Sequence record: MG752970.1
Length of the DNA: 64,000 bases
Reading direction: 5' to 3' (one strand)
Shown here: piece by piece, positions 1 to 64,000 of the stretch
Position numbering within the stretch: the stretch's first letter is position 1
How the letters are laid out: the number at the start of each line of letters is the position of its first letter
Notes under the pieces: model-generated
What the model was told of the DNA's origin: nothing
The model's input: only the letters and a program-made list of their open reading frames with translations
The model's database searches: none
Made by a program: the position numbers and the translations under genes

Positions 1-333
1 TACGTCAAGATCAAGTACAGCAAAATTGGAAAACAATGGAACCCTGGTTCCAAAGCAACCGTCAGATGCGTTCTAGATAAGGCTTTATCATTCAGTGATA
101 AGCAGCTCATTCGAGAGCAGATGATTGAAAAGTTTTCTCTTAGAGGTTTTTCTTTTGAAGAACAAACTACCGACAAGGAAGACGATGATAAGGATCTAGA
201 AGGAATCAAGATTCAATCAATCGATACTATCGTTGCCGAACTTCTAAATCAAATTGAAGACACGCCATCAATAGATAAATCAACATTGATTGAAATTTTC
301 CAAGGATTAAAAACCGATGAATCTAAAGCTTGA
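1..333 (+). CDS. gp47: C-terminal part of gp47-like (Mre11/SbcD) recombination nuclease, starts upstream of window
   Basis: Frame 1 is open from base 1 (YVKIKYSKIGKQW...) into the 121..333 ORF; overlaps start of gp46 as in T4 47-46. Catalytic N-terminus not visible. Confidence 0.6.
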   Translation, partial: YVKIKYSKIGKQWNPGSKATVRCVLDKALSFSDKQLIREQMIEKFSLRGFSFEEQTTDKEDDDKDLEGIKIQSIDTIVAELLNQIEDTPSIDKSTLIEIFQGLKTDESKA

Positions 334-2059
334 TAAAATACGGCTTCGAAACTTTATGAGTTTCGGAAACAACACCATGGAGATAGATCTTGATCAACCA
401 GGATCTATCCATGTTGTTGGCGTAAATCTCGACAATGCAAATCAGGCAAATGGCATTGGTAAAACAACCATGCTGAATGCTATTTCGTATGCATTCTATG
501 ACAAGCCAATCAGCAAAATCTCTAAGGACAAACTAATCAACATTCGGAATGGTAAGTCGTCAGAAATGATGGTGCAACTTACTTTCGAAAAGGGTGGTAA
601 GTCATATGAGATTACTAGATACCGTGGATCAAAGGTTGACGTTAAGTTCATGTGCGATGGTCAAGACCTTGCACCAAACTCTACCGATAATGTGAATCAA
701 AAAATTCTAGATGTGATTGGGATAAGCTACGAATTATTTTCAAAGATTGTCGTCTTCTCAAAAGAGTCAGTTGACTTTTTGGATATGCCAGTAGGATCAC
801 AGCGCGATCTCATCGAAGAACTTTTCAACATCACCATTCTGTCATCTAAAGCCGAAATACTGAAGAAACAGATCGTATCTACTCAGAAGCAAATTGACAT
901 CCTGAACGTTGAAGTAAAAGCAATCAATGATGCCAACGCATTGCGCGAGAAACAAATAGCCGATGCGGAGAAACGAGTGCTTCAATGGGAAGACAACAAA
1001 GTATCTAAAATTTCTCAGCTAGAGAAAGATAAAAGTGCTTTCAATGGAATTGATTTTGAAGGTCAGATAGAAGCAGTAACATTGCTGACCACACTTCAAC
1101 AATTACTGAGAGATCAAACATCTGCATTGGCATCAGGACAAAGAGATTTCGAAAGACTGCAAAAGAAAGCGAACGATCTAGAATCGGAAAATCGTCATCT
1201 TATTTCCAATACATGCCCGTACTGTAATCAAACTTTCAGTTCTGCAGACAAGGATAAAAAGATCGTTGACAATCAAGCACTCATTGATCAAATTTGTCTT
1301 GAAGCTACCGATATTGCAATGAAAAATGCATCCATCAGTGGTGACATCGCAGGGATTGAAGAGCAGCTAAATGAGGTCAAAACTTTCTGTCAGTATTCAA
1401 GCGTCAAGGAAATCACGACTCTTAAGTCGCATTTTGATTCGATCGATAGTCAAATAACACAACTGAATTCTACCGACAATCCACATCTTGAGGCTTATGC
1501 GGCACTTCTCGATAGTCCAATTCAAGAAAATAAGACGGAAGATCTTGATAAGGCAGTTAAACAGTTAGAGCACATGAAGTTTCTTCTGAAGCTGCTCACA
1601 GACAAGAAGTCATTCATACGTAAAGCTATTATCAGTCGCACTCTTCCGTTCATGAACAAGCGACTTCAAGATCACGTTAAGGCACTTGAGCTACCGCATG
1701 ACGTGGCTTTCGATTCTGACATGACGTGTATCGTACATAAGAATGGTATTTCTTTGGATTATGGAAACATGTCTGCTGGAGAAAAGCAAAGAGCAAACCT
1801 AGCTCTAGCATTTACTTTCAGAGATGTACTTCAGAACCTGCATACTCCTATTAATGCCATGTTTATGGATGAGGTTGATGGTGGTTCACTCGACACCAAT
1901 GGTATGGACTGTGTTCTTAGATTGATCAAGCAGAAATCAAGAGATGATGGACTTACCATTTGGGTTATCTCTCATCGACAGGAAGTGGTTAATAGATTGG
2001 ATAAGATTATGACTATTTTCAAAGAAAATGATTTCGTATCGAATATAGAGTGGACATAA
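317..2059 (+). CDS. gp46: gp46-like Rad50/SbcC ATPase
   Basis: LRNFMSFGN start, Walker A (NGIGKTT), coiled coil with CPYC zinc hook, signature MSAGEKQR, Walker B MFMDE, ISH motif. Confidence 0.93.
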   Translation: MNLKLDKIRLRNFMSFGNNTMEIDLDQPGSIHVVGVNLDNANQANGIGKTTMLNAISYAFYDKPISKISKDKLINIRNGKSSEMMVQLTFEKGGKSYEITRYRGSKVDVKFMCDGQDLAPNSTDNVNQKILDVIGISYELFSKIVVFSKESVDFLDMPVGSQRDLIEELFNITILSSKAEILKKQIVSTQKQIDILNVEVKAINDANALREKQIADAEKRVLQWEDNKVSKISQLEKDKSAFNGIDFEGQIEAVTLLTTLQQLLRDQTSALASGQRDFERLQKKANDLESENRHLISNTCPYCNQTFSSADKDKKIVDNQALIDQICLEATDIAMKNASISGDIAGIEEQLNEVKTFCQYSSVKEITTLKSHFDSIDSQITQLNSTDNPHLEAYAALLDSPIQENKTEDLDKAVKQLEHMKFLLKLLTDKKSFIRKAIISRTLPFMNKRLQDHVKALELPHDVAFDSDMTCIVHKNGISLDYGNMSAGEKQRANLALAFTFRDVLQNLHTPINAMFMDEVDGGSLDTNGMDCVLRLIKQKSRDDGLTIWVISHRQEVVNRLDKIMTIFKENDFVSNIEWT

Positions 2060-2080
2060 AATCATTCTTATTCCTAAACC

Positions 2081-2108
2081 AGGGACCCATATGGGTCCCT
2101 TTTTATTT
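2081..2108 (+). terminator. Intrinsic terminator after gp46
   Basis: Perfect palindrome AGGGACCCATATGGGTCCCT followed by T tract. Confidence 0.85.
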
Positions 2109-2116
2109 TGGTCCTA

Positions 2117-2123
2117 ATAAATA
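2117..2123 (+). promoter_or_regulatory. Late promoter box ATAAATA
   Basis: Core of T4 gp55 late promoter TATAAATA; recurs upstream of many genes here. Confidence 0.65.
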
Positions 2124-2169
2124 TTTCCATGCTGGTTTCAATCAGTAACAATTCGAAAATATTTTCCAT

Positions 2170-2727
2170 ATGGCCACAAATAAGAATAAACCGACGGCAG
2201 AAAAGAAGACGAAGCGTGTCGACAGTCGTGCCAAGGGTGCTGGGTTTGAACGCACCCTATCAAAATTTCTATCTGAAAAATTGAACCCGCTTAAATTTAC
2301 CCGTTCTCAAATGTCTGGGGCGATTGTTGGTGGTGTGAATTACGAAAAGGTAGGAGCAAACTACAAGCGTGAAGCATTACGACTCTTTGTAGGTGATGTA
2401 GTTCCAACCAACGAAGGTGAAAATGGAATCAGTTTCAACTTCAGCGTTGAAGCGAAGTTCTATAAAACAGTTCCAACCATGAAGCAGTTGTTTGATGATA
2501 CGTGCCTCGTGTATGGTTGGATGGAAGAAGCCATAATTGATGCTGCGAAGCTCGATGTACATCCTATCGTAATATTCAAGTTCAACAACACTCCCATCTT
2601 TACTGCAACTCCCAGTCACATCGCCATTCCAGATGGAGTCAATCACACCAAGTTAAAAAATGGCATCAATGTTTGCATGCTAGATGATCTCATACAGCAT
2701 TTGGATTTTTGGGTTACCAAAGCATGA
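2170..2727 (+). CDS. Hjc-like PD-(D/E)XK Holliday junction resolvase
   Basis: KGAGFER motif, GDVV, VEAK catalytic motif; next to gp46/47. Confidence 0.75.
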   Translation: MATNKNKPTAEKKTKRVDSRAKGAGFERTLSKFLSEKLNPLKFTRSQMSGAIVGGVNYEKVGANYKREALRLFVGDVVPTNEGENGISFNFSVEAKFYKTVPTMKQLFDDTCLVYGWMEEAIIDAAKLDVHPIVIFKFNNTPIFTATPSHIAIPDGVNHTKLKNGINVCMLDDLIQHLDFWVTKA

Positions 2728-3365
2728 AAGAATCTAATGTGTATCGCACAAATGTGTATAGGGCTGCGGGCGTTGGGATGCTCGATTTAGTAGATAGATT
2801 AACTGGTAGTCTTCTAACATACAAATCTTTGGTTGACTATACCAGCCCACTAATCTCAAAGAATACCAACAATTCATTCTTCTACATATCGGATGATGAA
2901 CTGAAAGACAATGTGAAGAGACATCACTTAATGAACCCCATTATGTTCACCAAGATGATCTCTTCAACCGTCAAACATTTCAAAAATACGAAATATAGAG
3001 TAAAATTGGCAGAGCCACATCCACTTACTCATCGATCTTTTCAAATAGCATCCGATTTATTCACGCTAGATAAGATAGATACTAATGAATACCTAGATGG
3101 AGTAGGATCACGAAAGAGAAACTATACCGTCAAGAGTGTTCATCGGGTGTCAAGCTCACTAGTAGCCGATTTCTACATTGAAAACCTAAGAGATGGTTCT
3201 TATTCTCACCTGATTTTAAGACCAAAGTTTGGACATGGATCCGCCAAACTGACAGAATGGGAAGTCGTTATTCATAAAACAGTCCAAGATTCATACTTGA
3301 TCACCCACATTGACACCGATCTAGAGATCAAGGATCTTAAGCATTTCGCAAACAGAGGAATTTAA
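2724..3365 (+). CDS. Hypothetical protein, possibly TnpB N-terminal (REC/WED)-like, no RuvC domain
   Basis: ATGA overlap with resolvase stop supports start at 2724; TnpB resemblance is architectural only. Confidence 0.6.
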   Translation: MKESNVYRTNVYRAAGVGMLDLVDRLTGSLLTYKSLVDYTSPLISKNTNNSFFYISDDELKDNVKRHHLMNPIMFTKMISSTVKHFKNTKYRVKLAEPHPLTHRSFQIASDLFTLDKIDTNEYLDGVGSRKRNYTVKSVHRVSSSLVADFYIENLRDGSYSHLILRPKFGHGSAKLTEWEVVIHKTVQDSYLITHIDTDLEIKDLKHFANRGI

Positions 3366-3623
3366 ATGAACGCAAAGAAAGCAAAGCAACTACGCCGTAT
3401 GGCCCGTGAAGTAGCGCAAGCAGCTCAATTACCTGAAGGCGCCGTATACGATGAAAAGGAATATTTAGTTCCTAACATGCAGAAGTTTATGACCATGACT
3501 GAGCGGGAAGCAGAAGATCGTGCTAGAGTTACGGCACGCGATATTTCAGATGTACACGTCACCCGTACTCTGAATGCAGATTGCGAACGCGCTCTATATC
3601 AGCGCCTGAAAGCCGCTGTTTGA
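3366..3623 (+). CDS. Small basic hypothetical protein
   Basis: 85 aa ORF abutting upstream stop, followed by terminator. Confidence 0.75.
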   Translation: MNAKKAKQLRRMAREVAQAAQLPEGAVYDEKEYLVPNMQKFMTMTEREAEDRARVTARDISDVHVTRTLNADCERALYQRLKAAV

Positions 3624-3636
3624 TTTTTCTAAGAAT

Positions 3637-3664
3637 ATGGCACCATCCTGTGGTGCCATTCTTT
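3637..3664 (+). terminator. Intrinsic terminator
   Basis: ATGGCACCA-tcctg-TGGTGCCAT then TCTTT. Confidence 0.7.
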
Positions 3665-3679
3665 AAATTAAATCAAACA

Positions 3680-4170
3680 TCCGTTTCGCTGCCTTTGTCA
3701 GGATGCTAGTCACGAAACGATTCAAGTGAGTTCTTGAATGTAAAGATGGTTCATCGAACATATCGATGACGCTGAATAACCCAGTTACAAAATATAACAA
3801 AGAATTCAGGGAGCCGATCCAGTCAAACGGAGCCCCCTTGGTAGAGTAGCAGCCCTATGGTTATTGTAGAAGTTGCAGATGCTATCAAAAACAATCGAGC
3901 AAGCTAGAGACGGTTCTTGATATGGCGCAATGCTTAAAATGATGGTTGAATGTCCGTTACCATCAATGCTCGTATACTAAAACTCAAGTATATAAAATAT
4001 TCCAGATCAGCAAATACAGATTTTGCTGGATAACTAAATCGTTAATGGTTGCGATTTAGTGAAGATCGGCGTCAACGACACCACGCAAGAAGCACAACCG
4101 GTAAAGCGTTACCTGGACGGGTTGAAGAGAAATCTTCTGAAGTGCGAACCATTATTTGAAGCATCCCGAA
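3680..4170 (+). ncRNA. Candidate large structured non-coding RNA (strand not established)
   Basis: No credible ORF; many hairpins (3720-3739, 3751-3769, 3940-3965, 4008-4028, 4033-4060, 4095-4124, 4124-4137 with GAAA loop) and nested long-range complements 3701-3707/4160-4166 and 3746-3752/4146-4152. Confidence 0.4.
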
Positions 4171-4763
4171 TTTTTTGCGCCGAGGCAGGCGCTCTGGTGT
4201 TCCCCAATCGTCTTACGATTAAGATCGTAATCATTAAGAAGAAACAAAAATTCCCCATGACGATCATTGCAAGAACGAACGCCAGTGAGTGATGCAATGA
4301 GACGTCGAGCAAGCGACAGCTGCTCTGATCTAGTCGACTAGATCAATATTGTAGGAAGAAGTCACAAACCAAAGAATGAAATATACATGAGTTTGGACCT
4401 GCATTAAATAGAAATACATCCTGGCAGTACTTTAATGGAAACTGACTTAACTCACCAGTTTCCATTATTTTTGCGCCGGATCCGGCCAAATAGGCAAAAG
4501 GAGCGGCAAGAAGACACCGCTCAGCTATCGATCATGGCCGCTCACTGGCGTTCGCTTCCATTCCGAAGCTTGTGGGTTCTATCTGTCTATATTGGCAGCT
4601 GATACCCATCTGATCTATCTGGTGCATCTCCGTTCATTCCTGTCTCGAATTGACACATACCACATCATCCGTCTGACCCAATTCATCTGGACACCTCTGG
4701 AGAGGCCATGCCCAGTTGTTCAGAACTAGAAACTCGTTCCGGATCCTAAGATTTAGATAAGAG
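4170..4763. other. Palindrome/hairpin-rich non-coding element, origin-like or RNA switch
   Basis: 20-bp perfect palindrome 4326-4345, 12-bp stem 4433-4467, 14-nt complement 4276-4289/4541-4554, direct repeat TTTTTGCGCCG at 4172 and 4468. Confidence 0.5.
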
Positions 4764-4787
4764 AAAAGGAGCCTTTCGGCTCCTTTT
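4764..4787 (-). terminator. Intrinsic terminator for the gp26-like unit
   Basis: Minus strand AAAAGGAGCC-GAAA-GGCTCCTTTT, overlapping stop of the -1 frame extension. Confidence 0.85.
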
Positions 4788-5034
4788 ACAGTGATGCAAC
4801 CAGCTTTTCCATCCATGTCTTTCCTTTTATGATACCTTCTCGTTTCTTAGTTAGAAACTCAACGGCTAGTTCTCTTTCTGCAGCTGACATCATTAAGACG
4901 TCTTCGTATTTTAAGGAACCTTTTGAATAAAAGGAAATTTCTAGAGCACTCTTGATTAGATTTTCCGTATCCTTTGCAAAATAGCTGATTGTTCTCGTGA
5001 TTAGATGATAATCACGAGACCGTATTACTCGGAA
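4786..5034 (-). CDS. -1 frame extension of gp26-like chaperone (82 aa, missed by ORF track)
   Basis: Open -1 frame after T9 run: FRVIRSRDY...ISFYSKGSLKYEDVLMMSAAERE...LVASL*, no Met in its first 47 codons; ends in a terminator. Confidence 0.7.
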   Translation of the reverse strand, partial: FRVIRSRDYHLITRTISYFAKDTENLIKSALEISFYSKGSLKYEDVLMMSAAERELAVEFLTKKREGIIKGKTWMEKLVASL

Positions 5035-5825
5035 AAAAAAACTATCGGGTTGGTTGGGAGATCAACTTGGAATGGCTGTCCACAATCCTTGCAAGTCAAT
5101 GTGACTTGCTGCTGAGTTCCCCACGCTGAGGCGTTTTCAATGGCTGAACCAATCAAATTCACATCCTTGGTGCTCAGATATCTAGCCCATTCACCAATCA
5201 TTGCCTTATCTGTGACGTTGTCCACAGAGTATATGATTGAGCATAGATTTTTTAGAATGTTGTCTTGAATATCTTCAACACTGGTTTCAGAATCTAATCC
5301 ACCTTGAGCTGAACGCTGCATTAGCTCTACTAGATTCTTATAACGTAGTGGCTCAAGCTTTACACTCTGACCGGTACTAATTGTCACGGTTGACTGCTCG
5401 TTGATTGTGGTTGGATCTAATTCGCGAATGTTCTTTACGAACTCATCAAGATCTACTTCGTAAGAATGTGATTCGGCTTTCTCACAATTATGCTCTGCGT
5501 CGACAGAAAATTTTGAACCGTACGTTGCAACTCTTAGGAAGACCATCAGTGCATCAACATCTTTACCAAATAGTTCATTAGGTTTCTTGATGTCTGGAAT
5601 GCACTCTGCGAAGACTTCATCGATTGCTCTACCAGAGAACAACATGTCGATGTTCTTGAGTTTAATTTCCGCTATAGCCGAAAGTGGATGAACGTGGACT
5701 TCGCCATTTGCTACGTTAGGTCCTAGTTCACCGTTTTGATACAAGTGGCCACCAGATGGAAGCTTGAACACTCGTCCAGGTAGTTTAATTTTTGCTAGGA
5801 GGGGGTTTGTAATTGCTGAATCCAT
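5025..5825 (-). CDS. gp26: gp26-like baseplate hub / tail assembly chaperone
   Basis: LPSGGHLY N-terminus, VFLRVATYG, internal HNC and C-terminal CKDC zinc-like motif; adjacent to tape measure. Confidence 0.75.
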   Translation of the reverse strand: MDSAITNPLLAKIKLPGRVFKLPSGGHLYQNGELGPNVANGEVHVHPLSAIAEIKLKNIDMLFSGRAIDEVFAECIPDIKKPNELFGKDVDALMVFLRVATYGSKFSVDAEHNCEKAESHSYEVDLDEFVKNIRELDPTTINEQSTVTISTGQSVKLEPLRYKNLVELMQRSAQGGLDSETSVEDIQDNILKNLCSIIYSVDNVTDKAMIGEWARYLSTKDVNLIGSAIENASAWGTQQQVTLTCKDCGQPFQVDLPTNPIVFFSE

Positions 5826-5855
5826 GGATTCTCCGATTTCTTATAAGATATGAGC

Positions 5856-5885
5856 TATTTATCAGGAACTAAAAGCTCATAAATA
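5856..5885. promoter_or_regulatory. Divergent late promoter pair
   Basis: ATAAATA on minus (5856-5862) and plus (5879-5885), within inverted repeat ATGAGCT/AGCTCAT. Confidence 0.7.
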
Positions 5886-5912
5886 TTAGGTAATCCATCT
5901 TGAAGAGACGCT

Positions 5913-8468
5913 ATGGCTACAGATCCACAAATAACCGGTCTGATAATCGCGGTTAACAATCTTGTCAATATCCTACAGAAGCAATCGTCCACCGCCGGCA
6001 TTGGTCGTCATGGACAGACCTACGCTACGACGGGTGTGAATGTAAACAGACAACAGAACTCGGGTACTGGGACTGCTAAGAAATCTAAGGAACAAATTCA
6101 GCTTGAAGCTACCATTAAGACTGCTGGTAAAAGTCTGAAGGATCTAACCATGTCGACTGACATGGTGATGGAAGCTTTAAAGAGCATGAAGTTTGGTCTA
6201 GGAACGTCAGCAAAGCAATTCAAGGAACTGCAGGCTAATGCGAATGCGTTAACTAAATCGCTGCTGAATACCCGCGGAACGACCGAGAAGATGCAGGAAC
6301 GTCTTCTGAAGAACATTAAAGATCAGGTTGATGCAAGTTCGAAGTATACAAACGTGGTTGATGAACAAGTTAGTTCATTCAAGAAGATTGAGACTGTTCT
6401 AGATAAGGTTGGTAAAGAGCTTGCCGATTATCAACAGACTCTTGAAAATCTAGGATCTGAAAATTTAGAACAAACTAAGGATACCAGCCAGTTGCGTAAG
6501 GCTATGCGTCGATACGCTAGACGCAATAAGGACGCTGAAGCTATCCTTAAGAAGCACAATATTTCAACTGAGGAAGGAGCGCGTGCTGCCGCTAAGGAAA
6601 TGGATGGTGTTATCCTTGCGCGCAGAAAGTTGAAAGAATCGATTGACAACGAAATTAAGAGATACGGTAAAGAAGCAAGCTGGAAAATTCCTTTAAATGA
6701 GACCAAAAATCGGCTTCTTAAGCGTCATGGTCTAGACAGACTTGCTACTGGTTCTGGATCGTTGTCAATGATGGCAGAAGGGGTTGAAAAGCTATACAAG
6801 GATTACAGAACATATGCGTCCAAGGGATTTGGTGGTGAATCCATAGGAAGCGTTCAGCTCAATTCCTCATTGAATGGAATGACACCTGATCAGTATTCGG
6901 ATCTGATGAAGAACAACATGAATGCTGTTGTTCAAACAGGTGGTGCTAATGGATTCAGCAATGTGTTGTCGTCCGGTCGTATGCCATTCCTTAAGGCGGG
7001 TCTTGGACTGGCCGATGCTGCAAAAGCTTCTGCGAATGCCGTTGATACTGGTTCTGCTAATCTAGGTATCAAGGCATCTGATACTCGTGCAATGGCCAAA
7101 TTTATTCAGTCGTACGCTGAACAATTTAAGGATTTAAGAGCTACTACTGGATTCTCTGCAGATGAATTCGACAAATTTAATGATGCGATGTTGTCGAATG
7201 CAACCATTCAAGGAAAGTTGAGTACGCTTGGTGAAAAGGAACGCATTCAACTTCAAAGTCAGCTCATAGAAGAAGCCAAGAAATTGAAGCTTACCGGCCT
7301 GACTAATGATGCAATGGCTAAAACTATTACCACGCTGAATGATCTACAGGGTCAGTCGGTTGAAGATCGTTTCAGTCAAGGCGCAAACATTAGAGCTGCG
7401 GGTTCAATGTTGGGACTGAATGATCAAGCTTCTCGTATTCAGGCAACGATGCTTAAGGGCAAGGCGGCAACTCCTGAGGAACTCACACAGATGGCTTCCG
7501 ATATGGCTGCCATACAGAAAGAAATTGACCGTTTAGAGAACTCTGGTAATCTGAATGATCAAGTGAAAGCAGATGCTCTCAAGAAAATGGTTGGTAAACA
7601 GTTTGAAGAAACTGGTAGAAACATTAACGTTGCGCAACCTGGTAGACAACTAACATCTGAACAAGCATTAGCCCAGCGTGATCGTGGAGACGTATCAGCA
7701 CCAATGGCAATAATTAATGGTGGAATAGATATGACCAAATCGGTGGTGTCTAATCCATGGGTTGATACATTGCTTGGTGCAGGTGGCGTAATAGCTGCAG
7801 GTGGTGCCAAAAAATATATCGCTAACAAGTTTTTCTCTGGCGGTGCAGGAATGTCAGGAGGTGGGGGACTTGGAACTTCTATTCTTGGCGCTAGTAAAAC
7901 TGGTATGGGTTCTATAACGGCAGATGTTGCTGGTGATGCCGGAAAAGCAGCTTTAGCGGGTGGTGCAAAGGGTCTTGGTAAAGGTGTTCTAGGAAAAGCT
8001 ATTCCAATGCTAGGAACGTTACTGGGCGTTGCAGATATTGGAATGGGATTGTACAACCATGATGGTGGTCAAGTAGGTTCCGGCGTCGGTGGACTTATTG
8101 GCGCAGGCCTTGGCACCCTACTAGGTGGTCCTATTGGTATGGCCCTTGGTGGTATCGCAGGCAGTGCACTTGGTGGAGTAATCGGAAATATGGTTAGTCC
8201 GTCTCAGAAGGACGTAAAAACCATAACAAATGACACGGATGATTCTTCTAAACCGCAGGCAACCGATCAAGCTGCAGCCCAAGCGCTGGCGGCACAAACT
8301 GATCAGCTGATGGGAATGAACGCTAAGTTGAGTGCGTTGATTGATCTTGCAAGCAAGAATCTTGCAATTGAGCAAGAAAAGGTAGATGCTCTTAAGGCTG
8401 CACGCCTCGATGATCCTAGTAGATGGGCTCCAACTCAAGCAAACATGGTAGCTAGCTGGAACTACTGA
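5913..8468 (+). CDS. Tape-measure-like protein
   Basis: 851 aa, helical Ala/Lys/Gln-rich, C-terminal glycine zipper (GGLIGAGLGTLLGGPIG), beside hub chaperone. Confidence 0.7.
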   Translation: MATDPQITGLIIAVNNLVNILQKQSSTAGIGRHGQTYATTGVNVNRQQNSGTGTAKKSKEQIQLEATIKTAGKSLKDLTMSTDMVMEALKSMKFGLGTSAKQFKELQANANALTKSLLNTRGTTEKMQERLLKNIKDQVDASSKYTNVVDEQVSSFKKIETVLDKVGKELADYQQTLENLGSENLEQTKDTSQLRKAMRRYARRNKDAEAILKKHNISTEEGARAAAKEMDGVILARRKLKESIDNEIKRYGKEASWKIPLNETKNRLLKRHGLDRLATGSGSLSMMAEGVEKLYKDYRTYASKGFGGESIGSVQLNSSLNGMTPDQYSDLMKNNMNAVVQTGGANGFSNVLSSGRMPFLKAGLGLADAAKASANAVDTGSANLGIKASDTRAMAKFIQSYAEQFKDLRATTGFSADEFDKFNDAMLSNATIQGKLSTLGEKERIQLQSQLIEEAKKLKLTGLTNDAMAKTITTLNDLQGQSVEDRFSQGANIRAAGSMLGLNDQASRIQATMLKGKAATPEELTQMASDMAAIQKEIDRLENSGNLNDQVKADALKKMVGKQFEETGRNINVAQPGRQLTSEQALAQRDRGDVSAPMAIINGGIDMTKSVVSNPWVDTLLGAGGVIAAGGAKKYIANKFFSGGAGMSGGGGLGTSILGASKTGMGSITADVAGDAGKAALAGGAKGLGKGVLGKAIPMLGTLLGVADIGMGLYNHDGGQVGSGVGGLIGAGLGTLLGGPIGMALGGIAGSALGGVIGNMVSPSQKDVKTITNDTDDSSKPQATDQAAAQALAAQTDQLMGMNAKLSALIDLASKNLAIEQEKVDALKAARLDDPSRWAPTQANMVASWNY

Positions 8469-8470
8469 AA

Positions 8471-8965
8471 TCAGTGTGCGGCATTCTTGATGATCGTGGC
8501 AGCTTGAACTACAAGATCGGTAAAGATCGGTACTCCACTGATAAGTTGCATCGCAGCGCACTCAAGGACTACACAGCCAGCAAACAAGAGAATGCCGGTA
8601 CCATCATTTTCTTCAGGATCAAGATCAAATAGAGTATCAACGATGGTGGATTGACACACGGTGACCGTGAACAAAGCGAGTACTACAACGATCACCATTT
8701 GAAACAGGAACAATCCACCTTCATGTACACTCTGAATTGCCGAAAAAAGTGCCACGATGCTGATGCCGCCGCCGAGGATTGCGATAGCAGCCTTGATGCT
8801 GAAAACTGCAGCATATAGACCGGCGCCATTTTGAATCCGGCGGCTTTTTGCGTAGGCATAGCTGGGAATCCAGAAGAGGATGACAGCAAAGAAGCAAAAG
8901 AACAGAACTGCTTTCACCAACTCCCAGATTCTCTGAATCAGTGTTTCCGGTACATTGTAGTACAT
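8471..8965 (-). CDS. Multi-pass membrane protein
   Basis: About 4 hydrophobic segments; GAGGT RBS before ATG at 8965. Confidence 0.7.
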   Translation of the reverse strand: MYYNVPETLIQRIWELVKAVLFFCFFAVILFWIPSYAYAKSRRIQNGAGLYAAVFSIKAAIAILGGGISIVALFSAIQSVHEGGLFLFQMVIVVVLALFTVTVCQSTIVDTLFDLDPEENDGTGILLFAGCVVLECAAMQLISGVPIFTDLVVQAATIIKNAAH

Positions 8966-8998
8966 GATCGAATACCTCATAAAACTGTTTATGGTTTC

Positions 8999-9027
8999 AT
9001 TATAACACATTTTCTGAGACTTCTAAA
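8999..9027 (-). promoter_or_regulatory. Sigma70-type early promoter
   Basis: TTTAGA-17 nt-TATAAT with TG extended -10. Confidence 0.55.
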
Positions 9028-9058
9028 AACCGTTACAATTTTGTCCGGTTTTACACTA

Positions 9059-9065
9059 ATAAATA
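9059..9065 (+). promoter_or_regulatory. Late promoter box ATAAATA
   Basis: Upstream of portal gene. Confidence 0.7.
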
Positions 9066-9101
9066 GAAAGCTTAAGATCTTAGGATAGGAAATCGGGTTC
9101 A

Positions 9102-10826
9102 ATGGGAACACTCACGAATTACTACCGAATAGTCCAACCAGCGTCACCGAAACAAGCATACACTACAACAGATAATGAGCTTGTTTCACGCTATCAGAAC
9201 TATTCATGGTACAACGCTGTCGTAAAGTCAGCATCTACAAGACTCGCACGTTACAAACAATATGAGATGATGGATCGTGACGTGGATATTTCACGTGCAC
9301 TTGATACCATTTCTGAAGAAATGTCTACGGTGGATGAAAAGACGCATCTACCATTTCTCATCTCATATCAGAATGACGATAACGTAGAGGTTAACGAACG
9401 CTTGGTCATGACGATCAAGGCTGCCCTCCGTCATTGGTGTGATCTTCAGGATTTATACAATAGAATTTTCAGAACATGTCGCACCACCGCGAAGATGGGA
9501 GATTGCTTCTTTAGAAAAACAAGCGACCATCGTAAGTGGGAATATATCGATCCATCACTCATTTATGGTGTTGAGATGGATGAAAAAGGTGTGATCATTG
9601 CATATCATGTCAGAATGCTTGGTGCTTCTGGTACCGGTAATTCAACAGAACAAATGCAAATCATTCCGGCTGAAGGAATGATTCACTTTACGTTATCTGA
9701 TGACATGTCATCCATTGCTCCATTTGGTGATTCATTGCTTGAACCGGTTGTGAAGGTATTCAAGCAGATGACTCTACTTGAGGATGCAGTAGTTATCTAT
9801 CGTATCGTAAGAGCACCAGAACGTCGTGTATTTTACCTCGATGTAGGTGGAATGCCTCCTCACAAGGTTAAGGCGTATCTAGAATCGGTCAAGACTGAAA
9901 TGTATCAGAAACGTTTCGCCAATGAAATGGGTGGTGAAGCACAGGTTGACTCCGCATACAATCCTCAATCAATGACTCAAGACTTCTTCATGGCCACAAC
10001 GTCTGAAGGTCGTGGTACAAAGATTGAAACTCTACCAGCTGGTGAGCAGCTTGGTGAAATTACAGATCTTACATACTTCCAAAACCGCGTTGCACGCGGT
10101 CTCCGTGTTCCTACATCATACTTGAACTCTCAAGGCCAAGGGTCAGGTCAATACACTGATGGTAAGGTTGGTATCGCATACATTGAAGAACTTCGATTTG
10201 CAAACTTCGTTAAGCGTCTGCAAAACAAGGTTGAGAAGGTTTATGATCGCCAGTTCAAGGCGTATCTAGATGCATCTGGTATCAAGATTGATCATAATCT
10301 GTTTAAGCTGCAGTTACCAGAACCACAAAACTTTGCATTGTACCGTCAAGCAGCTATTGATGCTGAGCTCATCAATACGTTCAATACCGCTGAAAACATT
10401 CAGTATCTATCCAAGAGATACATTCTCAAGAGATTCCTTGGATTCACTGAAGATGATATTCAAACAAATGAAGCGATGCTACGTCAAGAGCGCAACATTC
10501 CAGACACGACTAACTTGGATGATCCTCCAATTACTGACATTCAACTCATGTACGATCCAGCAATTTACAGCGATCGTAAGGTGGATGTTCCGTCATTCGG
10601 TGGAGGAGGTGGCGGAGCTAGTGGATTCGGTGGAGGAGGAATGGATTTAGGTTCATCTCCATCTGACCTTGGTTTAGAAGAACCGGGTGGTGAGGGTGGT
10701 GCGGGTAAACCAGAGGGAGAAGCTCCTGAAGGTGGAGAATCACCAGAAGCTCCAACAGATACTGGTCCTGAGCTAGAAGCACCTGCAGCGCCAGAACCTG
10801 CTCCAGAAGCTCCACCACCAGTGTAA
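9102..10826 (+). CDS. gp20: Portal protein
   Basis: EDAVVIYRIVRAPERRVFYLDVGGMP, QDFFM, GTKIETLPAG, VPTSYL, EELRFANFV motifs of T4 gp20; acidic Gly/Pro tail. Confidence 0.96.
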   Translation: MGTLTNYYRIVQPASPKQAYTTTDNELVSRYQNYSWYNAVVKSASTRLARYKQYEMMDRDVDISRALDTISEEMSTVDEKTHLPFLISYQNDDNVEVNERLVMTIKAALRHWCDLQDLYNRIFRTCRTTAKMGDCFFRKTSDHRKWEYIDPSLIYGVEMDEKGVIIAYHVRMLGASGTGNSTEQMQIIPAEGMIHFTLSDDMSSIAPFGDSLLEPVVKVFKQMTLLEDAVVIYRIVRAPERRVFYLDVGGMPPHKVKAYLESVKTEMYQKRFANEMGGEAQVDSAYNPQSMTQDFFMATTSEGRGTKIETLPAGEQLGEITDLTYFQNRVARGLRVPTSYLNSQGQGSGQYTDGKVGIAYIEELRFANFVKRLQNKVEKVYDRQFKAYLDASGIKIDHNLFKLQLPEPQNFALYRQAAIDAELINTFNTAENIQYLSKRYILKRFLGFTEDDIQTNEAMLRQERNIPDTTNLDDPPITDIQLMYDPAIYSDRKVDVPSFGGGGGGASGFGGGGMDLGSSPSDLGLEEPGGEGGAGKPEGEAPEGGESPEAPTDTGPELEAPAAPEPAPEAPPPV

Positions 10827-10860
10827 GTTTCAAATTTGAAGTAATAACCCCAATCTTAGA

Positions 10861-10867
10861 ATAAATA
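10861..10867 (+). promoter_or_regulatory. Late promoter box ATAAATA
   Basis: Directly upstream of GGAG RBS of 10881 ORF. Confidence 0.65.
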
Positions 10868-10880
10868 GGAGATTAGATAA

Positions 10881-11033
10881 ATGGATAAGCAAAAACTGAA
10901 TGACTTCGTCAAGCACATGATCAATGATAACGAGGAAGGCATGCAAGCCGCTTTCCACGATTATCTGAAAGGCAAGATGCGACAGGTCCTCGATAAAGTA
11001 GAACCAAAGCAAGACAGCCCAATGGAACAATAA
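10881..11033 (+). CDS. gp67-like prohead core protein (50 aa, below ORF-track cutoff)
   Basis: MDKQKLNDFVKHMINDNEEGMQAAFHDYLKGKMRQVL...; GGAG RBS; position between portal and protease as T4 67/68. Confidence 0.7.
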   Translation: MDKQKLNDFVKHMINDNEEGMQAAFHDYLKGKMRQVLDKVEPKQDSPMEQ

Positions 11034-11072
11034 GCTGGTGGTTATGCCACCAGTTACGATAAGGAGAATTAA

Positions 11073-11705
11073 GTGATTAAGCAACAAATTCTGATTGAGG
11101 AATTGACGCCAGTTCAATCCAATATCATCACCGAATCTGTATCTGGTGGTAAGGATCTGTATCTGCAAGGTATTTTCATGCAGGCAGAGTGTGTTAATGG
11201 CAATGGACGTAACTATCCAGTTGAAGAAATTGCCGCAGCAGTAAAGTACGTTAATGAAAAGATTGCTGAAGGTGTTTCAATCTGCGGTGAACTTAATCAC
11301 CCATCAGATTTGGCGATCAACCTAGAGCGTGTATCACACGTTATCACTGAAATGCACATGGAAGGTAATGATGCTATTGGTAAGGCAAAGCTTTTGAACA
11401 CCCCAATGGGTAACATTGCTAAAGCTCTTATCGATGGTGGAGTTCGTATCGGTGTTTCTTCACGTGGTACTGGTGAAGTTAATGAGGGTGTTGTATCTGG
11501 TTTCCAATTTGTTACAGTGGATATCGTTTCAACTCCGTCTGCTCCAAATGCTTTCCCATCAGTTATTTCAGAAAGCATGCAGCGCATTCAGGACGACCGT
11601 CGTATCGTCACTCTTGCTGAACACGTTTGTAATGACAAGGATGCTCAAAAGTACCTAGCAAAGGCGCTTAAGGGTTTCATTGAACAGCTTCGCAACGGTT
11701 ACTAA
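11073..11705 (+). CDS. gp21: Prohead protease
   Basis: LQGIFMQA, NGNGRNYP, GELNHP, VSH, GVSSRGTG, DIVSTPSAPNA; GTG start with AAGGAG RBS. Confidence 0.96.
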   Translation: MIKQQILIEELTPVQSNIITESVSGGKDLYLQGIFMQAECVNGNGRNYPVEEIAAAVKYVNEKIAEGVSICGELNHPSDLAINLERVSHVITEMHMEGNDAIGKAKLLNTPMGNIAKALIDGGVRIGVSSRGTGEVNEGVVSGFQFVTVDIVSTPSAPNAFPSVISESMQRIQDDRRIVTLAEHVCNDKDAQKYLAKALKGFIEQLRNGY

Positions 11706-12019
11706 TGGATATCACGAGACTTAAGCATCTCGCAGGGGTTCCTCTTTTAGAAATAGAAGAGGAACCTTCGTCATCTCCGCTAGATACAACTTTTGCGGTA
11801 GGCCGTGGAAAGATCTGTATCATTCGAGAAAACACCAACAAGGATGTTGAACAGATGGCAAAGATGCTAAACGTGCCACCTGGTTGGGTTCTTACGAAGG
11901 TATCAGACACGTTGTGGGCAGCGTATGAAGAAGGAAGTGTTCTAGTCCTTTATGAAAGTAAAGATGATTATGACAAGGACTTCTCTGAATTTACGAAGCC
12001 AGATCAAGAGGAAGAATAA
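11705..12019 (+). CDS. Hypothetical head-associated protein
   Basis: In head operon; RLKHLAG motif resembles gp22 C-terminal RLKELGG; LLE processing-like site. Confidence 0.65.
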   Translation: MDITRLKHLAGVPLLEIEEEPSSSPLDTTFAVGRGKICIIRENTNKDVEQMAKMLNVPPGWVLTKVSDTLWAAYEEGSVLVLYESKDDYDKDFSEFTKPDQEEE

Positions 12020-12246
12020 TGCCAGCACCACTAGTCATTTCATTGGCAAAGAAAGCTCGCACTTCAGTAGATACTGTTGAAGCGTATTGGCAAGAAGCAA
12101 AAGAGCAAGCGTATCAGAAGTTTAAGGTGCGCGATGGTAAACATTATTGGGCGTACGTTAATGCAATAGTGCAACGTCGCCTAGGGTTAAGAGAGTCAGA
12201 GCAAATTACGTTTAAAGATTTCATTATCGCTGAAGGCGAAACTTGA
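12019..12246 (+). CDS. Small basic ChaB-like protein
   Basis: MPAP...LAKK...VEAYWQEAK...YWAYVNAIV; C-terminal TFKDFIIAE. Confidence 0.55.
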   Translation: MPAPLVISLAKKARTSVDTVEAYWQEAKEQAYQKFKVRDGKHYWAYVNAIVQRRLGLRESEQITFKDFIIAEGET

Positions 12247-12274
12247 AATTTTTGCGAAATTTCTCCGCACTTTG

Positions 12275-12281
12275 ATAAATA
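12275..12281 (+). promoter_or_regulatory. Late promoter box ATAAATA
   Basis: Upstream of gp22-gp23. Confidence 0.7.
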
Positions 12282-12368
12282 AAATTCATATAGCATTACA
12301 CACCGTGTATGCACAGGATAAAAGACTTTGAGAGATTCTCTTAGTCATAAGCTTAAGGAGATTTTGGA

Positions 12369-13238
12369 ATGGATGAAATTCTACAAAAGCTTTTGAGTTC
12401 TGAACTATTGAGCGAAGAAACTAGAACTGAACTAACTGAACAGTTCAATCTTGCAGTAGCAGCTCTAAAGGAAGATCTCGAAGTTACGGTTAAGGCGGAA
12501 CTTACTGAACAGTTCATCAAGGAAAAGGATGCTCTAGTAGAGTCAACTGATTCCAAGGTCGAAACTCTGATCGCTAAGGAAATCGCAGAGCTTAAGGAAG
12601 ACATCGCAGCTTTCCGCGATCTAGAAGTTGAATTCGCAGAAAAGCTTCTAGAGGAAAAGCACAAGATGGCTGATACTCTAGCTGAAGAAATTGATCAACT
12701 TGTTGACAAGCTAGATCAATTCCTAGAAATGCGTCTTTCAGAAGAAATGAGCGAACTACGTGAAGACATCGACCTAGTTAAGAAGAATGAATTTGGTCGT
12801 AAGATTTTCGAAGCATTCGCAGCAGAATTTAACGTTAGCTACGCTGATGAAAAGTCATTGACTTTCAAGCTGAAGGAAGCTCAAAAGCAAGCAGCTGACG
12901 CAGAAGCTAAGATTGCAAAGCTAGAAGAATCAGTAAAGCAGACCACTCGTAAGCAAAAGCTAGATGAGTGCCTATCTACTCTAACTGGTTTCAAGCGTGA
13001 ACAAATGGAACTCCTACTTGTAAACGTTGCAACTGAGAAGCTAGATGAAGCGTATAACCGCTATATCGGCCGTATCCTTGCAGAAGACAAGAAGGACGAC
13101 AAGAAGGTTCTTTCAGAAGGCAAGAAGGTAGTTACGGGTAAAACCACTGTTGCTACTGGCGATGTACTGAATGAAGATAAAAAAGAAGATAAGACTGGTC
13201 TTCTAGCAAGACTTAAGGAACTGGGTGGCGTCAACTAA
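12369..13238 (+). CDS. gp22: Prohead scaffolding/core protein
   Basis: Acidic coiled coil with many L/I-x-E sites, GRKIFEAF motif, between gp21 and gp23. Confidence 0.9.
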   Translation: MDEILQKLLSSELLSEETRTELTEQFNLAVAALKEDLEVTVKAELTEQFIKEKDALVESTDSKVETLIAKEIAELKEDIAAFRDLEVEFAEKLLEEKHKMADTLAEEIDQLVDKLDQFLEMRLSEEMSELREDIDLVKKNEFGRKIFEAFAAEFNVSYADEKSLTFKLKEAQKQAADAEAKIAKLEESVKQTTRKQKLDECLSTLTGFKREQMELLLVNVATEKLDEAYNRYIGRILAEDKKDDKKVLSEGKKVVTGKTTVATGDVLNEDKKEDKTGLLARLKELGGVN

Positions 13239-13285
13239 TCACGGTTGATCACACGATTTTTTACATTAATGACAAAGGAGTCACA

Positions 13286-14521
13286 ATGAATCTATTTGAA
13301 AATTGGGGTGACGCTAAGGGCGCTCTATTGGAAGGTCTAGCACCATCCAAGAAGAAGCTAGTTGACACTCTACTAGAAAACACGAAGTCACGCATGATTG
13401 CTGAAACGGCTGCTTCTGATGTTACATCACAAGGATCAGTTTCACAATTCAACCGTATTCTTCTTCCAATGATCCGCCGTGTTATCCCTGGCACTATTGC
13501 TACGGAACTCGTCGGTGTACAGCCAATGCATGGCCCAGTTGACCTAGTCTTCTCCATGCGCTATACCTACGGTCAAGATCTTCTAACCGGTGCGTCACTA
13601 ACTGACATCACCCATGGTAACGAAATCTTCGCTCCAGGTACTTCAACTTCTTCAAAGACCAAGCGCTTCTACACTGGTGGTATGACTGCCGGTACTGACG
13701 GTGTATTCTTCACTGCAGACGACGTTGCAACTGGTTTCGCTGCTGATACTGGTCTATTCGAATCATTCGGTGGACGTACAGCTAAGCTAGAAGTCTTGAA
13801 GCAAACTGTTACCGCTGGTACACGTAAGCTACAAGCTAAGATGACCCTAGAAGCTATGCAGGATCTATCATCCCAGCATGGTCTAGATCTAGAGTCCGAG
13901 CTAACTCGTATTCTTTCAACCACGATCGTTACCGAAATCGATAACGAAATTATCACTGACCTTCAGGTTCTAGCTGGTACTTCCGAATCATTCGATATGA
14001 ACGGTACTTTCACTGGTACTCCACACTACGTTGGTGATCGCCACGCTGTTCTAGGTGTTCTAATCAACAAGGTTGCTAACGAAATCGGTCGTAAGATCCG
14101 TCGTGGTAACGGTAACTTCGTTGTGGTTTCACCACTAGTTGCATCAGTTCTACAATCAGCAAGCAAGTCAGTATTCGCTCCAGCTGTTTCAGGAACTTTC
14201 GAAGGTCCAAACAACACCAAGATGATTGGTACCCTAAACGGCACCATCAAGGTTTACTCATACATCTACTTCGACCAAGGCACTGAGCCAGTCATCGTAG
14301 GTTATAAGGGTGGCGATGGTGAAACTGATACTGGTTACTTCTACTGCCCATACATTCCATTGGAATCAAGCGGTATCGTAACTGATCCAGTTACCTTCAA
14401 CAAGCACGTTTCACTGATGACTCGTTATGGTAAGGCTACATTCACCAACACGAGCACGTCGCTTGGTAACTCAGCTGACTATTATGGTAAGGTGACGGTT
14501 GCTAACCTAGCATTCGTTTAA
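13286..14521 (+). CDS. gp23: Major capsid protein
   Basis: LLENT, LPMIRRV, VGVQPMHGP, RKLQAKMTLEAMQDL...HGLD, EIDNEI, FYCPYIPL, MTRYG. Confidence 0.97.
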   Translation: MNLFENWGDAKGALLEGLAPSKKKLVDTLLENTKSRMIAETAASDVTSQGSVSQFNRILLPMIRRVIPGTIATELVGVQPMHGPVDLVFSMRYTYGQDLLTGASLTDITHGNEIFAPGTSTSSKTKRFYTGGMTAGTDGVFFTADDVATGFAADTGLFESFGGRTAKLEVLKQTVTAGTRKLQAKMTLEAMQDLSSQHGLDLESELTRILSTTIVTEIDNEIITDLQVLAGTSESFDMNGTFTGTPHYVGDRHAVLGVLINKVANEIGRKIRRGNGNFVVVSPLVASVLQSASKSVFAPAVSGTFEGPNNTKMIGTLNGTIKVYSYIYFDQGTEPVIVGYKGGDGETDTGYFYCPYIPLESSGIVTDPVTFNKHVSLMTRYGKATFTNTSTSLGNSADYYGKVTVANLAFV

Positions 14522-14545
14522 TCGAAAACCTAGTAGTAAACAAAT

Positions 14546-14579
14546 AGAAAAGAGAGACTACGGTCTCTCTTTTCTTTTA
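14546..14579 (+). terminator. Terminator after major capsid gene
   Basis: AGAAAAGAGAGAC-tacg-GTCTCTCTTTTCT plus T tract. Confidence 0.88.
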
Positions 14580-14580
14580 C

Positions 14581-14616
14581 CTTGGGAAAGATAAATAATC
14601 AAAAGAATTTCTCAAG
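14581..14616 (+). promoter_or_regulatory. Late promoter (14591-14597) inside a stem-loop abutting the HNH start
   Basis: CTTGGGAAA 14581-14589 pairs with TTTCTCAAG 14608-14616; ATAAATA in loop. Confidence 0.6.
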
Positions 14617-15249
14617 ATGATTATGAAGGCAAAAGAAAGAATCTGTAGTGATTGTGGTAAAGTAGAAATGACCGCTAGTAAATCAACCGTTTGTATTGAA
14701 TGCTACGCCACCCGTTGTAAAATTCAAAACATTATTGATGAGCAGGAATTCATATCAAATTATGGATACGAAATCTTGGAAAGATTGCCTGATACTGAAA
14801 TTGGGAATAAAAGAGCATACACTCTATTGACACCATGCGGTCATGTATGGAATTCTCGTGTTGACAATTTCAAAAAGCAAATTAAAAATTCCATGTCTAA
14901 GAATATAGCACTTCCGTGCGGAACATGCGGACCAAAACACCGTATTGCTGCATGTATGGAAGGTTACATGGAGAAACGTGGTAGAGATTATGACATAGAA
15001 GTCTGGAAGGATTATATGCTGAAGGTTCGTAAACTTTCAGATGCTACGTATCGCGAATTTAAGGAAGAGATAAATCCGAACAATCATCCGAGAGGTTTGA
15101 AGGAATGGCATCTCGATCACAAGATACCAATCATTCAATGCTTCAAGCAGGGCTGGACGCCAGAACAGGCATCAGTGAAGGAGAACTTGCAGATGTTGCA
15201 TTACATCGAAAACATTAAAAAATCAGGAAAGATTATTTCATCCGTATGA
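14617..15249 (+). CDS. HNH-family (homing-type) endonuclease with zinc fingers
   Basis: CxxC pairs; WHLDHKIPI...NLQMLHYIENIKK. Confidence 0.8.
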   Translation: MIMKAKERICSDCGKVEMTASKSTVCIECYATRCKIQNIIDEQEFISNYGYEILERLPDTEIGNKRAYTLLTPCGHVWNSRVDNFKKQIKNSMSKNIALPCGTCGPKHRIAACMEGYMEKRGRDYDIEVWKDYMLKVRKLSDATYREFKEEINPNNHPRGLKEWHLDHKIPIIQCFKQGWTPEQASVKENLQMLHYIENIKKSGKIISSV

Positions 15250-15730
15250 AAGGATTTCTGACGTAAATTTTAGATCTTTCAGCGTAGACACCTCTCATCA
15301 AATTTTCAATCATCTCGCTAGTGATCTCTCTACGACGCATCCCACTTGCTGGGAACACGTGCACTAGAATCTCCACATCATCTCCATACAGCTCCATGAT
15401 TGCGTAGACTCTGTTTCTACCTTCATGTCCTACGACTACTGGAACATCTAGTGGTCCGTCTCTATCATCGAGCATAACATCTAAGAATGGTGTTCCAATA
15501 GTTCCACCATCGATGAGGTGCTGCTTAATAGCTTCAACTGAGGTAGCATCCTCTCGTGAGAGGTGGGCGACGACCTCTAGGAACTTCTTCGCCTTCATCA
15601 CGAACTCTAGTCCAAAGTAGTTGACGTCCGCGTTGTATGGGACTGCTCCCCATCCTTTTCGGTTGTCGTAGCGCACTTGATTTAGAACGGTGACGGAGTC
15701 TTCACTTAGGAATTGTTTGAATGTTTGCAT
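15233..15730 (-). CDS. ParB/sulfiredoxin-like protein with capsid-targeting-like N-terminus
   Basis: MQTFKQFLSE; PFL...VVGHEGRNRV resembles ParB/Srx DGxHR. Confidence 0.65.
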   Translation of the reverse strand: MQTFKQFLSEDSVTVLNQVRYDNRKGWGAVPYNADVNYFGLEFVMKAKKFLEVVAHLSREDATSVEAIKQHLIDGGTIGTPFLDVMLDDRDGPLDVPVVVGHEGRNRVYAIMELYGDDVEILVHVFPASGMRRREITSEMIENLMRGVYAERSKIYVRNPFIRMK

Positions 15731-15748
15731 GTGTCTAATCCTTTGAAA

Positions 15749-15755
15749 TATTTAT
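15749..15755 (-). promoter_or_regulatory. Late promoter box ATAAATA
   Basis: Upstream of ParB-like gene. Confidence 0.65.
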
Positions 15756-15828
15756 CATCCTAAGTAAAACTTCTTCTTAGGACCTAATACACCTACAATA
15801 TCCATATCAAAACACACTTGAGAACGTC

Positions 15829-16308
15829 ATGGCTGACAATGTTGCAAATCAAGCAGTAGGTGTCGTTGATAAAGCGGTCACGAAGGCGCTTGATCCGTTG
15901 AGCGAAGCTTTGACACACATCATTGATGCTACAGTGAAGGCTGGAACTGCGGGCATCAATTTCTTGTCTGAGCAGATTCCAGATGTTATTCACCAACTTC
16001 TGGTGTGGAAGGCGATTCAATCTTTCCTTCCATTCATGCTCGGCATCGTGGCGATGATCGCCGGTTCCTACGCCATGTACTACATCATCAAGATGTATCG
16101 CAAGAACGTAGCAGCATACGAGCAGCGTCGACCGCACGGTCTTGGGTATGACGCCTTCGTTGAATGGATCTTGGGACTTTGCGCCGCAGGTGTGGTTGTC
16201 ATGGGATTCTTTGGTGCGGCTACACATATGACGTGGCTGCAGATCATCGTAGCACCGAAGATTTACCTGATTGAATACGCAGCACATCTTTACACCTCAA
16301 TGAAATAA
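15829..16308 (+). CDS. Membrane protein, FLSEQIPDV family paralogue 1
   Basis: Two hydrophobic segments; shared FLSEQIPDV and APKIYL motifs. Confidence 0.8.
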   Translation: MADNVANQAVGVVDKAVTKALDPLSEALTHIIDATVKAGTAGINFLSEQIPDVIHQLLVWKAIQSFLPFMLGIVAMIAGSYAMYYIIKMYRKNVAAYEQRRPHGLGYDAFVEWILGLCAAGVVVMGFFGAATHMTWLQIIVAPKIYLIEYAAHLYTSMK

Positions 16309-16320
16309 CTGGGTGATTGA

Positions 16321-16602
16321 ATGAATGAATTTGAAGAAGACGCAAATAAGTACACCGGCATCCTGAAAGCTCTGTCGGAGGCACCTGGCTCGCAGATTGA
16401 CTCGGCTATTACCATGAAGTTGGCGACTCTGGCCAATACTGTTGATGTGAAGGCGAGTCAGATGCATGATATTCTGGATGAGTGCGCGCATGCAAGTCTG
16501 GCATCTGACTTTGCAATGATGGCGATGGACACCATCTGGAATCAGATGTTGGCCGATGAAGGTGACACGAAGGAAGAAGCTATTCGGAGGAAGCATGGCT
16601 GA
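16321..16602 (+). CDS. Hypothetical protein
   Basis: 93 aa ORF in operon, GGGTG RBS. Confidence 0.7.
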   Translation: MNEFEEDANKYTGILKALSEAPGSQIDSAITMKLATLANTVDVKASQMHDILDECAHASLASDFAMMAMDTIWNQMLADEGDTKEEAIRRKHG

Positions 16603-17020
16603 TGCAGGCAATGTAACACAGGATGTGATGAACAAGGTTGCTACAACCTTGCCTGAAGCTCTGGCGAAGATCATCGATAAGTCGATCAACGCTATCGATG
16701 CCGGTGTCAACTTTCTGTCTGAGCAGATTCCGGACGTTATTCATCAGTTGTTGCTCTATAACCTGGTGTGGAGCTTGATGTGGTGGATCGTTGGACTAAT
16801 TGGGATGATCATTAGTATCGTCACGGTCTTTTATGTTTGCAAAAGCGAAAAATGGACCGGGGATGAAACTGGCGCTGCATGTATGGCAATGTTCTTCCTT
16901 TTTATGGTAAGCATGGTTACTTTTGCGTCTCATTGGGAGTGGTTGCAGATTTGGTTGGCTCCGAAGATTTACCTAATCGAGTACGCAACGCATCTTTACA
17001 AGTCGATGTCTTCAAAGTAA
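16595..17020 (+). CDS. Membrane protein, FLSEQIPDV family paralogue 2
   Basis: GGAGG RBS supports start 16595; same motifs. Confidence 0.8.
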   Translation: MADAGNVTQDVMNKVATTLPEALAKIIDKSINAIDAGVNFLSEQIPDVIHQLLLYNLVWSLMWWIVGLIGMIISIVTVFYVCKSEKWTGDETGAACMAMFFLFMVSMVTFASHWEWLQIWLAPKIYLIEYATHLYKSMSSK

Positions 17021-17032
17021 TAAGGGGAATAT

Positions 17033-17563
17033 ATGTCTGCGGCAACGTGGAATAACGCCAGTGACGCAAGTGCAGTGGCGACGAATGTTGTTGATAAGAT
17101 CGCGGATCCTGCGTCCAGGCTTCTGCTGACTCTCATCGAGAAAACGGGAAGTGCGATTGAGACAGGTGTCAACTTCCTGTCTGAGCAGATTCCAGATGTT
17201 CTTCGCCAGCTGCTCATGTATAACCTAATTGTTAGCGTCGCCTGGTTCACAGTGGGTGTGGCTATAGTTTGCTTTGGTCTGTGGATTATTAAATCTTCGT
17301 TCAAAGCTACGGATAAAATGCATGCTGAATATGCGAAAGCTCTGTCCGAATGGGAGGAGAAATCTAGGGATAAATTTGCTGGTAGGATGCCGGAACGTGA
17401 AGAGGAATTTCTTCTACCTATGTGCGTCTTCGCTGCTATTATTATCGTAGTTGGCATGTCCGTTATGGCTTTCCACATGGATTGGTTGAAAATCTGGATA
17501 GCACCCAAGATTTATTTGCTGGAATACGCAGCCGATTTGTATAAGAATTTTAGGGGACGATGA
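17033..17563 (+). CDS. Membrane protein, FLSEQIPDV family paralogue 3
   Basis: AAGGGG RBS; same motifs. Confidence 0.8.
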   Translation: MSAATWNNASDASAVATNVVDKIADPASRLLLTLIEKTGSAIETGVNFLSEQIPDVLRQLLMYNLIVSVAWFTVGVAIVCFGLWIIKSSFKATDKMHAEYAKALSEWEEKSRDKFAGRMPEREEEFLLPMCVFAAIIIVVGMSVMAFHMDWLKIWIAPKIYLLEYAADLYKNFRGR

Positions 17564-17770
17564 ATGCACGTGTTTATCGGCGTTCTCGCATATTTGTGCG
17601 TAACTAGTTTTGTTGGAAGCATTGCTACCATGATTTTAAAGGGTATCAATGCTATGCCTACCTGGGATTGGCCAATTCTTGCAATCTGGATGTTGTCCTC
17701 TCTGTTGGTGTTTTTAGCATGTGTGATTGCATGGATATCATCCCAGTTTTCAGGTTTCTTTGATAGGTAA
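17564..17770 (+). CDS. Small membrane protein
   Basis: Two hydrophobic helices, coupled to neighbours. Confidence 0.65.
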   Translation: MHVFIGVLAYLCVTSFVGSIATMILKGINAMPTWDWPILAIWMLSSLLVFLACVIAWISSQFSGFFDR

Positions 17771-18228
17771 TGTCTGATAATATACTAAAGCGAATTGCTT
17801 TTCGAGCTCGCTTGAATGATAAGTACCCTATTGGTACTGGCAATTTTAAGGAAGGAAACATCCTTATCATTGCTGAGGAACACAACCATCCCGATATCTA
17901 CACAATGAATCGTCCTTTCAACTCGACGAAGCATTGTTCAGGATGGCTGAACAAAAGGTTGGATGAAGAGAACATCGATGAGCATCACCTGTTTTGGGTA
18001 AACTCTAGAATGGGTGGTGGTAACGAAATTGATCTTCGGGATTTAGTTGATAAGTTGAAGCCAAGTTTGATTGTAACTCTTGGGGGAATCGCATCAAACC
18101 ATTGCAAGAAGCTTGGTTTGCAGCATACGAAGGTTTATCATCCTCAGTATTGGAAGAGATTCCGTAGTAAAGAGCGTTACCCATTGTTCGACATTTTGAA
18201 GGAACATATCAATGTTCGGTTTCAATAG
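17770..18228 (+). CDS. Uracil-DNA glycosylase-like protein
   Basis: LIIAEE, LFWVNS, KPSLIVTLGGIA, VYHPQY match UDG-superfamily layout. Confidence 0.65.
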   Translation: MSDNILKRIAFRARLNDKYPIGTGNFKEGNILIIAEEHNHPDIYTMNRPFNSTKHCSGWLNKRLDEENIDEHHLFWVNSRMGGGNEIDLRDLVDKLKPSLIVTLGGIASNHCKKLGLQHTKVYHPQYWKRFRSKERYPLFDILKEHINVRFQ

Positions 18229-18472
18229 AAAAGAAAAACAGTACGCGTTGTTGAATGCTGCTACTCATCGAACGTATGCCATCATTCCACTTGGTTTGCT
18301 AGCTGAAGCATTTGCTAAGGATATGCTGGAATGGCAGGACAGGGAAGTTCAGATGAAAGGTGAGGATAAGCCGCGCATCGTTCCAGTCGCAGTGGTTACA
18401 AATAATGGTGATATCACCCTTGGCCCACTTACGATTTGTTTCCAGGTTGGTGACTTTTTCGTTGAAAATTGA
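18212..18472 (+). CDS. Hypothetical protein
   Basis: AAGGA RBS, overlaps neighbours. Confidence 0.65.
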   Translation: MFGFNRKEKQYALLNAATHRTYAIIPLGLLAEAFAKDMLEWQDREVQMKGEDKPRIVPVAVVTNNGDITLGPLTICFQVGDFFVEN

Positions 18473-18483
18473 AAGGAAAAATC

Positions 18484-18705
18484 ATGAGTTGCAAATGCAC
18501 ATCGTGTTCCTGCACTACAACGTGTGGTGATGGTCGCGTAAAAGATCAGGCTGCCTCCGAACTGAAGTCATGGTTGAGCGAGAATGCCGTGATGCGATCA
18601 TGGGGTGAATACGAAGGTATCGCCGATCTGAACATGGCCGAGTTGGGTGCTCTTCGTGCTCTAGTTGAAGCGGCCATCCAAGAAAAGATTAAGAATAGAG
18701 AATAA
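18484..18705 (+). CDS. Hypothetical protein with Cys-rich N-terminus
   Basis: AAGGA RBS before ATG 18484. Confidence 0.6.
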   Translation: MSCKCTSCSCTTTCGDGRVKDQAASELKSWLSENAVMRSWGEYEGIADLNMAELGALRALVEAAIQEKIKNRE

Positions 18706-18706
18706 G

Positions 18707-19747
18707 ATGAAAGAGCTAATTAAATTTCCGAGCATTGAACAATTCCGAAACGTTATTAAGGACGTTCAGTTCCGTGCTCAAACTGTCGGTTACGACCAAG
18801 ATGGTAAGCGTGTCATTGACTATGATCCTAAGTATCCAAAGCTCAAGTTCCTGGGTACGGTGAAGATTCATGGTACCAATGCATGTGTTGCTTCACATGA
18901 AGATGATGTGTGGTACCAATCACGTGAACGTATCATTACTCCGGAAAGCGATAATGCTGGATTCGCTACTGCTATGACGGTGATTCCAGATCAAATTACG
19001 GATCTGTTTGCTCAAATTCGTAAGCATAATATCGATAAGGGTGAACATCCAGTTCTCATCTTCGGTGAGTGGTGTGGTGGCAACATTCAAGCTAACGTGG
19101 GTGTTACCGGTCTACCAAAGATGTTTGTGGTTTTCAGCATCAAGGTGAACGATGAATGGCTAACTCGTGAGGATTTCGCCAAAATCACGTTCCCAAACGA
19201 GCAGAAGATTTTTAGCATCTATGATTTTCCAACCTGGGAAATTGAGATCGACTTTGCTCTTCCAACTCTGGTGCAGAACCAGCTGGGTGAACTGACTCTT
19301 GCTGTTGAAGCAGAATGCCCGGTTGCTAAGCATTTTGGCAACTCTGGTGTTGGTGAAGGGATCGTGTGGAAGTGCATCGCGCCTTTCTACAATGAATCTC
19401 GTTACTGGTTCAAGGTGAAGGGTGAGAAGCATTCTGTCAGTAAGGTGAAAACCCTGGCGCCGATTGACGTAGAGAAGGTTCAAAGCATGAATGAACTTAT
19501 CGAAACTGTTCTGACTGAAAATCGTCTAAAGCAAGGTATCGATAAGCTTCAAGAAATGGGTAAGGAAATCAGCGAGAAGTCTACTGGTGATTATCTACGC
19601 TGGATCCATGGCGATATTGTGAAGGAAGAACTTGATCGTATCGTTGCAAGTGGTTTTGAACCTAAGGATCTTGGTAAGCCGGTTAGTACGAAGGCTCGTC
19701 AATGGTTCTTCAACTACATCAACTCTAACCCACCGGTGATTCAATAA
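18707..19747 (+). CDS. Rnl2-family RNA ligase
   Basis: Motif I TVKIHGTN, FGEWCG, GEGIVW, FKVKGEKH; C-terminal Rnl2-type domain. Confidence 0.85.
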   Translation: MKELIKFPSIEQFRNVIKDVQFRAQTVGYDQDGKRVIDYDPKYPKLKFLGTVKIHGTNACVASHEDDVWYQSRERIITPESDNAGFATAMTVIPDQITDLFAQIRKHNIDKGEHPVLIFGEWCGGNIQANVGVTGLPKMFVVFSIKVNDEWLTREDFAKITFPNEQKIFSIYDFPTWEIEIDFALPTLVQNQLGELTLAVEAECPVAKHFGNSGVGEGIVWKCIAPFYNESRYWFKVKGEKHSVSKVKTLAPIDVEKVQSMNELIETVLTENRLKQGIDKLQEMGKEISEKSTGDYLRWIHGDIVKEELDRIVASGFEPKDLGKPVSTKARQWFFNYINSNPPVIQ

Positions 19748-19971
19748 TGGCTTGTGCTGGTTGTTATAACAGATGCGAGGAACACGATGAAGACGGTTGG
19801 GTTGTCAACAAGTGTTCTGATGCAGAATATAGACGAGCTACTGGTGCAAATATGTGTTCAGGTGCTCGCGAAATGGGTAAGAATATCCTAAATACCAACT
19901 GTGAACTGAAATCACCAAGTGCAAAGGTCGATAGATGTGATCTTTGCGGGTATGTTTACATTTATTCTTGA
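19747..19971 (+). CDS. Cys-rich small protein
   Basis: TAATG coupling; CxxC motifs. Confidence 0.65.
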   Translation: MACAGCYNRCEEHDEDGWVVNKCSDAEYRRATGANMCSGAREMGKNILNTNCELKSPSAKVDRCDLCGYVYIYS

Positions 19972-19981
19972 GGAGAAGTAA

Positions 19982-20245
19982 ATGGCAAAAACGTTGTACG
20001 TGATTATTTCTGATGGTGGTGACGGTAGCTATTACCCACAATACACTATGAATACGGACTTGATCAATAAGATGCAGGAAGCTTATGATCTTGGTCTAAT
20101 GCATTACGATAATGGTATTGGATGCGATGGTGATGGTTTTCATTTTGACACTATTACGATTCCAGATGAGTGTACTCCAGATTCATTAGGAATTTCCGTG
20201 TTAGATGATGATTACGCGGATGAATTCTTTGAGAATGCTGAATAA
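19982..20245 (+). CDS. Acidic hypothetical protein
   Basis: GAGGAG RBS. Confidence 0.7.
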   Translation: MAKTLYVIISDGGDGSYYPQYTMNTDLINKMQEAYDLGLMHYDNGIGCDGDGFHFDTITIPDECTPDSLGISVLDDDYADEFFENAE

Positions 20246-20268
20246 TTAACTTAGTTTTTCTATGTGTT

Positions 20269-20293
20269 AAGGGTAGCCTAGGCTACCCTTTTT
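20269..20293 (+). terminator. Terminator ending accessory block
   Basis: Perfect palindrome AAGGGTAGCCTAGGCTACCCTT plus TTT. Confidence 0.85.
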
Positions 20294-20346
20294 CATGTCC
20301 CGGATGTCCTTAGACGGAATAAATAGTCTATCATCCAGGAGACATG
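20294..20346 (+). promoter_or_regulatory. Late promoter (20319-20325) in the loop of an RBS-sequestering hairpin
   Basis: CATGTC/GACATG, TCCCGGATG/CATCCAGGA, TAGAC/GTCTA; right arm holds AGGAG. Confidence 0.7.
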
Positions 20347-20347
20347 A

Positions 20348-21829
20348 ATGTCCGAAATCCTTTCAACAACAATATCAGACCTTATTGAAGAATCCAGACG
20401 TATCAGTCCAACGTTTGAAAGAATCTCACCTACTTCAGCTAAGATTAGCTGGGTCTATCCGTCAACGTTTAGAACCTTAAATGGGGTTTTGGTTCTCCTA
20501 AGTGATTCTGCATTTAATCCATCTAATTATCCAACCGATACGGTTCGGTACACCCCTTCTACGGTTTTCTCATCGCCTGCAGACAAAATTGGTGCCGCAG
20601 TAGTTGTAGGTGCTTTCTACAATGATGTAACAACCCTAAGTGTTACTGTAACGGGATTAGATCCTGCTGTCATCTATTACGCATCTGTTCATGGTGTTTC
20701 AAATGTCATCCAGTACTATCAGAATGGTGTCCAGACATACCCAATCGAAGTAGATGTAGATCCATACACAGGTAACATCCCTGAGTCTGAGACACCTCCT
20801 GCGAACCCTACACTGGGTACGGTGTACTACAACAAATTCAACAATCAGGTTCTAATGTGGACTGGCTCTATGTGGGTACAGGCTTCAGCAGGAACTGTCC
20901 TAACTGGAACACAATTTCCGGTGGCAGGAACGGACGGCGAGTTCTTCTACCACACTAATAGACGAATTCTCTACATATGCAATGCTGGTCAGTGGACTGA
21001 GGCAAACACTGCTGACAGAGGTCAGCAAATGCAAAACAAGAAGGACATAGGAACTGATACTTCTTACGATGCTCGTCTGCAGCTTATCAATATCCTAAAG
21101 GCACAGCTGGGTTGGCCATCTATGTGCGTAGAGCTGAATGAAAACCAGTTTGACGTTGCTATTGATAATGCAATTCAAGAGCTGCGTCGCCGCACTGATG
21201 TTGCCTATCGCCGCCGCTACATTATCATGCGCCTGCAACCTGCGCAAGAAGTTTACTACCTGAATGACCCAACGGTTGGAACTACAAAGGTTACAGAGGT
21301 TTTAAAGATTCACCGTACAAACTATTTTGGTGTTCTTACATCTGGTGATAATGCAATTTACAGCCAGGTCATTTTCAACAACCTGTTCAACAATGGAAGT
21401 GATACAAATCTGGTATCAATTCACTTGCTGGCGGCATATGGAAATGAGTTTACTAAACTATTTGCGGGTGAACTTCAATTCAATTGGGATGAAACCACCC
21501 GTGAACTCTACGTTCACCGCAAGGTTGCTGGAAACGAACCTGTTGTTCTAGAGGTTTCAATGGAACGCACTGAGCAAGAATTGCTCATAGACAGATGGAC
21601 CACACAATGGATTCAAGCGTGGGCTCTTTCAGAATGCAAGTACATGCTGGGTATTATTCGTACAAAATATGCTAATCTTCCTGGAGCAAACGGTGGAATT
21701 AGCATGAATGGTGACATGTTGATTCAGGAAGCGAATACAGATCAACAAGAGTGCCTGCGTCAGATTGCTAACTATGAAGTCGGAAACGGTGGAAGTGAGT
21801 TCGGCAATTGGACCTTTACAATGGGTTAA
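20348..21829 (+). CDS. gp13: Neck protein gp13-like with long N-terminal extension
   Basis: LGWPSMCVELNENQFDVAIDNAI, WIQAWALSECK, GIIRTKY, LPGANGGISMNG. Confidence 0.88.
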   Translation: MSEILSTTISDLIEESRRISPTFERISPTSAKISWVYPSTFRTLNGVLVLLSDSAFNPSNYPTDTVRYTPSTVFSSPADKIGAAVVVGAFYNDVTTLSVTVTGLDPAVIYYASVHGVSNVIQYYQNGVQTYPIEVDVDPYTGNIPESETPPANPTLGTVYYNKFNNQVLMWTGSMWVQASAGTVLTGTQFPVAGTDGEFFYHTNRRILYICNAGQWTEANTADRGQQMQNKKDIGTDTSYDARLQLINILKAQLGWPSMCVELNENQFDVAIDNAIQELRRRTDVAYRRRYIIMRLQPAQEVYYLNDPTVGTTKVTEVLKIHRTNYFGVLTSGDNAIYSQVIFNNLFNNGSDTNLVSIHLLAAYGNEFTKLFAGELQFNWDETTRELYVHRKVAGNEPVVLEVSMERTEQELLIDRWTTQWIQAWALSECKYMLGIIRTKYANLPGANGGISMNGDMLIQEANTDQQECLRQIANYEVGNGGSEFGNWTFTMG

Positions 21830-21835
21830 TTTCAT

Positions 21836-23368
21836 ATGGCTATTCAACAACCAGATTGCAAATATCAAGCCCCCGAGCTGGATATTGGAACTCTTGATTT
21901 ATCTACCGATGATTGTATTGTCCAACATGACAACCAATACATCAACAATCTTACTGCCGAACATTTGCAGATCGCAGGAGCGCCAGTTAACGTCTTTAAA
22001 ATGTTGGGGGTGCATGAACAGGGATCTACCATTGATCTTGTAGGATCTGGTTATCCAATTTCGTCTGGAACTTCGGCAGGATACAACGCTCTGAACGCGT
22101 TCAACAGTTCCGGTGGAACTTGGAGAAGCATTCAGACTGGTGCCGCAGTTGTTACGACTCCCGCTTACATTGGATATTCGTTTGGTACCAAGAAAACGAA
22201 AGTAGGCAATCAGGAAAGATACGCACCGTCACAGCCCGTAAGATATCATGTTACGACAATTAAGTTACGTCAAGGTGATTTGCAACAAAATCGAGCTCTT
22301 CAAATTAAGGTTGAAAGATCGGATGACGGAATAAACTGGGTGCTTGTTGATTATGTTAACTTAGCAAATGATAATACTTTGCAGACGTTGAACATAAAAC
22401 AGTCGACGATGATGCAGCAATGGAGAATCAGTCCCACAATTTTTAATGGTGGCAGCGCCGATGCATGGGAAGTTGCTGAAATTCACTTACTAGATTATAG
22501 TGCAACGTCGCTTGATAATATTCAGGATTTCGTATTACTTGAGAATCGTGACAGAGATTATTCAACTACTTCAATTCAATTGAAGTGCTCATATGACATG
22601 AATGAGTCGATGACTGATCTAGCAAAATTTGGTATCATGCTTCCAGATCAGTACAACTTTGTAGTATCGTTTGCAATGATGGTGCAAAAACTAGGTCGAC
22701 CTATTGTTGTTGGCGATATAGTTGAGCTTCCATCGCAACTTCAATACGATGCAAATTTGAATTGCGTACGTAAGTATCTAGAAGTAACAGATACTATGTG
22801 GTCATCTGAAGGATTTACTCCAAGCTGGTATCCAACGCTGTTTAAATTTGTGGCTGTTCCTGCACTTGCAACCCAAGAAACACGAGATATTTTTGGAACT
22901 GCCAAGGATTACAAGAAGAGTGGTGGATCGATCAACGATTTCTTGAATGGAAATATTCCAATTGATCTTCTTAATGTGAAAGCATCCGATGATATTCAAC
23001 AACAATCTGCTGAGATGGTTCCAGAACGAGGATCTGACGTATCCGATGTCGTAAGTGGAATGGATATTAGAGACACTCGAGGATCATATGATGGAACTGA
23101 TTTATATGTTGAGGATGCAATTCCACCAAACAATCAACCTTATACCGAATTGATTAATCAATGGCCAGCCAATCCGCAGGACGGTGATTGGCATCGAATG
23201 CTGCAAGATCCTGCTCTCAGAATACCTGCAGTACTATACAGATATAACGGTGTAAAGAAGCGTTGGATTAAAGTTGAAGTCGACCGTAGAGATCCATACA
23301 TCTCATACAAGCCTACCATAAATAACATCGTGACTTCTAACACGCAATTTAACATTAATGAGAAGTGA
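21836..23368 (+). CDS. gp14: Neck protein gp14-like with discoidin (F5/8C)-like insertion
   Basis: EHLQIAGAPVNVFK, LAKFGI, LGRPIVVGDIV; insert with SSGGTW...IKVERSDDGINW...WRISP. Confidence 0.8.
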   Translation: MAIQQPDCKYQAPELDIGTLDLSTDDCIVQHDNQYINNLTAEHLQIAGAPVNVFKMLGVHEQGSTIDLVGSGYPISSGTSAGYNALNAFNSSGGTWRSIQTGAAVVTTPAYIGYSFGTKKTKVGNQERYAPSQPVRYHVTTIKLRQGDLQQNRALQIKVERSDDGINWVLVDYVNLANDNTLQTLNIKQSTMMQQWRISPTIFNGGSADAWEVAEIHLLDYSATSLDNIQDFVLLENRDRDYSTTSIQLKCSYDMNESMTDLAKFGIMLPDQYNFVVSFAMMVQKLGRPIVVGDIVELPSQLQYDANLNCVRKYLEVTDTMWSSEGFTPSWYPTLFKFVAVPALATQETRDIFGTAKDYKKSGGSINDFLNGNIPIDLLNVKASDDIQQQSAEMVPERGSDVSDVVSGMDIRDTRGSYDGTDLYVEDAIPPNNQPYTELINQWPANPQDGDWHRMLQDPALRIPAVLYRYNGVKKRWIKVEVDRRDPYISYKPTINNIVTSNTQFNINEK

Positions 23369-23369
23369 A

Positions 23370-24233
23370 ATGACATTTAAGGCATTTTTGCAAGAAACAA
23401 CCATGTCAGATACTAGCAGAGTTATTTCATTAAAAACTGCTGCAGAATTAGTACGTCAACATTGCATGGATGCTTACAATCAAACACGTAATGAACACGC
23501 GGTTTTATTTAGAGGAATTCGTTCGGTAAGTGGTAAGAACGCTCTAGCATTGGAAACAGATAGGCATGTAAGAACTGCGGCATTCACCTATAACATTGTC
23601 AATTTGCTGATGAGCAATCTTCCTGTATGGTCTGATTATCCAAAACGAAACTTATCGGCAGTATGCACAAATAGTGAAAGACGCGCAAACGATTATTCAA
23701 ATAATCCCGGTGAGGTGTTTGTAGTATTTCCTTTTAATGGGACCAAGATAGGACAGTGTAGTGAATACGATTTGTGGGAATCATTTCAAAGACTTGCACA
23801 CATTGGAACGGTAGACTTTTTTGCTGAAATTCTTACTGATTTTATGAGTGAGATGGTTGACAAAAATTTCTATACTTATTCTAAAAACAGTCAGTATGAC
23901 AAGGTTGTTGCATCCTTCGCAAAATTGGATGCTTATGCTAAGAAAATTGGCATAGAAAAGTTTAAGGAAAAAGCTAAAGAGAATGAGAATGGTGAAGTTT
24001 TGTTTAGCAAGTACAAATACGCATTGGCCGATTACGATGGAAATTTTCTAGAATCACTATCAAAACTTCTTGATCCAACAAAGAATGGTTTTAAGATTAC
24101 CACTGCTGGTCACATAGAAAAAAGTACGGATAGACTTGGTAAAGAAATGTGGTTTTCAGGTAAAGCTGTAGCGGTACCTGTTGATCTCATGGACAAATTT
24201 ATGGATTTGATGGATAAGTATGACAACGTTTAA
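23370..24233 (+). CDS. Putative ADP-ribosyltransferase-fold protein, paralogue 1
   Basis: MTFKAFLQE; LFRG, YPKRNLSAVCT, EMW. Confidence 0.55.
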   Translation: MTFKAFLQETTMSDTSRVISLKTAAELVRQHCMDAYNQTRNEHAVLFRGIRSVSGKNALALETDRHVRTAAFTYNIVNLLMSNLPVWSDYPKRNLSAVCTNSERRANDYSNNPGEVFVVFPFNGTKIGQCSEYDLWESFQRLAHIGTVDFFAEILTDFMSEMVDKNFYTYSKNSQYDKVVASFAKLDAYAKKIGIEKFKEKAKENENGEVLFSKYKYALADYDGNFLESLSKLLDPTKNGFKITTAGHIEKSTDRLGKEMWFSGKAVAVPVDLMDKFMDLMDKYDNV

Positions 24234-25137
24234 AGAATATTTGACAGAAATGACGAGGTCTGAACGATCGGAACTCGTCAAATCTACGTTTAAAGGTCTT
24301 ACTAAAGATCAAACTCTAGAATACGTGAAGACGCATTGTAAGAAGGCTCTTGCAGACTTCAAGGCGGGAAGAATTATGTTTCGTGGAATTAAAACGAAGG
24401 ATGAATACGGATTTATCAATCCATCATCAATAGAACGACAATCCGCAAACACATACAATCTTTACAACATTATTATTAGTGAGTCGTCGAATTGGGCCAA
24501 ATATCCCAAGCGTAACAAATCTGCAATATGCACTATTGACACATGGAAAGCTCAAAGATATTCATACAATGGAATGCCTCACATGGTTTTTCCGGTAGAT
24601 GGATTCTTGCTAGGTGTGTGCCCTGATCATGACATTTACGTTTCATTCAATCACACCCTTAAGGAACTACTTCATATAGCTACTCCAACATTACGAGTTT
24701 TTAATGGAATAGTTCTGGCAATCCTGGTTATGTCCGGTGTTGTGGGTTCAGCATCTACTGATTTTGCAGAATTGTTGGACAATGGATCTAGATCTGATGA
24801 AGTCTTTCACGATGCAGCAAAAGTAAAGCATCTATTTTCTGAATTTGATCGTAGATATGCCAAAGAAAAAAATCTCGATAAGCTTCTTGCCACGGTGAAG
24901 TTATCCGGTGATGGTAATGGTGCTGCAGTTACTTTAGCATTGCGTTTGTTGACTAACTATAAAGGTGATCTTTGGAAATTATGCTCACAAATTTTAGATC
25001 CAACTGCCAATGATTTTGTGTTGTTGAAGAACCAAATTCCAGAACCAGGCAAATCAAAAGAGGTTTGGACTGATTCTGATTGTATCGTAATTGAGGCTAC
25101 AGATGAAAATATCGAAGCTCTCATGTTACTAAAATGA
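24220..25137 (+). CDS. Putative ADP-ribosyltransferase-fold protein, paralogue 2
   Basis: MTTFKEYLTE; MFRG, YPKRNKSAICT, EVW. Confidence 0.55.
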   Translation: MTTFKEYLTEMTRSERSELVKSTFKGLTKDQTLEYVKTHCKKALADFKAGRIMFRGIKTKDEYGFINPSSIERQSANTYNLYNIIISESSNWAKYPKRNKSAICTIDTWKAQRYSYNGMPHMVFPVDGFLLGVCPDHDIYVSFNHTLKELLHIATPTLRVFNGIVLAILVMSGVVGSASTDFAELLDNGSRSDEVFHDAAKVKHLFSEFDRRYAKEKNLDKLLATVKLSGDGNGAAVTLALRLLTNYKGDLWKLCSQILDPTANDFVLLKNQIPEPGKSKEVWTDSDCIVIEATDENIEALMLLK

Positions 25138-25145
25138 GAAAACTT

Positions 25146-26009
25146 ATGAAGCTTGAAGATTTATTTGAAACCTCAGAGCAAGTAGAGAAGCTTGTCTCTA
25201 ATTATAAGAAAATTTCTGAAGAGACTGTTCTCAAATATTTGAAATCAGATTTTAAAAATTCATTTGACGTTATTTCCGAAACACCGTTATATAGGGGTCT
25301 ACCCTCGAATGAAGCATTCTTCTTCGTTGATCCTAAACAATTATCTAGAACCGAATTCCAGTCAAATCTTTATACGCTCATTATCGATAACAGTGAGGAA
25401 TGGGAAAATTTCCCAAAAAGATCTGAAAGTGTAATAGCTACAACGGACTTCCAAGATACTAAAACATATGGAACACCGTATTACGTAATTCCTATGGATG
25501 GATTTAAATTAGGGTGCTGCTCTGCGGATGAAATAGACGACTCATTCCAGAACGCAATGAAGGAGGTCGGTAAGGCCTCTCTGAGTGAATTTTGCGATTC
25601 GATGAAGGATCTATTGTGGCTCGTGACCGGGTGTAACCGGGAGGACCTATACACCTCAGAGGCAACATTACGTAAAGTATGTAGAAGATTTGATGCGGCA
25701 TACAGTGGAACGCACATCAAAGAATTTTTAGAAAGCAAATCCATAACATCTAAGAACAAAATGTTTGATGAAACTATGGATGATATCGGATTAGTAATGT
25801 TGCATTACTTTGATGTTCATTACGAGGGTGATGTATACGCATGGATTGAGCATATCATTAATCCAGAAGAAAATGCATTATTTGTTGAGGATAATTACGT
25901 CCCGGGTGGATACGTGGAAGTCTGGACAGATTCTCCGTGCATTTTTGTTCATGAAAAGAAGTTTAAAGAAATCCAGACAAAACTTGGCCGCAATACTAAT
26001 GGTGGATAA
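25146..26009 (+). CDS. Putative ADP-ribosyltransferase-fold protein, paralogue 3
   Basis: MKLEDLFE (start may be 25134); LYRG, FPKRSESVIAT, EVW. Confidence 0.55.
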   Translation: MKLEDLFETSEQVEKLVSNYKKISEETVLKYLKSDFKNSFDVISETPLYRGLPSNEAFFFVDPKQLSRTEFQSNLYTLIIDNSEEWENFPKRSESVIATTDFQDTKTYGTPYYVIPMDGFKLGCCSADEIDDSFQNAMKEVGKASLSEFCDSMKDLLWLVTGCNREDLYTSEATLRKVCRRFDAAYSGTHIKEFLESKSITSKNKMFDETMDDIGLVMLHYFDVHYEGDVYAWIEHIINPEENALFVEDNYVPGGYVEVWTDSPCIFVHEKKFKEIQTKLGRNTNGG

Positions 26010-26012
26010 ATA
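26006..26012 (+). promoter_or_regulatory. Late promoter box ATAAATA
   Basis: Overlaps upstream stop, precedes gp15. Confidence 0.5.
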
Positions 26013-26016
26013 AAAC

Positions 26017-26829
26017 ATGATTACTGGATATTTCTATCAACAGCAACTGAAGAGATACATAATTCAGTTCGCGGCAATTTTTGCAGGTCTCAAAGTTAAA
26101 ACCGGAAAAGGAAAAGACGGAGAGATTACTGACATCGACGTTCCTATAAGTTATGGGTCGAGAGATCGAGTTGTGTCTGCAATTGGAGCAGGATTTACGC
26201 AAAATAAACCAGTTGTAATCCCAACTATGACGTGTTATATGCAAGGTATAGATATTGCCTTGGATAGAATGAAGGGTACAGGTTTTCTTGATAGACGGGT
26301 TCATTTGCAAGCTGGTGGAATTTTCCCAGATGATCTAAAAGTTGTTGAGCGTTATATGCCAATTCCGTATGATTTGACATTTGAGCTCAACCTAGTAGCA
26401 TCCAATTCTGATCAAATGTATCAAATGCTAGAACAGATATTGGTCATGTTTGATCCTATTCTACAAATACAAACATCGGACGCTCCTTTTGATTGGACGA
26501 AAATTACATGTGTGACTCTTCAATCTGCTGGAAACGAGGAAAATTGGCCTCTTGGAACCGATAGAAGATTGATAACATGGACGTTAACATTTAAAGTGGA
26601 TGCGTATCTTGGTATTCCAGCAGATTTACGCAATCAAATTGTGAGAAACATTATCATTCAGTATGGTGACCTAGATGGTTTTACTATGAATGAATACTCG
26701 GAAGATGGAGAGATGGTTCCGTTTGTTGATCAATATGCAACATCAATAGTGCAGGGATCTCCTCTATATTATGACGGCGAGGCAGACTATGATGGAGTCT
26801 ATCAGTCGGGTGCAGGATCTGTCGAATAA
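26017..26829 (+). CDS. gp15: Tail sheath stabiliser / tail terminator
   Basis: GYFYQQQLKRYIIQFAAIF, VPISYGSR, PIPYDLTFEL, QMLEQIL..F.P. Confidence 0.9.
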   Translation: MITGYFYQQQLKRYIIQFAAIFAGLKVKTGKGKDGEITDIDVPISYGSRDRVVSAIGAGFTQNKPVVIPTMTCYMQGIDIALDRMKGTGFLDRRVHLQAGGIFPDDLKVVERYMPIPYDLTFELNLVASNSDQMYQMLEQILVMFDPILQIQTSDAPFDWTKITCVTLQSAGNEENWPLGTDRRLITWTLTFKVDAYLGIPADLRNQIVRNIIIQYGDLDGFTMNEYSEDGEMVPFVDQYATSIVQGSPLYYDGEADYDGVYQSGAGSVE

Positions 26830-26845
26830 CGTGGAAGATTAAAAT

Positions 26846-29170
26846 ATGGCAAATTTGGTTGAGGTTCCACAGTGGGAACCTAGTATATTTCAGATCGACA
26901 TAACAACTAGAGTTCTAGGTGGTACTGGAGGTCCAGCAAATACACAAGCCCAACAGCTCGCAAATAGATCGGCGTATCTTAAAAGTCAGGTTGATGGAAT
27001 ACTGGCAACTCTTGCGGCGGGCGTTCCTCATCATACACACGATGCTGCTGACATAATTTCGGGAGTTCTAGATCCTGCTCGTATGGGTCTAGGTGTGGCA
27101 AATAATTCAACATATCTGCGTGGCGATGGTGTCTGGGCGACAGTATCTCAGTATGCCCTTCCAACTGCTTCGTCAAGCGTTATAGGTGGAATTAAAGTAG
27201 GATCTGGACTGTCGATAGATGGTACCGGAATTTTATCTACCAATGTTACCACCGTAGCCGGAAGAACAGGAAATATTGTCTTGGCAGTCGCAGATGTATC
27301 TGATGCTGCATCTTCGTCGGCACTTGCTGCTTCATCTGGATCCTCATTAATTGGATTTATTTCTAGCGACACCGGATCATTGCTCAGAACAGTTCAAACG
27401 AGGTTAAGAGATTTCTATAATCTTAAGGATTATGGAGCAGTTGGTGATGGTGTTACGGATGATACCGCAGCGGTTCAGGCTGCAATTACGGCGGCCGTTA
27501 CCAAGAAAAAGGCATTGTATGTTCCTGCGGGTAATTACATGCTTAATAGTGGCATCACTATTAATGGCGTACTCACCATGTACGGTGACGGTATGCAGAA
27601 TTCCATCTTTACATACGTCCCTGTTAATGGTAATGCCTTCACATGGACAGCAGATGGATCGTATTCAAGCATTCGTGGAATAAAGCTAGCCCATACGGCT
27701 ACTAGAGTACTTGGTAACACCGCAACAGGATTTAAAACGTATACAGGCGCAGCTTGCGTGTTTTATCTATTTGATGAAGTATGGGTTGATGGTTTCCAGC
27801 TGTGGGGCTATGATGTAAATGATAGCTTTAATTGCAAATTCACAAATGGTAGAATTCGCAACAACGGTGTCCAGGCCACATTAGCCGGTGGAGGAACTAA
27901 CGGTCAGGGCGGAGGTATGCATCTATCACGCATAACTTTCACTGGGGCTGCAACGACAGGTAATGATTATAGCAACATGTATATCACCGGAAATAACTGG
28001 GGTATCCAAGTTGAACCATCAGGAAACAATAACAAGGCTTTTAACACTAGATTCGACGTGTGTATCTTCGAGTCGAACTATATCGGTGTAGATCTGCGCA
28101 ACCTTGGTACGGGTGGAATGGGTCGTTATCAGTTCCTGAACACATGTTATGGTGAGGCCAACATCTTCGCCCTCGCGATGCTGGATGAAGGTAGCAGTGT
28201 TGCATGCTATCAGAACAACACCACAGCAGGCACAGGTACTCCACCTTCCACATCGTTGGATGGTCCGGATGGTATTAACTTCACTGCTCGTTTCGTTGAG
28301 GATCGCCCATCACGTTTCCGTATTGGTAACCAGGGCGCGGCGCCGTATGATCGTTCAGTGGCTACGGCCTTCTCTGTCGATAAGGGAGAGACGACCAACT
28401 ATGTGAGCACTATCCGTGTGCTGAATCAAGGTACTCTGCAGCTTGTTGGAGGTGCTGGTTCGGCTGTTCCTGCTGTTACTATTAACTCTGGTTCAGGTAA
28501 CCCGGAAGCGTCGATTACGGCTAACAATGGCTCCCTGTACATGCGTTATAACGGTGTTGACCTAGGCACAACGTTGTACCTCAAGGTGAGTGGCACGGGT
28601 AATACTGGTTGGTTACCTCTAGGACCACAATATGGTCCTACCGCATCCCGTCCTACTTCTGCTGCTACAAACAAGGGTCAGTTCTACTACGATACTGATA
28701 TTTTGCGTGTAGTTACGGCAAACGGCTCTGGTGCTTGGAGAGAATATAACGGTTTATCTTCAGTAACTGGAACATATGCAAATATTCCGGCTGGCATAAC
28801 TGGTGCAAATTATTACGCTACTGATTTGTTTGCCAACTTCACATATGATGGCACTAGATGGGGTATGCAAACTCTACCAGTGTCATTTGTTTCGGTGGCT
28901 GCAGCGGGTAATGCTACTATTCCTACACGCGGTGGTCATGTTCTAGGAACTACAACTGGATCTGCAGTTGCTACATTCACTTTGAATCTTCCATCTGGCA
29001 CAAATGCGGCATCCGGTGATAGAGCTAGATTTACTACATCGTGCGCAATCACTGCCTTGACGGTATCATCTAGTGCGTCTATCGTAAATGCGCCATCTGC
29101 AATGTCAGCTGGACAGACAATTGAATTTGTTTACAATGGTTCTAGCACCACATGGTTTAGAACAGCATAA
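26846..29170 (+). CDS. Tail fibre/spike with pectate-lyase-like beta-helix
   Basis: NLKDYGAVGDGVTDDTAAVQAAI...LYVPAGNY; N-terminus shared with 29191 gene. Confidence 0.85.
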   Translation: MANLVEVPQWEPSIFQIDITTRVLGGTGGPANTQAQQLANRSAYLKSQVDGILATLAAGVPHHTHDAADIISGVLDPARMGLGVANNSTYLRGDGVWATVSQYALPTASSSVIGGIKVGSGLSIDGTGILSTNVTTVAGRTGNIVLAVADVSDAASSSALAASSGSSLIGFISSDTGSLLRTVQTRLRDFYNLKDYGAVGDGVTDDTAAVQAAITAAVTKKKALYVPAGNYMLNSGITINGVLTMYGDGMQNSIFTYVPVNGNAFTWTADGSYSSIRGIKLAHTATRVLGNTATGFKTYTGAACVFYLFDEVWVDGFQLWGYDVNDSFNCKFTNGRIRNNGVQATLAGGGTNGQGGGMHLSRITFTGAATTGNDYSNMYITGNNWGIQVEPSGNNNKAFNTRFDVCIFESNYIGVDLRNLGTGGMGRYQFLNTCYGEANIFALAMLDEGSSVACYQNNTTAGTGTPPSTSLDGPDGINFTARFVEDRPSRFRIGNQGAAPYDRSVATAFSVDKGETTNYVSTIRVLNQGTLQLVGGAGSAVPAVTINSGSGNPEASITANNGSLYMRYNGVDLGTTLYLKVSGTGNTGWLPLGPQYGPTASRPTSAATNKGQFYYDTDILRVVTANGSGAWREYNGLSSVTGTYANIPAGITGANYYATDLFANFTYDGTRWGMQTLPVSFVSVAAAGNATIPTRGGHVLGTTTGSAVATFTLNLPSGTNAASGDRARFTTSCAITALTVSSSASIVNAPSAMSAGQTIEFVYNGSSTTWFRTA

Positions 29171-29190
29171 TTATTAAACGGAGAATATGA

Positions 29191-29904
29191 ATGGCAAATT
29201 TGGTAGAGGTATCCCAGTGGGAGCCTTCCGTATTTCAGGTTGATATAACAACCAGAGTTTTGGGTGGAACGGGTGGCCCAGCAAATACGCAAGCCCAACA
29301 GCTTGCAAATAGAACGACATATTTGCGGGATCAAGTTAACACCATCTTGGCAACTTTGGCTGCAGGGGTGCCACATCATACTCACGATGCTGCTGATATT
29401 ATCACTGGTGTTATTCCGGTCTCGCATTTGGGGGTTGGAACGGCTGATACTACCAAATTCTTGCGTGGTGATGGTGCATGGGCGCTGCCTCCAACATATA
29501 CGCTTCAAACGGCGTCTAGTTCAGTTCTCGGCGGCGTGAAAGTTGGATCTGGTCTGTCAATAGATGGAAGTGGAGTGTTGTCAACGACGGAACTTTTGAA
29601 TGTTGTCACTCAGACAACATCATATTCTATTCCGAATGCATTAACAAATAATTCGCACATACGAATGAATTCATCAGCCGGAGTGACTGTTACTGTTCCA
29701 TCAGATGCTACCTATGCATTTCCGATCGGTACATCATTTTCTATTCGTCAAGTTGGATCTGGTCAAGTTACGGTTGCTGGAACATCTACATTTGATTTGC
29801 CAGCTAGTACAGTTGCTAAAACAAGAGTGCAAGGAAGTACTATTGCAATTATTAAGGTTGCGGCAGATGAATGGGAAGTAACAGGTGATTTAGCATCAGC
29901 ATAA
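29191..29904 (+). CDS. Short fibre/adaptor protein
   Basis: First ~130 aa near-duplicate of 26846 gene; different C-terminal beta domain. Confidence 0.8.
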   Translation: MANLVEVSQWEPSVFQVDITTRVLGGTGGPANTQAQQLANRTTYLRDQVNTILATLAAGVPHHTHDAADIITGVIPVSHLGVGTADTTKFLRGDGAWALPPTYTLQTASSSVLGGVKVGSGLSIDGSGVLSTTELLNVVTQTTSYSIPNALTNNSHIRMNSSAGVTVTVPSDATYAFPIGTSFSIRQVGSGQVTVAGTSTFDLPASTVAKTRVQGSTIAIIKVAADEWEVTGDLASA

Positions 29905-29916
29905 TAGAGCATTAAT

Positions 29917-30306
29917 ATGACGTCATTAGTTAGCTTTGCATCGCAATTGACATGGTCGCCCGGTCAGTCATTGAGTGTTTCTTTTCACACATGGAAAGGA
30001 ACTACTATTATTCAACCGAATGCGGTGCGAGAGCTTACGATTTTTTATCCAGCTAATAAATCTGCTACTGGTTTAATAGTGACTGATTTATATGGTCATT
30101 CTGTTACCCCCGCGTATGTGAATGAATCGTATAAAAATGATTCATCAACCCAAATGCGAATGATGCTAGTAGGTCTTTCTACGGCGATGGGTGTGCAAGT
30201 GAGTTTAACACTTATAGATAGAGTATCTAATGTGTCATATTTGCAGCTTACAGATGGATCTGCTTTAACATTGATGACGGGTTTAACTCTTGATTTGCAA
30301 ATATAA
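29917..30306 (+). CDS. Hypothetical structural protein
   Basis: In fibre operon. Confidence 0.65.
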   Translation: MTSLVSFASQLTWSPGQSLSVSFHTWKGTTIIQPNAVRELTIFYPANKSATGLIVTDLYGHSVTPAYVNESYKNDSSTQMRMMLVGLSTAMGVQVSLTLIDRVSNVSYLQLTDGSALTLMTGLTLDLQI

Positions 30307-30319
30307 TTGAACAAGCGAT

Positions 30320-31018
30320 ATGTCGAAATTAACAGAACTTAGCACAGCCTCAACATTAACTGGATCAGAGTTGGTATATGTGGTTCAGAGCGGGGCAGAT
30401 AGATCAACCACTTTACAGTCAATCTTAGCGCTTGCACCTAGTAAGGCACCAACTGACGGTAAAGCATATGTATCCAAAAATGGAGCGTGGATAGATTTAA
30501 GTACGCTGGCACCATCGCTTGCGCCTACAGATGGTAAATCTTACGTATCCAAGAATAATGCGTGGATAGATTTAAGTACGGTTGCTGCTAGTGTTGCTCC
30601 ATCCGATGGAAATGCGTATGTATCCAAGAATGGTTCTTGGGTAAATTTGAGCACACTACTTCCTGCACCAACTCTTTCATCATACTCATATACGTTTCCA
30701 TCTATAGCTGCCGGTCAAACATATTCTACCACTTTAAATTCGTTGCCGGTATTTTCGGATCAGTCGGTAATTTTCTTCGTTATAAGCATGAGTGTGACGG
30801 CAACAACGTCTTATACATTTGAATTGGTTGAAGTAGATTCCAGCAATAATGAAAGTGTTGTGTATCAGTCTGCGACTCAAACTACATCATTTAAAGATAC
30901 TCAACCATTTACATTTGACAGAATGAACATAGCAAATACCTTGGTTTTAAGAATAATAAATTCATCATCTTCGGCAATCACCGGGGCATCAGTAAGAATG
31001 GTTATGGCAGGAGTGTAA
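30320..31018 (+). CDS. Structural protein with three foldon-like repeats
   Basis: MSKLTELSTAS N-terminus; 3x APxDGxxYVSKNxxWxxLST. Confidence 0.75.
   Translation: MSKLTELSTASTLTGSELVYVVQSGADRSTTLQSILALAPSKAPTDGKAYVSKNGAWIDLSTLAPSLAPTDGKSYVSKNNAWIDLSTVAASVAPSDGNAYVSKNGSWVNLSTLLPAPTLSSYSYTFPSIAAGQTYSTTLNSLPVFSDQSVIFFVISMSVTATTSYTFELVEVDSSNNESVVYQSATQTTSFKDTQPFTFDRMNIANTLVLRIINSSSSAITGASVRMVMAGV
30446..30658 (+). repeat. Three tandem 75-nt repeats
   Basis: Visible at protein and DNA level. Confidence 0.85.
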
Positions 31019-31019
31019 T

Positions 31020-33929
31020 ATGGCGCGTCCTCCATTTCCAACTATAAATGATTTTGTTCAAATTTACCCAGGTGGTTTTAATGCTGGGATTGATCCTGTA
31101 AATTTGAGAGACACGTATTATCCGGTATCAGATTTCACTCTGTCTGATAAATTTACCATGCCTGGTAGTAGCACACAGATAAATGGAGCATGGTCTACAG
31201 ACTCTGGAGATCTAGGTCTTCCAGATAGTCAGAAGGAATCGAGATCATTCTGTTTAAAGGGAAAAGCTTCTATTCAGGTAAACGGTACCGCAATCATTTT
31301 GCGAGTGCAATTAAATTCTGGATGGGGAACTGCCAGTGTGTATGTGGATGGAGTGAAACCATCAACAATATCAGGACTTGCAGCCTATTCGGATACTATC
31401 AATTGTAATGCTGATAGCTATCCTGGAACGGTAGGAACTGTTTATCATGATATCGTAATAGCAGATGGTCTGTCTTCTGGAAACCATACGGTAGACATTT
31501 ATGCAAATACGACTGGAACGCAAACATGGGTATCGTTATCAGCAGCAAAAACTAGATCGTATTCGCAAAAACCATACGTGTTTAAGGGTTGGAAATCACC
31601 AGTAAGTACTGGATTGAATTCTAGAACGCTGTCGTTTAAAAATTTGAGTAGTGATACATTTAAAAATGTCACATTAACTGTTCCCGCAAACTTGGTGAAA
31701 CAGGATGGCACGTCATATACGTCACCAATTTCAATCGGTGATATAGCGCCCGGCGCACAGTATGATTTTGCCTATAGTATAGATGGAAGTACTCAACCGG
31801 ATAGTACGTCATATATAGCTACGTTTTCGGCTCTATATCCAGATCCTCTTGGTTCTACAAATTTATCGTCTACAAATACGTATGACGTCAATAGCTCGGC
31901 TATTGTTTTTACTGGTGCCTGGAATAAAGATCAAGGTGCACCTAATTCAACATGGAGAGCATTTACCACAGGAACCAACCAAAAAGCATCATTTGTAACA
32001 GATGCTACATCATTTGTGATAACTCTTCAGAAAGAATTTGGTTGGGGTAGTGCAAAGGTTATGGTTGGTTCAACGCAATATGCCACACTGACCAGCAATG
32101 ATGCAGTAGGTGGAGGATTCTTACAAGATGTTACTGTGAGTGGTCTTCCTTCGGGGACAAAAACAATTGACATTATTTCAACTACGGCAGCAGCAAAACC
32201 GTTTGTGTTTACAAAACTGTCGTACACGAAAACGTCAACATATTCTCAGGTTAATGAGAATGTAGTATTGAATTACGCATACTCTTATGTTCCACCATTT
32301 GCTCCTAAAAATCCTAGATTGCAGGGAGGCATGGTTACGTGGGATGCGTCCAATAGAACTGATTTAGATATTACGATTCCTAGAGATAATTCTAATCTTA
32401 CTGAGTATAGAGTTTATTCTAGATTTCCAACATATTGCGTATATTATTTCCAGGGTAAACAGGACATATTATCTCAGTACGATATTGTAATCATAGAACC
32501 ATCTGCCGTGTCGCGTCAACAGGTAAAGGCATGGCAGGATAAAGGAATCAAAGTTTTCGGTTATGTATCATTTGGTGAAGAGGATGGAGAAAGACCAGAT
32601 ATTTTTGATTTAGCTAGTTCAGCCCTCGGTCCGCATAAAGACGATCAAGGCGGTCCTGGAGGATACGCATCTTACTATAACAAAGGTGGTAATCTATTTG
32701 GTGAGGCAAGCGAATGTCAATTAGATAACCAGCGGGTTCTGGGGACTAAAACATGCGCTGTTGGAAACCCAAAATATTTTACTGGAACTGGAAGATGCAG
32801 TACATCATGCACTAATGACTGGCGAGATGGTTATATAACTCAGCAAGCAGGAGGAACATGTAAGGCAGGGTTCACTATCCATAATAATTGGATTAGAGAC
32901 GCCATGACGGCATGTTCCAATAAATCATGTCCTAGTTATACTCCTGTCAATCAGAAGTGTACCCAATACGTTCCTAGCGATGTTAAATGGGGCCAGGATT
33001 ATAGCATGGCGACTCCGAATTATCCCGACCAAAATGGAATATGGGGTTCTTCATTTATTAATCCTATAGCTCCACGCTGGAAACAAAAACTGCAAAATTT
33101 CTACATGCCAACAGTTTTTGGTACTGGTCAGAATTTTACAGAAACTTACACCTGCGCTTCTCATACTAATTCAGATGGCTCTACTAAACTGGTATTCCGT
33201 TTGAATAATTATCCGATTGACGATAATGAAACGTTTACGGTTAAGAGCGCAGATGGAACTATTGAGTATAAGAAGAACTTGGATTATAGCTATGATGCTA
33301 CTGCTGGTGTTATAGCAATAGAGCCTACTGCGGGGGTGGATGCTGGATACACTGCACCTGTTGCTGGAACACAATTCAGTGTGACTTATCAGAAGAAAGG
33401 ATTGCAGTGCGATGGAATTTTTATGGATACGGTAGATACGGTTGATGTTTACCCATCTGAGCAGTTCAATCAAGCTATGGCTGATATGATTAACTCTCTT
33501 AAAGCTAGCAATCCTACAAAATATTTCTGTAGCAATAGAGGATTTAGTGTTTTAGACAAGATCATTTCATCATGTTCGCACGTGATGTTCGAAACCTTTC
33601 TATCTGAATATAACTGGGATACCGGTCAATATTATGAAATTACGGATCCAGATTCGGTGTCATTCAATGATGGGATAAAGAAGCAATTGCGAAATCTTAG
33701 AAGACAACATAAGTTTGATGTGTTTGCTCTTAATTATTGCGATAACGGACCGTCAGGTGATGCTCTGCGTCAGAAAATAAATGATCAATGCTATGCTGAA
33801 GGTTATATGAGTTGGACATCTACTATCGATCTAAATGACCCACTTCCGGTTATTCCAATGAATGTGAATCCGGGAGGTGCTATAAGATCTAATACGTGGA
33901 TGATGCTAAGAAAATCTAAGGTTCAATAA
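31020..33929 (+). CDS. Putative virion-associated alpha-1,4-galactosaminidase-like hydrolase (GH114/GH166)
   Basis: YDIVIIEP, GYVSFGEE, DGIFMDTVD, NRGF, VMFE, VFALNYC; N-terminal beta-sandwich modules. Confidence 0.75.
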   Translation: MARPPFPTINDFVQIYPGGFNAGIDPVNLRDTYYPVSDFTLSDKFTMPGSSTQINGAWSTDSGDLGLPDSQKESRSFCLKGKASIQVNGTAIILRVQLNSGWGTASVYVDGVKPSTISGLAAYSDTINCNADSYPGTVGTVYHDIVIADGLSSGNHTVDIYANTTGTQTWVSLSAAKTRSYSQKPYVFKGWKSPVSTGLNSRTLSFKNLSSDTFKNVTLTVPANLVKQDGTSYTSPISIGDIAPGAQYDFAYSIDGSTQPDSTSYIATFSALYPDPLGSTNLSSTNTYDVNSSAIVFTGAWNKDQGAPNSTWRAFTTGTNQKASFVTDATSFVITLQKEFGWGSAKVMVGSTQYATLTSNDAVGGGFLQDVTVSGLPSGTKTIDIISTTAAAKPFVFTKLSYTKTSTYSQVNENVVLNYAYSYVPPFAPKNPRLQGGMVTWDASNRTDLDITIPRDNSNLTEYRVYSRFPTYCVYYFQGKQDILSQYDIVIIEPSAVSRQQVKAWQDKGIKVFGYVSFGEEDGERPDIFDLASSALGPHKDDQGGPGGYASYYNKGGNLFGEASECQLDNQRVLGTKTCAVGNPKYFTGTGRCSTSCTNDWRDGYITQQAGGTCKAGFTIHNNWIRDAMTACSNKSCPSYTPVNQKCTQYVPSDVKWGQDYSMATPNYPDQNGIWGSSFINPIAPRWKQKLQNFYMPTVFGTGQNFTETYTCASHTNSDGSTKLVFRLNNYPIDDNETFTVKSADGTIEYKKNLDYSYDATAGVIAIEPTAGVDAGYTAPVAGTQFSVTYQKKGLQCDGIFMDTVDTVDVYPSEQFNQAMADMINSLKASNPTKYFCSNRGFSVLDKIISSCSHVMFETFLSEYNWDTGQYYEITDPDSVSFNDGIKKQLRNLRRQHKFDVFALNYCDNGPSGDALRQKINDQCYAEGYMSWTSTIDLNDPLPVIPMNVNPGGAIRSNTWMMLRKSKVQ

Positions 33930-33939
33930 GGGTGATGAT

Positions 33940-34188
33940 ATGTCGGATATAAATCCTAATGAAGTAAATCCATTTCTTACAGATATTCCTGTTGTTTCTA
34001 TTGTCACACAGGTTAGATTGGTAAACGGCGTTGAAGTTGAGACGCCGGTTTCTGATTGTATTAGAGTTTGGGGTAGATTGAATGGGGCTGCAAAAAGAGA
34101 TGCACACAAAAATCCTATAATCCCTAATTCTCAGCCTATTAGAATTATACCTGATCCGTACGGAATGGATAAACAGAGAAATTTCTAA
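33940..34188 (+). CDS. Hypothetical protein
   Basis: AAGGG RBS. Confidence 0.6.
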   Translation: MSDINPNEVNPFLTDIPVVSIVTQVRLVNGVEVETPVSDCIRVWGRLNGAAKRDAHKNPIIPNSQPIRIIPDPYGMDKQRNF

Positions 34189-34202
34189 CGAGTATAGAAA
34201 CC

Positions 34203-34209
34203 ATAAATA
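34203..34209 (+). promoter_or_regulatory. Late promoter box ATAAATA
   Basis: Upstream of 34240 gene. Confidence 0.65.
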
Positions 34210-34239
34210 ACAGAATATAGAACACTAGAGGATTCATCC

Positions 34240-34818
34240 ATGAATGATTGTCAAAACATCCAAGCTACAAGTCGAATCGTAGCAAGTTATCTCGACACTG
34301 GTGAGGTTGTCGCTGATTTCACTAATGCGGTTCATCCGCAAAATATGGCTAGAATCATTGCAAGAGGTCTAGCTCGTGAAACTAACGGTTGGATTCATAA
34401 AATGGCTTTTGGTAATGGCGGAACTCACATTAACTCGGGTTTAACTATTACTTATCTTACGCCGAACACCGTTGGTACTGCAGCATCTTTGTATAATCAA
34501 ACATACGAAGAAATTATTGATGATTCCAACGTTTCGGTTGGTCCAGGTAATTCGTGTATTTCATCGGCTTCTCCTGATCCAGCTATAACATCGGTTGTTA
34601 CGTGTACTTGCGTTATAGCGGCAAATGAACCGTCCGGTCAGGCAAATTCAGATGGTACAACTACGGATCCAGATAGTCTGTACACATTTGATGAATTGGG
34701 GTTGTTTACGGCTGATGCGCAACCATTAATGCTTACTCATGCTATTTTTTCTCCAATTGAAAAAACAGGTAATAGAGCAATGCTTATCAACTATACGCTG
34801 ACAATCTCAGTTAACTGA
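34240..34818 (+). CDS. Baseplate/tail-collar-type structural protein
   Basis: MAFGNGGT, FDELGLF, HAIFSPIEKT pattern of myophage baseplate wedge proteins. Confidence 0.7.
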   Translation: MNDCQNIQATSRIVASYLDTGEVVADFTNAVHPQNMARIIARGLARETNGWIHKMAFGNGGTHINSGLTITYLTPNTVGTAASLYNQTYEEIIDDSNVSVGPGNSCISSASPDPAITSVVTCTCVIAANEPSGQANSDGTTTDPDSLYTFDELGLFTADAQPLMLTHAIFSPIEKTGNRAMLINYTLTISVN

Positions 34819-34837
34819 TTTTAGTTTCAACAATTTG

Positions 34838-34864
34838 AAAATGGGACCGAAAGGTCCCATTTTT
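34838..34864 (+). terminator. Intrinsic terminator
   Basis: AAAATGGGACC-GAAA-GGTCCCATTTT. Confidence 0.88.
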
Positions 34865-34893
34865 CGTTTATGGAATCAATTTCATAAAGTCTC

Positions 34894-34900
34894 ATAAATA
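34894..34900 (+). promoter_or_regulatory. Late promoter box ATAAATA
   Basis: Starts second fibre operon. Confidence 0.7.
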
Positions 34901-34928
34901 GCTAATCTAAGGATTTAAAGGACGCAAC

Positions 34929-35150
34929 ATGACTAACGTTTACAGCACTACCGACATTGTTTTGGCAGCAACACTTCGCTGCCTTGGTTATAAGCTTGCT
35001 AACATAGTTAAGAACGGAAATAAGGGCACGTTCCAATTTGAAGGCGTCGACGAGGATGTACTGAACAAGTATGATCTAGGCGAACTGCGTGTGGAACCTT
35101 CCGAATTTAACCACAACATAAAGGCCCTGACGACAGCGTCTAGGAGATAA
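34929..35150 (+). CDS. DUF5659-like small protein
   Basis: YSTTDIVLAATL...GY...GTFQF pattern. Confidence 0.55.
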   Translation: MTNVYSTTDIVLAATLRCLGYKLANIVKNGNKGTFQFEGVDEDVLNKYDLGELRVEPSEFNHNIKALTTASRR

Positions 35151-35152
35151 TT

Positions 35153-35374
35153 TTGCCAGTATGTAATAACCCGTACGTTCATACGCAAGATATTGCGGCC
35201 GTAACTTGGCCGATTGCGCATGGGCTTAATACATATCCCATTGTAGAAATTTTGATCGATGATGGAAATGGTGGCTGGATGGTAATGATTCCAGCTGAAA
35301 TCCATGTAATAGACATGGATCATGTTGAAATTCAGTTTACATCAGCCAGAACCGGCAAAGCCATTTTAATTTAA
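35153..35374 (+). CDS. Small fibre-associated protein (TTG start)
   Basis: AGGAG RBS before TTG; HxQ...WxIxHxL..YPxV pattern. Confidence 0.65.
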   Translation: MPVCNNPYVHTQDIAAVTWPIAHGLNTYPIVEILIDDGNGGWMVMIPAEIHVIDMDHVEIQFTSARTGKAILI

Positions 35375-35385
35375 GAGGATAAAGC

Positions 35386-37101
35386 ATGTTAATTGATGGA
35401 ATTATGCTAACTGACACATCAAATGTTAGCAACATGCAGACGGAAAGTGGACCTGCGTTCCCATCAAATCCAAAGCAAGGACGAATATTCTATTTGAATA
35501 CATCTACCTCGCAGTATCAGCAAGGTTTGTATTTCTATGATGGTTCTGATTGGATTATTGGAGATATTTCGTCGGTAGACGTAGGAGCAAATAGTGGTCT
35601 AACCGGCGGCGGTGGTAGAGGTGACGTATCTTTGGCAGTTGATCCTACTAAATTTACGACTACGGCAAATTTTAATGCGCACGTAAATGACACTCAACGC
35701 CACCTTAGCCCATGGGCATCAGCATTAATCGCCGGCCTCAGCATACAGCTTACGTCAACGCATTTAAACCATTTAGTAGGTGTTAGATCTAACGTTCAAA
35801 TTCAATTGGATAATAAGTTGAGTTTGACCGGTGGTACCATAACAGGTCCGGTAATTCTACCAGGAGATCCTCCATTCCCACTCAGCCCAGCCACCAAAGC
35901 ATATGTTGATAGTAAGGTGATGGGTATCGATGCTAAGAATTCCGTTAGAGTGGTTACTGCTGGGGATATTCCACTATTGGGACTTCAATCAATAGATGGA
36001 TATCAGCTTGTCGAGGGCGACAGAGTTTTGGTTCGTCTGCAAAATGACATGAAAACCAACGGTATTTACATTGCATCCAGCGGTGTATGGACCAGAGCTC
36101 CCGACGCGAATAGTAATTCTAATTTTACGTCCGGAATTTATATTTTCGTTGAAACCGGAAACACGTATGGTGCAACTGCTTGGGTGTGTACTGATACTTC
36201 TATCAATTTAGGTTACACCGATATCCATTTTGCGCAATTCTCTGGCATGAATGGAAATTCGTATACAGCCGGCCCAGGTCTAATTCTACAGGGAGGCACG
36301 TTTAGTGCGCAGTCCGTAGATTCAAGTAGAATTCTTATTAATGGAAGTGGTATCGATCTAGGTGCTGTTGGTAATCCTGGAACATTTAACCGAGTGTCGG
36401 TTGACAACTATGGCCGTGTTCTTCTGGGAACGCTTGAAAATTATTTGCTAGAAAACCAACAGATTACTCTTAGTGGTGATGCTAGCGGTACAGGAAACAC
36501 TTCAATAACGGTAACGCTGGCAAACTCGGGTGTTACTGTAGGTACTTATAAGTCCGTGACTGTAGATGCTAAGGGCCGTGTTACTGCTGGTACCAATCCA
36601 ACAACATTGGCTGGATATGGTATTACTGATGCAGCTCCACTATCTCACGTTGGATCTAGTGGTGTTGCACAGCACGCAATTGCTACAACATCCGTGGCTG
36701 GATTCTTATCTCCGTCTGATAAGACGAAACTTGACGGGATTGCGTCGGGTGCAACGGGGCTTACATATGGAACAATCACTGATGGCACCAATACGGCAAG
36801 CCCTAGCTCAGTAAATAACGTTCTTAGAATGTTAAGTGCCAATGGATTACTAAGTATTGTTGTTACGGATAATTATTCTGGTAGTGATGATGCTGTGACA
36901 TTCACGGTGAATGAGAGCAGCATTCAAATTGGAAATATTGCTGGTACATTGGCGATAGCTAAGGGTGGTACTGGGGCAACAGATGCCGCAACAGCTCGTA
37001 CCAATTTGGGACTAGGAACCATGGCCCTGCAAAATGCAGCAAGCGTCGCTATTACGGGTGGTACCATTGATGGAATTGTGATAGACGGCGGCACATATTA
37101 A
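35386..37101 (+). CDS. Tail fibre protein
   Basis: SVRVVT...IDG...GDRVLV...NGIY...WTRAPDA module; VTVDAKGRV repeat. Confidence 0.85.
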   Translation: MLIDGIMLTDTSNVSNMQTESGPAFPSNPKQGRIFYLNTSTSQYQQGLYFYDGSDWIIGDISSVDVGANSGLTGGGGRGDVSLAVDPTKFTTTANFNAHVNDTQRHLSPWASALIAGLSIQLTSTHLNHLVGVRSNVQIQLDNKLSLTGGTITGPVILPGDPPFPLSPATKAYVDSKVMGIDAKNSVRVVTAGDIPLLGLQSIDGYQLVEGDRVLVRLQNDMKTNGIYIASSGVWTRAPDANSNSNFTSGIYIFVETGNTYGATAWVCTDTSINLGYTDIHFAQFSGMNGNSYTAGPGLILQGGTFSAQSVDSSRILINGSGIDLGAVGNPGTFNRVSVDNYGRVLLGTLENYLLENQQITLSGDASGTGNTSITVTLANSGVTVGTYKSVTVDAKGRVTAGTNPTTLAGYGITDAAPLSHVGSSGVAQHAIATTSVAGFLSPSDKTKLDGIASGATGLTYGTITDGTNTASPSSVNNVLRMLSANGLLSIVVTDNYSGSDDAVTFTVNESSIQIGNIAGTLAIAKGGTGATDAATARTNLGLGTMALQNAASVAITGGTIDGIVIDGGTY

Positions 37102-37113
37102 ATCGGATAGTAA

Positions 37114-40100
37114 ATGTCAAATACACTTCTCCTTAAGCGCTCAGCGGTTCCAGGAAAGACGCCGCTATTAACGGATTTGCAGCTAGGTCAGCTTGCTATT
37201 AACACATATGATGGCAAGCTGTATACTAGAAAAGATAATGGAACGGCATCAATTATAGATCTTGGAAACATAACTTTGTCCGGTGATGTCACTGGATCTG
37301 GATCTGGTTCAATAACATTAACGTTAGCAAACTCTGGTGTTACGGCTGGAACTTATAAATCGGTAACCGTCGATGCTAAAGGACGAGTGACGGCTGGAAC
37401 TAATCCCACCACTCTTGCTGGTTATGGAATAACTGATGGCGTAAACGTTTCATCGTTGGCTGCAGCAAATGGTGTTGCTACTTTAGATTCTTTTGGAAAG
37501 CTGTTGACATCACAAATTCCTGCTTCTCTTGTTGGAGCGGTTGTTTATCAAGGGGTGTGGAATGCATCTACTAACTCTCCAACATTGACATCTGGTACTG
37601 GAACAAAGGGTAATTATTATAAAGTATCAGTAGCAGGTTCAACAAACATAGATGGCCATTCAAGTTGGAATATTGGAGATATGATTATCTTCAATGGAAC
37701 GACATGGGATAAAATTGATGGAGTAGAATCTGAGGTTCTATCAGTTTTTGGTAGAACCGGTGTGGTAACGATGCTATCATCTGACGTTACCACCGCACTT
37801 GGTTATACACCACTTAGTGGAAACCAAAATATCACATTGTCAGGTGATGCTACTGGATCTGGGGCAACTTCTATCACTGTAACTCTAGCTGATTCAGGAG
37901 TAACGGCCGGAACATACTCATCAGTTACTGTTGATGCTAAAGGTAGAGTGACATCGGGTGGACAAATAAATTCAGGCACTGTTACGTCGGCTCTTGGATA
38001 CACGCCTGTTCAGACAGTTGCGGGAAGAACAGGAAACGTAGTACTAACGACTAGCGATGTTACCGGTTACGGTACTGTGAGTGACTCGGTATTTTCGATT
38101 ACCAACAATTCCGATCCTACAAAAATTGCGAAATTTGATGCAAGCGGTATTTCAACAGGAACAACGAACACTTATACGCTTCCATCGGTTACTGGTACTC
38201 TAGCAAGTCTCGCGAATATTTCGCAAACATTTACAGGCACCACAACATTTTCGGGTACATCCGTTACTGTGGGAAGTTCGACTGCAACCGCGACGTATGG
38301 CTTTGGATCTGGTGCTACGGTAAACGGATCTACAAAGACTATTAACATTGGTACGTCTGGTGTTTCAGGTTCTACTACTGCTATAACTGTCGGTTCAACT
38401 ACGTCCACGACGACAATTGCCCTTAATGGTGCGGTAACTGCATCAACACCAACTACCGCGGATAACAGTACGCTTATAGCTACCACCGCTTTTGTTAAAA
38501 ATCAGGGATATGCGCAATCATCCGCATTAAGTGCTTCGTCTGGTTCTTCACTCGTTAATTTTATCGCATCTGGATCTGCTGCAGTATCAAGAACTGTTCA
38601 ATCCGTTTTGCGTGATACATTCAACGTTCGCAATTATGGTGCTGTTGGTAATGGGGTTACAGATGACACTGCTGCCCTTAATGCCATGTTTGCGATGATT
38701 CAGTCTAATGCAACTGTCGTAGACGTTTATTTCCCGGCCGGAAACTACATTTATTCAGGAAGTGGATTAACCGGTAATGCATATGTTGGAAGAATCCGTG
38801 GTGATGGTCCAACAGCATCTATGATTACTGCAGCATCAAGCGCGGTTACGGGTTCTGCACTTACATTCACTGCAACTGCCGATGGACTAACACTGCAGGA
38901 TATAGGTATTTTTGGTCCGGGTCAAGGTGCTGCTGGTGGTCAAGACGGCGTGGTTATATCGAACGGTGGATCACCTGTTCGTCAGCCAAGATTTGTAAAT
39001 TGCGAAATTTACAATTGGCCAGGAAAAGCATTGAATGTTACAACACCAATAGCCGGTTCTGCACATAATTGCCGCTTCCAGAATAACATTCATGGCGTAT
39101 ATTTGAGTGGTGGAACAAGCTTTACATTCTATAACTGCTATCCTAATGGTAATAAGAAGTCGGGATACTGGTTGAATGGTACCACATATAGCACCTTCAA
39201 CGGCTGCGCGGCAGATACCAATGGTATTGCATACTTACTGTCTGGATCAACTGCTATCACCCTTGTAGGATGTGGTAATGAAGCGGGTACTGCTAATAAT
39301 TTGACCATTACGAACAGTTCGCTTACGTCCAACGTTGCAACATTCACATACTCCGGTCCTGATCAATCGGCTGATTTTATAGGTAATGGTAGAACCGTGA
39401 TTATTCAGGGTTCAACAAACATCCCAGCTGCCAACGCGGGTATATCTGGTCTTGGTGATGGTCGCTGGCCTATAGCATCTGTTGGTACAAATACAATTAG
39501 TATTAACTTGACAAGTGCAAACATTTCTTCAGCTGCTGATACGGGTACGGCTAGCTTCTGGGCTGGAGATGGTGTCGTTATAAACGGATCTACGATTATT
39601 CAAATTCAGGGTTACAGAACAATAGCTCCAGCACAGACAAGCAGCTCTATGCTGGTGACTGAAGGTTCTGCTAACCAGGTTACCGTGACTGGTATGCGTA
39701 GCACACAGGGAAGTGGATCTCTGCAGCTTGTTGATATGTGGTTGGGTAACGGCACTGCGAACATTATACGGATGAATAACGCATTCACCGGCGGTACTTA
39801 TTCGGCTGCAAACAATATTTCGACGGTGTCAAACGGAACATGGACGCTTCCTACTGTTACAGGCGTAAATGCTTTAAACTCTAACGGAAACCTTTCTCTT
39901 ACGACGACTGCTTCGGCCACATCAGGTACCAATAATAACAGTCCAACTGCTTTTCTGATTGGCACATACTGGACAGGCACCGCATCATCGCAAGATGTGG
40001 TTGCTATTCAGTCAAAGCCTGCTACCGGTGCAAATCCTTTAATTTCATTGAACTTCCAGCATCAATCTGGATCTTCAGGTGGTATGCAATTGTCGGTTAA

Positions 40101-40887
40101 TGGAACTCCATTCTTGTCTGGAAACAGTCAGTTTATTGGTACTAGCATTAACACGTCGGGTAATGCTACTATTGGTGGCACATTGAGTGTGACTGGTGTT
40201 GCAACGGCCCCTACAGCAGCACCAGGAACTAACACCACACAAATTGCTACAACGGCATTTGTGCAAACCGCGACATCTTCATATCTGCCGCTTGCTGGTG
40301 GAACGGTTACTGGTGCTATTACGTTGAACGCGGCTCCGGTTGTAAATGGAACAGCGGGATGGACGACTGTAAGCTGGAATAAGGGAATGAGACTATCTCC
40401 ATCCACTGCTATTGAATTTGCGGGTCCTTCTAGCAACCACTTTGGTATAGGTAACTCTGGCGGTACGCTGTATTTCTTCACAAACACTGCCGATGATAAC
40501 TCAGCAGCTCCTAACTATTTCATGACTGCCAATAGTTCAGGAACCGTGACGTACAATGCACCGGTTAATGGTACGTTCTTTAACGTATCTGTTTCGGGTG
40601 CGGTTGCAGCAGCAGGTACTACGCAAGGAACGGCTACAGCGCTAACTTCATCGGTTAATGTGGTTACATCAGGAACAGGTGGAGTAGTTCTTCCAGCTGC
40701 AACAGGAGGAATGGAGTTGGTGGTTATCAATACTACAGGTTCTGCTATTAACGTATATCCAGCTTCAGGCGGTCAAATTGACTCGTTGGGAGCTAATGTA
40801 GCATTCTCGTTGGGAGCGGGAGCTAAATTGTGCTATGTTGCTACATCTACTACCCAATGGTATTCATTGACTGCAGTGTATGCATGA
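37114..40887 (+). CDS. Long tail fibre with second beta-helix depolymerase-like domain
   Basis: LLLKRSAVPGKTP N-terminus; NVRNYGAVGNGVTDDTAA...YFPAGNY. Confidence 0.85.
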   Translation: MSNTLLLKRSAVPGKTPLLTDLQLGQLAINTYDGKLYTRKDNGTASIIDLGNITLSGDVTGSGSGSITLTLANSGVTAGTYKSVTVDAKGRVTAGTNPTTLAGYGITDGVNVSSLAAANGVATLDSFGKLLTSQIPASLVGAVVYQGVWNASTNSPTLTSGTGTKGNYYKVSVAGSTNIDGHSSWNIGDMIIFNGTTWDKIDGVESEVLSVFGRTGVVTMLSSDVTTALGYTPLSGNQNITLSGDATGSGATSITVTLADSGVTAGTYSSVTVDAKGRVTSGGQINSGTVTSALGYTPVQTVAGRTGNVVLTTSDVTGYGTVSDSVFSITNNSDPTKIAKFDASGISTGTTNTYTLPSVTGTLASLANISQTFTGTTTFSGTSVTVGSSTATATYGFGSGATVNGSTKTINIGTSGVSGSTTAITVGSTTSTTTIALNGAVTASTPTTADNSTLIATTAFVKNQGYAQSSALSASSGSSLVNFIASGSAAVSRTVQSVLRDTFNVRNYGAVGNGVTDDTAALNAMFAMIQSNATVVDVYFPAGNYIYSGSGLTGNAYVGRIRGDGPTASMITAASSAVTGSALTFTATADGLTLQDIGIFGPGQGAAGGQDGVVISNGGSPVRQPRFVNCEIYNWPGKALNVTTPIAGSAHNCRFQNNIHGVYLSGGTSFTFYNCYPNGNKKSGYWLNGTTYSTFNGCAADTNGIAYLLSGSTAITLVGCGNEAGTANNLTITNSSLTSNVATFTYSGPDQSADFIGNGRTVIIQGSTNIPAANAGISGLGDGRWPIASVGTNTISINLTSANISSAADTGTASFWAGDGVVINGSTIIQIQGYRTIAPAQTSSSMLVTEGSANQVTVTGMRSTQGSGSLQLVDMWLGNGTANIIRMNNAFTGGTYSAANNISTVSNGTWTLPTVTGVNALNSNGNLSLTTTASATSGTNNNSPTAFLIGTYWTGTASSQDVVAIQSKPATGANPLISLNFQHQSGSSGGMQLSVNGTPFLSGNSQFIGTSINTSGNATIGGTLSVTGVATAPTAAPGTNTTQIATTAFVQTATSSYLPLAGGTVTGAITLNAAPVVNGTAGWTTVSWNKGMRLSPSTAIEFAGPSSNHFGIGNSGGTLYFFTNTADDNSAAPNYFMTANSSGTVTYNAPVNGTFFNVSVSGAVAAAGTTQGTATALTSSVNVVTSGTGGVVLPAATGGMELVVINTTGSAINVYPASGGQIDSLGANVAFSLGAGAKLCYVATSTTQWYSLTAVYA

Positions 40888-40922
40888 TAGGTAAATAAAC
40901 CATCAAATAAACTGATTCCTAT

Positions 40923-41783
40923 ATGTCATACGTAAAAGGTGGTGCTGCATCGGCAGCAGACGTCAATTCAATAATCAATGATATCAATTTGATAGTTGGG
41001 TCTCCATCCGGTTCTGGCGCGGCAGCATATGGTTGGAATCAAACGTCGCTTACTTTATCAACACTGTCTAGTGGACAACCGGTTTTGGCGTCAACATGGT
41101 CTGCAATACAATCTAGATTGCAGACCATCATGAATCATACGGGAACCACTATATCTGGTTTTCCTTCTGGATCTGCATTTACCAGTGGAAATGCCCATGC
41201 ATATATTTTGGTTTTGGATGGAATTACTACTACATTAAAAAGTAACAGATTTAATTTGGGATCTGGTACACTAGAAAGTAACGTACAATCAACAAAAACT
41301 AGAACGACTGCATGGGGTGGTGGAGCAGCTGGAATTATACATGATATTGTTTTTGTGTTTTCTACTGCAGCACATATGCAAGCATTTTTTAATGCTGGTG
41401 GTAAATTCAGTTTTACTGCATCAAGAACGGGTGGTTCTGCTACAACGCAGAATACGTCATGGACTACATTGTTGTCTACAATGGGAACTTACTCGTTTAC
41501 TAGAAACGAATTTTATAACGCTACCTCAACTTTAGCGAATACCGCACAATGGGTATCCACTAGCGCGTATTCTGCAAATACTATAACTGCTGCTTGCTCT
41601 GTTCCTGCATCAAATCAATTCAGAGTTCAAATGAGCTATTATGACGGTCACACTAATAGTTTCTCCGATTCTGTAGATGGAACTTTTACAAGCACCATCA
41701 CAACCGTCAGACCTTCTACTCTATATCTAAACAATCCAGCGATTGCATTTCCTACTCTGGGCACGGATTCAAGCACTATCTAA
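40923..41783 (+). CDS. Ser/Thr-rich structural protein
   Basis: FFNAGG motif, fibre-operon context. Confidence 0.7.
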   Translation: MSYVKGGAASAADVNSIINDINLIVGSPSGSGAAAYGWNQTSLTLSTLSSGQPVLASTWSAIQSRLQTIMNHTGTTISGFPSGSAFTSGNAHAYILVLDGITTTLKSNRFNLGSGTLESNVQSTKTRTTAWGGGAAGIIHDIVFVFSTAAHMQAFFNAGGKFSFTASRTGGSATTQNTSWTTLLSTMGTYSFTRNEFYNATSTLANTAQWVSTSAYSANTITAACSVPASNQFRVQMSYYDGHTNSFSDSVDGTFTSTITTVRPSTLYLNNPAIAFPTLGTDSSTI

Positions 41784-41801
41784 GGTTAGTCCTTAATCTT
41801 C

Positions 41802-41835
41802 ATAAATAGTCTATGTAACTCATAGACTATTTTTC
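41802..41835 (+). terminator. Terminator hairpin overlapping a late promoter box
   Basis: AAATAGTCTATG-taact-CATAGACTATTT plus T tract; ATAAATA at 41802-41808. Confidence 0.7.
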
Positions 41836-41856
41836 TTAGAGCAGCGGGAAACTTCA

Positions 41857-44800
41857 ATGTCAAACAAGTTGTTAATTAAACGATCATCTACATCTGGTAA
41901 AGTACCTACTATTGCAGATATAGTGGTTGGCGAACTAGCCATGAATACCTATGATGGTAGATTATTCATGCATATCAATAATGGATCGGATTCCATTATA
42001 GAAATAGGTGCGTTAAATTCTCCTGCTTTTACAGGAATTCCTACTGCTCCTACTGCATCTGCTAGTACAAATACCAGTCAAATAGCGACAACTGCGTATG
42101 TCACTACAGCAATATCCAATGCAGCATTTGTGTCAAATAGCAATAACATTGTTGCTGGGAGTGGTATTTCTGTTTCAAAATCGGGCACTGATATAACAAT
42201 TTCGGCAACCGGATCTGGTACAGGGAGTGTAACCAGTGTGGCATTATCCATGCCATCTATTTTTAACGTTTCAGGTTCACCGGTAACCACTACTGGTACT
42301 CTTACTGCTACATTAGCAGGTCAGAATGCTAATACATTCTTAAGTGGCCCTGGATCTGGTCCTGCAGATATACCTACATTCAGAGCAATAGCACCAGCAG
42401 ACCTACCGCTGGCCACAACGACTAATGTTGGCGCAGTATCAATAGGTGCAGGTTTGACGGTTGATGTTTCTGGTGTAGTTAAGCTTGATACGAATAACGC
42501 TGTTCAGTCATTCAACGGTCGATATGGAACAGTAACTCTAACAAGTGCAGATGTCACCGGTGTTGGTGGACTGTTGGCTAATAATGCTGCGCTGACAGGA
42601 ACTCCTACCGCCCCAACTGCAGCAGTTAACAACAATACAACCCAGATAGCTAACACCGCCTTCGTAACCACGGCAATCAATAACGCTATTTCTAGTGGAA
42701 CTGTTACTGCATTTAATGGTCGTGGTGGTAACGTAATTCTGCAGGCTACTGACGTTACTGGTGTAGGCGGAGCATTACTGAATTCACCTACATTTACAGG
42801 CACGCCTGCTGCTCCAACTGCTGCATTAGGAACTAACACTACTCAGATTGCTACAACGGCGTTCGTTGCCGGTGCGATTAGCAATATGTCATATGTGAGT
42901 TCGTTTAACGGCAGAACGGGAGCGGTAACACTAACACAATCTGACGTAACCAATGTTGGTATAGCTTTACTGAGTGGTTCCGATTTTACGGGAACTGTGA
43001 CAGCGCCAACTCCAGCTACAAGTGATAATTCTACTAAGGTAGCAACAACTGCATTCGTTAAGACGGTCGTTGCATCATCTGGAGTATCCACTTTTAATGG
43101 TCGTTCTGGTGATGTGTCACTTACATCGAGTGATATTTTGAATGCTGGAGGAGCCCTATTAACAAGTCCAGCATTTACGGGAACACCAACAGCTCCAACG
43201 CCAGCTACAAGCGATAATTCGACGCAGATTGCAACGACGGCATTCGTTAAAACCGCTTTAAGTGGATATACATTGCCGGTTGCAACAGGATCGACTCCTG
43301 GGGCGGTAATAGTTGGATCTGGTATTAATGTCGCGCCCGACGGTACAATTTCAACAACGTTCCCGGTGACATCAGTAGCCGGTAAAACGGGAGCAGTTAC
43401 ACTGTCTCTCAGCGATATTAATGGTGCTTCTAGTTTAGCACCAATTAATAGCCCATCATTTTCTGGAACTCCTCTAGCACCCACTATTGATCCTCATAAC
43501 TTAACATGGAGTTCTGGACAACCGAGTGATCAAATTGCTACCAATGGTTTCGCTGTAGCCGTAGCTACTCAGACGTCAACGAGCATTGGTGTGACAGGTG
43601 GAAACGTTTCACTTGGAAATGCAGCAAATTACCAGTATATTGTTATCACTGGAACTCTGACATCTGATGCAACAATTGTTCTTCCAGGAGATCCTGGTGG
43701 TCGTTGGGTATTCTACAACAATACATCAGGTAGCTATAACGTAATTCTCGCTGGACCTACTGCTAACAAGGCAACATTCACGCTTCAGCAGGGTGGAACT
43801 GCAGAAGTAGTTTGTGTATCGTCTATTGGTGTTCTTCCTGCAACTTCTGTAGGTATAACGCAACCTCAAACAGATAATTCGACAAACTTGGCTACAACAG
43901 CATTTGTTAAATCTATGTTTGCTGGTCAAACTGCAGTTACATCGTTTAACAGCAGAGTTGGAGCGATCACGCTGCAAACATCAGATGTTAGTGCTGTTGG
44001 TGCAGCAATGCTAACCGGGGCAAATTTCACCGGAGCAGTCACGGCACCAACTCCATCAATAGGTGATTCATCTACTAACGTTGCAACCACTCAGTACGTT
44101 GAAAAGGCACTTCTAAACACAACAACTGTATCGTTAAGTTCTACCAACGTTACGTTGACTCCGGCACAGTATGGTACTGCCATTATAGAATTCACTGGAA
44201 CCTTAACGCAATCTGTTACGATAACTGTTCCTACTAGTGGTCAATGGGTGATGTATAACGCCACCACTGGTGCGTTCAATGTTACGTTGAGTAATGGTCA
44301 AGGATCGACTTATGTTGTTCCTCAGAATCAGAGCGCCTCGGTGATGTCTCTTGGTAGCCTAGGAATAGTGAATGCTAATATTGCGGCATTCGTTCTTACT
44401 CCTGCTACGGCTACAACTCTAGGTGGTGTATATGTACCAAGTGGAAATGGACTTACTGTTGATAACACCGGTGCTATAAAAGCTTCTATAGCCGGATCTA
44501 CTTCGTCGACGACGGGTGTAGTGTATCAGGGTGATGGTATAACGATAGGATCTGATGGTAAATTAAGTGCTAACCTGCGGACAGTTGCAGGAGTTACTCC
44601 AACCGGTGGTGATATCACATTGGCTGTTGGAAATATTTCTGGAGCTGCACCACTTAACAGTCCTACATTTACAGGTACTCCTGCTGCACCAACTCCAGCA
44701 ACAAATGACAATTCAACTCGTATAGCTACGACTGCTTTCGTTGTTAATGCTCTTGGATCAATTGGTGTTACATCGTTTAATAGCAGAATGGGAGCGGTTA

Positions 44801-45966
44801 CGTTACAGGCTTCTGATGTTACTGGAGTGGGTGGAGCTCTGACGGCATCACCAACATTTACAGGTACTCCTGCTGCACCAACGCCAGCTACAAGTGATAA
44901 TTCAACCAGAATTGCTACTACTGCGTTTGTGCAATCTGTTTTTGCTCAAATAGGATCCGGTGTTCTTACATTTAACGGTAGATCCGGGTCTGTAACGCTT
45001 CAAGCTTCTGACGTTACTGGCGTTGGTGGTGCATTGACGGCTTCTCCAGGATTTACCGGAACACCAACTGCGCCAACAGCAACGGCAGGTACTAACACTA
45101 CTCAGATTGCTACAACCGCTTTCGTTCAGACAGCCATTGCTGGTGTTTCAGGAGTTTCTAGCTTTAATACCCGTACGGGTGCAGTGACATTAACTGCCGC
45201 GGATGTATCTAACGTTGGTGGTGCTATGACTGCATCTCCATCGTTTAGTGGTACCCCAACGGCACCTAATCCAACTATAGGAACCAACACAAACCAAATT
45301 GCTACTGCTCAATTTGTTGAAAGCACGCTATTTACTGCATCATCTGTGGCATTGTCAAATGCTAACGTTACCCTATCTGCATCACAGTATGGTGCGTGTA
45401 TTATCAAATTGACTGGAACCTTAACGGCGAACGTCTCTATAACATTCCCTACAAGTGGTCAATGGGATGTTTATAACGCAACTTCTGGTTCATTTACTGT
45501 CACCCTTACTAACGGTACTGGATCAAATGTTGTGGCTCCTCAGGGAACGGTTACAGTCGTTATGTCTGATAACACTGCTGGAATGATAAACACTAGTGCA
45601 TACGCCGCGGCCAACGTTGCACGTATAGCATGTAATATCCCAGGTAGTCCGAATGTTACGACAGAAACGTTCTATCTATTTGGACAAGCATGCACGTTAC
45701 CAGCCAACTTGACAGGAGCAACAGCTTATGGGGTTGCAGCGGCAAGCAGCTCTGCTCCATACACCGTTAACGTGTATAAATACGTAGGAACTTCATCGTC
45801 AGGAACGCAAGTTGGAACCATAACTGTAAATCCAGGTTCGACATCAACTTTCGCCACGACCGGCGGCACTTCGGTATCGTTTGCGGTTGGAGACAGATTA
45901 AGTTATCAATTCCCAACTGGCAACATGACACTGTTTGCAGCAACGCTTGTTGGAACATGGCAGTAA
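41857..45966 (+). CDS. Long repetitive tail fibre
   Basis: About 12 FTGTPTAPT...N(S/T)TxIATTAFV repeats alternating with VTSFNGRxGxVxL. Confidence 0.88.
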   Translation: MSNKLLIKRSSTSGKVPTIADIVVGELAMNTYDGRLFMHINNGSDSIIEIGALNSPAFTGIPTAPTASASTNTSQIATTAYVTTAISNAAFVSNSNNIVAGSGISVSKSGTDITISATGSGTGSVTSVALSMPSIFNVSGSPVTTTGTLTATLAGQNANTFLSGPGSGPADIPTFRAIAPADLPLATTTNVGAVSIGAGLTVDVSGVVKLDTNNAVQSFNGRYGTVTLTSADVTGVGGLLANNAALTGTPTAPTAAVNNNTTQIANTAFVTTAINNAISSGTVTAFNGRGGNVILQATDVTGVGGALLNSPTFTGTPAAPTAALGTNTTQIATTAFVAGAISNMSYVSSFNGRTGAVTLTQSDVTNVGIALLSGSDFTGTVTAPTPATSDNSTKVATTAFVKTVVASSGVSTFNGRSGDVSLTSSDILNAGGALLTSPAFTGTPTAPTPATSDNSTQIATTAFVKTALSGYTLPVATGSTPGAVIVGSGINVAPDGTISTTFPVTSVAGKTGAVTLSLSDINGASSLAPINSPSFSGTPLAPTIDPHNLTWSSGQPSDQIATNGFAVAVATQTSTSIGVTGGNVSLGNAANYQYIVITGTLTSDATIVLPGDPGGRWVFYNNTSGSYNVILAGPTANKATFTLQQGGTAEVVCVSSIGVLPATSVGITQPQTDNSTNLATTAFVKSMFAGQTAVTSFNSRVGAITLQTSDVSAVGAAMLTGANFTGAVTAPTPSIGDSSTNVATTQYVEKALLNTTTVSLSSTNVTLTPAQYGTAIIEFTGTLTQSVTITVPTSGQWVMYNATTGAFNVTLSNGQGSTYVVPQNQSASVMSLGSLGIVNANIAAFVLTPATATTLGGVYVPSGNGLTVDNTGAIKASIAGSTSSTTGVVYQGDGITIGSDGKLSANLRTVAGVTPTGGDITLAVGNISGAAPLNSPTFTGTPAAPTPATNDNSTRIATTAFVVNALGSIGVTSFNSRMGAVTLQASDVTGVGGALTASPTFTGTPAAPTPATSDNSTRIATTAFVQSVFAQIGSGVLTFNGRSGSVTLQASDVTGVGGALTASPGFTGTPTAPTATAGTNTTQIATTAFVQTAIAGVSGVSSFNTRTGAVTLTAADVSNVGGAMTASPSFSGTPTAPNPTIGTNTNQIATAQFVESTLFTASSVALSNANVTLSASQYGACIIKLTGTLTANVSITFPTSGQWDVYNATSGSFTVTLTNGTGSNVVAPQGTVTVVMSDNTAGMINTSAYAAANVARIACNIPGSPNVTTETFYLFGQACTLPANLTGATAYGVAAASSSAPYTVNVYKYVGTSSSGTQVGTITVNPGSTSTFATTGGTSVSFAVGDRLSYQFPTGNMTLFAATLVGTWQ

Positions 45967-45976
45967 GGAGAGTAGA

Positions 45977-48217
45977 ATGGCTTTAAAGTACGCAGAGGGA
46001 TTTGAAACATCTGTAGATGATAGTGATATTCGCGCACGCGGATGGTTGTACGCACCTACGAAGCGTTATGCAGGTTTACCTCCTTCAAAAACGGCAGCCG
46101 TTGGATCAATAGGTCTACGTAGATTTGTGAATAACGGCAGCGATGCTGCCACCACTGTTGGGGCGACCGGTGCAGCTGATTTGGGGTATTACAATACGGG
46201 TATAACGGTTAATCAGGCCTGGTCCGCCGGAGGTTTTACATTTGGATCGTCTGCCACTCATTATAGCGGCTCTATGGTTCAGATAGGTGCAGTAGGAACT
46301 GGTGGTCCATCCGGTCAAGCACTAGGATGTATAGATTTTGATGGTACAAATTATTGGGCTTGTACGTCTGCGACTAAAATTGCAAAATCTACCGATTTTA
46401 TTACGTGGACGAATACTACAGCAACCCCAACGGGCTTAACTCTATCATCGACGGTATCGTTCATGGGTTCCGGTGTAGTGATGGTTGTTCCTCAAACTGC
46501 AACACCAACCACGTTAAGTGTTGCATACACTAGTAACGGTGGAACTAGCTGGTCCACGCAAACACTGGCCACTGGAATTAGTACAACAACAGGTGCTCAA
46601 TATGGAATTGGATTTGCAACTGGAAATCCAACATATCCCCATGCAATCTTAATTGGGATTAGTGATAACTCTGCGGCAAATGGTCTCTATATAGGAACTC
46701 TGGGTGGAACGTTTACCCAAGTAATTGGTGGTACGGCTTACACGATGGGATTCTTTGTTCCTAGACCTGTGGTTATTAATGGATACATTTATGTAACTGA
46801 TGCGTCAAATAATGCGACATCCGCGAATTTTTATTCTGCACCCGTATCCGGGGCAATAAACACAGCGGGAGCCTGGACTAAATGGTCTCTTGGAAATGTG
46901 CCTAACCCTTCTCAAATATCGTATTTTCAGGCGGCAAACGTTTTCATGATATCATCTGTCACGAACGGTTTGTTCACTATTCCTAACACTGGTGGTACAG
47001 GTACTCCTACTCCCCCAACGTCGGCAACAACTGCATCGAATCCTTACTCAGCAGCAGGAGTATTCGGAATAGCATCCAGTGGATCTACTGCGGTTATTTT
47101 TCCAGATGTGTTTAATTCTATCAGTGCTAACAATACGGTTTTCACATCAACCGATGCGTCAACCTGGACTCCTCAATTCAAAATCTGGCCAGACTTGGGT
47201 GGAACGAATAGAAATGGTTGGTGTACGGTGTTTTATGACGGGACGCAATATGTTGCTGTAGGATCTGTAGGATCTACAGCCCACTCCCAAATCATATGTA
47301 CGACGGATGATGGTGTAAACAATTGGCGTATCAGATACGCATCTGATACTTCAAGCAATGGTACAACAGGTGGATTTAGTGGATTGGGTGTGTGCACTGC
47401 AACTGCTGCTCCGGTATCGGGGTCAACATGGACAGCGGGAACCACTGCTGCATGGTTAAATGCGAGCGTCCCTTCTGCAGGATCATCTACTATTAGCTTT
47501 TTCACTACGTCAAACAGTGCAACCGCGGCATCCACCGCAGCTGTTTCGACATCCACTACGCTAACTCATTATTACGAAATAAAAGCGGTTGCCACTGCTA
47601 CTGCTAATACATTTAATATCAGTTGGTATGTAGATGGGGCATTGAAAGCCACAAGTACAAGTATCCTTCTTGGATCTTCTACAACGGATACTACAAGTTT
47701 GCTGATACTCAACATTCCTAGATGTGGTGCTTGGCAGCAATTCGATGATATGTACTTAACGCTTGATAACGGCACCGGATTACAAGGACCTGCGGGCCCC
47801 ATCTACATTACAGCACGCAGACCGACAACGGATGTGCAGGATCAATGGTCTCCTAATGGCACGGCAACAAATTCAACTGCAACCAATCAGACTGCATTAA
47901 GCAGTAGAAAAGACAGATATTCTTCAACATATACTGATGGCGCAAAAGATGTTTATTCGTCCACCGATTCTACTCCATCCAGTTATAAAGTAAAAGCAGT
48001 TCAGATAGAGGGATATTTTTCGCAATTGAGTACTGTTGCTCCAACTGCTAAATTGAGCTTGATTAGTAGTGGCAATCAGGTTGATGCGTCAACTGCAACG
48101 GTAAATAGCAGTCAGGTATTCACATCGGCGATAGTTGAACAAAATCCAAATGGTAACGTTGCTTGGACTCCAGGAACGGTAAATAGTTCACAGTTTGCAA
48201 TTACTAAGGTGACTTAA
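45977..48217 (+). CDS. Putative fibre tip/adhesin, paralogue A
   Basis: AAGGAG RBS supports start 45977; beta-rich, SxDxxxW-type repeats. Confidence 0.8.
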   Translation: MALKYAEGFETSVDDSDIRARGWLYAPTKRYAGLPPSKTAAVGSIGLRRFVNNGSDAATTVGATGAADLGYYNTGITVNQAWSAGGFTFGSSATHYSGSMVQIGAVGTGGPSGQALGCIDFDGTNYWACTSATKIAKSTDFITWTNTTATPTGLTLSSTVSFMGSGVVMVVPQTATPTTLSVAYTSNGGTSWSTQTLATGISTTTGAQYGIGFATGNPTYPHAILIGISDNSAANGLYIGTLGGTFTQVIGGTAYTMGFFVPRPVVINGYIYVTDASNNATSANFYSAPVSGAINTAGAWTKWSLGNVPNPSQISYFQAANVFMISSVTNGLFTIPNTGGTGTPTPPTSATTASNPYSAAGVFGIASSGSTAVIFPDVFNSISANNTVFTSTDASTWTPQFKIWPDLGGTNRNGWCTVFYDGTQYVAVGSVGSTAHSQIICTTDDGVNNWRIRYASDTSSNGTTGGFSGLGVCTATAAPVSGSTWTAGTTAAWLNASVPSAGSSTISFFTTSNSATAASTAAVSTSTTLTHYYEIKAVATATANTFNISWYVDGALKATSTSILLGSSTTDTTSLLILNIPRCGAWQQFDDMYLTLDNGTGLQGPAGPIYITARRPTTDVQDQWSPNGTATNSTATNQTALSSRKDRYSSTYTDGAKDVYSSTDSTPSSYKVKAVQIEGYFSQLSTVAPTAKLSLISSGNQVDASTATVNSSQVFTSAIVEQNPNGNVAWTPGTVNSSQFAITKVT

Positions 48218-48218
48218 T

Positions 48219-48431
48219 ATGGCATCTAATGCAAATGAATTACTAGGCGCAAAGGCCTTAGCTGAGCAGATTATTCTTGTGGCTGGGGTTCAGGCTAAAG
48301 CTCAGACTATTGCGCAGCAAGTTCTTATGAGACCTTCATCCCAAGCGAAGGCATGGGCTATTGCAGAGCAAGTTTTGTTGCAACCTGGGTCTGGACAAAC
48401 GTATCCGGTTGCAACTTGGTGGTTTAGTTAA
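48219..48431 (+). CDS. Small protein with 3 AxAxxIAxQV repeats
   Basis: Between the paralogues. Confidence 0.65.
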   Translation: MASNANELLGAKALAEQIILVAGVQAKAQTIAQQVLMRPSSQAKAWAIAEQVLLQPGSGQTYPVATWWFS

Positions 48432-48441
48432 AGGAATAAAA

Positions 48442-50640
48442 ATGACATTGAAAGTTATGCAGGGATTTGAAACGTGCAGAGACGATTCAGATCTTAGAGC
48501 ACAAAATTGGTTGAAATCACCAACATTAGATTATGCAGGATTTCCTGGAGCAACCACGGCAGTTGGAAATACTGGAATTAAACAGTTTACGGTGGCCAGC
48601 GCTGCCGCTACCGTGGTCGGTAATGCATCGGCTGCGGATCTAGGATATTACAATACGGGTATCACCGTTAATCAGGCATGGACTGCTGGTGGTTTTACAT
48701 TTGGGGCATCCGCGACGTTTTATAGTGGTACTGCAGGTGCCGCAATTGGATCTGCCCTGAGTACCAGCCAATATATGAATCAAATAGTTTTTGATGGAAC
48801 TAGATATTGGTCAATTCAATCAAACCCAACTATACAGGTCGTAACTTCTACCGATTTAATTACCTGGACAGCAACACCATCCCAGCCTGGAGGTTTAACA
48901 GGTACAGCTGGTAATAGTGTGTCATATATGGGCGGCGGTGTAGTGATGGTGATACCTGGTGGAGGTGCGTCAAACATCGTGTATTACACCTCCAATAATG
49001 GATCATCATGGAGCTCGCAGAGTTTTGGTGCGGCAACCGGACCTATTTATGGTGCTGGATGTGCCACTGGTAATTCGACATACCCACATTGCGTAGCGAT
49101 TAACTCATCAAACACATCTTCATGGAACGGAGTGTGGATTGGTACACTTGGTGGAACTATGACGCAGGCTGTATCGCCTGGTGCGTATGCTGCAACTGGT
49201 TTGCTATCACGTCCTAAAATCATAAATGGATACATCATTTGTACGTTGGGAAATAACGGAATATATTCGGCTCTTGCGTCAAGCGCAAGCTTGAATACTA
49301 CCGGCGCGTGGACTAAATGGACCTACACTGGTCAAAACTTGACGGATGTAAACTACTTTCAACCAACAAACGTGTGGATTGTTAGTGGCTATCAGGCAGG
49401 CGTCGTAACAATTCCAAATCTCGGTGGGTCTGGAACACCAACTCCACCAACTACTGGCTCGGGAACTTCGGTGTATGCGAGTCCGATATATGGATTAATA
49501 GTTAGTTCAACGAACGTAACAATGTTACCTGCTGCTACTACAACTGGTAACGTGTCTCTTCTCACATCGACTACCGCGGCGTCCGGAAGTTGGACAAATA
49601 CGTCAAGAATTCTACCGTATCTGGGTGCGAACATCAATGGATTTAAAGAATCGTATTATGATGGAACAAAATGGATAGTTGTTGGTTGGGCAAGTGGAAC
49701 ATCGTCTAGTCAGGTTATTTGCACGACAACCGATGGATTGAACAATTGGCAAACAAAATATATGACGGATGTGGCGCCATCTACGACCGGTGGATTTAGT
49801 GGTCTTGGTGTCTGTGCTGCTACCGCAGCCCCTACTTCTGGATCAGCTTGGACGCAGGTAGGTGGAACTGCATGGCTGAATTGTTCAACTCCTGCATCAA
49901 ATTCTTCCACAATAACGGTGTACACCGCCGCTGGTACGACTGCAGCATTTACGGCCACACAAGCATCAACTACCTTGACACATACATACGAGGTTAAGGC
50001 AACAGCAGTTCCAGGAACTACTAATAGTTTTACTATTACACTTTACATAGATGGAACACTTCAGAGTGGCTCTGCTACGGTCGCAATGGGATCTGGGACA
50101 TCGGATACAACATCATTGCTGATCCTTAATTTACCTAGATCGGGTAACTGGCAGCAATTTGATGATGTGGTGTTTACTCTTGATGATGGATCTGGTATAG
50201 TAGGTCCATTGGGTGTTATGAACATAGTAGCACGAAGACCAACTACTGATACGCAGGCACAATGGACAATCAATGGATCCGCTGTTTCAGATTCTCTGTC
50301 TGTGAATCAATCTGCACTGTCTTCACAGTCTACTAATTACATTTCTACGTTCACTGATGGTGCTAAAGACATTTACACGTCTTCAGATACTCTTCCTACA
50401 AACTATAAACCGATTGCCGTTCAAGTAGAAGGATATTTCGCTAAAGGCGGAACAAATGCTCCAGTTGTAAGTCTGGGAATTCAGAGTGGATCTACTGAAG
50501 TTGATAGCTCAAACTTAACGGTAAATAACTCCACTGCTACTTACCTAAGTCAGATAGTTGAAAAGGATCCGAATGGAAATATCGCGTGGACTACAACTAG
50601 TGTTACAAATTCAAAACTGGTAGTCAACAAGATATCGTAA
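48442..50640 (+). CDS. Putative fibre tip/adhesin, paralogue B
   Basis: AAGGA RBS; colinear full-length similarity to paralogue A. Confidence 0.8.
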   Translation: MTLKVMQGFETCRDDSDLRAQNWLKSPTLDYAGFPGATTAVGNTGIKQFTVASAAATVVGNASAADLGYYNTGITVNQAWTAGGFTFGASATFYSGTAGAAIGSALSTSQYMNQIVFDGTRYWSIQSNPTIQVVTSTDLITWTATPSQPGGLTGTAGNSVSYMGGGVVMVIPGGGASNIVYYTSNNGSSWSSQSFGAATGPIYGAGCATGNSTYPHCVAINSSNTSSWNGVWIGTLGGTMTQAVSPGAYAATGLLSRPKIINGYIICTLGNNGIYSALASSASLNTTGAWTKWTYTGQNLTDVNYFQPTNVWIVSGYQAGVVTIPNLGGSGTPTPPTTGSGTSVYASPIYGLIVSSTNVTMLPAATTTGNVSLLTSTTAASGSWTNTSRILPYLGANINGFKESYYDGTKWIVVGWASGTSSSQVICTTTDGLNNWQTKYMTDVAPSTTGGFSGLGVCAATAAPTSGSAWTQVGGTAWLNCSTPASNSSTITVYTAAGTTAAFTATQASTTLTHTYEVKATAVPGTTNSFTITLYIDGTLQSGSATVAMGSGTSDTTSLLILNLPRSGNWQQFDDVVFTLDDGSGIVGPLGVMNIVARRPTTDTQAQWTINGSAVSDSLSVNQSALSSQSTNYISTFTDGAKDIYTSSDTLPTNYKPIAVQVEGYFAKGGTNAPVVSLGIQSGSTEVDSSNLTVNNSTATYLSQIVEKDPNGNIAWTTTSVTNSKLVVNKIS

Positions 50641-50661
50641 TTCTAGGTATCCTAATACCAC

Positions 50662-50668
50662 ATAAATA
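50662..50668 (+). promoter_or_regulatory. Late promoter box ATAAATA
   Basis: Upstream of lysis cluster. Confidence 0.7.
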
Positions 50669-50701
50669 GCAAGTAAATCTTTTCTATAAATGGAGTTATA
50701 A

Positions 50702-51025
50702 ATGCTTAAAGACTTACTTGCTTTTTATACGGCACATCATAAGGAACTCCAGTTCGTTTTTACAGGTGTTCTAGGAATGATATTCCACTATTACAAAGCG
50801 CTGTGGAGAAATGAAACTGCGGCAACTTTTAAACAGTGGTTCGGTCTTGCAGATCCACATTCAACGTTCATGACATTTGCTGCATTCATCGGGGCGATGT
50901 TTACGGCACTTTCTACAAATGCTCTCGATTCCATGAATTTCTATGGTGTTGCTGTTGCTGGATTTACTGCCGGATTTTCTATAGACTCTGCATTCAACTC
51001 AGTACCGGATAAGAAGATAGCTTAA
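50702..51025 (+). CDS. Putative holin
   Basis: 107 aa, 2-3 TM helices, basic C-terminus, before spanins. Confidence 0.6.
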   Translation: MLKDLLAFYTAHHKELQFVFTGVLGMIFHYYKALWRNETAATFKQWFGLADPHSTFMTFAAFIGAMFTALSTNALDSMNFYGVAVAGFTAGFSIDSAFNSVPDKKIA

Positions 51026-51042
51026 ACTATAAGGAGAAACAT

Positions 51043-51432
51043 ATGGTCTTAGCGGCAATATTAAGAAACTGGAAATTATTCACGGTTTTGGGAATCCTTG
51101 TTGTTCTGTTATCAATTATAGGTGTCTACAAGGTGAAGGCTGACTCGTATATGAAAGATGCCAACACATTGAGAGTTCAAAATGGTCAATTGCAAGAGAA
51201 AATTAATCAGGCAGTCCAGATTAATAAAGAAAATCTGGCAGTAATAGACCAAATGCAGAAGGACGCTAAAACCAAGGATCAAGTGGTTCAAACTCTGAAT
51301 CAAACACTCAGCAAAAACAGGTCGGATCTTCAGAAGCTGCGCGATAATCTATCGCACTCAAAGCCTGAAGATAATGGATCTGTAGCTCCTGTTCTCCGTG
51401 ACGTTATTAGAGGAGTTCAAAATGCGCGCTAA
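51043..51432 (+). CDS. i-spanin (Rz-like)
   Basis: N-terminal TM then coiled coil, overlapping a lipoprotein gene. Confidence 0.8.
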   Translation: MVLAAILRNWKLFTVLGILVVLLSIIGVYKVKADSYMKDANTLRVQNGQLQEKINQAVQINKENLAVIDQMQKDAKTKDQVVQTLNQTLSKNRSDLQKLRDNLSHSKPEDNGSVAPVLRDVIRGVQNAR

Positions 51433-51739
51433 ATTGATCATCTCACTGTTGTCCATTTTCATGATTTCCGGATGTGCTACCACGTCTGACGTTAAGGTGG
51501 TGGAAAAGATTAAATATGTACGTGATGATATTCCAGCTGAAATGCTGACTATCCCACCGCATCAGGCTAATTTAAATGTTGATGATCCAGCTCTAACTCA
51601 GAAGGACGTTGGTATGTGGATTATAAATGAAGCTGATTATTCGACAACTGTTACAAAGATGCTTGAGGCAATTAAGAGCTATCAAGATAAGCGTGATGCT
51701 GACATTGAGAAAATGAATAAAGATCAACAAGGAAAGTAA
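51422..51739 (+). CDS. o-spanin (Rz1-like lipoprotein)
   Basis: MRAKLIISLLSIFMISG-C lipobox; Pro-containing mature part. Confidence 0.8.
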   Translation: MRAKLIISLLSIFMISGCATTSDVKVVEKIKYVRDDIPAEMLTIPPHQANLNVDDPALTQKDVGMWIINEADYSTTVTKMLEAIKSYQDKRDADIEKMNKDQQGK

Positions 51740-53409
51740 TGGGTTGCGTAGCATCAAAGAAAGCCGCAAAGGATGTCTCTGCAAGATGGGCATCCTTTGC
51801 TGTCTCTGACGACGTATATGACAAGGATACGTTTCAGCAGCAAAATGAATGTTCGGAGGGATATTTGGCCCGCGCCGGAGTTCCAGTAGATGAAAGAAAT
51901 GGTGGTGACTTAGCATCCAACCAAATAGAAAATGTTTCTATTCCGGTAAAATGCGATCTATCTGTTGATACCCAGATGAAAATCACCAAGCTTGATTCTC
52001 CATTTACTGGACCAGTAACATGGTCGGCGTTTTTTCCTGATGGAACTACACCATACAGTGGTGATGTGAATGTGGATTCTTCGGGTCGTGTTTCGGGTAC
52101 TTACACCAGGGAATCAACGTACGAGATGCAGATTGTGGCTAAGGATTCAACTGGTCAAGTGATTGATAAAAAGCAATTCAAATTGGTAGCCCAGAAATGC
52201 AAACCTGGTTTGTCAATTAAATTTCAACACCCACTCCCAGGATCAGTATGTACGTCCAAATGTAATCCTAACCGAGTTCACCCTGTTACCGGGCAGGTAA
52301 AACCGCATAAAGGCTGTGATTTTGCGTATCCAGGTGGAGCCACAAAAGATGCTCTTGCATCCGCCGACGGAGAAGTTATTTTTGCCGGCGTGAAGAATGG
52401 CTATGGAAACGTGGTTTACATTGGTCATAAGAATGGTGCTGGAGTTGCATTGTGTGTTACTAAATACGCCCACCTAGAAAAAATATATGTCAAAGTGGGT
52501 GATAGAGTTTACGGCGGTCAGCCTGTTGGTCACGAAGGAAAAACAGGGATTGGCACGGGAAAACACTTGCACTTTGAGATTAGAGGAGGAGACGGACAAG
52601 ATGCAGTTGTGTATGATCCGTTGGAATACATTGATGGAACTCTGACTATTAAAACTGACCCAGCTGCTCAGGCAGCTAATGGTGATGCTGATACTGGAAA
52701 CGCTGATGGCAATGCAACACAGAAGCAAAACAACAACGTTCAATTGACAACGGCAAAAGCTCAATTGCCATGTTCGGGATTTCAGAATAACCAAAATGAT
52801 GGAGCAACTCCTCCAACACAACCAACAGTCAATCCAGGTCTTGGATGTGATTTTGAATCCGCATTTAGATTCACAATGCGTTATGAATGTACTCCTTCAT
52901 TCGACGTGAACGACCCTGATGTTATCGCGGGCAACATTAGCACGCCGGCCGCCGCTCGTAAGTGTGGTTACGTGAACAACCCGTCTGATAAAGGGGGAGT
53001 CACAAAATACGGCGTGGCGCAAAATAGTAACCCACACTATAACGTAGCTTCTCTTAATTTGGATTCTGCTAGAGGAATATTTAAACAGAAATATTGGGAT
53101 GTTGGTGGAGCTGCTCAGCTTCCGTACCCTCTTTGTGTGGTGCATTTCGATACGTGTGTTCTGTTCGGTCCTGCCCGAGCCGTAAAATTTGTCCAACAGG
53201 TTCTTGGTGTTCCTGATACCGGACGAATGGATGCAGCTACAGCTTCAGCTGCAGCAGCCTATGCTGACCAGAATGATTTGAAGAATAAGGTAATACAGAA
53301 GAGAAGAGATTACCATATCAACAGATGCAATGAAAATCCATCTCAGAAAAAATTCCTGAATGGTTGGTTGTCACGTTGCAACAGTCTTCAAAGCTCTTTT
53401 AACGGATAA
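51739..53409 (+). CDS. Multi-domain muralytic protein: Ig-like + M23 peptidase + GH108 muramidase/PG-binding
   Basis: HKGCDF, GYGNVV, YAHL, HLHFE (M23); DKGGVTKYGV and FLNGWLSR (GH108). Confidence 0.88.
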   Translation: MGCVASKKAAKDVSARWASFAVSDDVYDKDTFQQQNECSEGYLARAGVPVDERNGGDLASNQIENVSIPVKCDLSVDTQMKITKLDSPFTGPVTWSAFFPDGTTPYSGDVNVDSSGRVSGTYTRESTYEMQIVAKDSTGQVIDKKQFKLVAQKCKPGLSIKFQHPLPGSVCTSKCNPNRVHPVTGQVKPHKGCDFAYPGGATKDALASADGEVIFAGVKNGYGNVVYIGHKNGAGVALCVTKYAHLEKIYVKVGDRVYGGQPVGHEGKTGIGTGKHLHFEIRGGDGQDAVVYDPLEYIDGTLTIKTDPAAQAANGDADTGNADGNATQKQNNNVQLTTAKAQLPCSGFQNNQNDGATPPTQPTVNPGLGCDFESAFRFTMRYECTPSFDVNDPDVIAGNISTPAAARKCGYVNNPSDKGGVTKYGVAQNSNPHYNVASLNLDSARGIFKQKYWDVGGAAQLPYPLCVVHFDTCVLFGPARAVKFVQQVLGVPDTGRMDAATASAAAAYADQNDLKNKVIQKRRDYHINRCNENPSQKKFLNGWLSRCNSLQSSFNG

Positions 53410-53411
53410 TC

Positions 53412-53699
53412 ATGGCAAAAATAGGAAGATTGGGGGATCCATTTGATGATGGTGACTTTATCGCTCAGGGGAGTGCAAATGTGTTTGTTAACGGACTTCC
53501 CGCGTCAAAAGTCGGAGATATGACTACAGGTCATGAAGATTGGCCACCAGTTGCTATTATTGATGGGGCATCTACGGTTTTTGTAAATGGTGTCCCATTA
53601 GTAAGAGTTGGATCGCATCATGACATACACTGCAATCATGACGACGATTGTCACGATGCAACACTTATTGATGGATCAGATACGGTTAACGTAGAATAA
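53412..53699 (+). CDS. PAAR-domain spike tip protein
   Basis: GRLGD...GSANVFVNGLPASKVGD...H, repeated thrice. Confidence 0.9.
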   Translation: MAKIGRLGDPFDDGDFIAQGSANVFVNGLPASKVGDMTTGHEDWPPVAIIDGASTVFVNGVPLVRVGSHHDIHCNHDDDCHDATLIDGSDTVNVE

Positions 53700-54592
53700 T
53701 GCCAAGAAATCAACAGAAAAATTACACATACGTACCCAACTTTAGATTGAATTCTACTCAACAGATGCCATCGTTTGAGAGTTTTCGTTCTCGCCTAGAA
53801 ATTGGTGGAACTTTTTTCAGATCTAAAGCTATAGGAACAGAAGCAAACAAAATATCTGTCACGTGTACGGTTTCTGGAACCACTTTCACTCTGTTGGTCC
53901 AATCGACTATTTCGGTAAAAAACGTAACATACACCGGTACGGCTACAAAATATGGGGTTAACGTTGTAGCACCGGATACTTCGGTTCCGCAGGATGTTAC
54001 GTTATCTTTCTCTTCTGCCACATCTTTCTCTATGACTGGATCCGTAAGTGGGACAACTGGTCCATTTCAGGTTGGATCTGCAGCTAGAATTGCGGGATGC
54101 ATAGTAACTGTTATTCCTGGATCTTCTCCATTTTCTTCGGGTGACAAGATAAAATTTTCGGTTGTTAAACCTAGGGAAACTTATTCAGCAGACCAATCGG
54201 GAGCTATAGATCCCATTACAGGAGCATTTGTTGGGACTTCTGCTATTCCTGCTATCAGGGCCGCAGTAAATGCTCAAAGTTCTCTGATTGAAATGCCTGA
54301 ACGTGGATACGACTATGTCGATCTGGTAGGAACCGATTCTGGATCTGGCAGAACAGTAGGACGCTCTGGTCCTCTTCTGACCCCAGAAGGTGCTCTTTCC
54401 GTTTTTCCACAGACGCTTCTATATGGGGCTTCAGGCCCTCCATCAAACCCATCTGGTATACAAACCGGCCCCGAGCGAACATTAATCCATTTGAATAGAA
54501 CTGAGAATGACCAGGGAGCTCTGGTTTCTATCGGTAAGGTCCTGGAGTTCGTCGGGTCTTCAGTGTATAATGGCTTCTTCCAGGAGTACTGA
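53699..54592 (+). CDS. Hypothetical structural protein
   Basis: Coupled to PAAR gene. Confidence 0.7.
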   Translation: MPRNQQKNYTYVPNFRLNSTQQMPSFESFRSRLEIGGTFFRSKAIGTEANKISVTCTVSGTTFTLLVQSTISVKNVTYTGTATKYGVNVVAPDTSVPQDVTLSFSSATSFSMTGSVSGTTGPFQVGSAARIAGCIVTVIPGSSPFSSGDKIKFSVVKPRETYSADQSGAIDPITGAFVGTSAIPAIRAAVNAQSSLIEMPERGYDYVDLVGTDSGSGRTVGRSGPLLTPEGALSVFPQTLLYGASGPPSNPSGIQTGPERTLIHLNRTENDQGALVSIGKVLEFVGSSVYNGFFQEY

Positions 54593-54619
54593 AGGTCTCT
54601 GGGGACCTCTGAATCTCTA

Positions 54620-54660
54620 GGATTTTTCACGATATGAAATTTGGGATTTTTCACGATATG
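54620..54660. repeat. 17-bp direct repeat GGATTTTTCACGATATG x2
   Basis: 54620-54636 and 54644-54660, just upstream of a sigma70 promoter. Confidence 0.85.
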
Positions 54661-54672
54661 GTATAAAAACTA

Positions 54673-54701
54673 TGTACATATCGAAAAACCTGACATATAA
54701 T
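54673..54701 (+). promoter_or_regulatory. Sigma70-type early promoter
   Basis: TGTACA-17 nt-TATAAT, A-rich upstream. Confidence 0.7.
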
Positions 54702-54775
54702 ATCTCATACTTTGAATATTTCGAAACACCGAAGATTCAAGTAAAACTAATAAATCCAGAAACGGAGAAGTTAAA

Positions 54776-56161
54776 ATGGCAAAAGCAACCCTGACCTACA
54801 ACGCAGCTACCGATAAGTGGGAAGCAAAGTACAACGGTGTTGTTATCATCAAGGGTGGTTCCCGTCAATATGTTGAAAACGCTGTGAACAGCGGTTTGAA
54901 CACGAAGTGCAAGAAGCTGGGTATCGACGGTTTCCTCTCTGATGAAGTTGCTCACGAAGATATCCGCGATTCCATCTCTGAAATGTTCGGTGTTACTGAA
55001 CGTTTTGAAATGCTGAATACGCTGGCTACGATGATCGCCAACGACAAGGCAAAATCGCTGATTGTTACTGGTACTGGTGGTCTCGGCAAAACGCACATGA
55101 TTCTCGAGGCCATGCGAGCTGCAGGTCTTCAATCTGCAGACGAAGCTCCGAAGTTTGATGCAACGGTTCTCTTCCCGAAGGAATGTGAAGAACTTCGGAA
55201 AGCCGTTCATGCAGCCATCGACAAGGCAAATGCATTCTATGCAGAACGCCGTGAAGAGCTGGAAGAAGAAAACGAAGATAATCCGGATTTCGAACATAAG
55301 CTTGCTGAAATCGATCTTGAGTATCCTAACATCGAGTTTAACAATCTCGATCATGGTAAGATTCTTGGTACAGCTCACTATGCTTCGAACACGATCTCCT
55401 TCAACTTCGCGGCATACTTGCACAACCCGAGCGCCTTCATCAATGTGGTAGCTCCCCACGAAGTTTCTCACTTGGTTGTGGATGCACTTTACGCTGACGC
55501 TGACAAGCATCCCAAGGCACACGGCAAGGAATTCCGGAAGGTGATGCAGGAATGCTTCGACCTGGACGGTTCGGCTACCACGCCCGTTGGTGATATGAGC
55601 TACGTGCATACGAATGAAACCTGGAAGAATCCTGGTGACTACACCATGATCAAGGGTTATTCGACTGCTAAGGGTCTCTATAAGGCTCTGTATGCCAATC
55701 GCAACAAGATCGTGATTCTCGATGACTGCGACTCGGTTTGGAAGGATGCGGTGTCGCTGAACATCATGAAGGCAGCTCTGGATTCCTACGACAAGCGGAT
55801 CGTCTCCTGGAATGCAGACATTGATGACATGCCTACCTCGTTCGAGTTCACCGGCCGAATGATCTTCATCTCCAACCTGAGCCAGAATGATCTGTCGCAG
55901 GCAGTTAAGTCCCGTAGCCTGCGTGTTGATCTCTCTATGACGACTCTGGAAAAGATCGAGCGCATGGAACACCTGGTTGAATCCGAAGAGTTCATGGCTG
56001 AGGTTCCGAAGAACATCAAGCGTGAAGCGATGGCCTTCATGAAGGAGCATGCAGCTCAAGCAACGGACCTGAACATCCGTACTCTCATGTCGGTGATCAC
56101 TCTCCGCATGGGTGCTCCTAAGTCGTGGACCCGCCTGGCTCTGTACACGATCACCGCGTAA
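54776..56161 (+). CDS. AAA-type ATPase with inserted SprT-like Zn metalloprotease
   Basis: Walker A GTGGLGKT, HEVSH and HGKEF (SprT), Walker B ILDDCD, IFISN, SRS. Confidence 0.85.
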   Translation: MAKATLTYNAATDKWEAKYNGVVIIKGGSRQYVENAVNSGLNTKCKKLGIDGFLSDEVAHEDIRDSISEMFGVTERFEMLNTLATMIANDKAKSLIVTGTGGLGKTHMILEAMRAAGLQSADEAPKFDATVLFPKECEELRKAVHAAIDKANAFYAERREELEEENEDNPDFEHKLAEIDLEYPNIEFNNLDHGKILGTAHYASNTISFNFAAYLHNPSAFINVVAPHEVSHLVVDALYADADKHPKAHGKEFRKVMQECFDLDGSATTPVGDMSYVHTNETWKNPGDYTMIKGYSTAKGLYKALYANRNKIVILDDCDSVWKDAVSLNIMKAALDSYDKRIVSWNADIDDMPTSFEFTGRMIFISNLSQNDLSQAVKSRSLRVDLSMTTLEKIERMEHLVESEEFMAEVPKNIKREAMAFMKEHAAQATDLNIRTLMSVITLRMGAPKSWTRLALYTITA

Positions 56162-56165
56162 GTAA

Positions 56166-56192
56166 AAGGAGAGTCCTAGGACTCTCCTTGTT
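56166..56192. terminator. Bidirectional terminator
   Basis: 24-bp perfect palindrome AAGGAGAGTCCTAGGACTCTCCTT between convergent genes. Confidence 0.85.
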
Positions 56193-56212
56193 GCAGATTT
56201 CTCCGTGTGAGA

Positions 56213-56485
56213 TTAGATAATTGCCATAATCTCACTTTCACGGGCTAGATAAACGTCTAGCCCGTTTATTTTTGTCTTCTTGGCGTCGGTGTGGTGAATC
56301 AGAATCGAGTCACCAACTTTGACGTCCATCGGAAATTCCTTTCCAGGTCCTGTCTGGATTACGTGTCCAGTTAGGATTTCTTCTCCTTGTTGCTGCATGA
56401 CAACAATTCCTGCTACTTCTCGTTGAGAAGTGTCTGCAACCGTAAATGCTACATAGTCATCTAACAGGGTGATAGTTTCGGTCAT
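56213..56485 (-). CDS. GroES-like co-chaperonin
   Basis: LLDDYV, mobile loop AGIVV, GHVIQTGPG, VKVGDSIL, ESEIMAII. Confidence 0.88.
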   Translation of the reverse strand: MTETITLLDDYVAFTVADTSQREVAGIVVMQQQGEEILTGHVIQTGPGKEFPMDVKVGDSILIHHTDAKKTKINGLDVYLARESEIMAII

Positions 56486-56627
56486 CTCTGGGTCTCTCAG
56501 TTGAATTTGAATTGGGAAGACATATGGAACTACATCTTCACTGGTTGATCATCTCTGGTGACCTCTGGTGAGGTCAGAATTGTATCGATTATCATCTCGG
56601 ATCTATCAGAGAGGCTCAGAGATGACC
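56480..56627 (-). promoter_or_regulatory. Structured leader closing over the GroES start codon
   Basis: 11-bp inverted repeat 56480-56490/56617-56627 includes the ATG; internal hairpin 56559-56576. Confidence 0.55.
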
Positions 56628-56643
56628 AATCAATGCGGTTGTA

Positions 56644-57294
56644 TTACTCTATGTGATCAGAGAACCAGTCCTTCCAGGTTCCTGGAAAATTAGCTGGATC
56701 GTACAGATACATATCTTGAGCTGTGATATTTATGCGAGCTTGGAGGAGTGTTCCAACCTTGACGTTGGAAATTGAGGTAATGAAGTGAGGTCCTGCTGGA
56801 TAGATAATTAGTGATCCTCTCTGAGGAACTAAACTAAAATTGAAATACGGTGCTGGAAATTCAAGCTTGCCACCGAATACTTCGTATCTCAGATCAATAG
56901 GGGTTTCATTTTGATAATCTGACAGCCATAGAATAGCCGTCAAATCTACGTCTTTGACTTTGACCCATTTTCTTTTTAGATACACCGCATTTTCGCAACC
57001 CGGCGGCTGACAATGGGATTTCATTCCCTCATGAAATCCCTCGAATTTAACTTTCTCTATACTTTTGATCTTAAGACCATATCTGGTTTCTATATCAGGA
57101 ACCAAACCTTCCAGTTGATCCACGATGATCGATTCGGCATCATCATGGGTCTTTTCCATTTTTACTGGAAAACCAGCAGCATCTCTGTCAACATGGTTAA
57201 ATTTCACCATCGTGGAGATTTGATCGCACCATTTAGGTGACAAAAAGTCATTGATCACCATAAATGGCGACTTCGCCGGTTTTTTCCCGCTCAT
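56644..57294 (-). CDS. 2OG-Fe(II) oxygenase-fold protein, apparently degenerate
   Basis: DLTAILWLSDY, FGGKLEF, PQRGSLIIYP; canonical HxD...H not evident. Confidence 0.7.
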   Translation of the reverse strand: MSGKKPAKSPFMVINDFLSPKWCDQISTMVKFNHVDRDAAGFPVKMEKTHDDAESIIVDQLEGLVPDIETRYGLKIKSIEKVKFEGFHEGMKSHCQPPGCENAVYLKRKWVKVKDVDLTAILWLSDYQNETPIDLRYEVFGGKLEFPAPYFNFSLVPQRGSLIIYPAGPHFITSISNVKVGTLLQARINITAQDMYLYDPANFPGTWKDWFSDHIE

Positions 57295-57303
57295 TGAATC
57301 CTC

Positions 57304-57846
57304 TTACTTAAGTCTTTGTTGGCTTGTATTCAACCCGACAATCAGTCCATGTAAAGAAGCTAGCTCACGTTGAAGATCTTGAAGCTGTCTGGTTGTTTCT
57401 TTACCTTGAAGTTTAACTTCAGTTGTTACTGATGTCAGTTCATGCTTAATGATATTTATCGAATCCACATTACGACCCTGTGAGTCCTTAAGATGCTCAA
57501 TCTCAGTGATAAGTCCATTGATTTTATCAGTGAATTTGTCGTCGTGAATTTTTAAATCGTTGGCGGTAGCCGTGAGAAGATTAAGCTTGTCTTTAAGCTC
57601 ATCGAGAATGGATATTTCTTTGTCACTCATCTTGGTAACTGCGGCTCCCAGCGTAGCGACGTCCGATTTTGATGCTACTTCGTCATTCGGTCCACTTCCT
57701 CCGTTCTTTTTAAAGAACTCGAGGGCTTTAAAGAGAAAATTGACTATCACGTAAGTAATCAAAACAAAGCCAATAATTACTAGACCGACGTCTGAAATAT
57801 TGCCACTTTTGATCGCCTCTAGGATAGCAGAGATGAGGTGTTCCAT
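57304..57846 (-). CDS. Membrane-anchored coiled-coil protein
   Basis: One TM helix then heptad repeats. Confidence 0.75.
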   Translation of the reverse strand: MEHLISAILEAIKSGNISDVGLVIIGFVLITYVIVNFLFKALEFFKKNGGSGPNDEVASKSDVATLGAAVTKMSDKEISILDELKDKLNLLTATANDLKIHDDKFTDKINGLITEIEHLKDSQGRNVDSINIIKHELTSVTTEVKLQGKETTRQLQDLQRELASLHGLIVGLNTSQQRLK

Positions 57847-57870
57847 AGAGTACCAGTAATCATTACTGAA

Positions 57871-57877
57871 TATTTAT
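57871..57877 (-). promoter_or_regulatory. Late promoter box ATAAATA
   Basis: Upstream of 57846 gene. Confidence 0.65.
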
Positions 57878-57900
57878 TCGATTATCGGGTAAACCTTGAC

Positions 57901-58614
57901 TTATAGGAACGATGTAATTGTCAATCCTGCTTCTTTGAGTTGTGACAAAACTTCTTGATCTAGTGGGTGATCAGTGTAATTTTTTAATGCAAATTCAGAA
58001 GTGCCGAACTCCTTCTTGTAGGCAAGGCCTCGTTCTACAATTAGAAGTTTTCCGGTATCATTGAAAATATCCATTGTGTCCTTTGTGAGTGATAGGAATG
58101 GTTTGTCGTTTCCAATTCTCTCACTTTCATGGATAATGTGTAGAAGATTGTACAAAATACCGGTGATCGCAGATACAATTTTTGGATACGCCATGTAGAT
58201 GGTGTATTTGTCAGCTGCCGCGATTTTTGCTTTTGCGTAATCTATGTATGGTCTCTGGAATTTGATAATGTTGCTTACATTATCATTGAAAAGATGTGGC
58301 GCCGCTTGAATGACATCCCCAATTTCCTCTACAACATGCTCAACTGACGCGCTTAAATATGGCTCGTACGTCGAGATGTTGTCCTCTTGTTGATTATCAC
58401 TAACGATCAATGTGAGGAATAGTTTTTCGGTTCGAAGGATCCATTTGAACCATAGATCATAGTTAAGCAGAAGAATTTCTCTGCTTGAATGGGAAAACGA
58501 ACCCTTCGGATTTCTAATCAACTCATTGAATATGAATGCTTGTTGCTGACGAAATTTAGCAATAGAATTGCTAGAGACAATTCTGAATTCAATGTTGTTA
58601 GGGATGTAATTCAT
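57901..58614 (-). CDS. Hypothetical protein
   Basis: 237 aa ORF in operon. Confidence 0.75.
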   Translation of the reverse strand: MNYIPNNIEFRIVSSNSIAKFRQQQAFIFNELIRNPKGSFSHSSREILLLNYDLWFKWILRTEKLFLTLIVSDNQQEDNISTYEPYLSASVEHVVEEIGDVIQAAPHLFNDNVSNIIKFQRPYIDYAKAKIAAADKYTIYMAYPKIVSAITGILYNLLHIIHESERIGNDKPFLSLTKDTMDIFNDTGKLLIVERGLAYKKEFGTSEFALKNYTDHPLDQEVLSQLKEAGLTITSFL

Positions 58615-58616
58615 TT

Positions 58617-59381
58617 TTATTTTAGATTGGAGTGCACATCCTGACCAACAATGAGATGTGCTGGGCCGGTTGCTTTTTCCAACTTCACTGCGCTTGCAAG
58701 CTTTTCATTGTTTACAAACACATTCATGGCTATCATGTTACCCTTTTCGATTGGTGTCTTGAATTGCTTAGAACCAATGCTGAATGTGGCGACAGACTTT
58801 CCGACAGTCAAATTTTCAACCATCAAAATGACGTCCTTTCCTTTAGCCTTTTTAACCTTTACGGGATCTGAAAATAAACGGCAGGTTGCCATGCTTTCAT
58901 AGAAATCGTCATCCTCTTCTTCGTCTTCTTCTTCTTCTTCGGATTCCTCTTCTTCTGATCCATCAGCCTTTTTAACTTTCTTTACTGCATCCTTGACATC
59001 ATCGCCTTCTTCATCTTCGGCATTGTCGTCAGTTGTTTTATCTTCCTTGTCATCCTCGGATGCATCTTCTGGTTCTACGTCAGAAGGAGGTGGAGTTTCT
59101 TCAACAGGAGGAACATCCTTTTTATCTTCTACTGGTGCAACATCAACGCTTGTGATAGCGATAGTAGTTGGAACAACTGGATTTCCAATGTATGACTGGG
59201 AAGTCTGTTTTTCAATCTTGTCATCAAGCAAGTGAATTAGTGACTTGCAGACTTCCATTCTGTTTTGGTCAGGAAGATCATTCAGTGCATTAAATGAGCT
59301 TACAAGATCAGCCCAGACCAATAGACACTTGGCATTGGTCTCGTCGTCCATATTGAATTGTGGAATTATAAGTTTAGACAC
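58617..59381 (-). CDS. Hypothetical protein with long acidic tract
   Basis: GTG start with AAGGA RBS; poly-E/D stretch. Confidence 0.75.
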   Translation of the reverse strand: MSKLIIPQFNMDDETNAKCLLVWADLVSSFNALNDLPDQNRMEVCKSLIHLLDDKIEKQTSQSYIGNPVVPTTIAITSVDVAPVEDKKDVPPVEETPPPSDVEPEDASEDDKEDKTTDDNAEDEEGDDVKDAVKKVKKADGSEEEESEEEEEDEEEDDDFYESMATCRLFSDPVKVKKAKGKDVILMVENLTVGKSVATFSIGSKQFKTPIEKGNMIAMNVFVNNEKLASAVKLEKATGPAHLIVGQDVHSNLK

Positions 59382-59405
59382 GTGCTTTTCCTTTTATTAG
59401 CTGAT

Positions 59406-60074
59406 TTACGATGAAGTATTTATTAGGCTGGTGTAGAATTTGTCAATTCTCTCTGCAAGAATGGAAACATATGGTAACAAATCCTTCTTAAAAATGAGTG
59501 GAAGATTGTTTTCGACAGCCATGATGACAACACCATGCATAATATCTGTTCCAAACATTTCATTATGGGCTAACGCATAAAACGTTACTTGAACCCAATA
59601 ATCTTCAATTTCTTTGTCGGTTTTGTTTCTCAAAGAAGTTTTAAAATCTATGATTGATGGAATTCCATTCCATACACCAATTAAGTCGGTTCTACCTGCA
59701 ACCTGTAGGACATGAGAATATAATGCGGCTTCTTGTCCCCATACTTCGTTGATTTTCTTTACATGCAACTTGATGCTGTTGAAAAGTTTGATATGATCCG
59801 GATGTTGATTTTCAGTTGGATTCGGATGACCTTGCAGAAATTTTTCACACATCAAATGAACTGCAGTTCCTCTTTCACCGGCATCTTTCAATACCTTATC
59901 AGCCTTTTCAGCACCTATGCTTTGACGCCACGCATCTAGTCTTGATTTCTTTTCGGCAGAAACCGTTTGACCGAGAATTGTGGTAATAGATGGATAGTAC
60001 AGGTCTCCTTCGACGTGATACCAGCGTCTATTGTCCACACTAATTGTCTCTAAATCCCTGTACTCGTATTTCAT
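59406..60074 (-). CDS. PD-(D/E)XK exonuclease (Cas4-like, no Fe-S cluster seen)
   Basis: YPSITTIL, RGTAVH..CE, AGRTDLI, IIDFKTS, QVTFY. Confidence 0.85.
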   Translation of the reverse strand: MKYEYRDLETISVDNRRWYHVEGDLYYPSITTILGQTVSAEKKSRLDAWRQSIGAEKADKVLKDAGERGTAVHLMCEKFLQGHPNPTENQHPDHIKLFNSIKLHVKKINEVWGQEAALYSHVLQVAGRTDLIGVWNGIPSIIDFKTSLRNKTDKEIEDYWVQVTFYALAHNEMFGTDIMHGVVIMAVENNLPLIFKKDLLPYVSILAERIDKFYTSLINTSS

Positions 60075-60292
60075 CTTTTCTTTGTCATAAATGTATGGTT
60101 TGTTGGAACTCCAACCTTATGCTTTCTTGCAATCTTTAGTTTTCTAGACAGCTTGAAATTTTTGCGTTTAAAACACGCAGCTGCATTTTTTACTTTCTTG
60201 CCTTTTCTATTTCCAGTGCAGCAAGTGAATGATTCATTTATTCGATAAACTTTAAATTCACTTGATGATTCATTCTTTAGTGTTATTTTCAT
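60071..60292 (-). CDS. Small very basic protein
   Basis: ATGA overlaps at both ends. Confidence 0.6.
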   Translation of the reverse strand: MKITLKNESSSEFKVYRINESFTCCTGNRKGKKVKNAAACFKRKNFKLSRKLKIARKHKVGVPTNHTFMTKKR

Positions 60293-61449
60293 TGTGCATC
60301 TACCTCACCGGTTCGGCCATCTGAATCCAGTAATTGATTGACCAGTTCACCGTCAAGAGTTGCACTCCAACCAGTTGTGTTGCACTTTAGCGTAATGCCG
60401 TCACCGACTGGGGTGATAGTACACGTGGATGCTCCATCAACATTCATTTCTACAGTTTCACCGGTATCAATAGCTTGCCTGATTTGTGCTATTTCATCAT
60501 GTGTGAATTGAAGATCGACGCCATCGGCCTTTATAGAAACTGAGTCATTGGCCATTTGAACTTCACCCTGACTTTCGTGTATAGAATAATCAGAGAATGA
60601 ATCATGGCCTAGAAATTTTAGAAGATAATAGCGCTGATGTTGGTTTAATTCCTTTACATGTTCACCAATGATGTGAACTAATGATTGATAGCGTACAAGC
60701 ATGCTTGGGGTGATTCCCAATTTTGTGGCGACATCTACACCAAGCTGGCGATAACGATTTGACCCTATATACCTGTCAAGACGGGTTCTATCAGGATCCA
60801 TAGCCGATACAGATGAATCAATGTCATCGTCTAGTGCCCCAAATTTTGGTGATTCGTCGCTCGCCTTCGTGAATTGGTTGTCGTCTTCAACGTCATCTTT
60901 GCTTTCGCGAAAACGCGCCTTAAATGATTCTTCTGATTCACCAAGAAATTTCGTCTTGAGTCCCAGTTTGGTAGAATAGCTTTCTGACGTGTCGGATCTA
61001 TCTACGGCTTTATTAAGAGATTCGGATCCATCGGTCATGGTGTCCTCAGCATCTTCATCTGATGGATCATGATCTTCATCTTCATCTTCTTCGTTTTCGT
61101 CGTCATAGCCTTCTGGCCATTCTACGTCAACGATGTCATATTCTTTGTCTAGCTCGGCAAGAACTTCGTCTATGTCGTCATTTTCTGCTAGTTCGTTGGC
61201 CAGTGCAGCTTCGAAATCGTCGGCTTGATCTGCTCTAACGTACACTTTAACGACCGCACCGGTATCAGTTTCCATTCCGAAAACTACGGTGTCAACATCA
61301 TCTATTTCGGCTGCCCTATCCAGTTTAGCATGAACATCGTTATCTGACATTGCTGCCAGCTTTTCAAGATTCTGTTGAGCTCGCTCGCCAGCTTCATCGC
61401 CAGTTGTAACCGGCATTTTTTCTAGAAGCGATTGAAGAAATTTTGTCAT
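60289..61449 (-). CDS. Acidic protein, possibly head-packaged
   Basis: MTKFLQSLLE N-terminus; D/E-rich; preceded by late promoter. Confidence 0.75.
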   Translation of the reverse strand: MTKFLQSLLEKMPVTTGDEAGERAQQNLEKLAAMSDNDVHAKLDRAAEIDDVDTVVFGMETDTGAVVKVYVRADQADDFEAALANELAENDDIDEVLAELDKEYDIVDVEWPEGYDDENEEDEDEDHDPSDEDAEDTMTDGSESLNKAVDRSDTSESYSTKLGLKTKFLGESEESFKARFRESKDDVEDDNQFTKASDESPKFGALDDDIDSSVSAMDPDRTRLDRYIGSNRYRQLGVDVATKLGITPSMLVRYQSLVHIIGEHVKELNQHQRYYLLKFLGHDSFSDYSIHESQGEVQMANDSVSIKADGVDLQFTHDEIAQIRQAIDTGETVEMNVDGASTCTITPVGDGITLKCNTTGWSATLDGELVNQLLDSDGRTGEVDAQ

Positions 61450-61472
61450 TCGTATTTCCTGTTATTTTAAGG

Positions 61473-61479
61473 TATTTAT
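61473..61479 (-). promoter_or_regulatory. Late promoter box ATAAATA
   Basis: Upstream of 61449 gene. Confidence 0.65.
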
Positions 61480-63140
61480 CAAGAGCGTTTCTTCTTTTTG
61501 CGTTTAGCTATCATAGCTTTAGCTTTTGATGAGCGAGTTCTCTTGATCATTGTTCCTCTTGAGAAGAGGGGTTGTGGAAACGTAGCTATATCTGCTGATG
61601 TGACAGCACCGGAATCTACAGCACCACCGTCATCTTCCAACAGTGATTCTGCCATAACTGGTTCGGTAAACAATCTGTCAATTTGCTTAGGAAACATTGC
61701 TAAGTAAATATCGCTGATTCTATTAGCATCCAAAATTTTATTCTCTAAGCTATTCAATTCCTTTCTAGCTTCGGCAAATGCAAGCAGTGTTCTATATTTG
61801 ATTTCATCGTCATACTTTGCTTTCTTATCTCCCTTGAGGTCGACAGAATATGACTTGCTGTGGAGCTTAAACTCACTTAGTGCTTTGTCTAGAGCTTCAA
61901 TCGAATATTGAATGATTGCTTTTGCTTTTCTTTTGACAGAATCTAATTCGATATTTCTGAACTTATCATTGATTGCTGAAACCAAACCATCACGTGTAAT
62001 AGCTCCAAATTTCTTCAGAGTCGATTTTAACGATGATGCATTTGACACATCTGGAATTCCTATGATCTTATATAGGCGCAATTTGGTATTTCCTACGATA
62101 CCGCCTCTAGATGTGAGAGGCGCAGCCGGATCATTGGTAAGAATTTGACCAGATATTGTTCTACGGACTTCGTGATTGAATTTGTTAAGCTTTGTAAAAT
62201 CACCTTTGTCAACGATCTTAGTTTGATCATCTGAATCGGGATCTAGTAAAACTATTCCTTCAACATTTCCATTGCTGGAATTCATCTTTGATTGAATTTT
62301 TCCAGCATATGCATCAAGAAGTTTCTTCTTGATAGGAAGCTTGAAATCGTTGAACAGCGCCGCTGCAACCTTTTCTCTTTCGACTTTGATTGCCGGTCTG
62401 TCTTTTACAGGAACATCATTCAGTGAAACCGTTACCACCTGTCTATTCGTCATTTTGATTCCGACTGCTGACAGCGGTTTATTTGTTTCTTCAAGGTATC
62501 TTTTCAGCTTAAACATTTCTTGCTGAACATTCACCTTTGTTAGAATACTGTTGTTGATGACTTGTGTGGATGTAAATTTCCACTGCGTCAGCTTTTCCTC
62601 TTCCTCTACATTGACACCATCATCGGTGTAAACTTGCATAGTCTTGACGGCGACACTTTTTCCTTTGAGTGCTTCGTCGAGCTTTCCAACAATTTCTTGA
62701 TCTGGTGTTTTATCTGCATCTTGACCCTGAACAGATCTTAGGAATGCAATGTAATTAAATCCGTCTAGATCATATTCAATGGCATTTGGCTGATTTCCGA
62801 AAAGAATTTCACATTCGACTTCTCTCCCGGCACCCACAACATCTCTTAGGATATTAACTACTTTTAGTAAAGCTGCGTGAGCTGATTTAAAACCATTTGC
62901 AGCCCCATTGATCCCGTATTCAGAGGGCTTACGGATGAGGACTGGGGATGATTTACGTCTAGTGTAAAATTTGCCATTGTTGTCGAAGCCGAATGACAAC
63001 TGGGCACCATCTAGCTTCTCTGAGATGATAAATTTCGACAAATTGTCAATTGTACTTATGAATTTGTCGATTGAAAGATCTTCCAGATGCGAAATACCTT
63101 CCGTTAGAATAGGTTGTGCGTATTGCTTAAAGGTTAGCAT
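61479..63140 (-). CDS. Ligase-like covalent nucleotidyltransferase with capsid-targeting-like N-terminus
   Basis: MLTFKQY...ILTE, HLED, SEKLDG (motif I), CEILFG, VEGIVL, TKIVDK. Confidence 0.7.
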   Translation of the reverse strand: MLTFKQYAQPILTEGISHLEDLSIDKFISTIDNLSKFIISEKLDGAQLSFGFDNNGKFYTRRKSSPVLIRKPSEYGINGAANGFKSAHAALLKVVNILRDVVGAGREVECEILFGNQPNAIEYDLDGFNYIAFLRSVQGQDADKTPDQEIVGKLDEALKGKSVAVKTMQVYTDDGVNVEEEEKLTQWKFTSTQVINNSILTKVNVQQEMFKLKRYLEETNKPLSAVGIKMTNRQVVTVSLNDVPVKDRPAIKVEREKVAAALFNDFKLPIKKKLLDAYAGKIQSKMNSSNGNVEGIVLLDPDSDDQTKIVDKGDFTKLNKFNHEVRRTISGQILTNDPAAPLTSRGGIVGNTKLRLYKIIGIPDVSNASSLKSTLKKFGAITRDGLVSAINDKFRNIELDSVKRKAKAIIQYSIEALDKALSEFKLHSKSYSVDLKGDKKAKYDDEIKYRTLLAFAEARKELNSLENKILDANRISDIYLAMFPKQIDRLFTEPVMAESLLEDDGGAVDSGAVTSADIATFPQPLFSRGTMIKRTRSSKAKAMIAKRKKKKRS

Positions 63141-63167
63141 TAGCGTCTCTCTGTGTAACATTTAAGC

Positions 63168-63174
63168 TATTTAT
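63168..63174 (-). promoter_or_regulatory. Late promoter box ATAAATA
   Basis: Upstream of ligase-like gene. Confidence 0.65.
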
Positions 63175-63194
63175 TACCTATAGCTAGAAAATGA

Positions 63195-63218
63195 AAAAGG
63201 GCTAAATTTAGCCCTTTT
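63195..63218. terminator. Terminator
   Basis: 24-bp perfect palindrome AAAAGGGCTAAATTTAGCCCTTTT. Confidence 0.8.
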
Positions 63219-63219
63219 G

Positions 63220-63597
63220 TTAGTCTACGACTATTGGTTCGTTCCATGGATAGTTTGGTGGATAATTTGGAGGATATGCCCAAGGTGTTCCAGTTCTATC
63301 TGATGGATAAATCCATGGTCTATATGGAGGAACAGGATTTGTTCCTGTTTGATTATCTCGTTCGTACTTTTTGATAGCTTCTTCCATTTCTTCGGCTGCT
63401 TTCTTAACTATGTCTTCCTTCACTGATGGTTTTGGCGCCGGTGTAGGAAGTTGAGTTAGTGTTGCTTGTCCGACCTTTTCAACAATCTTTGCCCATTCCT
63501 CGGTGGTAGGAAGTCTACCACCGGTGATTTCAATAAATCCGGCTAACCATTTTGCTAGATCAGACGGAATTGGTTGAACGATGTTAGACGTTGTCAT
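63220..63597 (-). CDS. Hypothetical protein with Pro/Trp/Tyr-rich tail
   Basis: WLAGFIE...PTTEEW pattern. Confidence 0.7.
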   Translation of the reverse strand: MTTSNIVQPIPSDLAKWLAGFIEITGGRLPTTEEWAKIVEKVGQATLTQLPTPAPKPSVKEDIVKKAAEEMEEAIKKYERDNQTGTNPVPPYRPWIYPSDRTGTPWAYPPNYPPNYPWNEPIVVD

Positions 63598-63599
63598 GA

Positions 63600-63926
63600 T
63601 TATCCTAGAAGCTTAACGCGCTTGATATTGAACTTGCGGTGCTTTAAGGCATCACTGGGTTCCCAATTGGACGCGGTAGCATCAAGCCATTGCTCAAACG
63701 TTGGTGCTTTGACATTTTCTAGAAACGCCAGATACATATCGTAAAATTCTTCAAAGCATTTACGATCGTATTCGCCCATTTCTGTCAAATCGATTGCATT
63801 GAGGTTTTCTGTTGGGAGGCGATGAAACAGTGCCTCCCTAGTGGTGACATTACCCTTAGAATCGGTATATTCAAACTTACGGATATTATCTTTTGCTGTC
63901 ATTTTAATCTCAGTAGTCACCGCCAT
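63600..63926 (-). CDS. Hypothetical protein
   Basis: 108 aa ORF in operon. Confidence 0.7.
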   Translation of the reverse strand: MAVTTEIKMTAKDNIRKFEYTDSKGNVTTREALFHRLPTENLNAIDLTEMGEYDRKCFEEFYDMYLAFLENVKAPTFEQWLDATASNWEPSDALKHRKFNIKRVKLLG

Positions 63927-63999
63927 CAGTCTCAGCTGATTCCTGAGGGGCGGCTGTCTCAGTTTCAGGTTGAGCAGGATGCTCGTAATTGTACATGAG
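63910..63999 (-). CDS. C-terminal end of a gene running off the window
   Basis: ...LMYNYEHPAQPETETAAPQESAETDGGDY*, overlapping the 63926 start. Confidence 0.5.
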   Translation of the reverse strand, partial: LMYNYEHPAQPETETAAPQESAETDGGDY

Positions 64000-64000
64000 C

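Follow-up and report, generated by a model that had tools for sequence, protein, structure and literature searches.

TnpB of the IS200/IS605 elements (OrfB, for example ISDra2 TnpB, PDB 8ex9/8h1j) and miniature Cas12f are characterized by a WED barrel, the first strand of which is split off by an inserted REC lobe. In the exaptations of TnpB and Cas12 as described, the RuvC domain is kept, either active or dead (PMC10691335). TldR and other nuclease-dead exapted TnpBs have an inactivated RuvC and retain an omega-type guide in the 3' UTR (PMC10691335; bioRxiv 10.64898/2026.09.22.753285). The Hjc/RecU resolvases belong to another group of nucleases, with a PD-(D/E)XK core containing the D...ExK motif, and the phage-encoded RNAs GOLLD and ROOL, represented in Rfam, comprise several hundred nucleotides with many helices and no known coding role. 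A locus of the Ralstonia jumbo phage RsoM2USA is described here, in which the gene of a basic protein, gp373, with a predicted fold of the N-terminal half of TnpB/Cas12f, is located next to the gene of an Hjc-like nuclease and upstream of a large structured RNA.

Organization of the locus

The window, i.e., the whole analysed stretch of 64,000 nt, corresponds to positions 248001-312000 of record MG752970, the genome of phage RsoM2USA (343,806 bp; designated W). Coordinates refer to positions within the window, and L-numbers designate related loci or lineages. The following features were recognized:

317..2059, + strand: gp371, SbcC/Rad50-like (T4 gp46-like) recombination nuclease subunit, upstream of the cassette
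2170..2727, + strand: gp372, predicted PD-(D/E)XK nuclease resembling the Holliday junction resolvases Hjc/RecU
2724..3365, + strand: gp373, 213 aa, predicted standalone WED and REC protein with the fold of the TnpB/Cas12f N-terminal half, without RuvC or TNB
3366..3623, + strand: gp374, 85 aa, pI 9.25, small basic protein, third gene of the cassette
3637..3659, + strand: intrinsic terminator with a 10-bp stem and, 3' of it, a T-rich tail, ending the gp371-gp374 transcription unit
3760..4360, + strand: core of the putative structured non-coding RNA, about 600 nt, conserved, with 11 proposed helices and without an Rfam family
4361..4763, no strand assigned: variable non-coding stretch with local hairpins, outside the conserved RNA core
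4764..4787, no strand assigned: terminator hairpin, bidirectional, separating the + strand unit from the baseplate genes convergent with it

The product of gp371 matches PF02463 SMC_N (5.9e-16) and AAA_23, its tblastn matches carry the annotation of a recombination endonuclease subunit, and in relatives its counterpart is preceded by a Metallophos (gp47-like) gene. The start codon of gp373 overlaps the stop codon of gp372 as ATGA, and an overlapping stop/start between the nuclease gene and gp373 is present in most lineages. Homologues of gp374, with the motifs M-N-x-K-x-x-K-x-x-R at the N-terminus and Y..LK at the C-terminus, were found 3' of gp373 in W, L013, L012, L003, L011, L006, L008 and L009; searches of gp374 in Pfam and PDB gave no match. 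GenBank annotation of the 1.4-kb region 3624-5024 contains no genes. Thus, the gene order read in the original prediction, a PD-(D/E)XK nuclease coupled through ATGA to a 213-aa protein and followed by a small basic protein and a non-coding block, was confirmed.

Hairpins at the position equivalent to 3637-3659 are present in L003 and L011; the hairpin at 4764-4787 matches terminators of many phages and has an equivalent in L011. The interpretation of the 1.4-kb gap as a decayed gene was rejected, because stop codons occur in all frames and the best conserved part contains no open frame.

In a clade of RsoM2USA-like jumbo phages, the cassette of the nuclease, gp373 and the small protein is conserved and follows the gp47/gp46 (Mre11/Rad50-like) genes. 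The PDDEXK_15 gene is located immediately 5' of the gp373 homologue in W, L003, L007, L011, L012, L013, L009, L049 and L051 and one gene away from it in L053, while in L008 the neighbour is a gene of Endonuclease VII resolvase instead of PDDEXK_15. Since all cassette lineages are syntenic relatives, the adjacency of the nuclease and gp373 may be an inherited arrangement of genes and need not reflect a functional coupling. A search for further loci with a narrower alignment revealed one metagenome locus and none in IMG/VR, and the motif-B DNA pattern had no match in IMG/VR.

Nuclease gp372

The protein gp372 matches the Hjc-like model PF24608 PDDEXK_15 (E 5.3e-20) and belongs to PHROG 244, annotated as resolvase; residues D76 and E94-x-K96 are invariant (7 homologues). 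The best PDB matches of its AF2 model (pLDDT 81.9) in Foldseek are archaeal Hjc proteins, with a probability of 0.99-1.0 and TM of 0.5-0.58 by target. According to the motif and the model, gp372 is predicted to have the PD-(D/E)XK catalytic motif, D...ExK, and an Hjc-like fold. It resembles Hjc/RecU also as a predicted resolvase whose gene adjoins Mre11/Rad50-like genes, but, unlike them, it has at its N-terminus a basic tail of ~22 residues, which is disordered, and a further part at its C-terminus.

Fold and family of gp373

The AF2 model of gp373 (pLDDT 87.6, pTM 0.84) starts with a short N-terminal strand (residues 6-12), continues with helices (20-88) and then with strands, including the hairpin 162-170/173-184, which bears HLILRP...WEVVI. 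This is the layout guessed from the letters in the original prediction. The WED domain comprises residues ~6-12 plus 106-184 and REC the helices ~20-88; the chain passes through the first WED strand, the inserted REC and the rest of the barrel, which is an unusual order.

In the Foldseek search against PDB the best 15 matches of gp373 are all Cas12f, TnpB or Cas12, and the searches against BFVD and AFDB gave matches to the same TnpB/Cas12 family. VIA-align aligned 150/166 residues with ISDra2 TnpB 8ex9_A at Z 10.5; its top 26 rows are all type V/TnpB, and the next one has Z 2.9. In an unbiased scan of 48,161 PDB chains, independent of Foldseek, ranks 1-30 are all occupied by TnpB, Fanzor and Cas12 (Z 10.4-5.2), and the first unrelated match has Z 4.5 over 55 residues. 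In the shape search of the ESM Atlas, TnpB accounts for the four best clusters, with TM 0.54-0.57, and the next has 0.34. The matched lobes in the structural alignments are both WED and REC, and the alignments end at TnpB residues ~173-211. The likeness to the N-terminal half of TnpB up to the start of RuvC, noticed earlier by eye, was therefore borne out at the level of the fold, including the structural match to TnpB/Cas12f in Foldseek: as modelled, gp373 shares the WED and REC architecture of this half and ends, at residue 213 immediately past the WED barrel, where RuvC would start.

The gp373 family includes ~25 proteins among 1.8 billion representatives; all of them are 195-241 aa long and basic (pI 8.8-9.8). 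As originally proposed for the 213-aa protein, they are RuvC-less: neither a split RuvC nuclease domain with its D-E-D triad nor a TNB part is present in any of the ~25 homologues. None of the 26 family members matched Pfam, including the TnpB profiles PF12323 and PF01385, at E up to 5; the searches of gp373 in PHROGs and, by profile, in PDB were both empty, and tblastn against 50,697 phages returned only RsoM2USA itself. The TNB profile PF07282, which finds matches in 8 control genomes under identical search conditions, has none in the phage genome (343,806 bp); no tnpA is present in the phage genome. Long repetitive proteins (P0013, P0026-28) were considered as relatives of gp373 and set aside as probably spurious; they match only residues ~95-149 and contain many repeats.

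Thus, gp373 resembles TnpB and Cas12f in the WED barrel interrupted by REC, in the 150-158 superposed residues (Z ~10) and in its basic charge. Unlike these proteins, it has no RuvC, no TNB zinc finger, no IS ends and no detectable sequence similarity to them; unlike TnpB, it is non-mobile, with a single copy in a fixed syntenic place beside a PD-(D/E)XK nuclease gene. With TldR and other nuclease-dead TnpBs it would share a TnpB-type scaffold without DNA cutting, the fixed locus and a non-transposon role, but it lacks the entire RuvC/TNB half and is coupled to a separate nuclease gene.

Because no link was found at the sequence level, homology of gp373 and TnpB rests on predicted structure. 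The likeness could then be structural only, resulting from convergence or from a very old shared module, with gp373 being an ordinary phage DNA-binding or regulatory protein in an inherited gene order. Such an origin would agree with the failure of any sequence method to detect TnpB, with the identity of 6-12% in structural alignments and with the carriers being syntenic relatives in one phage clade. It is nevertheless considered unlikely: a single superfamily is matched over both lobes and in the unusual topology with inserted REC, 30 consecutive matches belong to this superfamily before another fold appears, and four independent libraries concur.

Large structured RNA

In the RNA core, five helices were modelled in 3890-4065 and six in 4066-4216. 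Comparison with L013 revealed 16 differences in 600 nt (2.7%), i.e., 97-98% identity, while divergence is ~20% in both flanks of the core and 10-23% in the neighbouring genes. The MAFFT alignments were out of register and for this reason yielded hardly any consensus in RNAalifold; therefore, covariance models (CMs) built from hand-proposed helices were used. Single-sequence CMs recover L003 at the syntenic place with E 4e-4 and 5e-9. Relative to L003, pairs changed on both sides and still pairing account for 18/34 and 7/25 (25/59 in total), the counts being taken from alignments fitted by CM for two divergent lineages only. Paired cells in the RNA models make up 97-98%, versus 20-46% in slid controls. 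The GNRA loops and G-U pairs are compatible with the + strand only, and one metatranscriptome contig of 246 nt maps to 4049-4295.

The CMs reach L003 and do not reach L011, L007 and L051, for which RNA homology consequently rests on collinear motifs and on hairpins recognized by eye. The motifs are the hairpin loop AAYGUCY, AUUCCAGAU and GUAA-N6-ACCUGGA. The search in Rfam 15 with the sequences of W, L003, L007 and L011 revealed nothing at gathering score and nothing related at E up to 10; weak matches to ncr1015, snoRNAs and c-di-GMP-II, the latter over the terminator, were attributed to chance.

Judging by these comparisons of sequences, the 3760-4360 element appears to be a genuine RNA of the + strand, folded and under strong selection, that represents a new family. 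The structured block of the original prediction corresponds to this RNA, for which covariation and conservation provide evidence, although the end coordinate given there, 4170, cuts the core, which reaches ~4360. The RNA is similar to GOLLD and ROOL in size, number of helices, phage origin and the absence of a known coding role, as well as in being conserved more strongly than the neighbouring genes, but it matches no Rfam model and has other sequence motifs.

The stretch 4361-4763 has 78-88% identity with L013, with clustered changes, and no counterpart in the block of L003. One base of the 14-nt inverted repeat 4276-4289/4541-4554 is lost in L013. A perfect 20-nt palindrome is located at ~4326-4347.

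Association of the RNA with the cassette

The RNA is located ~400 nt 3' of gp373 on the same strand in five lineages, namely, the W-type phages, L003, L007, L011 and L051, so a functional link with the cassette is possible. It is absent at this site in four lineages bearing gp373 (L049, L053, L008 and L009), of which L049, L053 and L009 contain the gp373 homologue together with the nuclease. Exact matches between 3624-4800 and the rest of the phage genome are at most 15 nt long, the same as in shuffled sequences, and thus reveal no guide-like complementarity. The original proposal of a single RNA-guided module was not supported by these results, gp373 being found without the downstream block at this site in the four lineages, which is an outcome named in that prediction as refuting it. 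The predicted complex of gp372 and gp373 had a score of 0.10, which is below the mark and speaks neither for nor against a complex.

In a split RNA-guided nuclease, gp373 would load the adjacent RNA, or a piece processed from it, as an omega-RNA-like guide, and the Hjc-like nuclease would replace RuvC in trans. The nature of the lobes is consistent with this, as in TnpB both the TAM duplex and the guide-target heteroduplex are held by WED and REC; so are the translational overlap of the nuclease gene with gp373, the conserved structured RNA downstream in five lineages and the contig from an RNA library. Against it, four lineages keep gp373 without the RNA at the site, and the neighbour in L008 is Endonuclease VII; a terminator and a protein gene stand between gp373 and the RNA; and the RNA, ~600 nt long, is 3-4x the size of omega RNA, hardly varies over its length from strain to strain, shows no evident variable guide, and has no match longer than 15 nt in the rest of the phage genome. 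Moreover, RuvC, which holds much of the RNA scaffold in known TnpB structures (PMC10097598), is missing here. Such an arrangement is therefore regarded as quite improbable.

An equally low probability is assigned to gp373 as a protein partner of the large RNA, a chaperone or RNP core with no tie to the nuclease, acting, for example, in regulation or host takeover. The basic charge of the family, a fold that is RNA-binding in all known relatives and the position of the RNA next to the cassette in five lineages would fit this role, but the RNA is missing at the site in four lineages, and the tightest conserved link of gp373 is with the nuclease gene, by stop/start overlap in most lineages.

In T4-type origins the transcript forms an R-loop. 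Action of the block as DNA rather than as RNA, as a replication origin or as a packaging site, would agree with its position between convergent units beside recombination genes and with the palindrome, but this is the least probable of the alternatives, since the helices are kept by 25 double compensatory changes, the GNRA loops and G-U pairs are strand-specific, and the contig from an RNA library maps to the block.

Proposed role of gp373

The preferred reading, to which about an even chance is given, is that gp373 is a RuvC-less WED and REC protein and the probable recognition partner of the co-expressed resolvase-type nuclease, while the RNA is more likely independent. The observed basis for it is the fold, the order of the genes, the overlap in translation with the nuclease gene, the basic charge and the lack of a nuclease domain throughout the family.

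On this reading, gp373 would descend from the WED and REC nucleic-acid-recognition lobe of TnpB/Cas12 or be its sister, standing alone and without RuvC, and would be encoded by the middle gene of three, between those of the Hjc-like PD-(D/E)XK nuclease and the small basic protein. Like WED and REC in TnpB, it may bind DNA, either duplex or branched, or RNA-DNA hybrids, and could serve as a substrate-recognition or targeting subunit for gp372 in phage recombination and DNA processing. The ~600-nt RNA would be an independent phage RNA in the gap between two convergent transcription units rather than an obligate guide, because its association with the cassette is facultative.

A bolder interpretation, held to be very improbable, is that the cassette encodes a naturally split RNA-guided nuclease, in which a WED and REC protein that has lost RuvC takes part of the RNA as guide or scaffold and brings the Hjc-type PD-(D/E)XK nuclease to its target, or that a free-standing WED-REC module, the one from which TnpB arose by assembly, survives in this family. 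The split module, if true, would represent a second, independent way to join a TnpB-type recognition lobe and a cutting domain.

Significance

The ~600-nt RNA, unusually strongly conserved and with clear covariation, is a candidate new large structured RNA of phages and merits separate study. A conserved phage family consisting of the recognition half only would demonstrate that this lobe is able to function and evolve by itself, and such a RuvC-less lobe gains in interest through its coupling with a nuclease from another superfamily. With a size of ~210 aa, gp373 is a very small candidate nucleic-acid-recognition module, and its family bears on the assembly of TnpB and on a natural split of recognition and cutting between proteins.

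Gene organization of the locus

Positions 2000-5100 of the window were placed by megablast at 250000-253100 of the genome of Ralstonia phage RsoM2USA (MG752970.1, 343,806 bp) with 100% identity; accordingly, the window position is the record position minus 248000. All genes of this region are annotated as hypothetical proteins, and the paper on phage RsoM2USA makes no mention of a resolvase or of any non-coding or intergenic feature (PMC8504454). The following features were found:

317-2059, + strand: gp371, SMC_N/AAA_23 protein, SbcC/T4 gp46-like
2170-2727, + strand: gp372, PF24608 PDDEXK_15 (E 5e-20)
2724-3365, + strand: gp373, 213 aa, its ATG overlapping the gp372 stop as ATGA
3366-3623, + strand: gp374, 85 aa, pI 9.25
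3637-3659, + strand: terminator, 3' of gp374
5025-5825, - strand: gp375, convergent baseplate-hub gene, PF12322

The 1.4 kb between the terminator and gp375 contain stops in every frame. The original prediction of a nuclease gene, an ATGA-coupled gene for a 213-aa protein, a gene for a basic protein and a non-coding block was confirmed in position and order.

The stretch 4786-5042 (- strand) covers the end of gp375, encoding the gp26-like baseplate hub, and the ORF below it; the hub reading frame closes with ...FFSE*. The hub ends of RsoM2USA and the related lineages L013, L003, L007, L051, L049 and L053 were compared. In all seven, a slippery heptamer, U UUU UUY, precedes the hub stop by 6-9 nt and is correctly in frame, and a conserved ORF of ~75 aa (motif MSAxER[ED]) is open in the -1 frame from the T-run on, headed by ATG or GTG in two of the seven lineages and by GTA or ATA in the others. 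These sequence features fit a programmed -1 frameshift, which would extend the hub protein.

The nuclease gp372

Residues D76 and E94-x-K96 of gp372 are invariant among seven homologues. The best Foldseek matches of its AF2 model (pLDDT 81.9) are archaeal Hjc Holliday-junction resolvases (probability 0.99-1.0), with RecU further down the list. Given the gp47/gp46-like gene neighbours, gp372 is most simply the putative junction-resolving nuclease of the phage. Co-folding of gp372 with gp373 gave a score of 0.10, which is under the mark and counts neither way.

Fold and family of gp373

Searches with the gp373 sequence against Pfam, PHROGs, phages (tblastn) and PDB profiles were empty, and no member of its family matches Pfam. 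When 1.8 billion representatives were searched exhaustively with phmmer, no more than about 25 full-length homologues emerged. They measure 195-241 aa, none being longer, and all are basic; conserved motifs of the family lie near residues 101-105, 162-170 and 179-180.

The AF2 model from the family alignment (pLDDT 87.6, pTM 0.84) consists of a strand (6-12), helices (20-88) and a six-stranded sheet region (106-184). Ranks 1-15 of its Foldseek matches in the PDB are Cas12f, ISDra2 TnpB, Cas12-lambda and Cas12h; matches in BFVD and AFDB clusters are "transposases" of the IS605 OrfB type together with some uncharacterised proteins of jumbo phages, and the ESM Atlas shape search returned four TnpB clusters (TM 0.54-0.57; next 0.34). 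VIA-align re-scoring against 8ex9_A (ISDra2 TnpB, RuvC unresolved) gave Z 10.5 with 150 of 166 residues aligned. A scan that did not rely on Foldseek and covered 48,161 PDB representatives placed nothing but TnpB, Fanzor and Cas12 in ranks 1-30 (Z 10.4 to 5.2); the highest-ranking unrelated chain reached Z 4.5, with some 55 helical residues aligned.

The aligned part of TnpB, residues 1 to about 175, is WED plus REC. Because of this range, the lack of longer homologues and the absence of a TNB domain from the RsoM2USA genome, the modelled gp373 comprises the TnpB/Cas12f recognition half alone. The resemblance to the TnpB N-terminal half, originally proposed by eye, is thus borne out for the predicted fold by all structure libraries, and likely reflects homology rather than convergence.

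The jumbo-phage proteins matched in BFVD (Erwinia phage Yoloswag A0A1S6L3E0, Dickeya phage JA11 A0A386K639 and others; 280-470 aa) showed TM 0.41-0.53 to the WED+REC model; they may represent longer relatives, fused to RuvC or to a different domain.

The conserved RNA element

Conservation was profiled with L013-L016, soil-metagenome relatives close to RsoM2USA (about 88% DNA identity). Identity to the L013-type relative is 89% for gp372, 87% for gp373, 77% for gp374, the fastest-evolving cassette gene (gp372-gp374), and 87% for gp375, versus 97.6-98.3% for 3791-4290. Region 3760-4359 contains 16 differences per 600 nt, while divergence is about 20% in the flanks, 3680-3759 and 4360-4519. The 74%-identity relative L012 is 93% identical over 3791-3923, and Logan contigs aligned to the window showed the same contrast between core and surroundings in two other studies. 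The 3' remainder of the block (4361-4763) varies in sequence and is missing from L003.

Homologous blocks with collinear motifs occupy the same place in L003, L011, L007 and L051. The motifs are a hairpin with the loop AAYGUCY; AUUCCAGAU followed by a hairpin; GUAA-N6-ACCUGGA enclosed by a short helix; and a hairpin followed by UGAAG. Covariance models that used hand-proposed helices and no sequence other than that of RsoM2USA recovered L003 at the syntenic position (5' block, 3890-4065, E 4e-4; 3' block, 4066-4216, E 5e-9) and missed L011, L007 and L051, for which RNA homology was recognized by eye only. Counting only two divergent lineages in alignments fitted to the model, 18 of 34 base pairs (5' block) and 7 of 25 (3' block) changed on both sides yet still pair; 97-98% of cells are paired versus 20-46% with slid partners, and none of 500 shuffles attained the figures of the real alignments. 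Only the + strand shows GNRA tetraloops and G-U pairs. The RNA has no match in Rfam.

The element is single-copy in RsoM2USA. MG752970 has other 0.8-1.4 kb stretches without an ORF of at least 80 aa (182073-183506, 184052-184995, 86602-87572, 104123-104987 and 110876-111741, outside the window), in which search with the 3' model R3 found no copy. A perfect 20-nt palindrome, 4326-4347, marks the 3' edge of the core; since L003 has a hairpin and then a T-run at the equivalent place, the palindrome probably forms the hairpin that ends the RNA on its 3' side.

The sole good match to a root-metagenome RNA-seq library across the 3.8 kb compared is a 246-nt contig on 4049-4295, suggestive of core transcription, with DNA carry-over possible. 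Of 51 words sampled from the core, 2-4 are present in a few wastewater metatranscriptomes.

Distribution of the cassette and its relation to the RNA

Synteny was compared on contigs of ten further lineages. The PDDEXK_15 gene lies immediately 5' of the gp373 homologue, usually overlapping it, in L003, L007, L011, L012, L013, L009, L049 and L051, and at one-gene distance in L053; in L008 the divergent upstream neighbour is a gene for Endonuclease VII, another junction resolvase. Association with a resolvase-type nuclease is the most constant feature of gp373 loci. A gp374-type gene follows gp373 in all lineages with a long enough contig (homologues verified by alignment in RsoM2USA, L013, L012, L003, L011, L006, L008 and L009). 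Since the wider order gp47-gp46-...-cassette-...-baseplate hub is common to most carriers, these form one phage clade, which makes adjacency by itself weak evidence.

An anti-CBASS Acb1 gene (PF23474, 1e-24) lies between the gp46-like gene and PDDEXK_15 in L003 (6857-7342) and L049 (4040-4450); in RsoM2USA this position holds a terminator and nothing else. One plant-metagenome relative (run X8) carries 147 unrelated letters in place of the gp374 3' end and terminator (3479-3626).

The originally predicted pairing of gp373 with the block is refuted in part: L049, L053, L008 and L009 carry gp373 without the block at this site. L049 retains gp47-gp46-Acb1-PDDEXK_15-gp373-small protein, has a 165-aa minus-strand ORF at the RNA position and contains none of the RNA motifs at this site. 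The RNA could be elsewhere in these four genomes. Other features also speak against an obligate guide: the terminator and gp374 lie between gp373 and the RNA, which is far larger than omega RNA, hardly differs from strain to strain, lacks a variable guide-like end and has no match longer than 15 nt elsewhere in the phage genome, the same as shuffles. In view of these points and of the four lineages, a split RNA-guided nuclease, in which gp373 and the nuclease would use the neighbouring RNA as guide, is improbable.

A functional link between the cassette and the RNA is unproven and probably not obligate. Two separate findings are real and unusual: the gp373 family of standalone, RuvC-less TnpB-type WED+REC proteins, which jumbo phages encode in coupling with an Hjc-like nuclease, and the RNA beside the cassette, a new, large, structured and highly conserved phage RNA.

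What the first reader, a model, noticed from the sequence alone, without database searches (positions are those of the whole stretch)
3680..4170. About 490-nt multi-stem element resembling a large phage ncRNA
Seen: in a genome otherwise tightly packed with genes, this block has at least eight hairpins separated by A-rich linkers, a GAAA-capped stem (4124-4137), and two nested long-range complements (GGATGCT 3701-3707/AGCATCC 4160-4166; ATGGTTC 3746-3752/GAACCAT 4146-4152) that could close it as one domain. It lies between convergent terminators, so it would need its own promoter. Large ornate RNAs (GOLLD, ROOL) are known in phages; I cannot assign this to either.
Basis: partly seen in the sequence, partly recalled or inferred. 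Interest (0 to 1): 0.75.

Follow-up and report, generated by a model that had tools for sequence, protein, structure and literature searches.

The report
New large structured RNA in jumbo phage
A gene-free stretch of the Ralstonia jumbo phage RsoM2USA holds a previously undescribed, large, intricately folded non-coding RNA that related uncultivated phages conserve better than their own proteins; what it does is unknown.

Summary
The window is Ralstonia phage RsoM2USA. The finding lies in a 1.4-kb unannotated gap between gene 374 and the baseplate-hub gene.

The hairpins, the GAAA-capped stem and the outer long-range helix (3701-3707/4160-4166) are real. The second long-range helix is not supported. 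Its 3' strand more likely pairs with a hairpin loop, forming a pseudoknot (4043-4050/4147-4154).

Metagenomic relatives with the same gene order keep the core (3745-4204) 94-97% identical, while the flanking genes are 67-87% identical. More distant phages (hub protein about 50% identical) carry a recognisable homologue at the same place. Their stems differ in sequence but still pair: 21 of 29 pairs in the 3' domain show compensatory changes. G-U pairs far outnumber A-C pairs, which points to the + strand. There is no Rfam match, no ORF under any stop-codon reassignment, no iterons, and no mention in the literature searched. Contigs from RNA libraries cover only 3659-4350.

Verdict: a genuine new family of large pseudoknotted phage ncRNA. 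The core is 466 nt and the whole is probably 650-800 nt. It is patchily distributed, so probably accessory. Its function is inferred only. Another first-stage note of this scan (s1-162189) covers the same stretch.

The parts
3637..3659 (+). Intrinsic terminator hairpin of gene 374. It marks the upstream boundary of the element.
   Evidence: Scan hit, 10-bp stem followed by a T-rich tail. The stem is conserved and the loop varies in relatives. Short-form homologues likewise start right after the terminator of the homologous small gene.
3660..3700 (+). Conserved leader (TCTTTAAATTAAATCAAACATCC...) and the 5' arm of hairpin 5a (CGTTTCG 3682-3688 pairs with CGAAACG 3713-3719). The loop of 5a carries the 5' strand of P1.
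   Evidence: 3660-3690 differs by a single base across three lineages, while the gene 374 end upstream diverges. The changes in L025 give G-U pairs on the + strand.
3701..3707 (+). P1, 5' strand (GGATGCT) of the closing helix.
   Evidence: Pairs with 4160-4166. There are six versions, all complementary: GGATGCT/AGCATCC, GGGTATC/GATACCC, GGATATC/GATATCC, AGTAATTT/AAATTGCT, TCAGAAA/TTTCTGA, AGTGG/TCACT.
3708..3895 (+). 5' peripheral domain. It contains hairpins 3720-3739 (ATTCAAG/CTTGAAT), 3751-3769 (TCATCGA/TCGATGA), about 3808-3838 and about 3840-3885, joined by A-rich linkers. It is larger here than in the short-form homologues.
   Evidence: Folds. One-sided changes keep G-U pairs. From 3745 on it is 94-97% identical in relatives.
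3896..3993 (+). Central domain. Helix J is CGAGCA 3896-3901 / TGCTCG 3967-3972. Hairpin L is GATGGT 3941-3946 / ACCATC 3959-3964, with the conserved loop TGAATGTCCGTT. Hairpin M is TATACT 3973-3978 / AGTATA 3987-3992.
   Evidence: L and M each occur with five different complementary stems. The L loop stays AAATGTCCATAT-like. J is kept as CCGAG/CTCGG in the short forms.
3996..4158 (+). 3' domain, the most conserved part. HA is 4008-4014/4022-4028. HB is 4033-4042/4051-4060. HC is 4098-4104/4109-4116 (CCGGTAAAGCGTTACCTGG). HD is the GAAA-capped stem 4124-4128/4133-4137. The conserved tail is CTGAAGTGCGAACCA.
   Evidence: Covariance models R1 and R2 find it in L033, L034, L039/L116 and L117 at E 1e-22 to 1e-27, and weakly in L032 and L101. 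21 of 29 pairs have compensatory changes. 94.9% of cells are paired, against 73.6% in shuffles and 29-46% when partners are slid.
4043..4050 (+). Pseudoknot, loop strand (TAATGGTT in the HB loop).
   Evidence: Pairs with AACCATTA 4147-4154. The short forms have TTTTGGTT/AACCAAAA, which gives two compensatory positions. L039 extends both strands (TTGTTTGGTT / AACCAAAACAA).
4147..4154 (+). Pseudoknot, tail strand (AACCATTA).
4160..4166 (+). P1, 3' strand (AGCATCC).
4177..4192 (+). Hairpin HE (GCGCC-GAGGCA-GGCGC), not followed by a T run.
   Evidence: Kept as GCGCC-GCAA-GGCGC, GCGCC-GAAA-GGCGC and GCGCT-GAAT-AGCGC in homologues.
4205..4350 (+). 3' extension. ATCGT/ACGAT hairpin(s) at 4207-4228. 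A hairpin at 4259-4306 (GACG..CATTGCA / TGCAATG..CGTC) carries an invariant 21-nt loop (4272-4292). GAGCA/TGCTC at 4307-4325. A palindrome at 4326-4345.
   Evidence: The stem at 4259-4306 has four compensatory pairs between the window and L025 (CATTGCA/TGCAATG versus CGATGTA/TACATCG, and GACG/CGTC versus GATG/CATC), while the loop is unchanged. Motifs are shared with the short forms (GAGCGACAGC, purine-rich run). RNA-library contigs reach about 4351.
4433..4472 (+). Terminator-like hairpin (TAATGGAAACTG/CAGTTTCCATTA followed by TTTTT). Candidate 3' end of the RNA.
   Evidence: 12-bp perfect inverted repeat. It is kept through an A>G change plus an inserted C in relatives. This is inference: no transcript end has been mapped.

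Best explanation
The block is the gene for a large, highly structured, pseudoknotted non-coding RNA read from the + strand. It belongs to a previously undescribed family found in RsoM2USA-like jumbo myophages from soil, roots and wastewater.

Shown:
- A 466-nt core (3701-4166) is closed by helix P1.
- The core contains a variable 5' periphery, a central domain (J, L, M) and a very conserved 3' domain (HA, HB, HC and the GAAA-capped HD).
- The tail of the 3' domain pairs back into the HB loop.
- Covarying hairpins continue to about 4350.

Inferred:
- The RNA begins just after, or is read through, the gene 374 terminator. It ends near 4350 or at the hairpin with a T run at 4433-4472, giving about 650-800 nt.
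- It acts as a free-standing folded RNA. A compact tertiary fold presents invariant single-stranded motifs, such as GGUAAAGC...ACCUGG, CUGAAGUGYGAA and the 21-nt loop at 4272-4292. These would bind or act on a host or phage partner. It might also self-assemble, as ROOL and GOLLD do.
- Close relatives with the same gene order lack it, so the role is probably accessory (infection fitness, host takeover or counter-defence) rather than essential for replication or assembly.
For: Conservation. The core 3745-4204 is 93.7% (window versus L025) and 97.0% (window versus L015) identical. Gene 373 is 73.7 and 87.4%, gene 374 is 67.0 and 76.2%, and the hub gene is 73.2 and 87.0% identical. In an 80-kb soil contig, substitutions fall every third base in gene 374 but are rare in 3648-4026.

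Covariation. 21 of 29 pairs in the 3' domain are compensatory, 0 of 500 shuffles reach the observed values, and slid controls pair at 29-46%. P1 occurs in six versions and the pseudoknot in two or three. L and M occur in five versions each. In the short forms, 22 of 72 predicted pairs are compensatory. The hairpin at 4259-4306 has four compensatory pairs.

Strand. G-U cells outnumber A-C cells 12:2 and 26:3.

Not coding. There is no ORF of 90 or more codons in the core (3660-4450) with TAG read as sense, and the frames that open with TGA or TAA as sense are contradicted by the non-periodic substitution pattern. There is no similarity to the genes that occupy this position in XacN1.

Same place in distant relatives. 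Homologues lie between the hub gene and the small-protein gene in L032, L033, L034, L039 and L117.

RNA libraries. Contigs from three RNA libraries cover only 3659-4351 of the 1.8 kb laid. One is a 98%-identical root-metatranscriptome contig at 4049-4295.

Phage-specific. The core motif is absent from 185,579 bacterial and archaeal genomes.
Against: No transcript, strand or ends have been measured. The RNA-library contigs have no direction and may be DNA. For the divergent wastewater relatives, flanking genes could not have been laid at 80% identity.

The folding z-score is only -1.8 on the proposed strand.

There are only about seven independent lineages. The alignments used for the counts were fitted to the model or to RNAalifold, which inflates pairing.

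No promoter was recognised upstream.

The functional part of the statement rests on analogy only.
Confidence: 0.8

Rival explanations
1. The RNA is a ribozyme. The conserved pseudoknotted core with invariant junction nucleotides and variable peripheral stems would be a catalytic centre for self-processing or another reaction. This concerns mechanism only and is compatible with the RNA being real.
For: The architecture is typical of large ribozymes: invariant single-stranded joints, a pseudoknot, a GNRA-capped stem and swappable peripheral hairpins. Sequence constraint is very high.
Against: There is no match to any Rfam ribozyme or intron model at E<=10. No flanking split gene or conserved cleavage site is seen. 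The same architecture fits non-catalytic ornate RNAs.
Confidence: 0.15
2. The element acts in cis on DNA replication. It would be a structured primer RNA or R-loop-forming transcript, like ColE1 RNA II or the T4 origin transcripts, or a DNA origin at the junction of the recombination and structural modules.
For: It lies beside SbcC-like and PDDEXK nuclease genes, at a point where convergent transcription units meet. T4 origin E also lies among baseplate genes (my own recollection, not checked).
Against: There are no iterons or tandem repeats. Long-range and pseudoknot covariation tolerant of G-U points to RNA, not a DNA site. Relatives with the same gene order lack the element altogether, since their spacing is too short (P0035 contig). 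An essential origin would not be lost in this way.
Confidence: 0.07
3. The RNA is the guide or scaffold of an RNA-protein module formed with the neighbouring genes (PDDEXK nuclease 372, protein 373, small basic protein 374). This is the reading proposed in scan note s1-162189.
For: The order PDDEXK gene, 373-like gene, small basic gene, RNA is kept in all RNA-bearing loci. Protein 374 has an arginine- and lysine-rich N-terminal helix.
Against: The three genes are also present, in the same order, in relatives without the RNA (L035, L036, L052, and the small gene in many more). Protein 373 has no Pfam or PHROG match. Its Atlas neighbours, including an IS605 OrfB HTH cluster at rank 19, score 0.81-0.82, which is chance level. 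At 213 aa it is far shorter than TnpB.
Confidence: 0.05
4. There is no functional element. The stretch would be decayed genes or chance hairpins in spacer DNA.
For: The folding z-score is only marginal. RsoM2USA lacks the three genes that XacN1-like phages carry downstream of the hub gene.
Against: The block is conserved far better than the neighbouring genes. It covaries. It shows no trace of those proteins.
Confidence: 0.02

Closest known systems
ROOL and GOLLD (large ornate RNAs common in phages and prophages; shown by cryo-EM to form RNA-only multimers, PMC12286853)
   Same: Size class of about 500-800 nt. Phage-borne, with a patchy and apparently accessory distribution. Many hairpins around a conserved core, GNRA loops, and no associated protein evident. 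The function of these RNAs is also unknown.
   Different: No sequence or structure match to their Rfam models at E<=10. No tRNA genes nearby. The hosts are Proteobacteria-infecting jumbo myophages rather than Firmicutes or rumen phages. Multimerisation is untested.
The roughly 500-nt structured RNA of XacN1, Xoo-sp13 and RAS14, found here in passing and to my knowledge undescribed
   Same: A large covarying RNA closed by a long-range helix (AAACCCCCCG/CGGGGGGTTT). It lies in a gene-free gap downstream of the hub gene cluster in the sister lineage of jumbo phages. It has GAAA-capped stems.
   Different: Model R2 does not hit it, even with filters off. It is co-directional with the hub gene and sits next to a helicase gene. 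Only short motifs are shared (AACGACACC, TGACCGAAAGGT). Homology is not shown.
Group I introns and other large ribozymes
   Same: A conserved pseudoknotted core with variable peripheral stems. A free-standing GIY-YIG/NUMOD3 endonuclease gene lies next to the RNA in one relative (L033).
   Different: No Rfam intron or ribozyme hit. It does not interrupt any gene, and the upstream small gene ends with its own stop codon and terminator in all lineages.

Membership tests
GOLLD RNA (Rfam) | Match to the family covariance model | tested here: not met
   cmscan of the window at gathering scores found no matches. 3400-5100 at E<=10 gave only chance hits to unrelated families.
GOLLD RNA (Rfam) | Frequent adjacency to tRNA genes in phages (recalled, not checked) | tested here: not met
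   ARAGORN finds no tRNA in the 64-kb window.
ROOL RNA (Rfam) | Match to the family covariance model | tested here: not met
ROOL/GOLLD-like behaviour | Assembly into RNA-only homo-oligomers | not testable with these tools
   Needs native gels, mass photometry or cryo-EM of the transcript.
Group I / group II introns | Match to intron covariance models, and interruption of a host gene with flanking exons | tested here: not met
   No Rfam hit. Gene 374 and its homologues end with a stop codon and a terminator before the RNA. No ORF continues downstream.
TnpB/IscB omega-RNA | Physical linkage to a RuvC-type RNA-guided nuclease gene | tested here: not met
   Neighbouring proteins have no TnpB or RuvC Pfam hit. 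Atlas similarity of 373 is at chance level. The neighbours persist without the RNA.
Structured ncRNA (generic criteria) | Sequence conservation above that of neighbouring coding DNA | tested here: met
   The core is 93.7-97.0% identical against 67-87% for the flanking genes.
Structured ncRNA (generic criteria) | Compensatory base changes that maintain helices | tested here: met
Structured ncRNA (generic criteria) | A detectable transcript of defined strand and ends | tested here: inconclusive
   Contigs from RNA libraries cover 3659-4351 only. They have no direction, and DNA carry-over cannot be excluded.
Replication origin | Iterons, or an AT-rich unwinding element with initiator boxes | tested here: not met
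   No tandem repeats. GC content is 0.39-0.47, not an AT-rich dip.

The most novel reading that the evidence does not exclude
This is the founding member of a new class of giant pseudoknotted phage RNA. The invariant core would do something by itself: catalysis, or self-assembly into an RNA-only particle as in ROOL and GOLLD. Together with the unrelated roughly 500-nt RNA at the equivalent locus of XacN1-like phages, it would mark a recurrent 'large-RNA slot' next to the baseplate-hub genes of this jumbo-phage clade.
Probability: 0.25. Interest if true: 0.9.

Novelty: new member of a known kind. Interest (0 to 1): 0.75.

Why it matters
Bacterial and phage non-coding RNAs above about 400 nt with complex conserved folds are rare; to my knowledge only about a dozen classes are known. 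Almost all of those have turned out to be ribozymes, ribonucleoprotein cores or, recently, self-assembling RNA cages.

This new class comes with a cultivable phage (RsoM2USA) and a cultivable host. It has a defined core, a pseudoknot and natural short and long forms. That makes it directly testable by deletion, probing and cryo-EM.

It also shows that the 'empty' gaps in jumbo-phage annotations can hold the most conserved elements of the genome. A sister lineage (XacN1-like phages) carries a different large RNA at the analogous place.

Tried and rejected
- Rfam at gathering scores and at E<=10 gave nothing, for the window and for the XacN1-type loci.
- blastn against 50,697 phage records found only the phage itself.
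- tblastn of the XacN1, Xoo-sp13 and RAS14 genes that lie downstream of the hub found no remnant in the gap.
- Stop-codon reassignment was tested because the phage has a suppressor tRNA-CUA (PMC8504454). No long ORF appears in the core.
- IMG/VR scans with the hub and gene 374 proteins and with two exact 19-20-mers gave nothing useful, and one chance hit (L031). A degenerate core motif then found two contigs.
- nhmmer from the close group reached only L033, L034 and L039.
- A simple ORF-free-gap screen of the 80 loci was too crude to be informative.
- RNAalifold over 3660-4480 in the close group alone did not separate the strands: 9 against 10 compensatory pairs.
- RNAduplex did not find P1 in the short forms. 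It was found by eye and then verified.
- A search for a recurring promoter motif after the terminator found nothing above chance.
- Model R2 against XacN1-type RNAs with filters off gave no hit in the RNA block, so homology is not claimed.
- L070's weak R2 hit lies inside the PDDEXK gene and was discarded.
- Tandem repeats: none.
- Atlas searches for proteins 373 and 374 gave no functional lead.
- No whole-genome handle is held for the window. The record was searched through its locus instead.

Full report
**Where it is.** The window is Ralstonia phage RsoM2USA (MG752970.1, 343.8 kb; window position = record position - 248000). The record annotates nothing between gene 374 (3366-3623, +) and the baseplate-hub gene 375 (5825-5025, -), which leaves a 1401-nt gap. 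Upstream on the + strand lie an SbcC-like gene, a PDDEXK nuclease gene and two genes of unknown function. Downstream lie hub, tape-measure-like and portal genes. A + strand terminator (3637-3659) ends gene 374, and a - strand terminator (4787-4764) follows the hub gene. The paper describing the phage does not mention non-coding or intergenic elements.

**Checking the observation.** The hairpins, the A-rich linkers, the GAAA-capped stem at 4124-4137 and both long-range complements are in the sequence. Folding energy alone is weak evidence: z = -1.83 on the + strand and -2.57 on the - strand. Rfam gives nothing at gathering scores and only chance hits at E<=10. There are no tRNA genes in the window.

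**Conservation.**
- Sequencing-run look-ups showed near relatives in soil, plant and wastewater samples.
- In an 80-kb soil contig about 95% identical, substitutions fall at every third base in gene 374: 32 in 280 nt. Only 8 are listed for 3648-4026.
- Through homologues of protein 374 I fetched two further lineages with identical gene order and a gap of the same size, L015-L018 and L025-L029.
- Between the window and L025, the core 3745-4204 is 93.7% identical. Gene 373 is 73.7%, gene 374 is 67.0% and the hub gene is 73.2% identical.
- The gap is therefore the best-conserved DNA of the neighbourhood. That excludes decaying genes or neutral spacer.
- It has no ORF of 90 or more codons in the core (3660-4450) with TAG read as sense. 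I tested this because the phage carries a suppressor tRNA (PMC8504454). The frames that open with TGA or TAA as sense do not fit the non-periodic substitution pattern.
- It shows no trace of the three genes that XacN1-like phages carry downstream of the hub gene.

**Covariation within the close group.**
That is three to four double changes in 7 bp across 450 nt.
- The hairpin at 4259-4306 changes CATTGCA/TGCAATG to CGATGTA/TACATCG, and GACG/CGTC to GATG/CATC. Its 21-nt loop stays invariant.
- Many one-sided changes produce G-U pairs on the + strand.

**Distant homologues.**
- Hub proteins about 50% identical are common in metagenomes. Two long contigs (L032, 370 kb; L033, 356 kb) and 80 JGI loci were fetched.
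- A covariance model of 3997-4158 (R1) found L033, L034 and L039 on the strand and at the place predicted by gene order.
- The rebuilt model R2 scored these at E 1e-22 to 1e-27. It added L117 and L116 (L116 is the same sequence as L039), which were found in IMG/VR with a degenerate core motif. It also gave weak hits in L032 and L101.
- On the seven-sequence alignment, 21 of 29 pairs have compensatory changes. 94.9% of cells pair, against 73.6% in shuffles (0 of 500 reach the observed value) and 29-46% when partners are slid.
- These counts come from model-fitted alignments of about seven lineages, so they lean towards the structure. However, HA, HB and HD have entirely different stem sequences in each lineage.
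- The central domain is homologous too. Hairpin L keeps its loop (AAATGTCCATAT-like) on five different stems, hairpin M has five versions, and helix J is kept.
- P1 exists in the short forms as AGTAATTT/AAATTGCT, TCAGAAA/TTTCTGA and AGTGG/TCACT.

**The second long-range helix.**
- ATGGTTC/GAACCAT gains a C-A mismatch in L025-L029.
- Its 5' strand is absent from L034, L039 and L117.
- The same 3' strand is complementary to the HB loop, and this pairing covaries. It is TAATGGTT/AACCATTA in the window and TTTTGGTT/AACCAAAA in L034 (TTTGGTT/AACCAAA in L033 and L039). In L039 both strands carry extra, still complementary bases (TTGTTTGGTT / AACCAAAACAA).
- I therefore read this as a pseudoknot. It rests on few independent events.

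**Strand, extent and transcription.**
- G-U cells outnumber A-C cells 12:2 in the 3' domain and 26:3 in the short forms. This points to the window's + strand.
- Homology and covarying hairpins run past 4170: HE at 4177-4192, the hairpin at 4259-4306, and GAGCA/TGCTC at 4307-4325.
- A conserved 12-bp hairpin followed by T5 at 4433-4472 is a candidate 3' end.
- No sigma-70-like or recurring promoter was found upstream.
- Contigs from three RNA libraries fall only within 3659-4351. One is 98% identical, from a root metatranscriptome (4049-4295). One wastewater contig continues upstream across the terminator hairpin of its own phage.
- This is compatible with an abundant RNA made by read-through. 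But these contigs carry no direction, could be DNA, and for divergent relatives the flanks could not have been laid. I treat transcription as unproven.

**Distribution.**
- There is one copy in RsoM2USA, and none detectable in XacN1, Xoo-sp13 or RAS14.
- The core motif is absent from 185,579 bacterial and archaeal genomes.
- Several relatives keep the order hub, small gene, 373, PDDEXK with too little space for the RNA (L035, L036, L052). One 351-kb contig has three genes in its place.
- The small basic protein upstream (MNxKxAKxLRKxA...YxxLKK) is present with and without the RNA.
- Protein 373 has no family match, and its Atlas similarities are at chance level.
- The RNA is therefore an accessory element, not obligatorily tied to its neighbours. 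This argues against an essential origin and against the RNA-guided-module idea of scan note s1-162189.
- There are no iterons.

**Mechanism.**
- Shown: a conserved, covarying, pseudoknotted fold with invariant single-stranded joints.
- Inferred: a free-standing folded RNA that binds or acts on a partner during infection. It may self-assemble as ROOL and GOLLD do (PMC12286853), or be catalytic.
- I put the existence of the structured RNA at about 0.8, and any specific function much lower.

**Novelty.** I found no Rfam family and no paper describing it. It is a new family in the small category of large ornate phage and bacterial RNAs.

Noticed in passing
L002 8949-9452 (XacN1), L003 9007-9501 (Xoo-sp13), L004 8973-9546 (RAS14): The 500-800-nt gap between the hub-downstream genes and the helicase gene of XacN1-like phages holds its own large structured RNA. 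It is closed by AAACCCCCCG/CGGGGGGTTT, and several hairpins show fully compensatory stems between XacN1 and RAS14 (for example ACGGACA/TGTCCGT versus GCATAAAG/CTTATGC). It has no Rfam match and is not hit by model R2.
   Followed up: partly
window 4276-4289 and 4541-4554: A perfect 14-nt complement (CGAACGCCAGTGAG / CTCACTGGCGTTCG) links the invariant 21-nt hairpin loop to an island of conservation 250 nt downstream, beyond the candidate terminator. Relatives keep it with one bulged base. It could be a long-range pairing if the RNA reads through, or the same motif on an opposite-strand transcript.
   Followed up: partly
window 4476-4763: This is the least conserved part of the gap (62% identical, window versus L025), with indels. 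It has a terminator-like site on the - strand at 4522-4501. It may be a separate small - strand unit or plain spacer.
   Followed up: no
window 3366-3623 (gene 374); L033 9305-9526; L032 9222-9407; about 20 further loci: Gene 374 belongs to a widespread family of small basic phage proteins. They have a conserved N-terminal helix (MNxKxAKxLRKxA) and a C-terminal motif (R/K)G(I/V)YxxLKK. The family is present in this jumbo-phage clade with or without the RNA.
   Followed up: partly
L033 8023-8628; L028 2091-2828: Free-standing GIY-YIG (and NUMOD3) homing-endonuclease genes are inserted at different points of this module in different relatives. In L033 the gene lies directly between the hub gene and the RNA.
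   Followed up: no
window 4786-5061: Downstream of the hub stop codon, a 35-aa - strand ORF (4786-4893) runs up to the terminator. With TAG read as sense, the - strand frame is open over 4786-5061. Relatives have a separate gene of about 61 aa here. Scan note s1-160250 proposes a frameshift.
   Followed up: no
window 5826-5912: Both divergent genes (hub, and gene 376) are preceded by ATAAATA, like the T4 late-promoter core TATAAATA. No such motif precedes the RNA.
   Followed up: no
window 3660-3744 compared with L025 and L027: L027-L029 are 86% identical to the window in the RNA leader, where L025/L026 are 71%, although the two are otherwise near-identical to each other. This suggests recombination inside the RNA's 5' region.
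   Followed up: no
L101 425-589 (- strand): A weak but plausible copy of the 3' domain core (GGGTAAAGCAGTACCT...) lies about 4 kb on the other side of the hub gene in a 330-kb contig. The RNA may sit at another locus in some relatives.
   Followed up: partly

What the first reader, a model, noticed from the sequence alone, without database searches (positions are those of the whole stretch)
4170..4763. Palindrome, loop-distal pairing and alternative stems: origin or conformational switch
Seen: an 8-bp stem (4264-4271/4293-4300) exposes CGAACGCCAGTGAG (4276-4289) in its loop, perfectly complementary to 4541-4554, i.e. a possible pseudoknot over 250 nt. GAGCGG (4501-4506) can pair with either CCGCTC 4517-4522 or 4538-4543, the latter overlapping the pseudoknot strand. 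Also a 20-bp perfect palindrome (4326-4345), overlapping exclusive hairpins (4206-4230) and an 11-bp direct repeat. Inference: reminiscent of primer-RNA/pseudoknot control in plasmid origins; position next to gp46/47 and a resolvase fits a replication/recombination origin.
Basis: partly seen in the sequence, partly recalled or inferred. Interest (0 to 1): 0.7.

Follow-up and report, generated by a model that had tools for sequence, protein, structure and literature searches.

The report
Conserved structured RNA, jumbo phage
The flagged stems and the long-range pairing are real and form the 3' part of an unannotated, strongly conserved structured non-coding RNA (about 0.8-1.1 kb) of Ralstonia jumbo phage RsoM2USA and its metagenomic relatives; it lies just downstream of a TnpB/Cas12f-like RNA-binding protein that has no nuclease domain, and nothing points to a replication origin.

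Summary
The window is Ralstonia phage RsoM2USA. The finding lies in a 1.4-kb unannotated gap between convergent genes.

All the sequence features are present at the stated coordinates. The 14-nt inverted repeat is the only one of its size in 64 kb (4/2000 local shuffles).

Metagenomic relatives show that the gap is a conserved, probably plus-strand, structured RNA. It matches no Rfam family.
- Positions 3700-4200 are 90-96% identical where flanking genes are about 70-75%.
- Twelve lineages share a core with strong covariation.
- Hairpins 4264-4300, 4433-4467, 4501-4522 and 4764-4787 keep pairing through compensatory changes.

Each claimed feature fared differently.
- The loop-distal pairing is conserved as 13 bp plus a bulge, without covariation. 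Its 3' arm lies in a 3' domain (4473-4763) found only in the RsoM2USA group.
- The 20-bp palindrome and the alternative GAGCGG pairing are not conserved.
- The 11-bp repeat is probably chance.
- No origin feature was found: no iterons, no DnaA boxes, no diagnostic GC skew.

Two genes upstream on the same strand, a 213-aa protein folds (pLDDT 91) like the WED-REC RNA-binding lobe of TnpB/Cas12f and lacks RuvC. This suggests an RNA-protein module.

The RNA's ends, promoter and function are not established. The scan has not reported this on other DNA. Notes on this same window had suggested the RNA and the TnpB-like lobe.

The parts
2170..2727 (+). PD-(D/E)xK / RusA-like nuclease gene, first gene of the conserved set upstream of the RNA
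   Evidence: Pfam PF24608 E 5e-20; PHROG 244 RusA-like resolvase. Same position in all relatives.
2724..3365 (+). 213-aa protein with the fold of the TnpB/Cas12f WED-REC (RNA-binding) lobe, with no RuvC or zinc-finger part
   Evidence: AlphaFold2 model pLDDT 91, pTM 0.86. An exhaustive PDB scan gives 34 top hits that are all Cas12/TnpB/Fanzor, Z up to 10.5; model residues 1-186 align on ISDra2 TnpB 1-174. Foldseek E 3e-4. No Pfam, PHROG or PDB sequence hit.
3366..3623 (+). 85-aa basic protein gene, always directly upstream of the RNA
   Evidence: Conserved N- and C-terminal basic segments in 11 lineages.
3637..3669 (+). intrinsic terminator-like hairpin of the upstream operon; the conserved RNA region starts right after it
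   Evidence: The outer pair changes A-T to C-G in L014 by eye; my fixed-register count mis-scored it because L014 has a 1-nt insertion.
3660..4472 (+). main body of the structured RNA (ends are approximate and not mapped)
   Evidence: 90-96% identity to a relative whose flanking genes are about 70-75% identical. Core 4031-4198 is found in 12 lineages at E 1e-27 or better, with covariation.
4177..4192 (+). hairpin GCGCC-loop-GGCGC; distant relatives have GNRA tetraloops (GCAA, GAAA) here
   Evidence: One compensatory T-A to A-T change. The competing AATCGT/ACGATT stem never varies, so it is untested.
4264..4300 (+). hairpin Ha: 8-bp stem (4264-4271/4293-4300) with an invariant 21-nt loop
   Evidence: Three pairs changed on both sides in the L014/L016 lineages, all 8 pairs kept.
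4276..4289 (+). 5' arm of the 14-nt complementarity, inside the Ha loop; part of a motif that recurs in most distant relatives
   Evidence: Invariant in close relatives. Related motif ACGAGCGACAGCGAGUGA in distant relatives.
4326..4345 (+). 20-bp palindrome, probably a peripheral hairpin
   Evidence: Perfect only in RsoM2USA and the L004 group; two central mismatches in L014/L016.
4433..4472 (+). hairpin T1: 12-bp stem, invariant 11-nt loop, then U5; candidate leaky terminator or internal structural hairpin
   Evidence: One compensatory A-U to G-C change. Its distance from hairpin 4177-4192 matches the length of the 3' half in distant relatives.
4473..4763 (+). 3' domain specific to the RsoM2USA group; non-coding and fast-evolving, with conserved islands
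   Evidence: 0.337 substitutions per nt, no 3-periodicity (p 0.75), indels not in threes. Absent from distant relatives.
4501..4522 (+). hairpin GAGCGG/CCGCTC
   Evidence: Three pairs changed on both sides. The alternative partner 4538-4543 is broken in L014/L016.
4541..4554 (+). 3' arm of the 14-nt complementarity
   Evidence: Conserved island. All relatives lack one G, which leaves 13 bp plus one bulged C. Duplex free energy -22.7 to -33.2 kcal/mol against a background mean of -7.
4478..4485 (+). GGAUCCGG, which can pair with CCGGAUCC at 4739-4746 and so close the 3' domain
   Evidence: Both copies invariant in a variable region; no covariation.
4533..4539 (+). CAUGGCC, which can pair with GGCCAUG at 4704-4710
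   Evidence: In L014/L016 a one-sided C-to-U change keeps a G.U pair on the + strand, and one pair is lost.
4764..4787 (.). bidirectional terminator T2 shared with the convergent hub operon
   Evidence: Two compensatory changes; terminator scan.

Best explanation
Positions 4170-4763 are the 3' portion of a non-coding, highly structured RNA gene. It is transcribed from the + strand of the 1.4-kb gap between the recombination-gene operon (ending at 3623) and the baseplate-hub operon on the opposite strand.

Shown:
- The gap does not code for protein.
- It is much more conserved than its flanks.
- Many of its helices are kept by compensatory changes across 12 phage lineages.

Inferred layout:
- The RNA body runs from about 3660 to hairpin T1 (4433-4472).
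- The stretch 4473-4763 is an extra 3' domain present only in the RsoM2USA group. It ends at the bidirectional terminator T2 (4764-4787).

The hairpin at 4264-4300 displays a motif in its loop. That motif recurs in most distant relatives, so it is probably a functional contact site.

In the RsoM2USA group the extra domain carries the complement of that motif at 4541-4554. My most likely mechanism is as follows. A short RNA that ends at T1 leaves the loop free. A transcript that reads through to T2 lets the distal strand pair with the loop. That pairing would be either a long-range kissing or pseudoknot contact, or a switch that replaces the hairpin stem, and it would mask the motif.

A 213-aa protein encoded two genes upstream on the same strand has the fold of the RNA-binding WED-REC lobe of TnpB/Cas12f. 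I therefore infer that this RNA is its bound partner, in the way that guide RNAs lie downstream of tnpB and tldR genes. The region is not a replication origin.
For: Identity and setting. The window is RsoM2USA at 100% identity. The gap is unannotated between convergent genes.

Non-coding. There is no ORF longer than 92 codons from stop to stop. Substitutions show no 3-periodicity in 4170-4472 (p 0.82) or 4473-4763 (p 0.75). The control 4790-5024 gives p 1.5e-5. Indels are not in threes.

Conservation. Positions 3700-4200 are 90-96% identical to L015 and 4201-4500 are about 80%. The flanking genes are about 70-75%.

Structure. The + strand fold has z = -8.35.

Compensatory changes in the finding region:
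- 3 in stem 4264-4271/4293-4300
- 1 in T1
- 3 in 4501-4522
- 2 in T2
- 1 in 4213-4230

Family.
- The covariance model finds the core in all 12 lineages at E 1e-27 or better.
- 98.6% of cells are paired against 87.5% in shuffles (0/500). The covariation score is 0.362 against 0.139. Slid controls give 26-47%.
- 25 of 62 pairs in the 5' half have changes on both sides.

Strand.
- One-sided changes keep G.U pairs on the + strand.
- The family alignment folds better in + sense: -65.5 against -60.1 kcal/mol, with 4 against 20 A.C mismatch cells.
- Distant relatives have GNRA loops.
- Hairpins with U-tracts lie at the 3' end.

Loop-distal pairing.
- It is unique in the window; 4/2000 local shuffles match it.
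- Both arms are conserved.
- Duplex free energy is -33.2, -26.1, -22.7 and -23.5 kcal/mol. The background mean is -7 and the background minimum -18.
- In nested folding the long-range helix wins in RsoM2USA and L016. The hairpin wins in L004 and L014. The hairpin also forms when the RNA is cut at T1.

Expression hint. In a root metatranscriptome, one 246-nt contig covers 4049-4295. The only other piece laid on the 5.9-kb stretch is a 37-nt part (3221-3257) of an otherwise unlike 518-nt contig. Eight RNA libraries hold words of the core.

Protein partner.. The synteny nuclease / WED-REC protein / small basic protein / RNA holds in all lineages examined. TldR and TnpB guide RNAs are encoded downstream of their genes (bioRxiv 10.1101/2023.11.30.569447, read).
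Against: - No transcript ends, promoter or direct RNA evidence exist for RsoM2USA itself. No late-promoter motif (ATAAATA) lies in the gap, and no sigma-70-like site was found upstream.
- The metatranscriptome evidence is thin: word depth 2.4, and the run was chosen because it holds this sequence.
- The loop-distal pairing has no covariation. Both arms are invariant apart from a 1-nt indel that weakens it in every relative.
- A 14-bp helix inside a 21-nt closed loop is sterically strained.
- Only three or four effective lineages cover 4170-4763.
- Alignments of the close group alone do not tell the two strands apart.
- Distant relatives carry the loop motif but no complement, so the pairing cannot be essential to the family's core function.
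- The link to the WED-REC protein rests on fold and gene order only. An 85-aa gene and a terminator lie between that gene and the RNA.
- At 0.65-1.1 kb the RNA is far larger than known TnpB guide RNAs, and no guide segment was identified.
- The protein-RNA complex job was not folded.
Confidence: 0.72

Rival explanations
1. There are two RNAs. The main structured RNA ends at T1. The stretch 4473-4787 is a separate small RNA, or a processed fragment, whose conserved CUCACU(G)GCGUUCG pairs in trans with the loop of hairpin 4264-4300. This would regulate the main RNA as sense-antisense kissing hairpins do in plasmid copy control.
For: - T1 looks like a terminator: a hairpin followed by U5.
- The 3' domain evolves at a different rate (0.337 against 0.149 substitutions per nt).
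- The 3' domain has its own closing helices.
- The reverse complement of the hairpin aligns to the distal segment, including part of the stem (TCATKGC). This would fit an old inverted duplication of the hairpin (weak).
Against: - No promoter-like site lies between T1 and 4500.
- The T1 stem is A+U-rich and has an 11-nt invariant loop, which is atypical for an efficient terminator.
- There are no expression data.
Confidence: 0.12
2. The region is a replication origin. A transcript forms a persistent R-loop or primer, as at T4 oriF/oriG or ColE1, and the stems and the long-range pairing control primer formation.
For: - It lies next to recombination and replication genes.
- An A+T-rich 60-nt patch lies at 3965-4024 (G+C 0.267, 1.2th percentile of the genome). 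This is outside the finding.
- A secondary local minimum of cumulative GC skew lies at 245-250 kb.
Against: - There are no iterons and no DnaA boxes.
- The finding region is G+C-richer than the genome.
- The global skew minimum is at about 180 kb. The local one coincides with a change of gene orientation.
- The A+T-rich patch itself holds a hairpin whose stem sequence differs between lineages (by eye).
- Conservation extends over about 1.1 kb with GNRA loops and covariation, far beyond what known phage origins need.
Confidence: 0.05
3. These are DNA-level sites. The palindromes (TGATCTAGTCGACTAGATCA, CCGGATCCGG) and inverted repeats would be binding or cleavage sites for dimeric proteins, such as a resolvase, a homing endonuclease or a repressor, or cruciforms used in recombination.
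For: - Perfect palindromes are over-represented (5 against 0.09 expected).
- Homing endonuclease genes insert nearby in relatives.
- CCGGATCC occurs twice and is invariant.
Against: - The 20-bp palindrome is broken by two symmetric mismatches in L014/L016.
- One-sided changes preserve G.U pairs on one strand only, and A.C mismatches are few in + sense.
- The stem sequences change while the loops stay fixed, which is the reverse of what a sequence-specific protein site would show.
Confidence: 0.05
4. This is ordinary intergenic DNA between two convergent terminators. The pairings are chance and the conservation is due to recent recombination between relatives.
For: Phage genomes are mosaic. The 11-bp repeat and the alternative GAGCGG pairing do look like chance.
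Against: Homologous sequence with compensatory changes is found in phages whose hub protein is only about 50% identical. The fold z-score is -8.35.
Confidence: 0.02

Closest known systems
Guide RNAs (omega/reRNA, gRNA) of TnpB and of nuclease-dead TnpB derivatives (TldR)
   Same: A structured RNA is encoded downstream of, and on the same strand as, a gene whose product has the TnpB WED-REC fold. TldRs include phage-encoded, C-terminally truncated forms that lack RuvC and the zinc finger and still use a downstream gRNA (10.1101/2023.11.30.569447).
   Different: - The protein here is only the WED-REC lobe (213 aa) and has no sequence link to TnpB.
- An 85-aa gene and a terminator separate it from the RNA.
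- The RNA is 0.65-1.1 kb, against roughly 100-250 nt.
- No Rfam family matches, and no 3' guide segment or target was found.
- Binding is not shown.
Large ornate bacterial and phage RNAs (GOLLD, ROOL, OLE, HEARO)
   Same: Several hundred nucleotides to about 1 kb, many covarying helices, GNRA loops, long-range and kissing contacts, frequent association with phages, function unknown (PMC5737381, PMC12286853; the titles and abstracts appeared, the rest is my own knowledge).
   Different: No sequence or structure match to any of them. The family is restricted to a clade of T4-like jumbo phages and has a fixed gene neighbourhood. Oligomerisation is untested.
ColE1-type RNA I / RNA II kissing control of primer formation
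   Same: A hairpin loop has a perfectly complementary partner sequence, and the competing folds have similar energy.
   Different: Here both strands of the pairing lie on the same strand of the same locus, 251 nt apart. No antisense promoter, origin or primer site is evident.
T4 origins oriF and oriG (middle promoter plus DNA-unwinding element forming an R-loop)
   Same: The host is a T4-like phage, and a transcribed non-coding stretch lies near replication and recombination genes.
   Different: There is no unwinding element inside the finding. The 1.1 kb of covarying RNA structure is not a feature of those origins (established knowledge of T4).
Intrinsic terminators and read-through attenuators
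   Same: T2 is a classic bidirectional terminator with compensatory changes. T1 is a hairpin followed by U5.
   Different: T1 has a long, invariant loop and a weak stem. Whether it terminates is untested.

Membership tests
Structured non-coding RNA gene (general criteria) | No conserved reading frame | tested here: met
Structured non-coding RNA gene (general criteria) | Helices kept by compensatory substitutions across relatives, above shuffled and slid controls | tested here: met
Structured non-coding RNA gene (general criteria) | A stable transcript with defined ends | tested here: inconclusive
   One 246-nt metatranscriptome contig at 4049-4295, plus words of the core in 8 RNA libraries. 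There are no data for RsoM2USA itself.
Any described RNA family (Rfam 15) | Covariance-model match | tested here: not met
   No hit at the gathering threshold in 64 kb. Only chance-level hits at E up to 10 in 3500-5200. No tRNA or tmRNA.
TnpB/TldR guide RNA | Encoded next to, downstream of and on the same strand as a TnpB-family gene | tested here: met
   The WED-REC fold protein at 2724-3365 and the RNA from about 3660 lie on the same strand, with one small gene between them.
TnpB/TldR guide RNA | A scaffold of about 100-250 nt followed by a variable 3' guide that matches a target next to a TAM | tested here: not met
   The RNA is 0.65-1.1 kb. No guide-like variable 3' segment was identified. 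The phage genome holds no perfect copy of the loop motif's complement other than 4541-4554, only one 2-mismatch match at record position 10783. Distant relatives have none in their loci.
TnpB/TldR guide RNA | Physical binding to the protein | not testable with these tools
   The complex job was not folded.
TnpB / Cas12 protein family (neighbouring gene) | WED and REC domains with TnpB topology | tested here: met
   Z up to 10.5. The top 34 of 48,161 PDB representatives are all Cas12/TnpB/Fanzor.
TnpB / Cas12 protein family (neighbouring gene) | RuvC nuclease domain and zinc-finger/TNB domain | tested here: not met
   The protein ends after the WED barrel (213 aa). All 43 family representatives are 56-241 aa, most of them 190-241.
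Iteron or DnaA-box replication origin | Tandem iterons, DnaA boxes and an adjacent A+T-rich unwinding element | tested here: not met
   No tandem repeats. No DnaA box with up to 1 mismatch, and the finding region has G+C 0.454 against 0.414 for the genome.
T4-type R-loop origin (oriF/oriG) | A middle-mode promoter followed by a DNA-unwinding element | tested here: inconclusive
   No promoter was recognised. One A+T-rich patch lies at 3965-4024, outside the finding and inside covarying RNA structure. The middle-promoter consensus of this phage is unknown.
ColE1-type primer RNA control | An antisense RNA gene opposite the primer RNA and an origin downstream | tested here: not met
   No promoter-like site on the - strand inside 4170-4763. 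Both complementary segments lie on the same strand.
Intrinsic terminator | A G+C-rich hairpin followed by a U-tract, conserved by compensation | tested here: met
   T2 at 4764-4787. T1 at 4433-4472 meets the criterion only partly: its stem is A+U-rich and its loop is 11 nt.

The most novel reading that the evidence does not exclude
The RNA is the cognate RNA of a new, split TnpB-derived system of jumbo phages. A stand-alone WED-REC protein, with no RuvC, would bind this large RNA. The adjacent PD-(D/E)xK/RusA-like nuclease or the 85-aa basic protein would act as a separate effector or cofactor. This would give an RNA-guided or RNA-scaffolded nucleic-acid-targeting complex. In that reading the motif shown in the loop of hairpin 4264-4300, which recurs in most relatives, is the recognition (guide-like) element. 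The complementary 4541-4554 in the RsoM2USA group would then be a built-in decoy or autoregulatory target.
Probability: 0.2. Interest if true: 0.92.

Novelty: new variant of a known kind. Interest (0 to 1): 0.72.

Why it matters
The region adds a large structured RNA class that matches no Rfam family. It has clear covariation and a fixed gene neighbourhood, and it occurs in a cultivable phage, RsoM2USA. I found no homologue of the RNA in any other cultured phage searched, so the RNA can be tested at the bench.

A stand-alone TnpB/Cas12f-like WED-REC protein sits beside it. If the two work together, this would be a further and more drastic domestication of the TnpB scaffold than the nuclease-dead TldR repressors: the RNA-binding lobe alone, next to a separate PD-(D/E)xK nuclease. 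It would also give a concrete case for asking what large phage RNAs do.

For annotation, it shows that a 1.4-kb 'empty' gap in a published jumbo-phage genome is among its most conserved stretches.

Tried and rejected
RNA and DNA searches that found nothing
- Rfam at the gathering threshold and at E up to 10, and tRNA/tmRNA: nothing.
- blastn against 50,697 phage records: only RsoM2USA itself.
- tblastn of the genes that follow the hub gene in XacN1 and Xoo-sp13 against the window: no decayed gene in the gap.
- IMG/VR search by hub protein: nothing. DNA patterns found 4 contigs, two of them already held. A pattern scan of GTDB genomes found nothing.
- Covariance model R1 did not reach L018, XacN1 or Xoo-sp13. 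By eye, L018 does hold a diverged core.

Alignment
- mafft X-INS-i and Q-INS-i are not installed. The E-INS-i alignment of the 3' halves of the distant relatives was too poor for a consensus structure. The homology between the RsoM2USA 3' half and theirs therefore rests on motifs seen by eye.

Promoters
- Only the late motif NATAAATA is enriched genome-wide, and it is absent from the gap.
- A sigma-70-like TTGACA-N17-CATATT lies after the upstream terminator in one relative (L084) only, seen by eye.

Targets of the loop motif
- No other perfect complementary site in the phage genome. No complement in the loci of distant relatives.

Inverted duplication
- Inverted duplication of the hairpin as the source of the inverted repeat: the local alignment adds little beyond the 14-mer (score 30 against 28).

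Neighbouring 213-aa protein
- No Pfam, PHROG or PDB-sequence hit.
- The Atlas gave only noise-level scores.

Complex prediction
- The protein plus RNA 4003-4200 job was counted but not folded. It is no evidence either way.

Readings considered and rejected
- Group I or II intron, RNase P RNA, tmRNA, 6S RNA, retron RNA or a CRISPR array: no model match, no reverse transcriptase, no repeats.
- A small protein gene: ORFs 4059-4292 and 4435-4602 are broken by 1-nt indels in relatives.
Full report
**Where the finding lies.** The window matches Ralstonia phage RsoM2USA (MG752970.1) at 100% identity; window coordinate = record coordinate minus 248,000. The finding sits in a 1,401-nt stretch with no annotated gene (3624-5024).
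- To the left is a + strand operon: a gp46-like gene (317-2059), a PD-(D/E)xK/RusA-like nuclease (2170-2727), a 213-aa protein (2724-3365) and an 85-aa protein (3366-3623).
- To the right is the - strand gene for a gp26-like baseplate hub protein (5025-5825).
- The genome paper mentions neither a non-coding RNA nor an origin (PMC8504454).

**The observation.**
- The 14-nt perfect inverted repeat (4276-4289 / 4541-4554) is the only one of 14 nt or more with a loop of 600 nt or less in the 64-kb window. Shuffles give 0.18 per window. Within the gap, 4 of 2000 shuffles have one.
- Perfect 20-bp palindromes occur five times, against 0.09 expected.
- Region 4170-4790 folds with z = -8.35 on the + strand and -4.65 on the - strand.

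**Relatives.** No cultured phage shares this DNA. The nearest cultured relatives, XacN1 and Xoo-sp13, have hub proteins only 32-33% identical to the RsoM2USA protein.

A protein search found metagenomic contigs with hub proteins 98%, 79% and about 50% identical. They have the same gene order and the same non-coding gap.

In the close group (L004-L007 and L014-L016) the gap aligns end to end. Identity to L015 is:
- 90-96% over 3700-4200
- about 80% over 4201-4500
- 61% over 4501-4700
- about 70-75% in the flanking genes

**Not coding.** Substitutions show no codon periodicity in 4170-4472 or 4473-4763. The control 4790-5024 is strongly periodic. Indels are single nucleotides.

**What happens to each claimed feature in relatives**.
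- Stem 4264-4271/4293-4300: all eight pairs are kept through three double substitutions. Its 21-nt loop is invariant.
- Hairpin 4433-4444/4456-4467 (T1, followed by U5): one compensatory change, and an invariant 11-nt loop.
- Hairpin 4501-4506/4517-4522: three compensatory changes.
- Terminator 4764-4787 (T2): two compensatory changes.
- Hairpin 4213-4219/4224-4230: one compensatory change. The competing stem AATCGT/ACGATT never varies, so it is untested.
- The 20-bp palindrome has two central mismatches in L014/L016.
- The alternative pairing of GAGCGG with 4538-4543 is broken there.
- The 11-bp direct repeat is inexact in all relatives.
- The loop-distal pairing: both arms are conserved, but every relative lacks one G in the 3' arm. 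That includes three further metagenome contigs. The result is 13 bp with one bulged C, and there is no covariation.

The 3' arm is a conserved island in a stretch that otherwise changes at 0.337 substitutions per site.

**A family of structured RNAs.** The core, 4031-4198, is recognisable in phages whose hub protein is only about 50% identical.
- A covariance model finds it at E 1e-27 or better in all 12 lineages examined.
- 98.6% of cells are paired against 87.5% in shuffles (0/500). The covariation score is 0.362 against 0.139, and slid controls give 26-47%.
- In the 5' half of ten distant members, 25 of 62 predicted pairs show changes on both sides.
- By eye, the hairpin at 3940-3965 in RsoM2USA keeps a conserved loop (AAUGUCC) while its stem sequence differs in each lineage.
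- Distant members have GNRA tetraloops where RsoM2USA has the hairpin 4177-4192.

The + strand is favoured. One-sided changes keep G.U pairs on it. The family alignment folds better in + sense and has fewer A.C mismatches.

The RNA matches no Rfam family. It is absent from the XacN1 and Xoo-sp13 genomes and from a pattern scan of GTDB genomes.

**Layout of the finding region.**
- In distant relatives the RNA is about 630-700 nt. It starts right after the terminator of the upstream operon. It ends in a hairpin with a U-rich tail next to the small ORF that follows the hub gene.
- The distance from the hairpin 4177-4192 to that end is 221-285 nt in those relatives where I could place the end. In RsoM2USA, T1 ends 296 nt after it and T2 614 nt after it.
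- So 4473-4763 is an extra domain of the RsoM2USA group.
- That domain has conserved candidate helices of its own: GGAUCCGG/CCGGAUCC, CAUGGCC/GGCCAUG and CCUC/GAGG.
- The loop motif of hairpin 4264-4300 recurs in most distant relatives as ACGAGCGACAGCGAGUGA. None of them carries a complement. The only perfect complement in the RsoM2USA genome is 4541-4554.

**Energetics**.
- The loop-distal duplex has -22.7 to -33.2 kcal/mol. The background mean is -7 and the best background value -18.
- In nested folding, the long-range helix replaces the hairpin in RsoM2USA and L016 (probability about 0.9). The hairpin wins in L004 and L014.
- The hairpin forms in all four when the RNA stops at T1.

This is what one expects of a switch, or of a pseudoknot or kissing contact that nested folding cannot draw.

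**Expression.** A root metatranscriptome holds one 246-nt contig covering 4049-4295. The only other piece laid on the 5.9-kb stretch is a 37-nt part of an otherwise unlike contig. Eight RNA libraries hold words of the core. This is weak evidence, because the run was selected for holding this sequence. I could not identify a promoter.

**The origin idea.**
- No iterons and no DnaA boxes.
- The finding region has above-average G+C.
- The cumulative GC skew has its global minimum near 180 kb. Its small local minimum at 245-250 kb coincides with the switch of gene orientation.
- An A+T-rich patch at 3965-4024 lies outside the finding and inside covarying RNA structure.

I put an origin at about 5%.

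**An unexpected neighbour.** The 213-aa protein encoded at 2724-3365 has no sequence-level family.
- With a 40-sequence alignment it gives a confident model (pLDDT 91, pTM 0.86).
- In an exhaustive comparison with 48,161 PDB representatives, the top 34 matches are all Cas12-family, TnpB or Fanzor proteins (Z up to 10.5). Unrelated chains begin at Z 3.2.
- Model residues 1-186 lie on residues 1-174 of ISDra2 TnpB. I take these to be its WED and REC domains, which in TnpB hold the guide RNA (own knowledge) (Foldseek; an earlier, poorer model agreed).
- The protein stops before any RuvC or zinc-finger part. All 43 representative clusters of its family are 56-241 aa, most of them 190-241.
- Nuclease-dead, C-terminally truncated TnpB derivatives that still use a downstream guide RNA are known, some of them in phages (10.1101/2023.11.30.569447).

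The gene order is nuclease, WED-REC protein, small basic protein, structured RNA, all on one strand. It is conserved in every lineage examined that carries the RNA.

I infer, but have not shown, that the RNA is this protein's partner. A first-stage note on this window (s1-162189) had guessed a TnpB-like lobe; the fold result supports that guess.

**Verdict.** The region belongs to a new structured RNA family whose function is unknown. The family may form a new kind of TnpB-derived ribonucleoprotein.

Noticed in passing
window 4786-5061 (- strand): Positions 4790-5024 are protein-coding on the - strand by substitution periodicity (10/14/38, p 1.5e-5, no indels), yet they are unannotated. The stop-to-stop frame overlaps the end of the hub gene by 37 nt, including an invariant A9 run (T9 on the coding strand) at about 5033-5041. 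This could be a frameshift extension of the hub protein or a separate small gene; relatives have 42-70-aa ORF calls there. It bears on first-stage note s1-160250.
   Followed up: partly
window 2724-3365 (+): A 213-aa 'hypothetical protein' has the WED-REC fold of TnpB/Cas12f without RuvC. It belongs to a family of about 43 clusters of mostly 190-241-aa proteins in metagenomes.
   Followed up: yes
window 3895-3909 and 4305-4319; 3966-3971: UCGAGCAAGC occurs twice. The first copy can pair with UGCUCG at 3966-3971, and the second follows hairpin 4264-4300. In distant relatives the motif ACGAGCGACAGCGAGUGA can likewise pair with the 3' strand (UCRCUCGG) of the corresponding helix, at an energy equal to or better than that of the normal 5' strand. 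This may be a second, family-wide alternative pairing.
   Followed up: partly
L018:8041-9221 (- strand); L002:9900-10596; L003:9854-10537: A more distant relative (L018) has a 1,181-nt ORF-free gap at the same place. By eye it holds a diverged copy of the RNA core (GGUAAAG ... GGAGAAAUCCUGAAGUGUGA) that the covariance model missed. XacN1 and Xoo-sp13 have 0.5-0.7-kb gaps a few genes away with no detectable homology.
   Followed up: partly
L014:9620-10357; L019:8023-8628 and 10698-11450; L112:793-1296: GIY-YIG/NUMOD3 homing-endonuclease genes are inserted at different points of this gene block in different relatives. One lies between the hub gene and the RNA in L019.
   Followed up: no
L019, L020, L084-L089 (upstream of the PD-(D/E)xK gene): An Acb1-family (anti-CBASS) gene sits next to the nuclease gene in the distant relatives but not in RsoM2USA.
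   Followed up: no
whole RsoM2USA genome: The only 8-mers strongly enriched upstream of genes are variants of NATAAATA, like the T4 late promoter. No early or middle promoter motif emerged from a simple k-mer count.
   Followed up: partly
window 2081, 20270, 56168, 63197: Four further perfect 20-bp palindromes occur in the window, against 0.09 expected. The one at 2081 lies over a GC-rich hairpin followed by a T-run and looks like a terminator. The other three were not examined.
   Followed up: no
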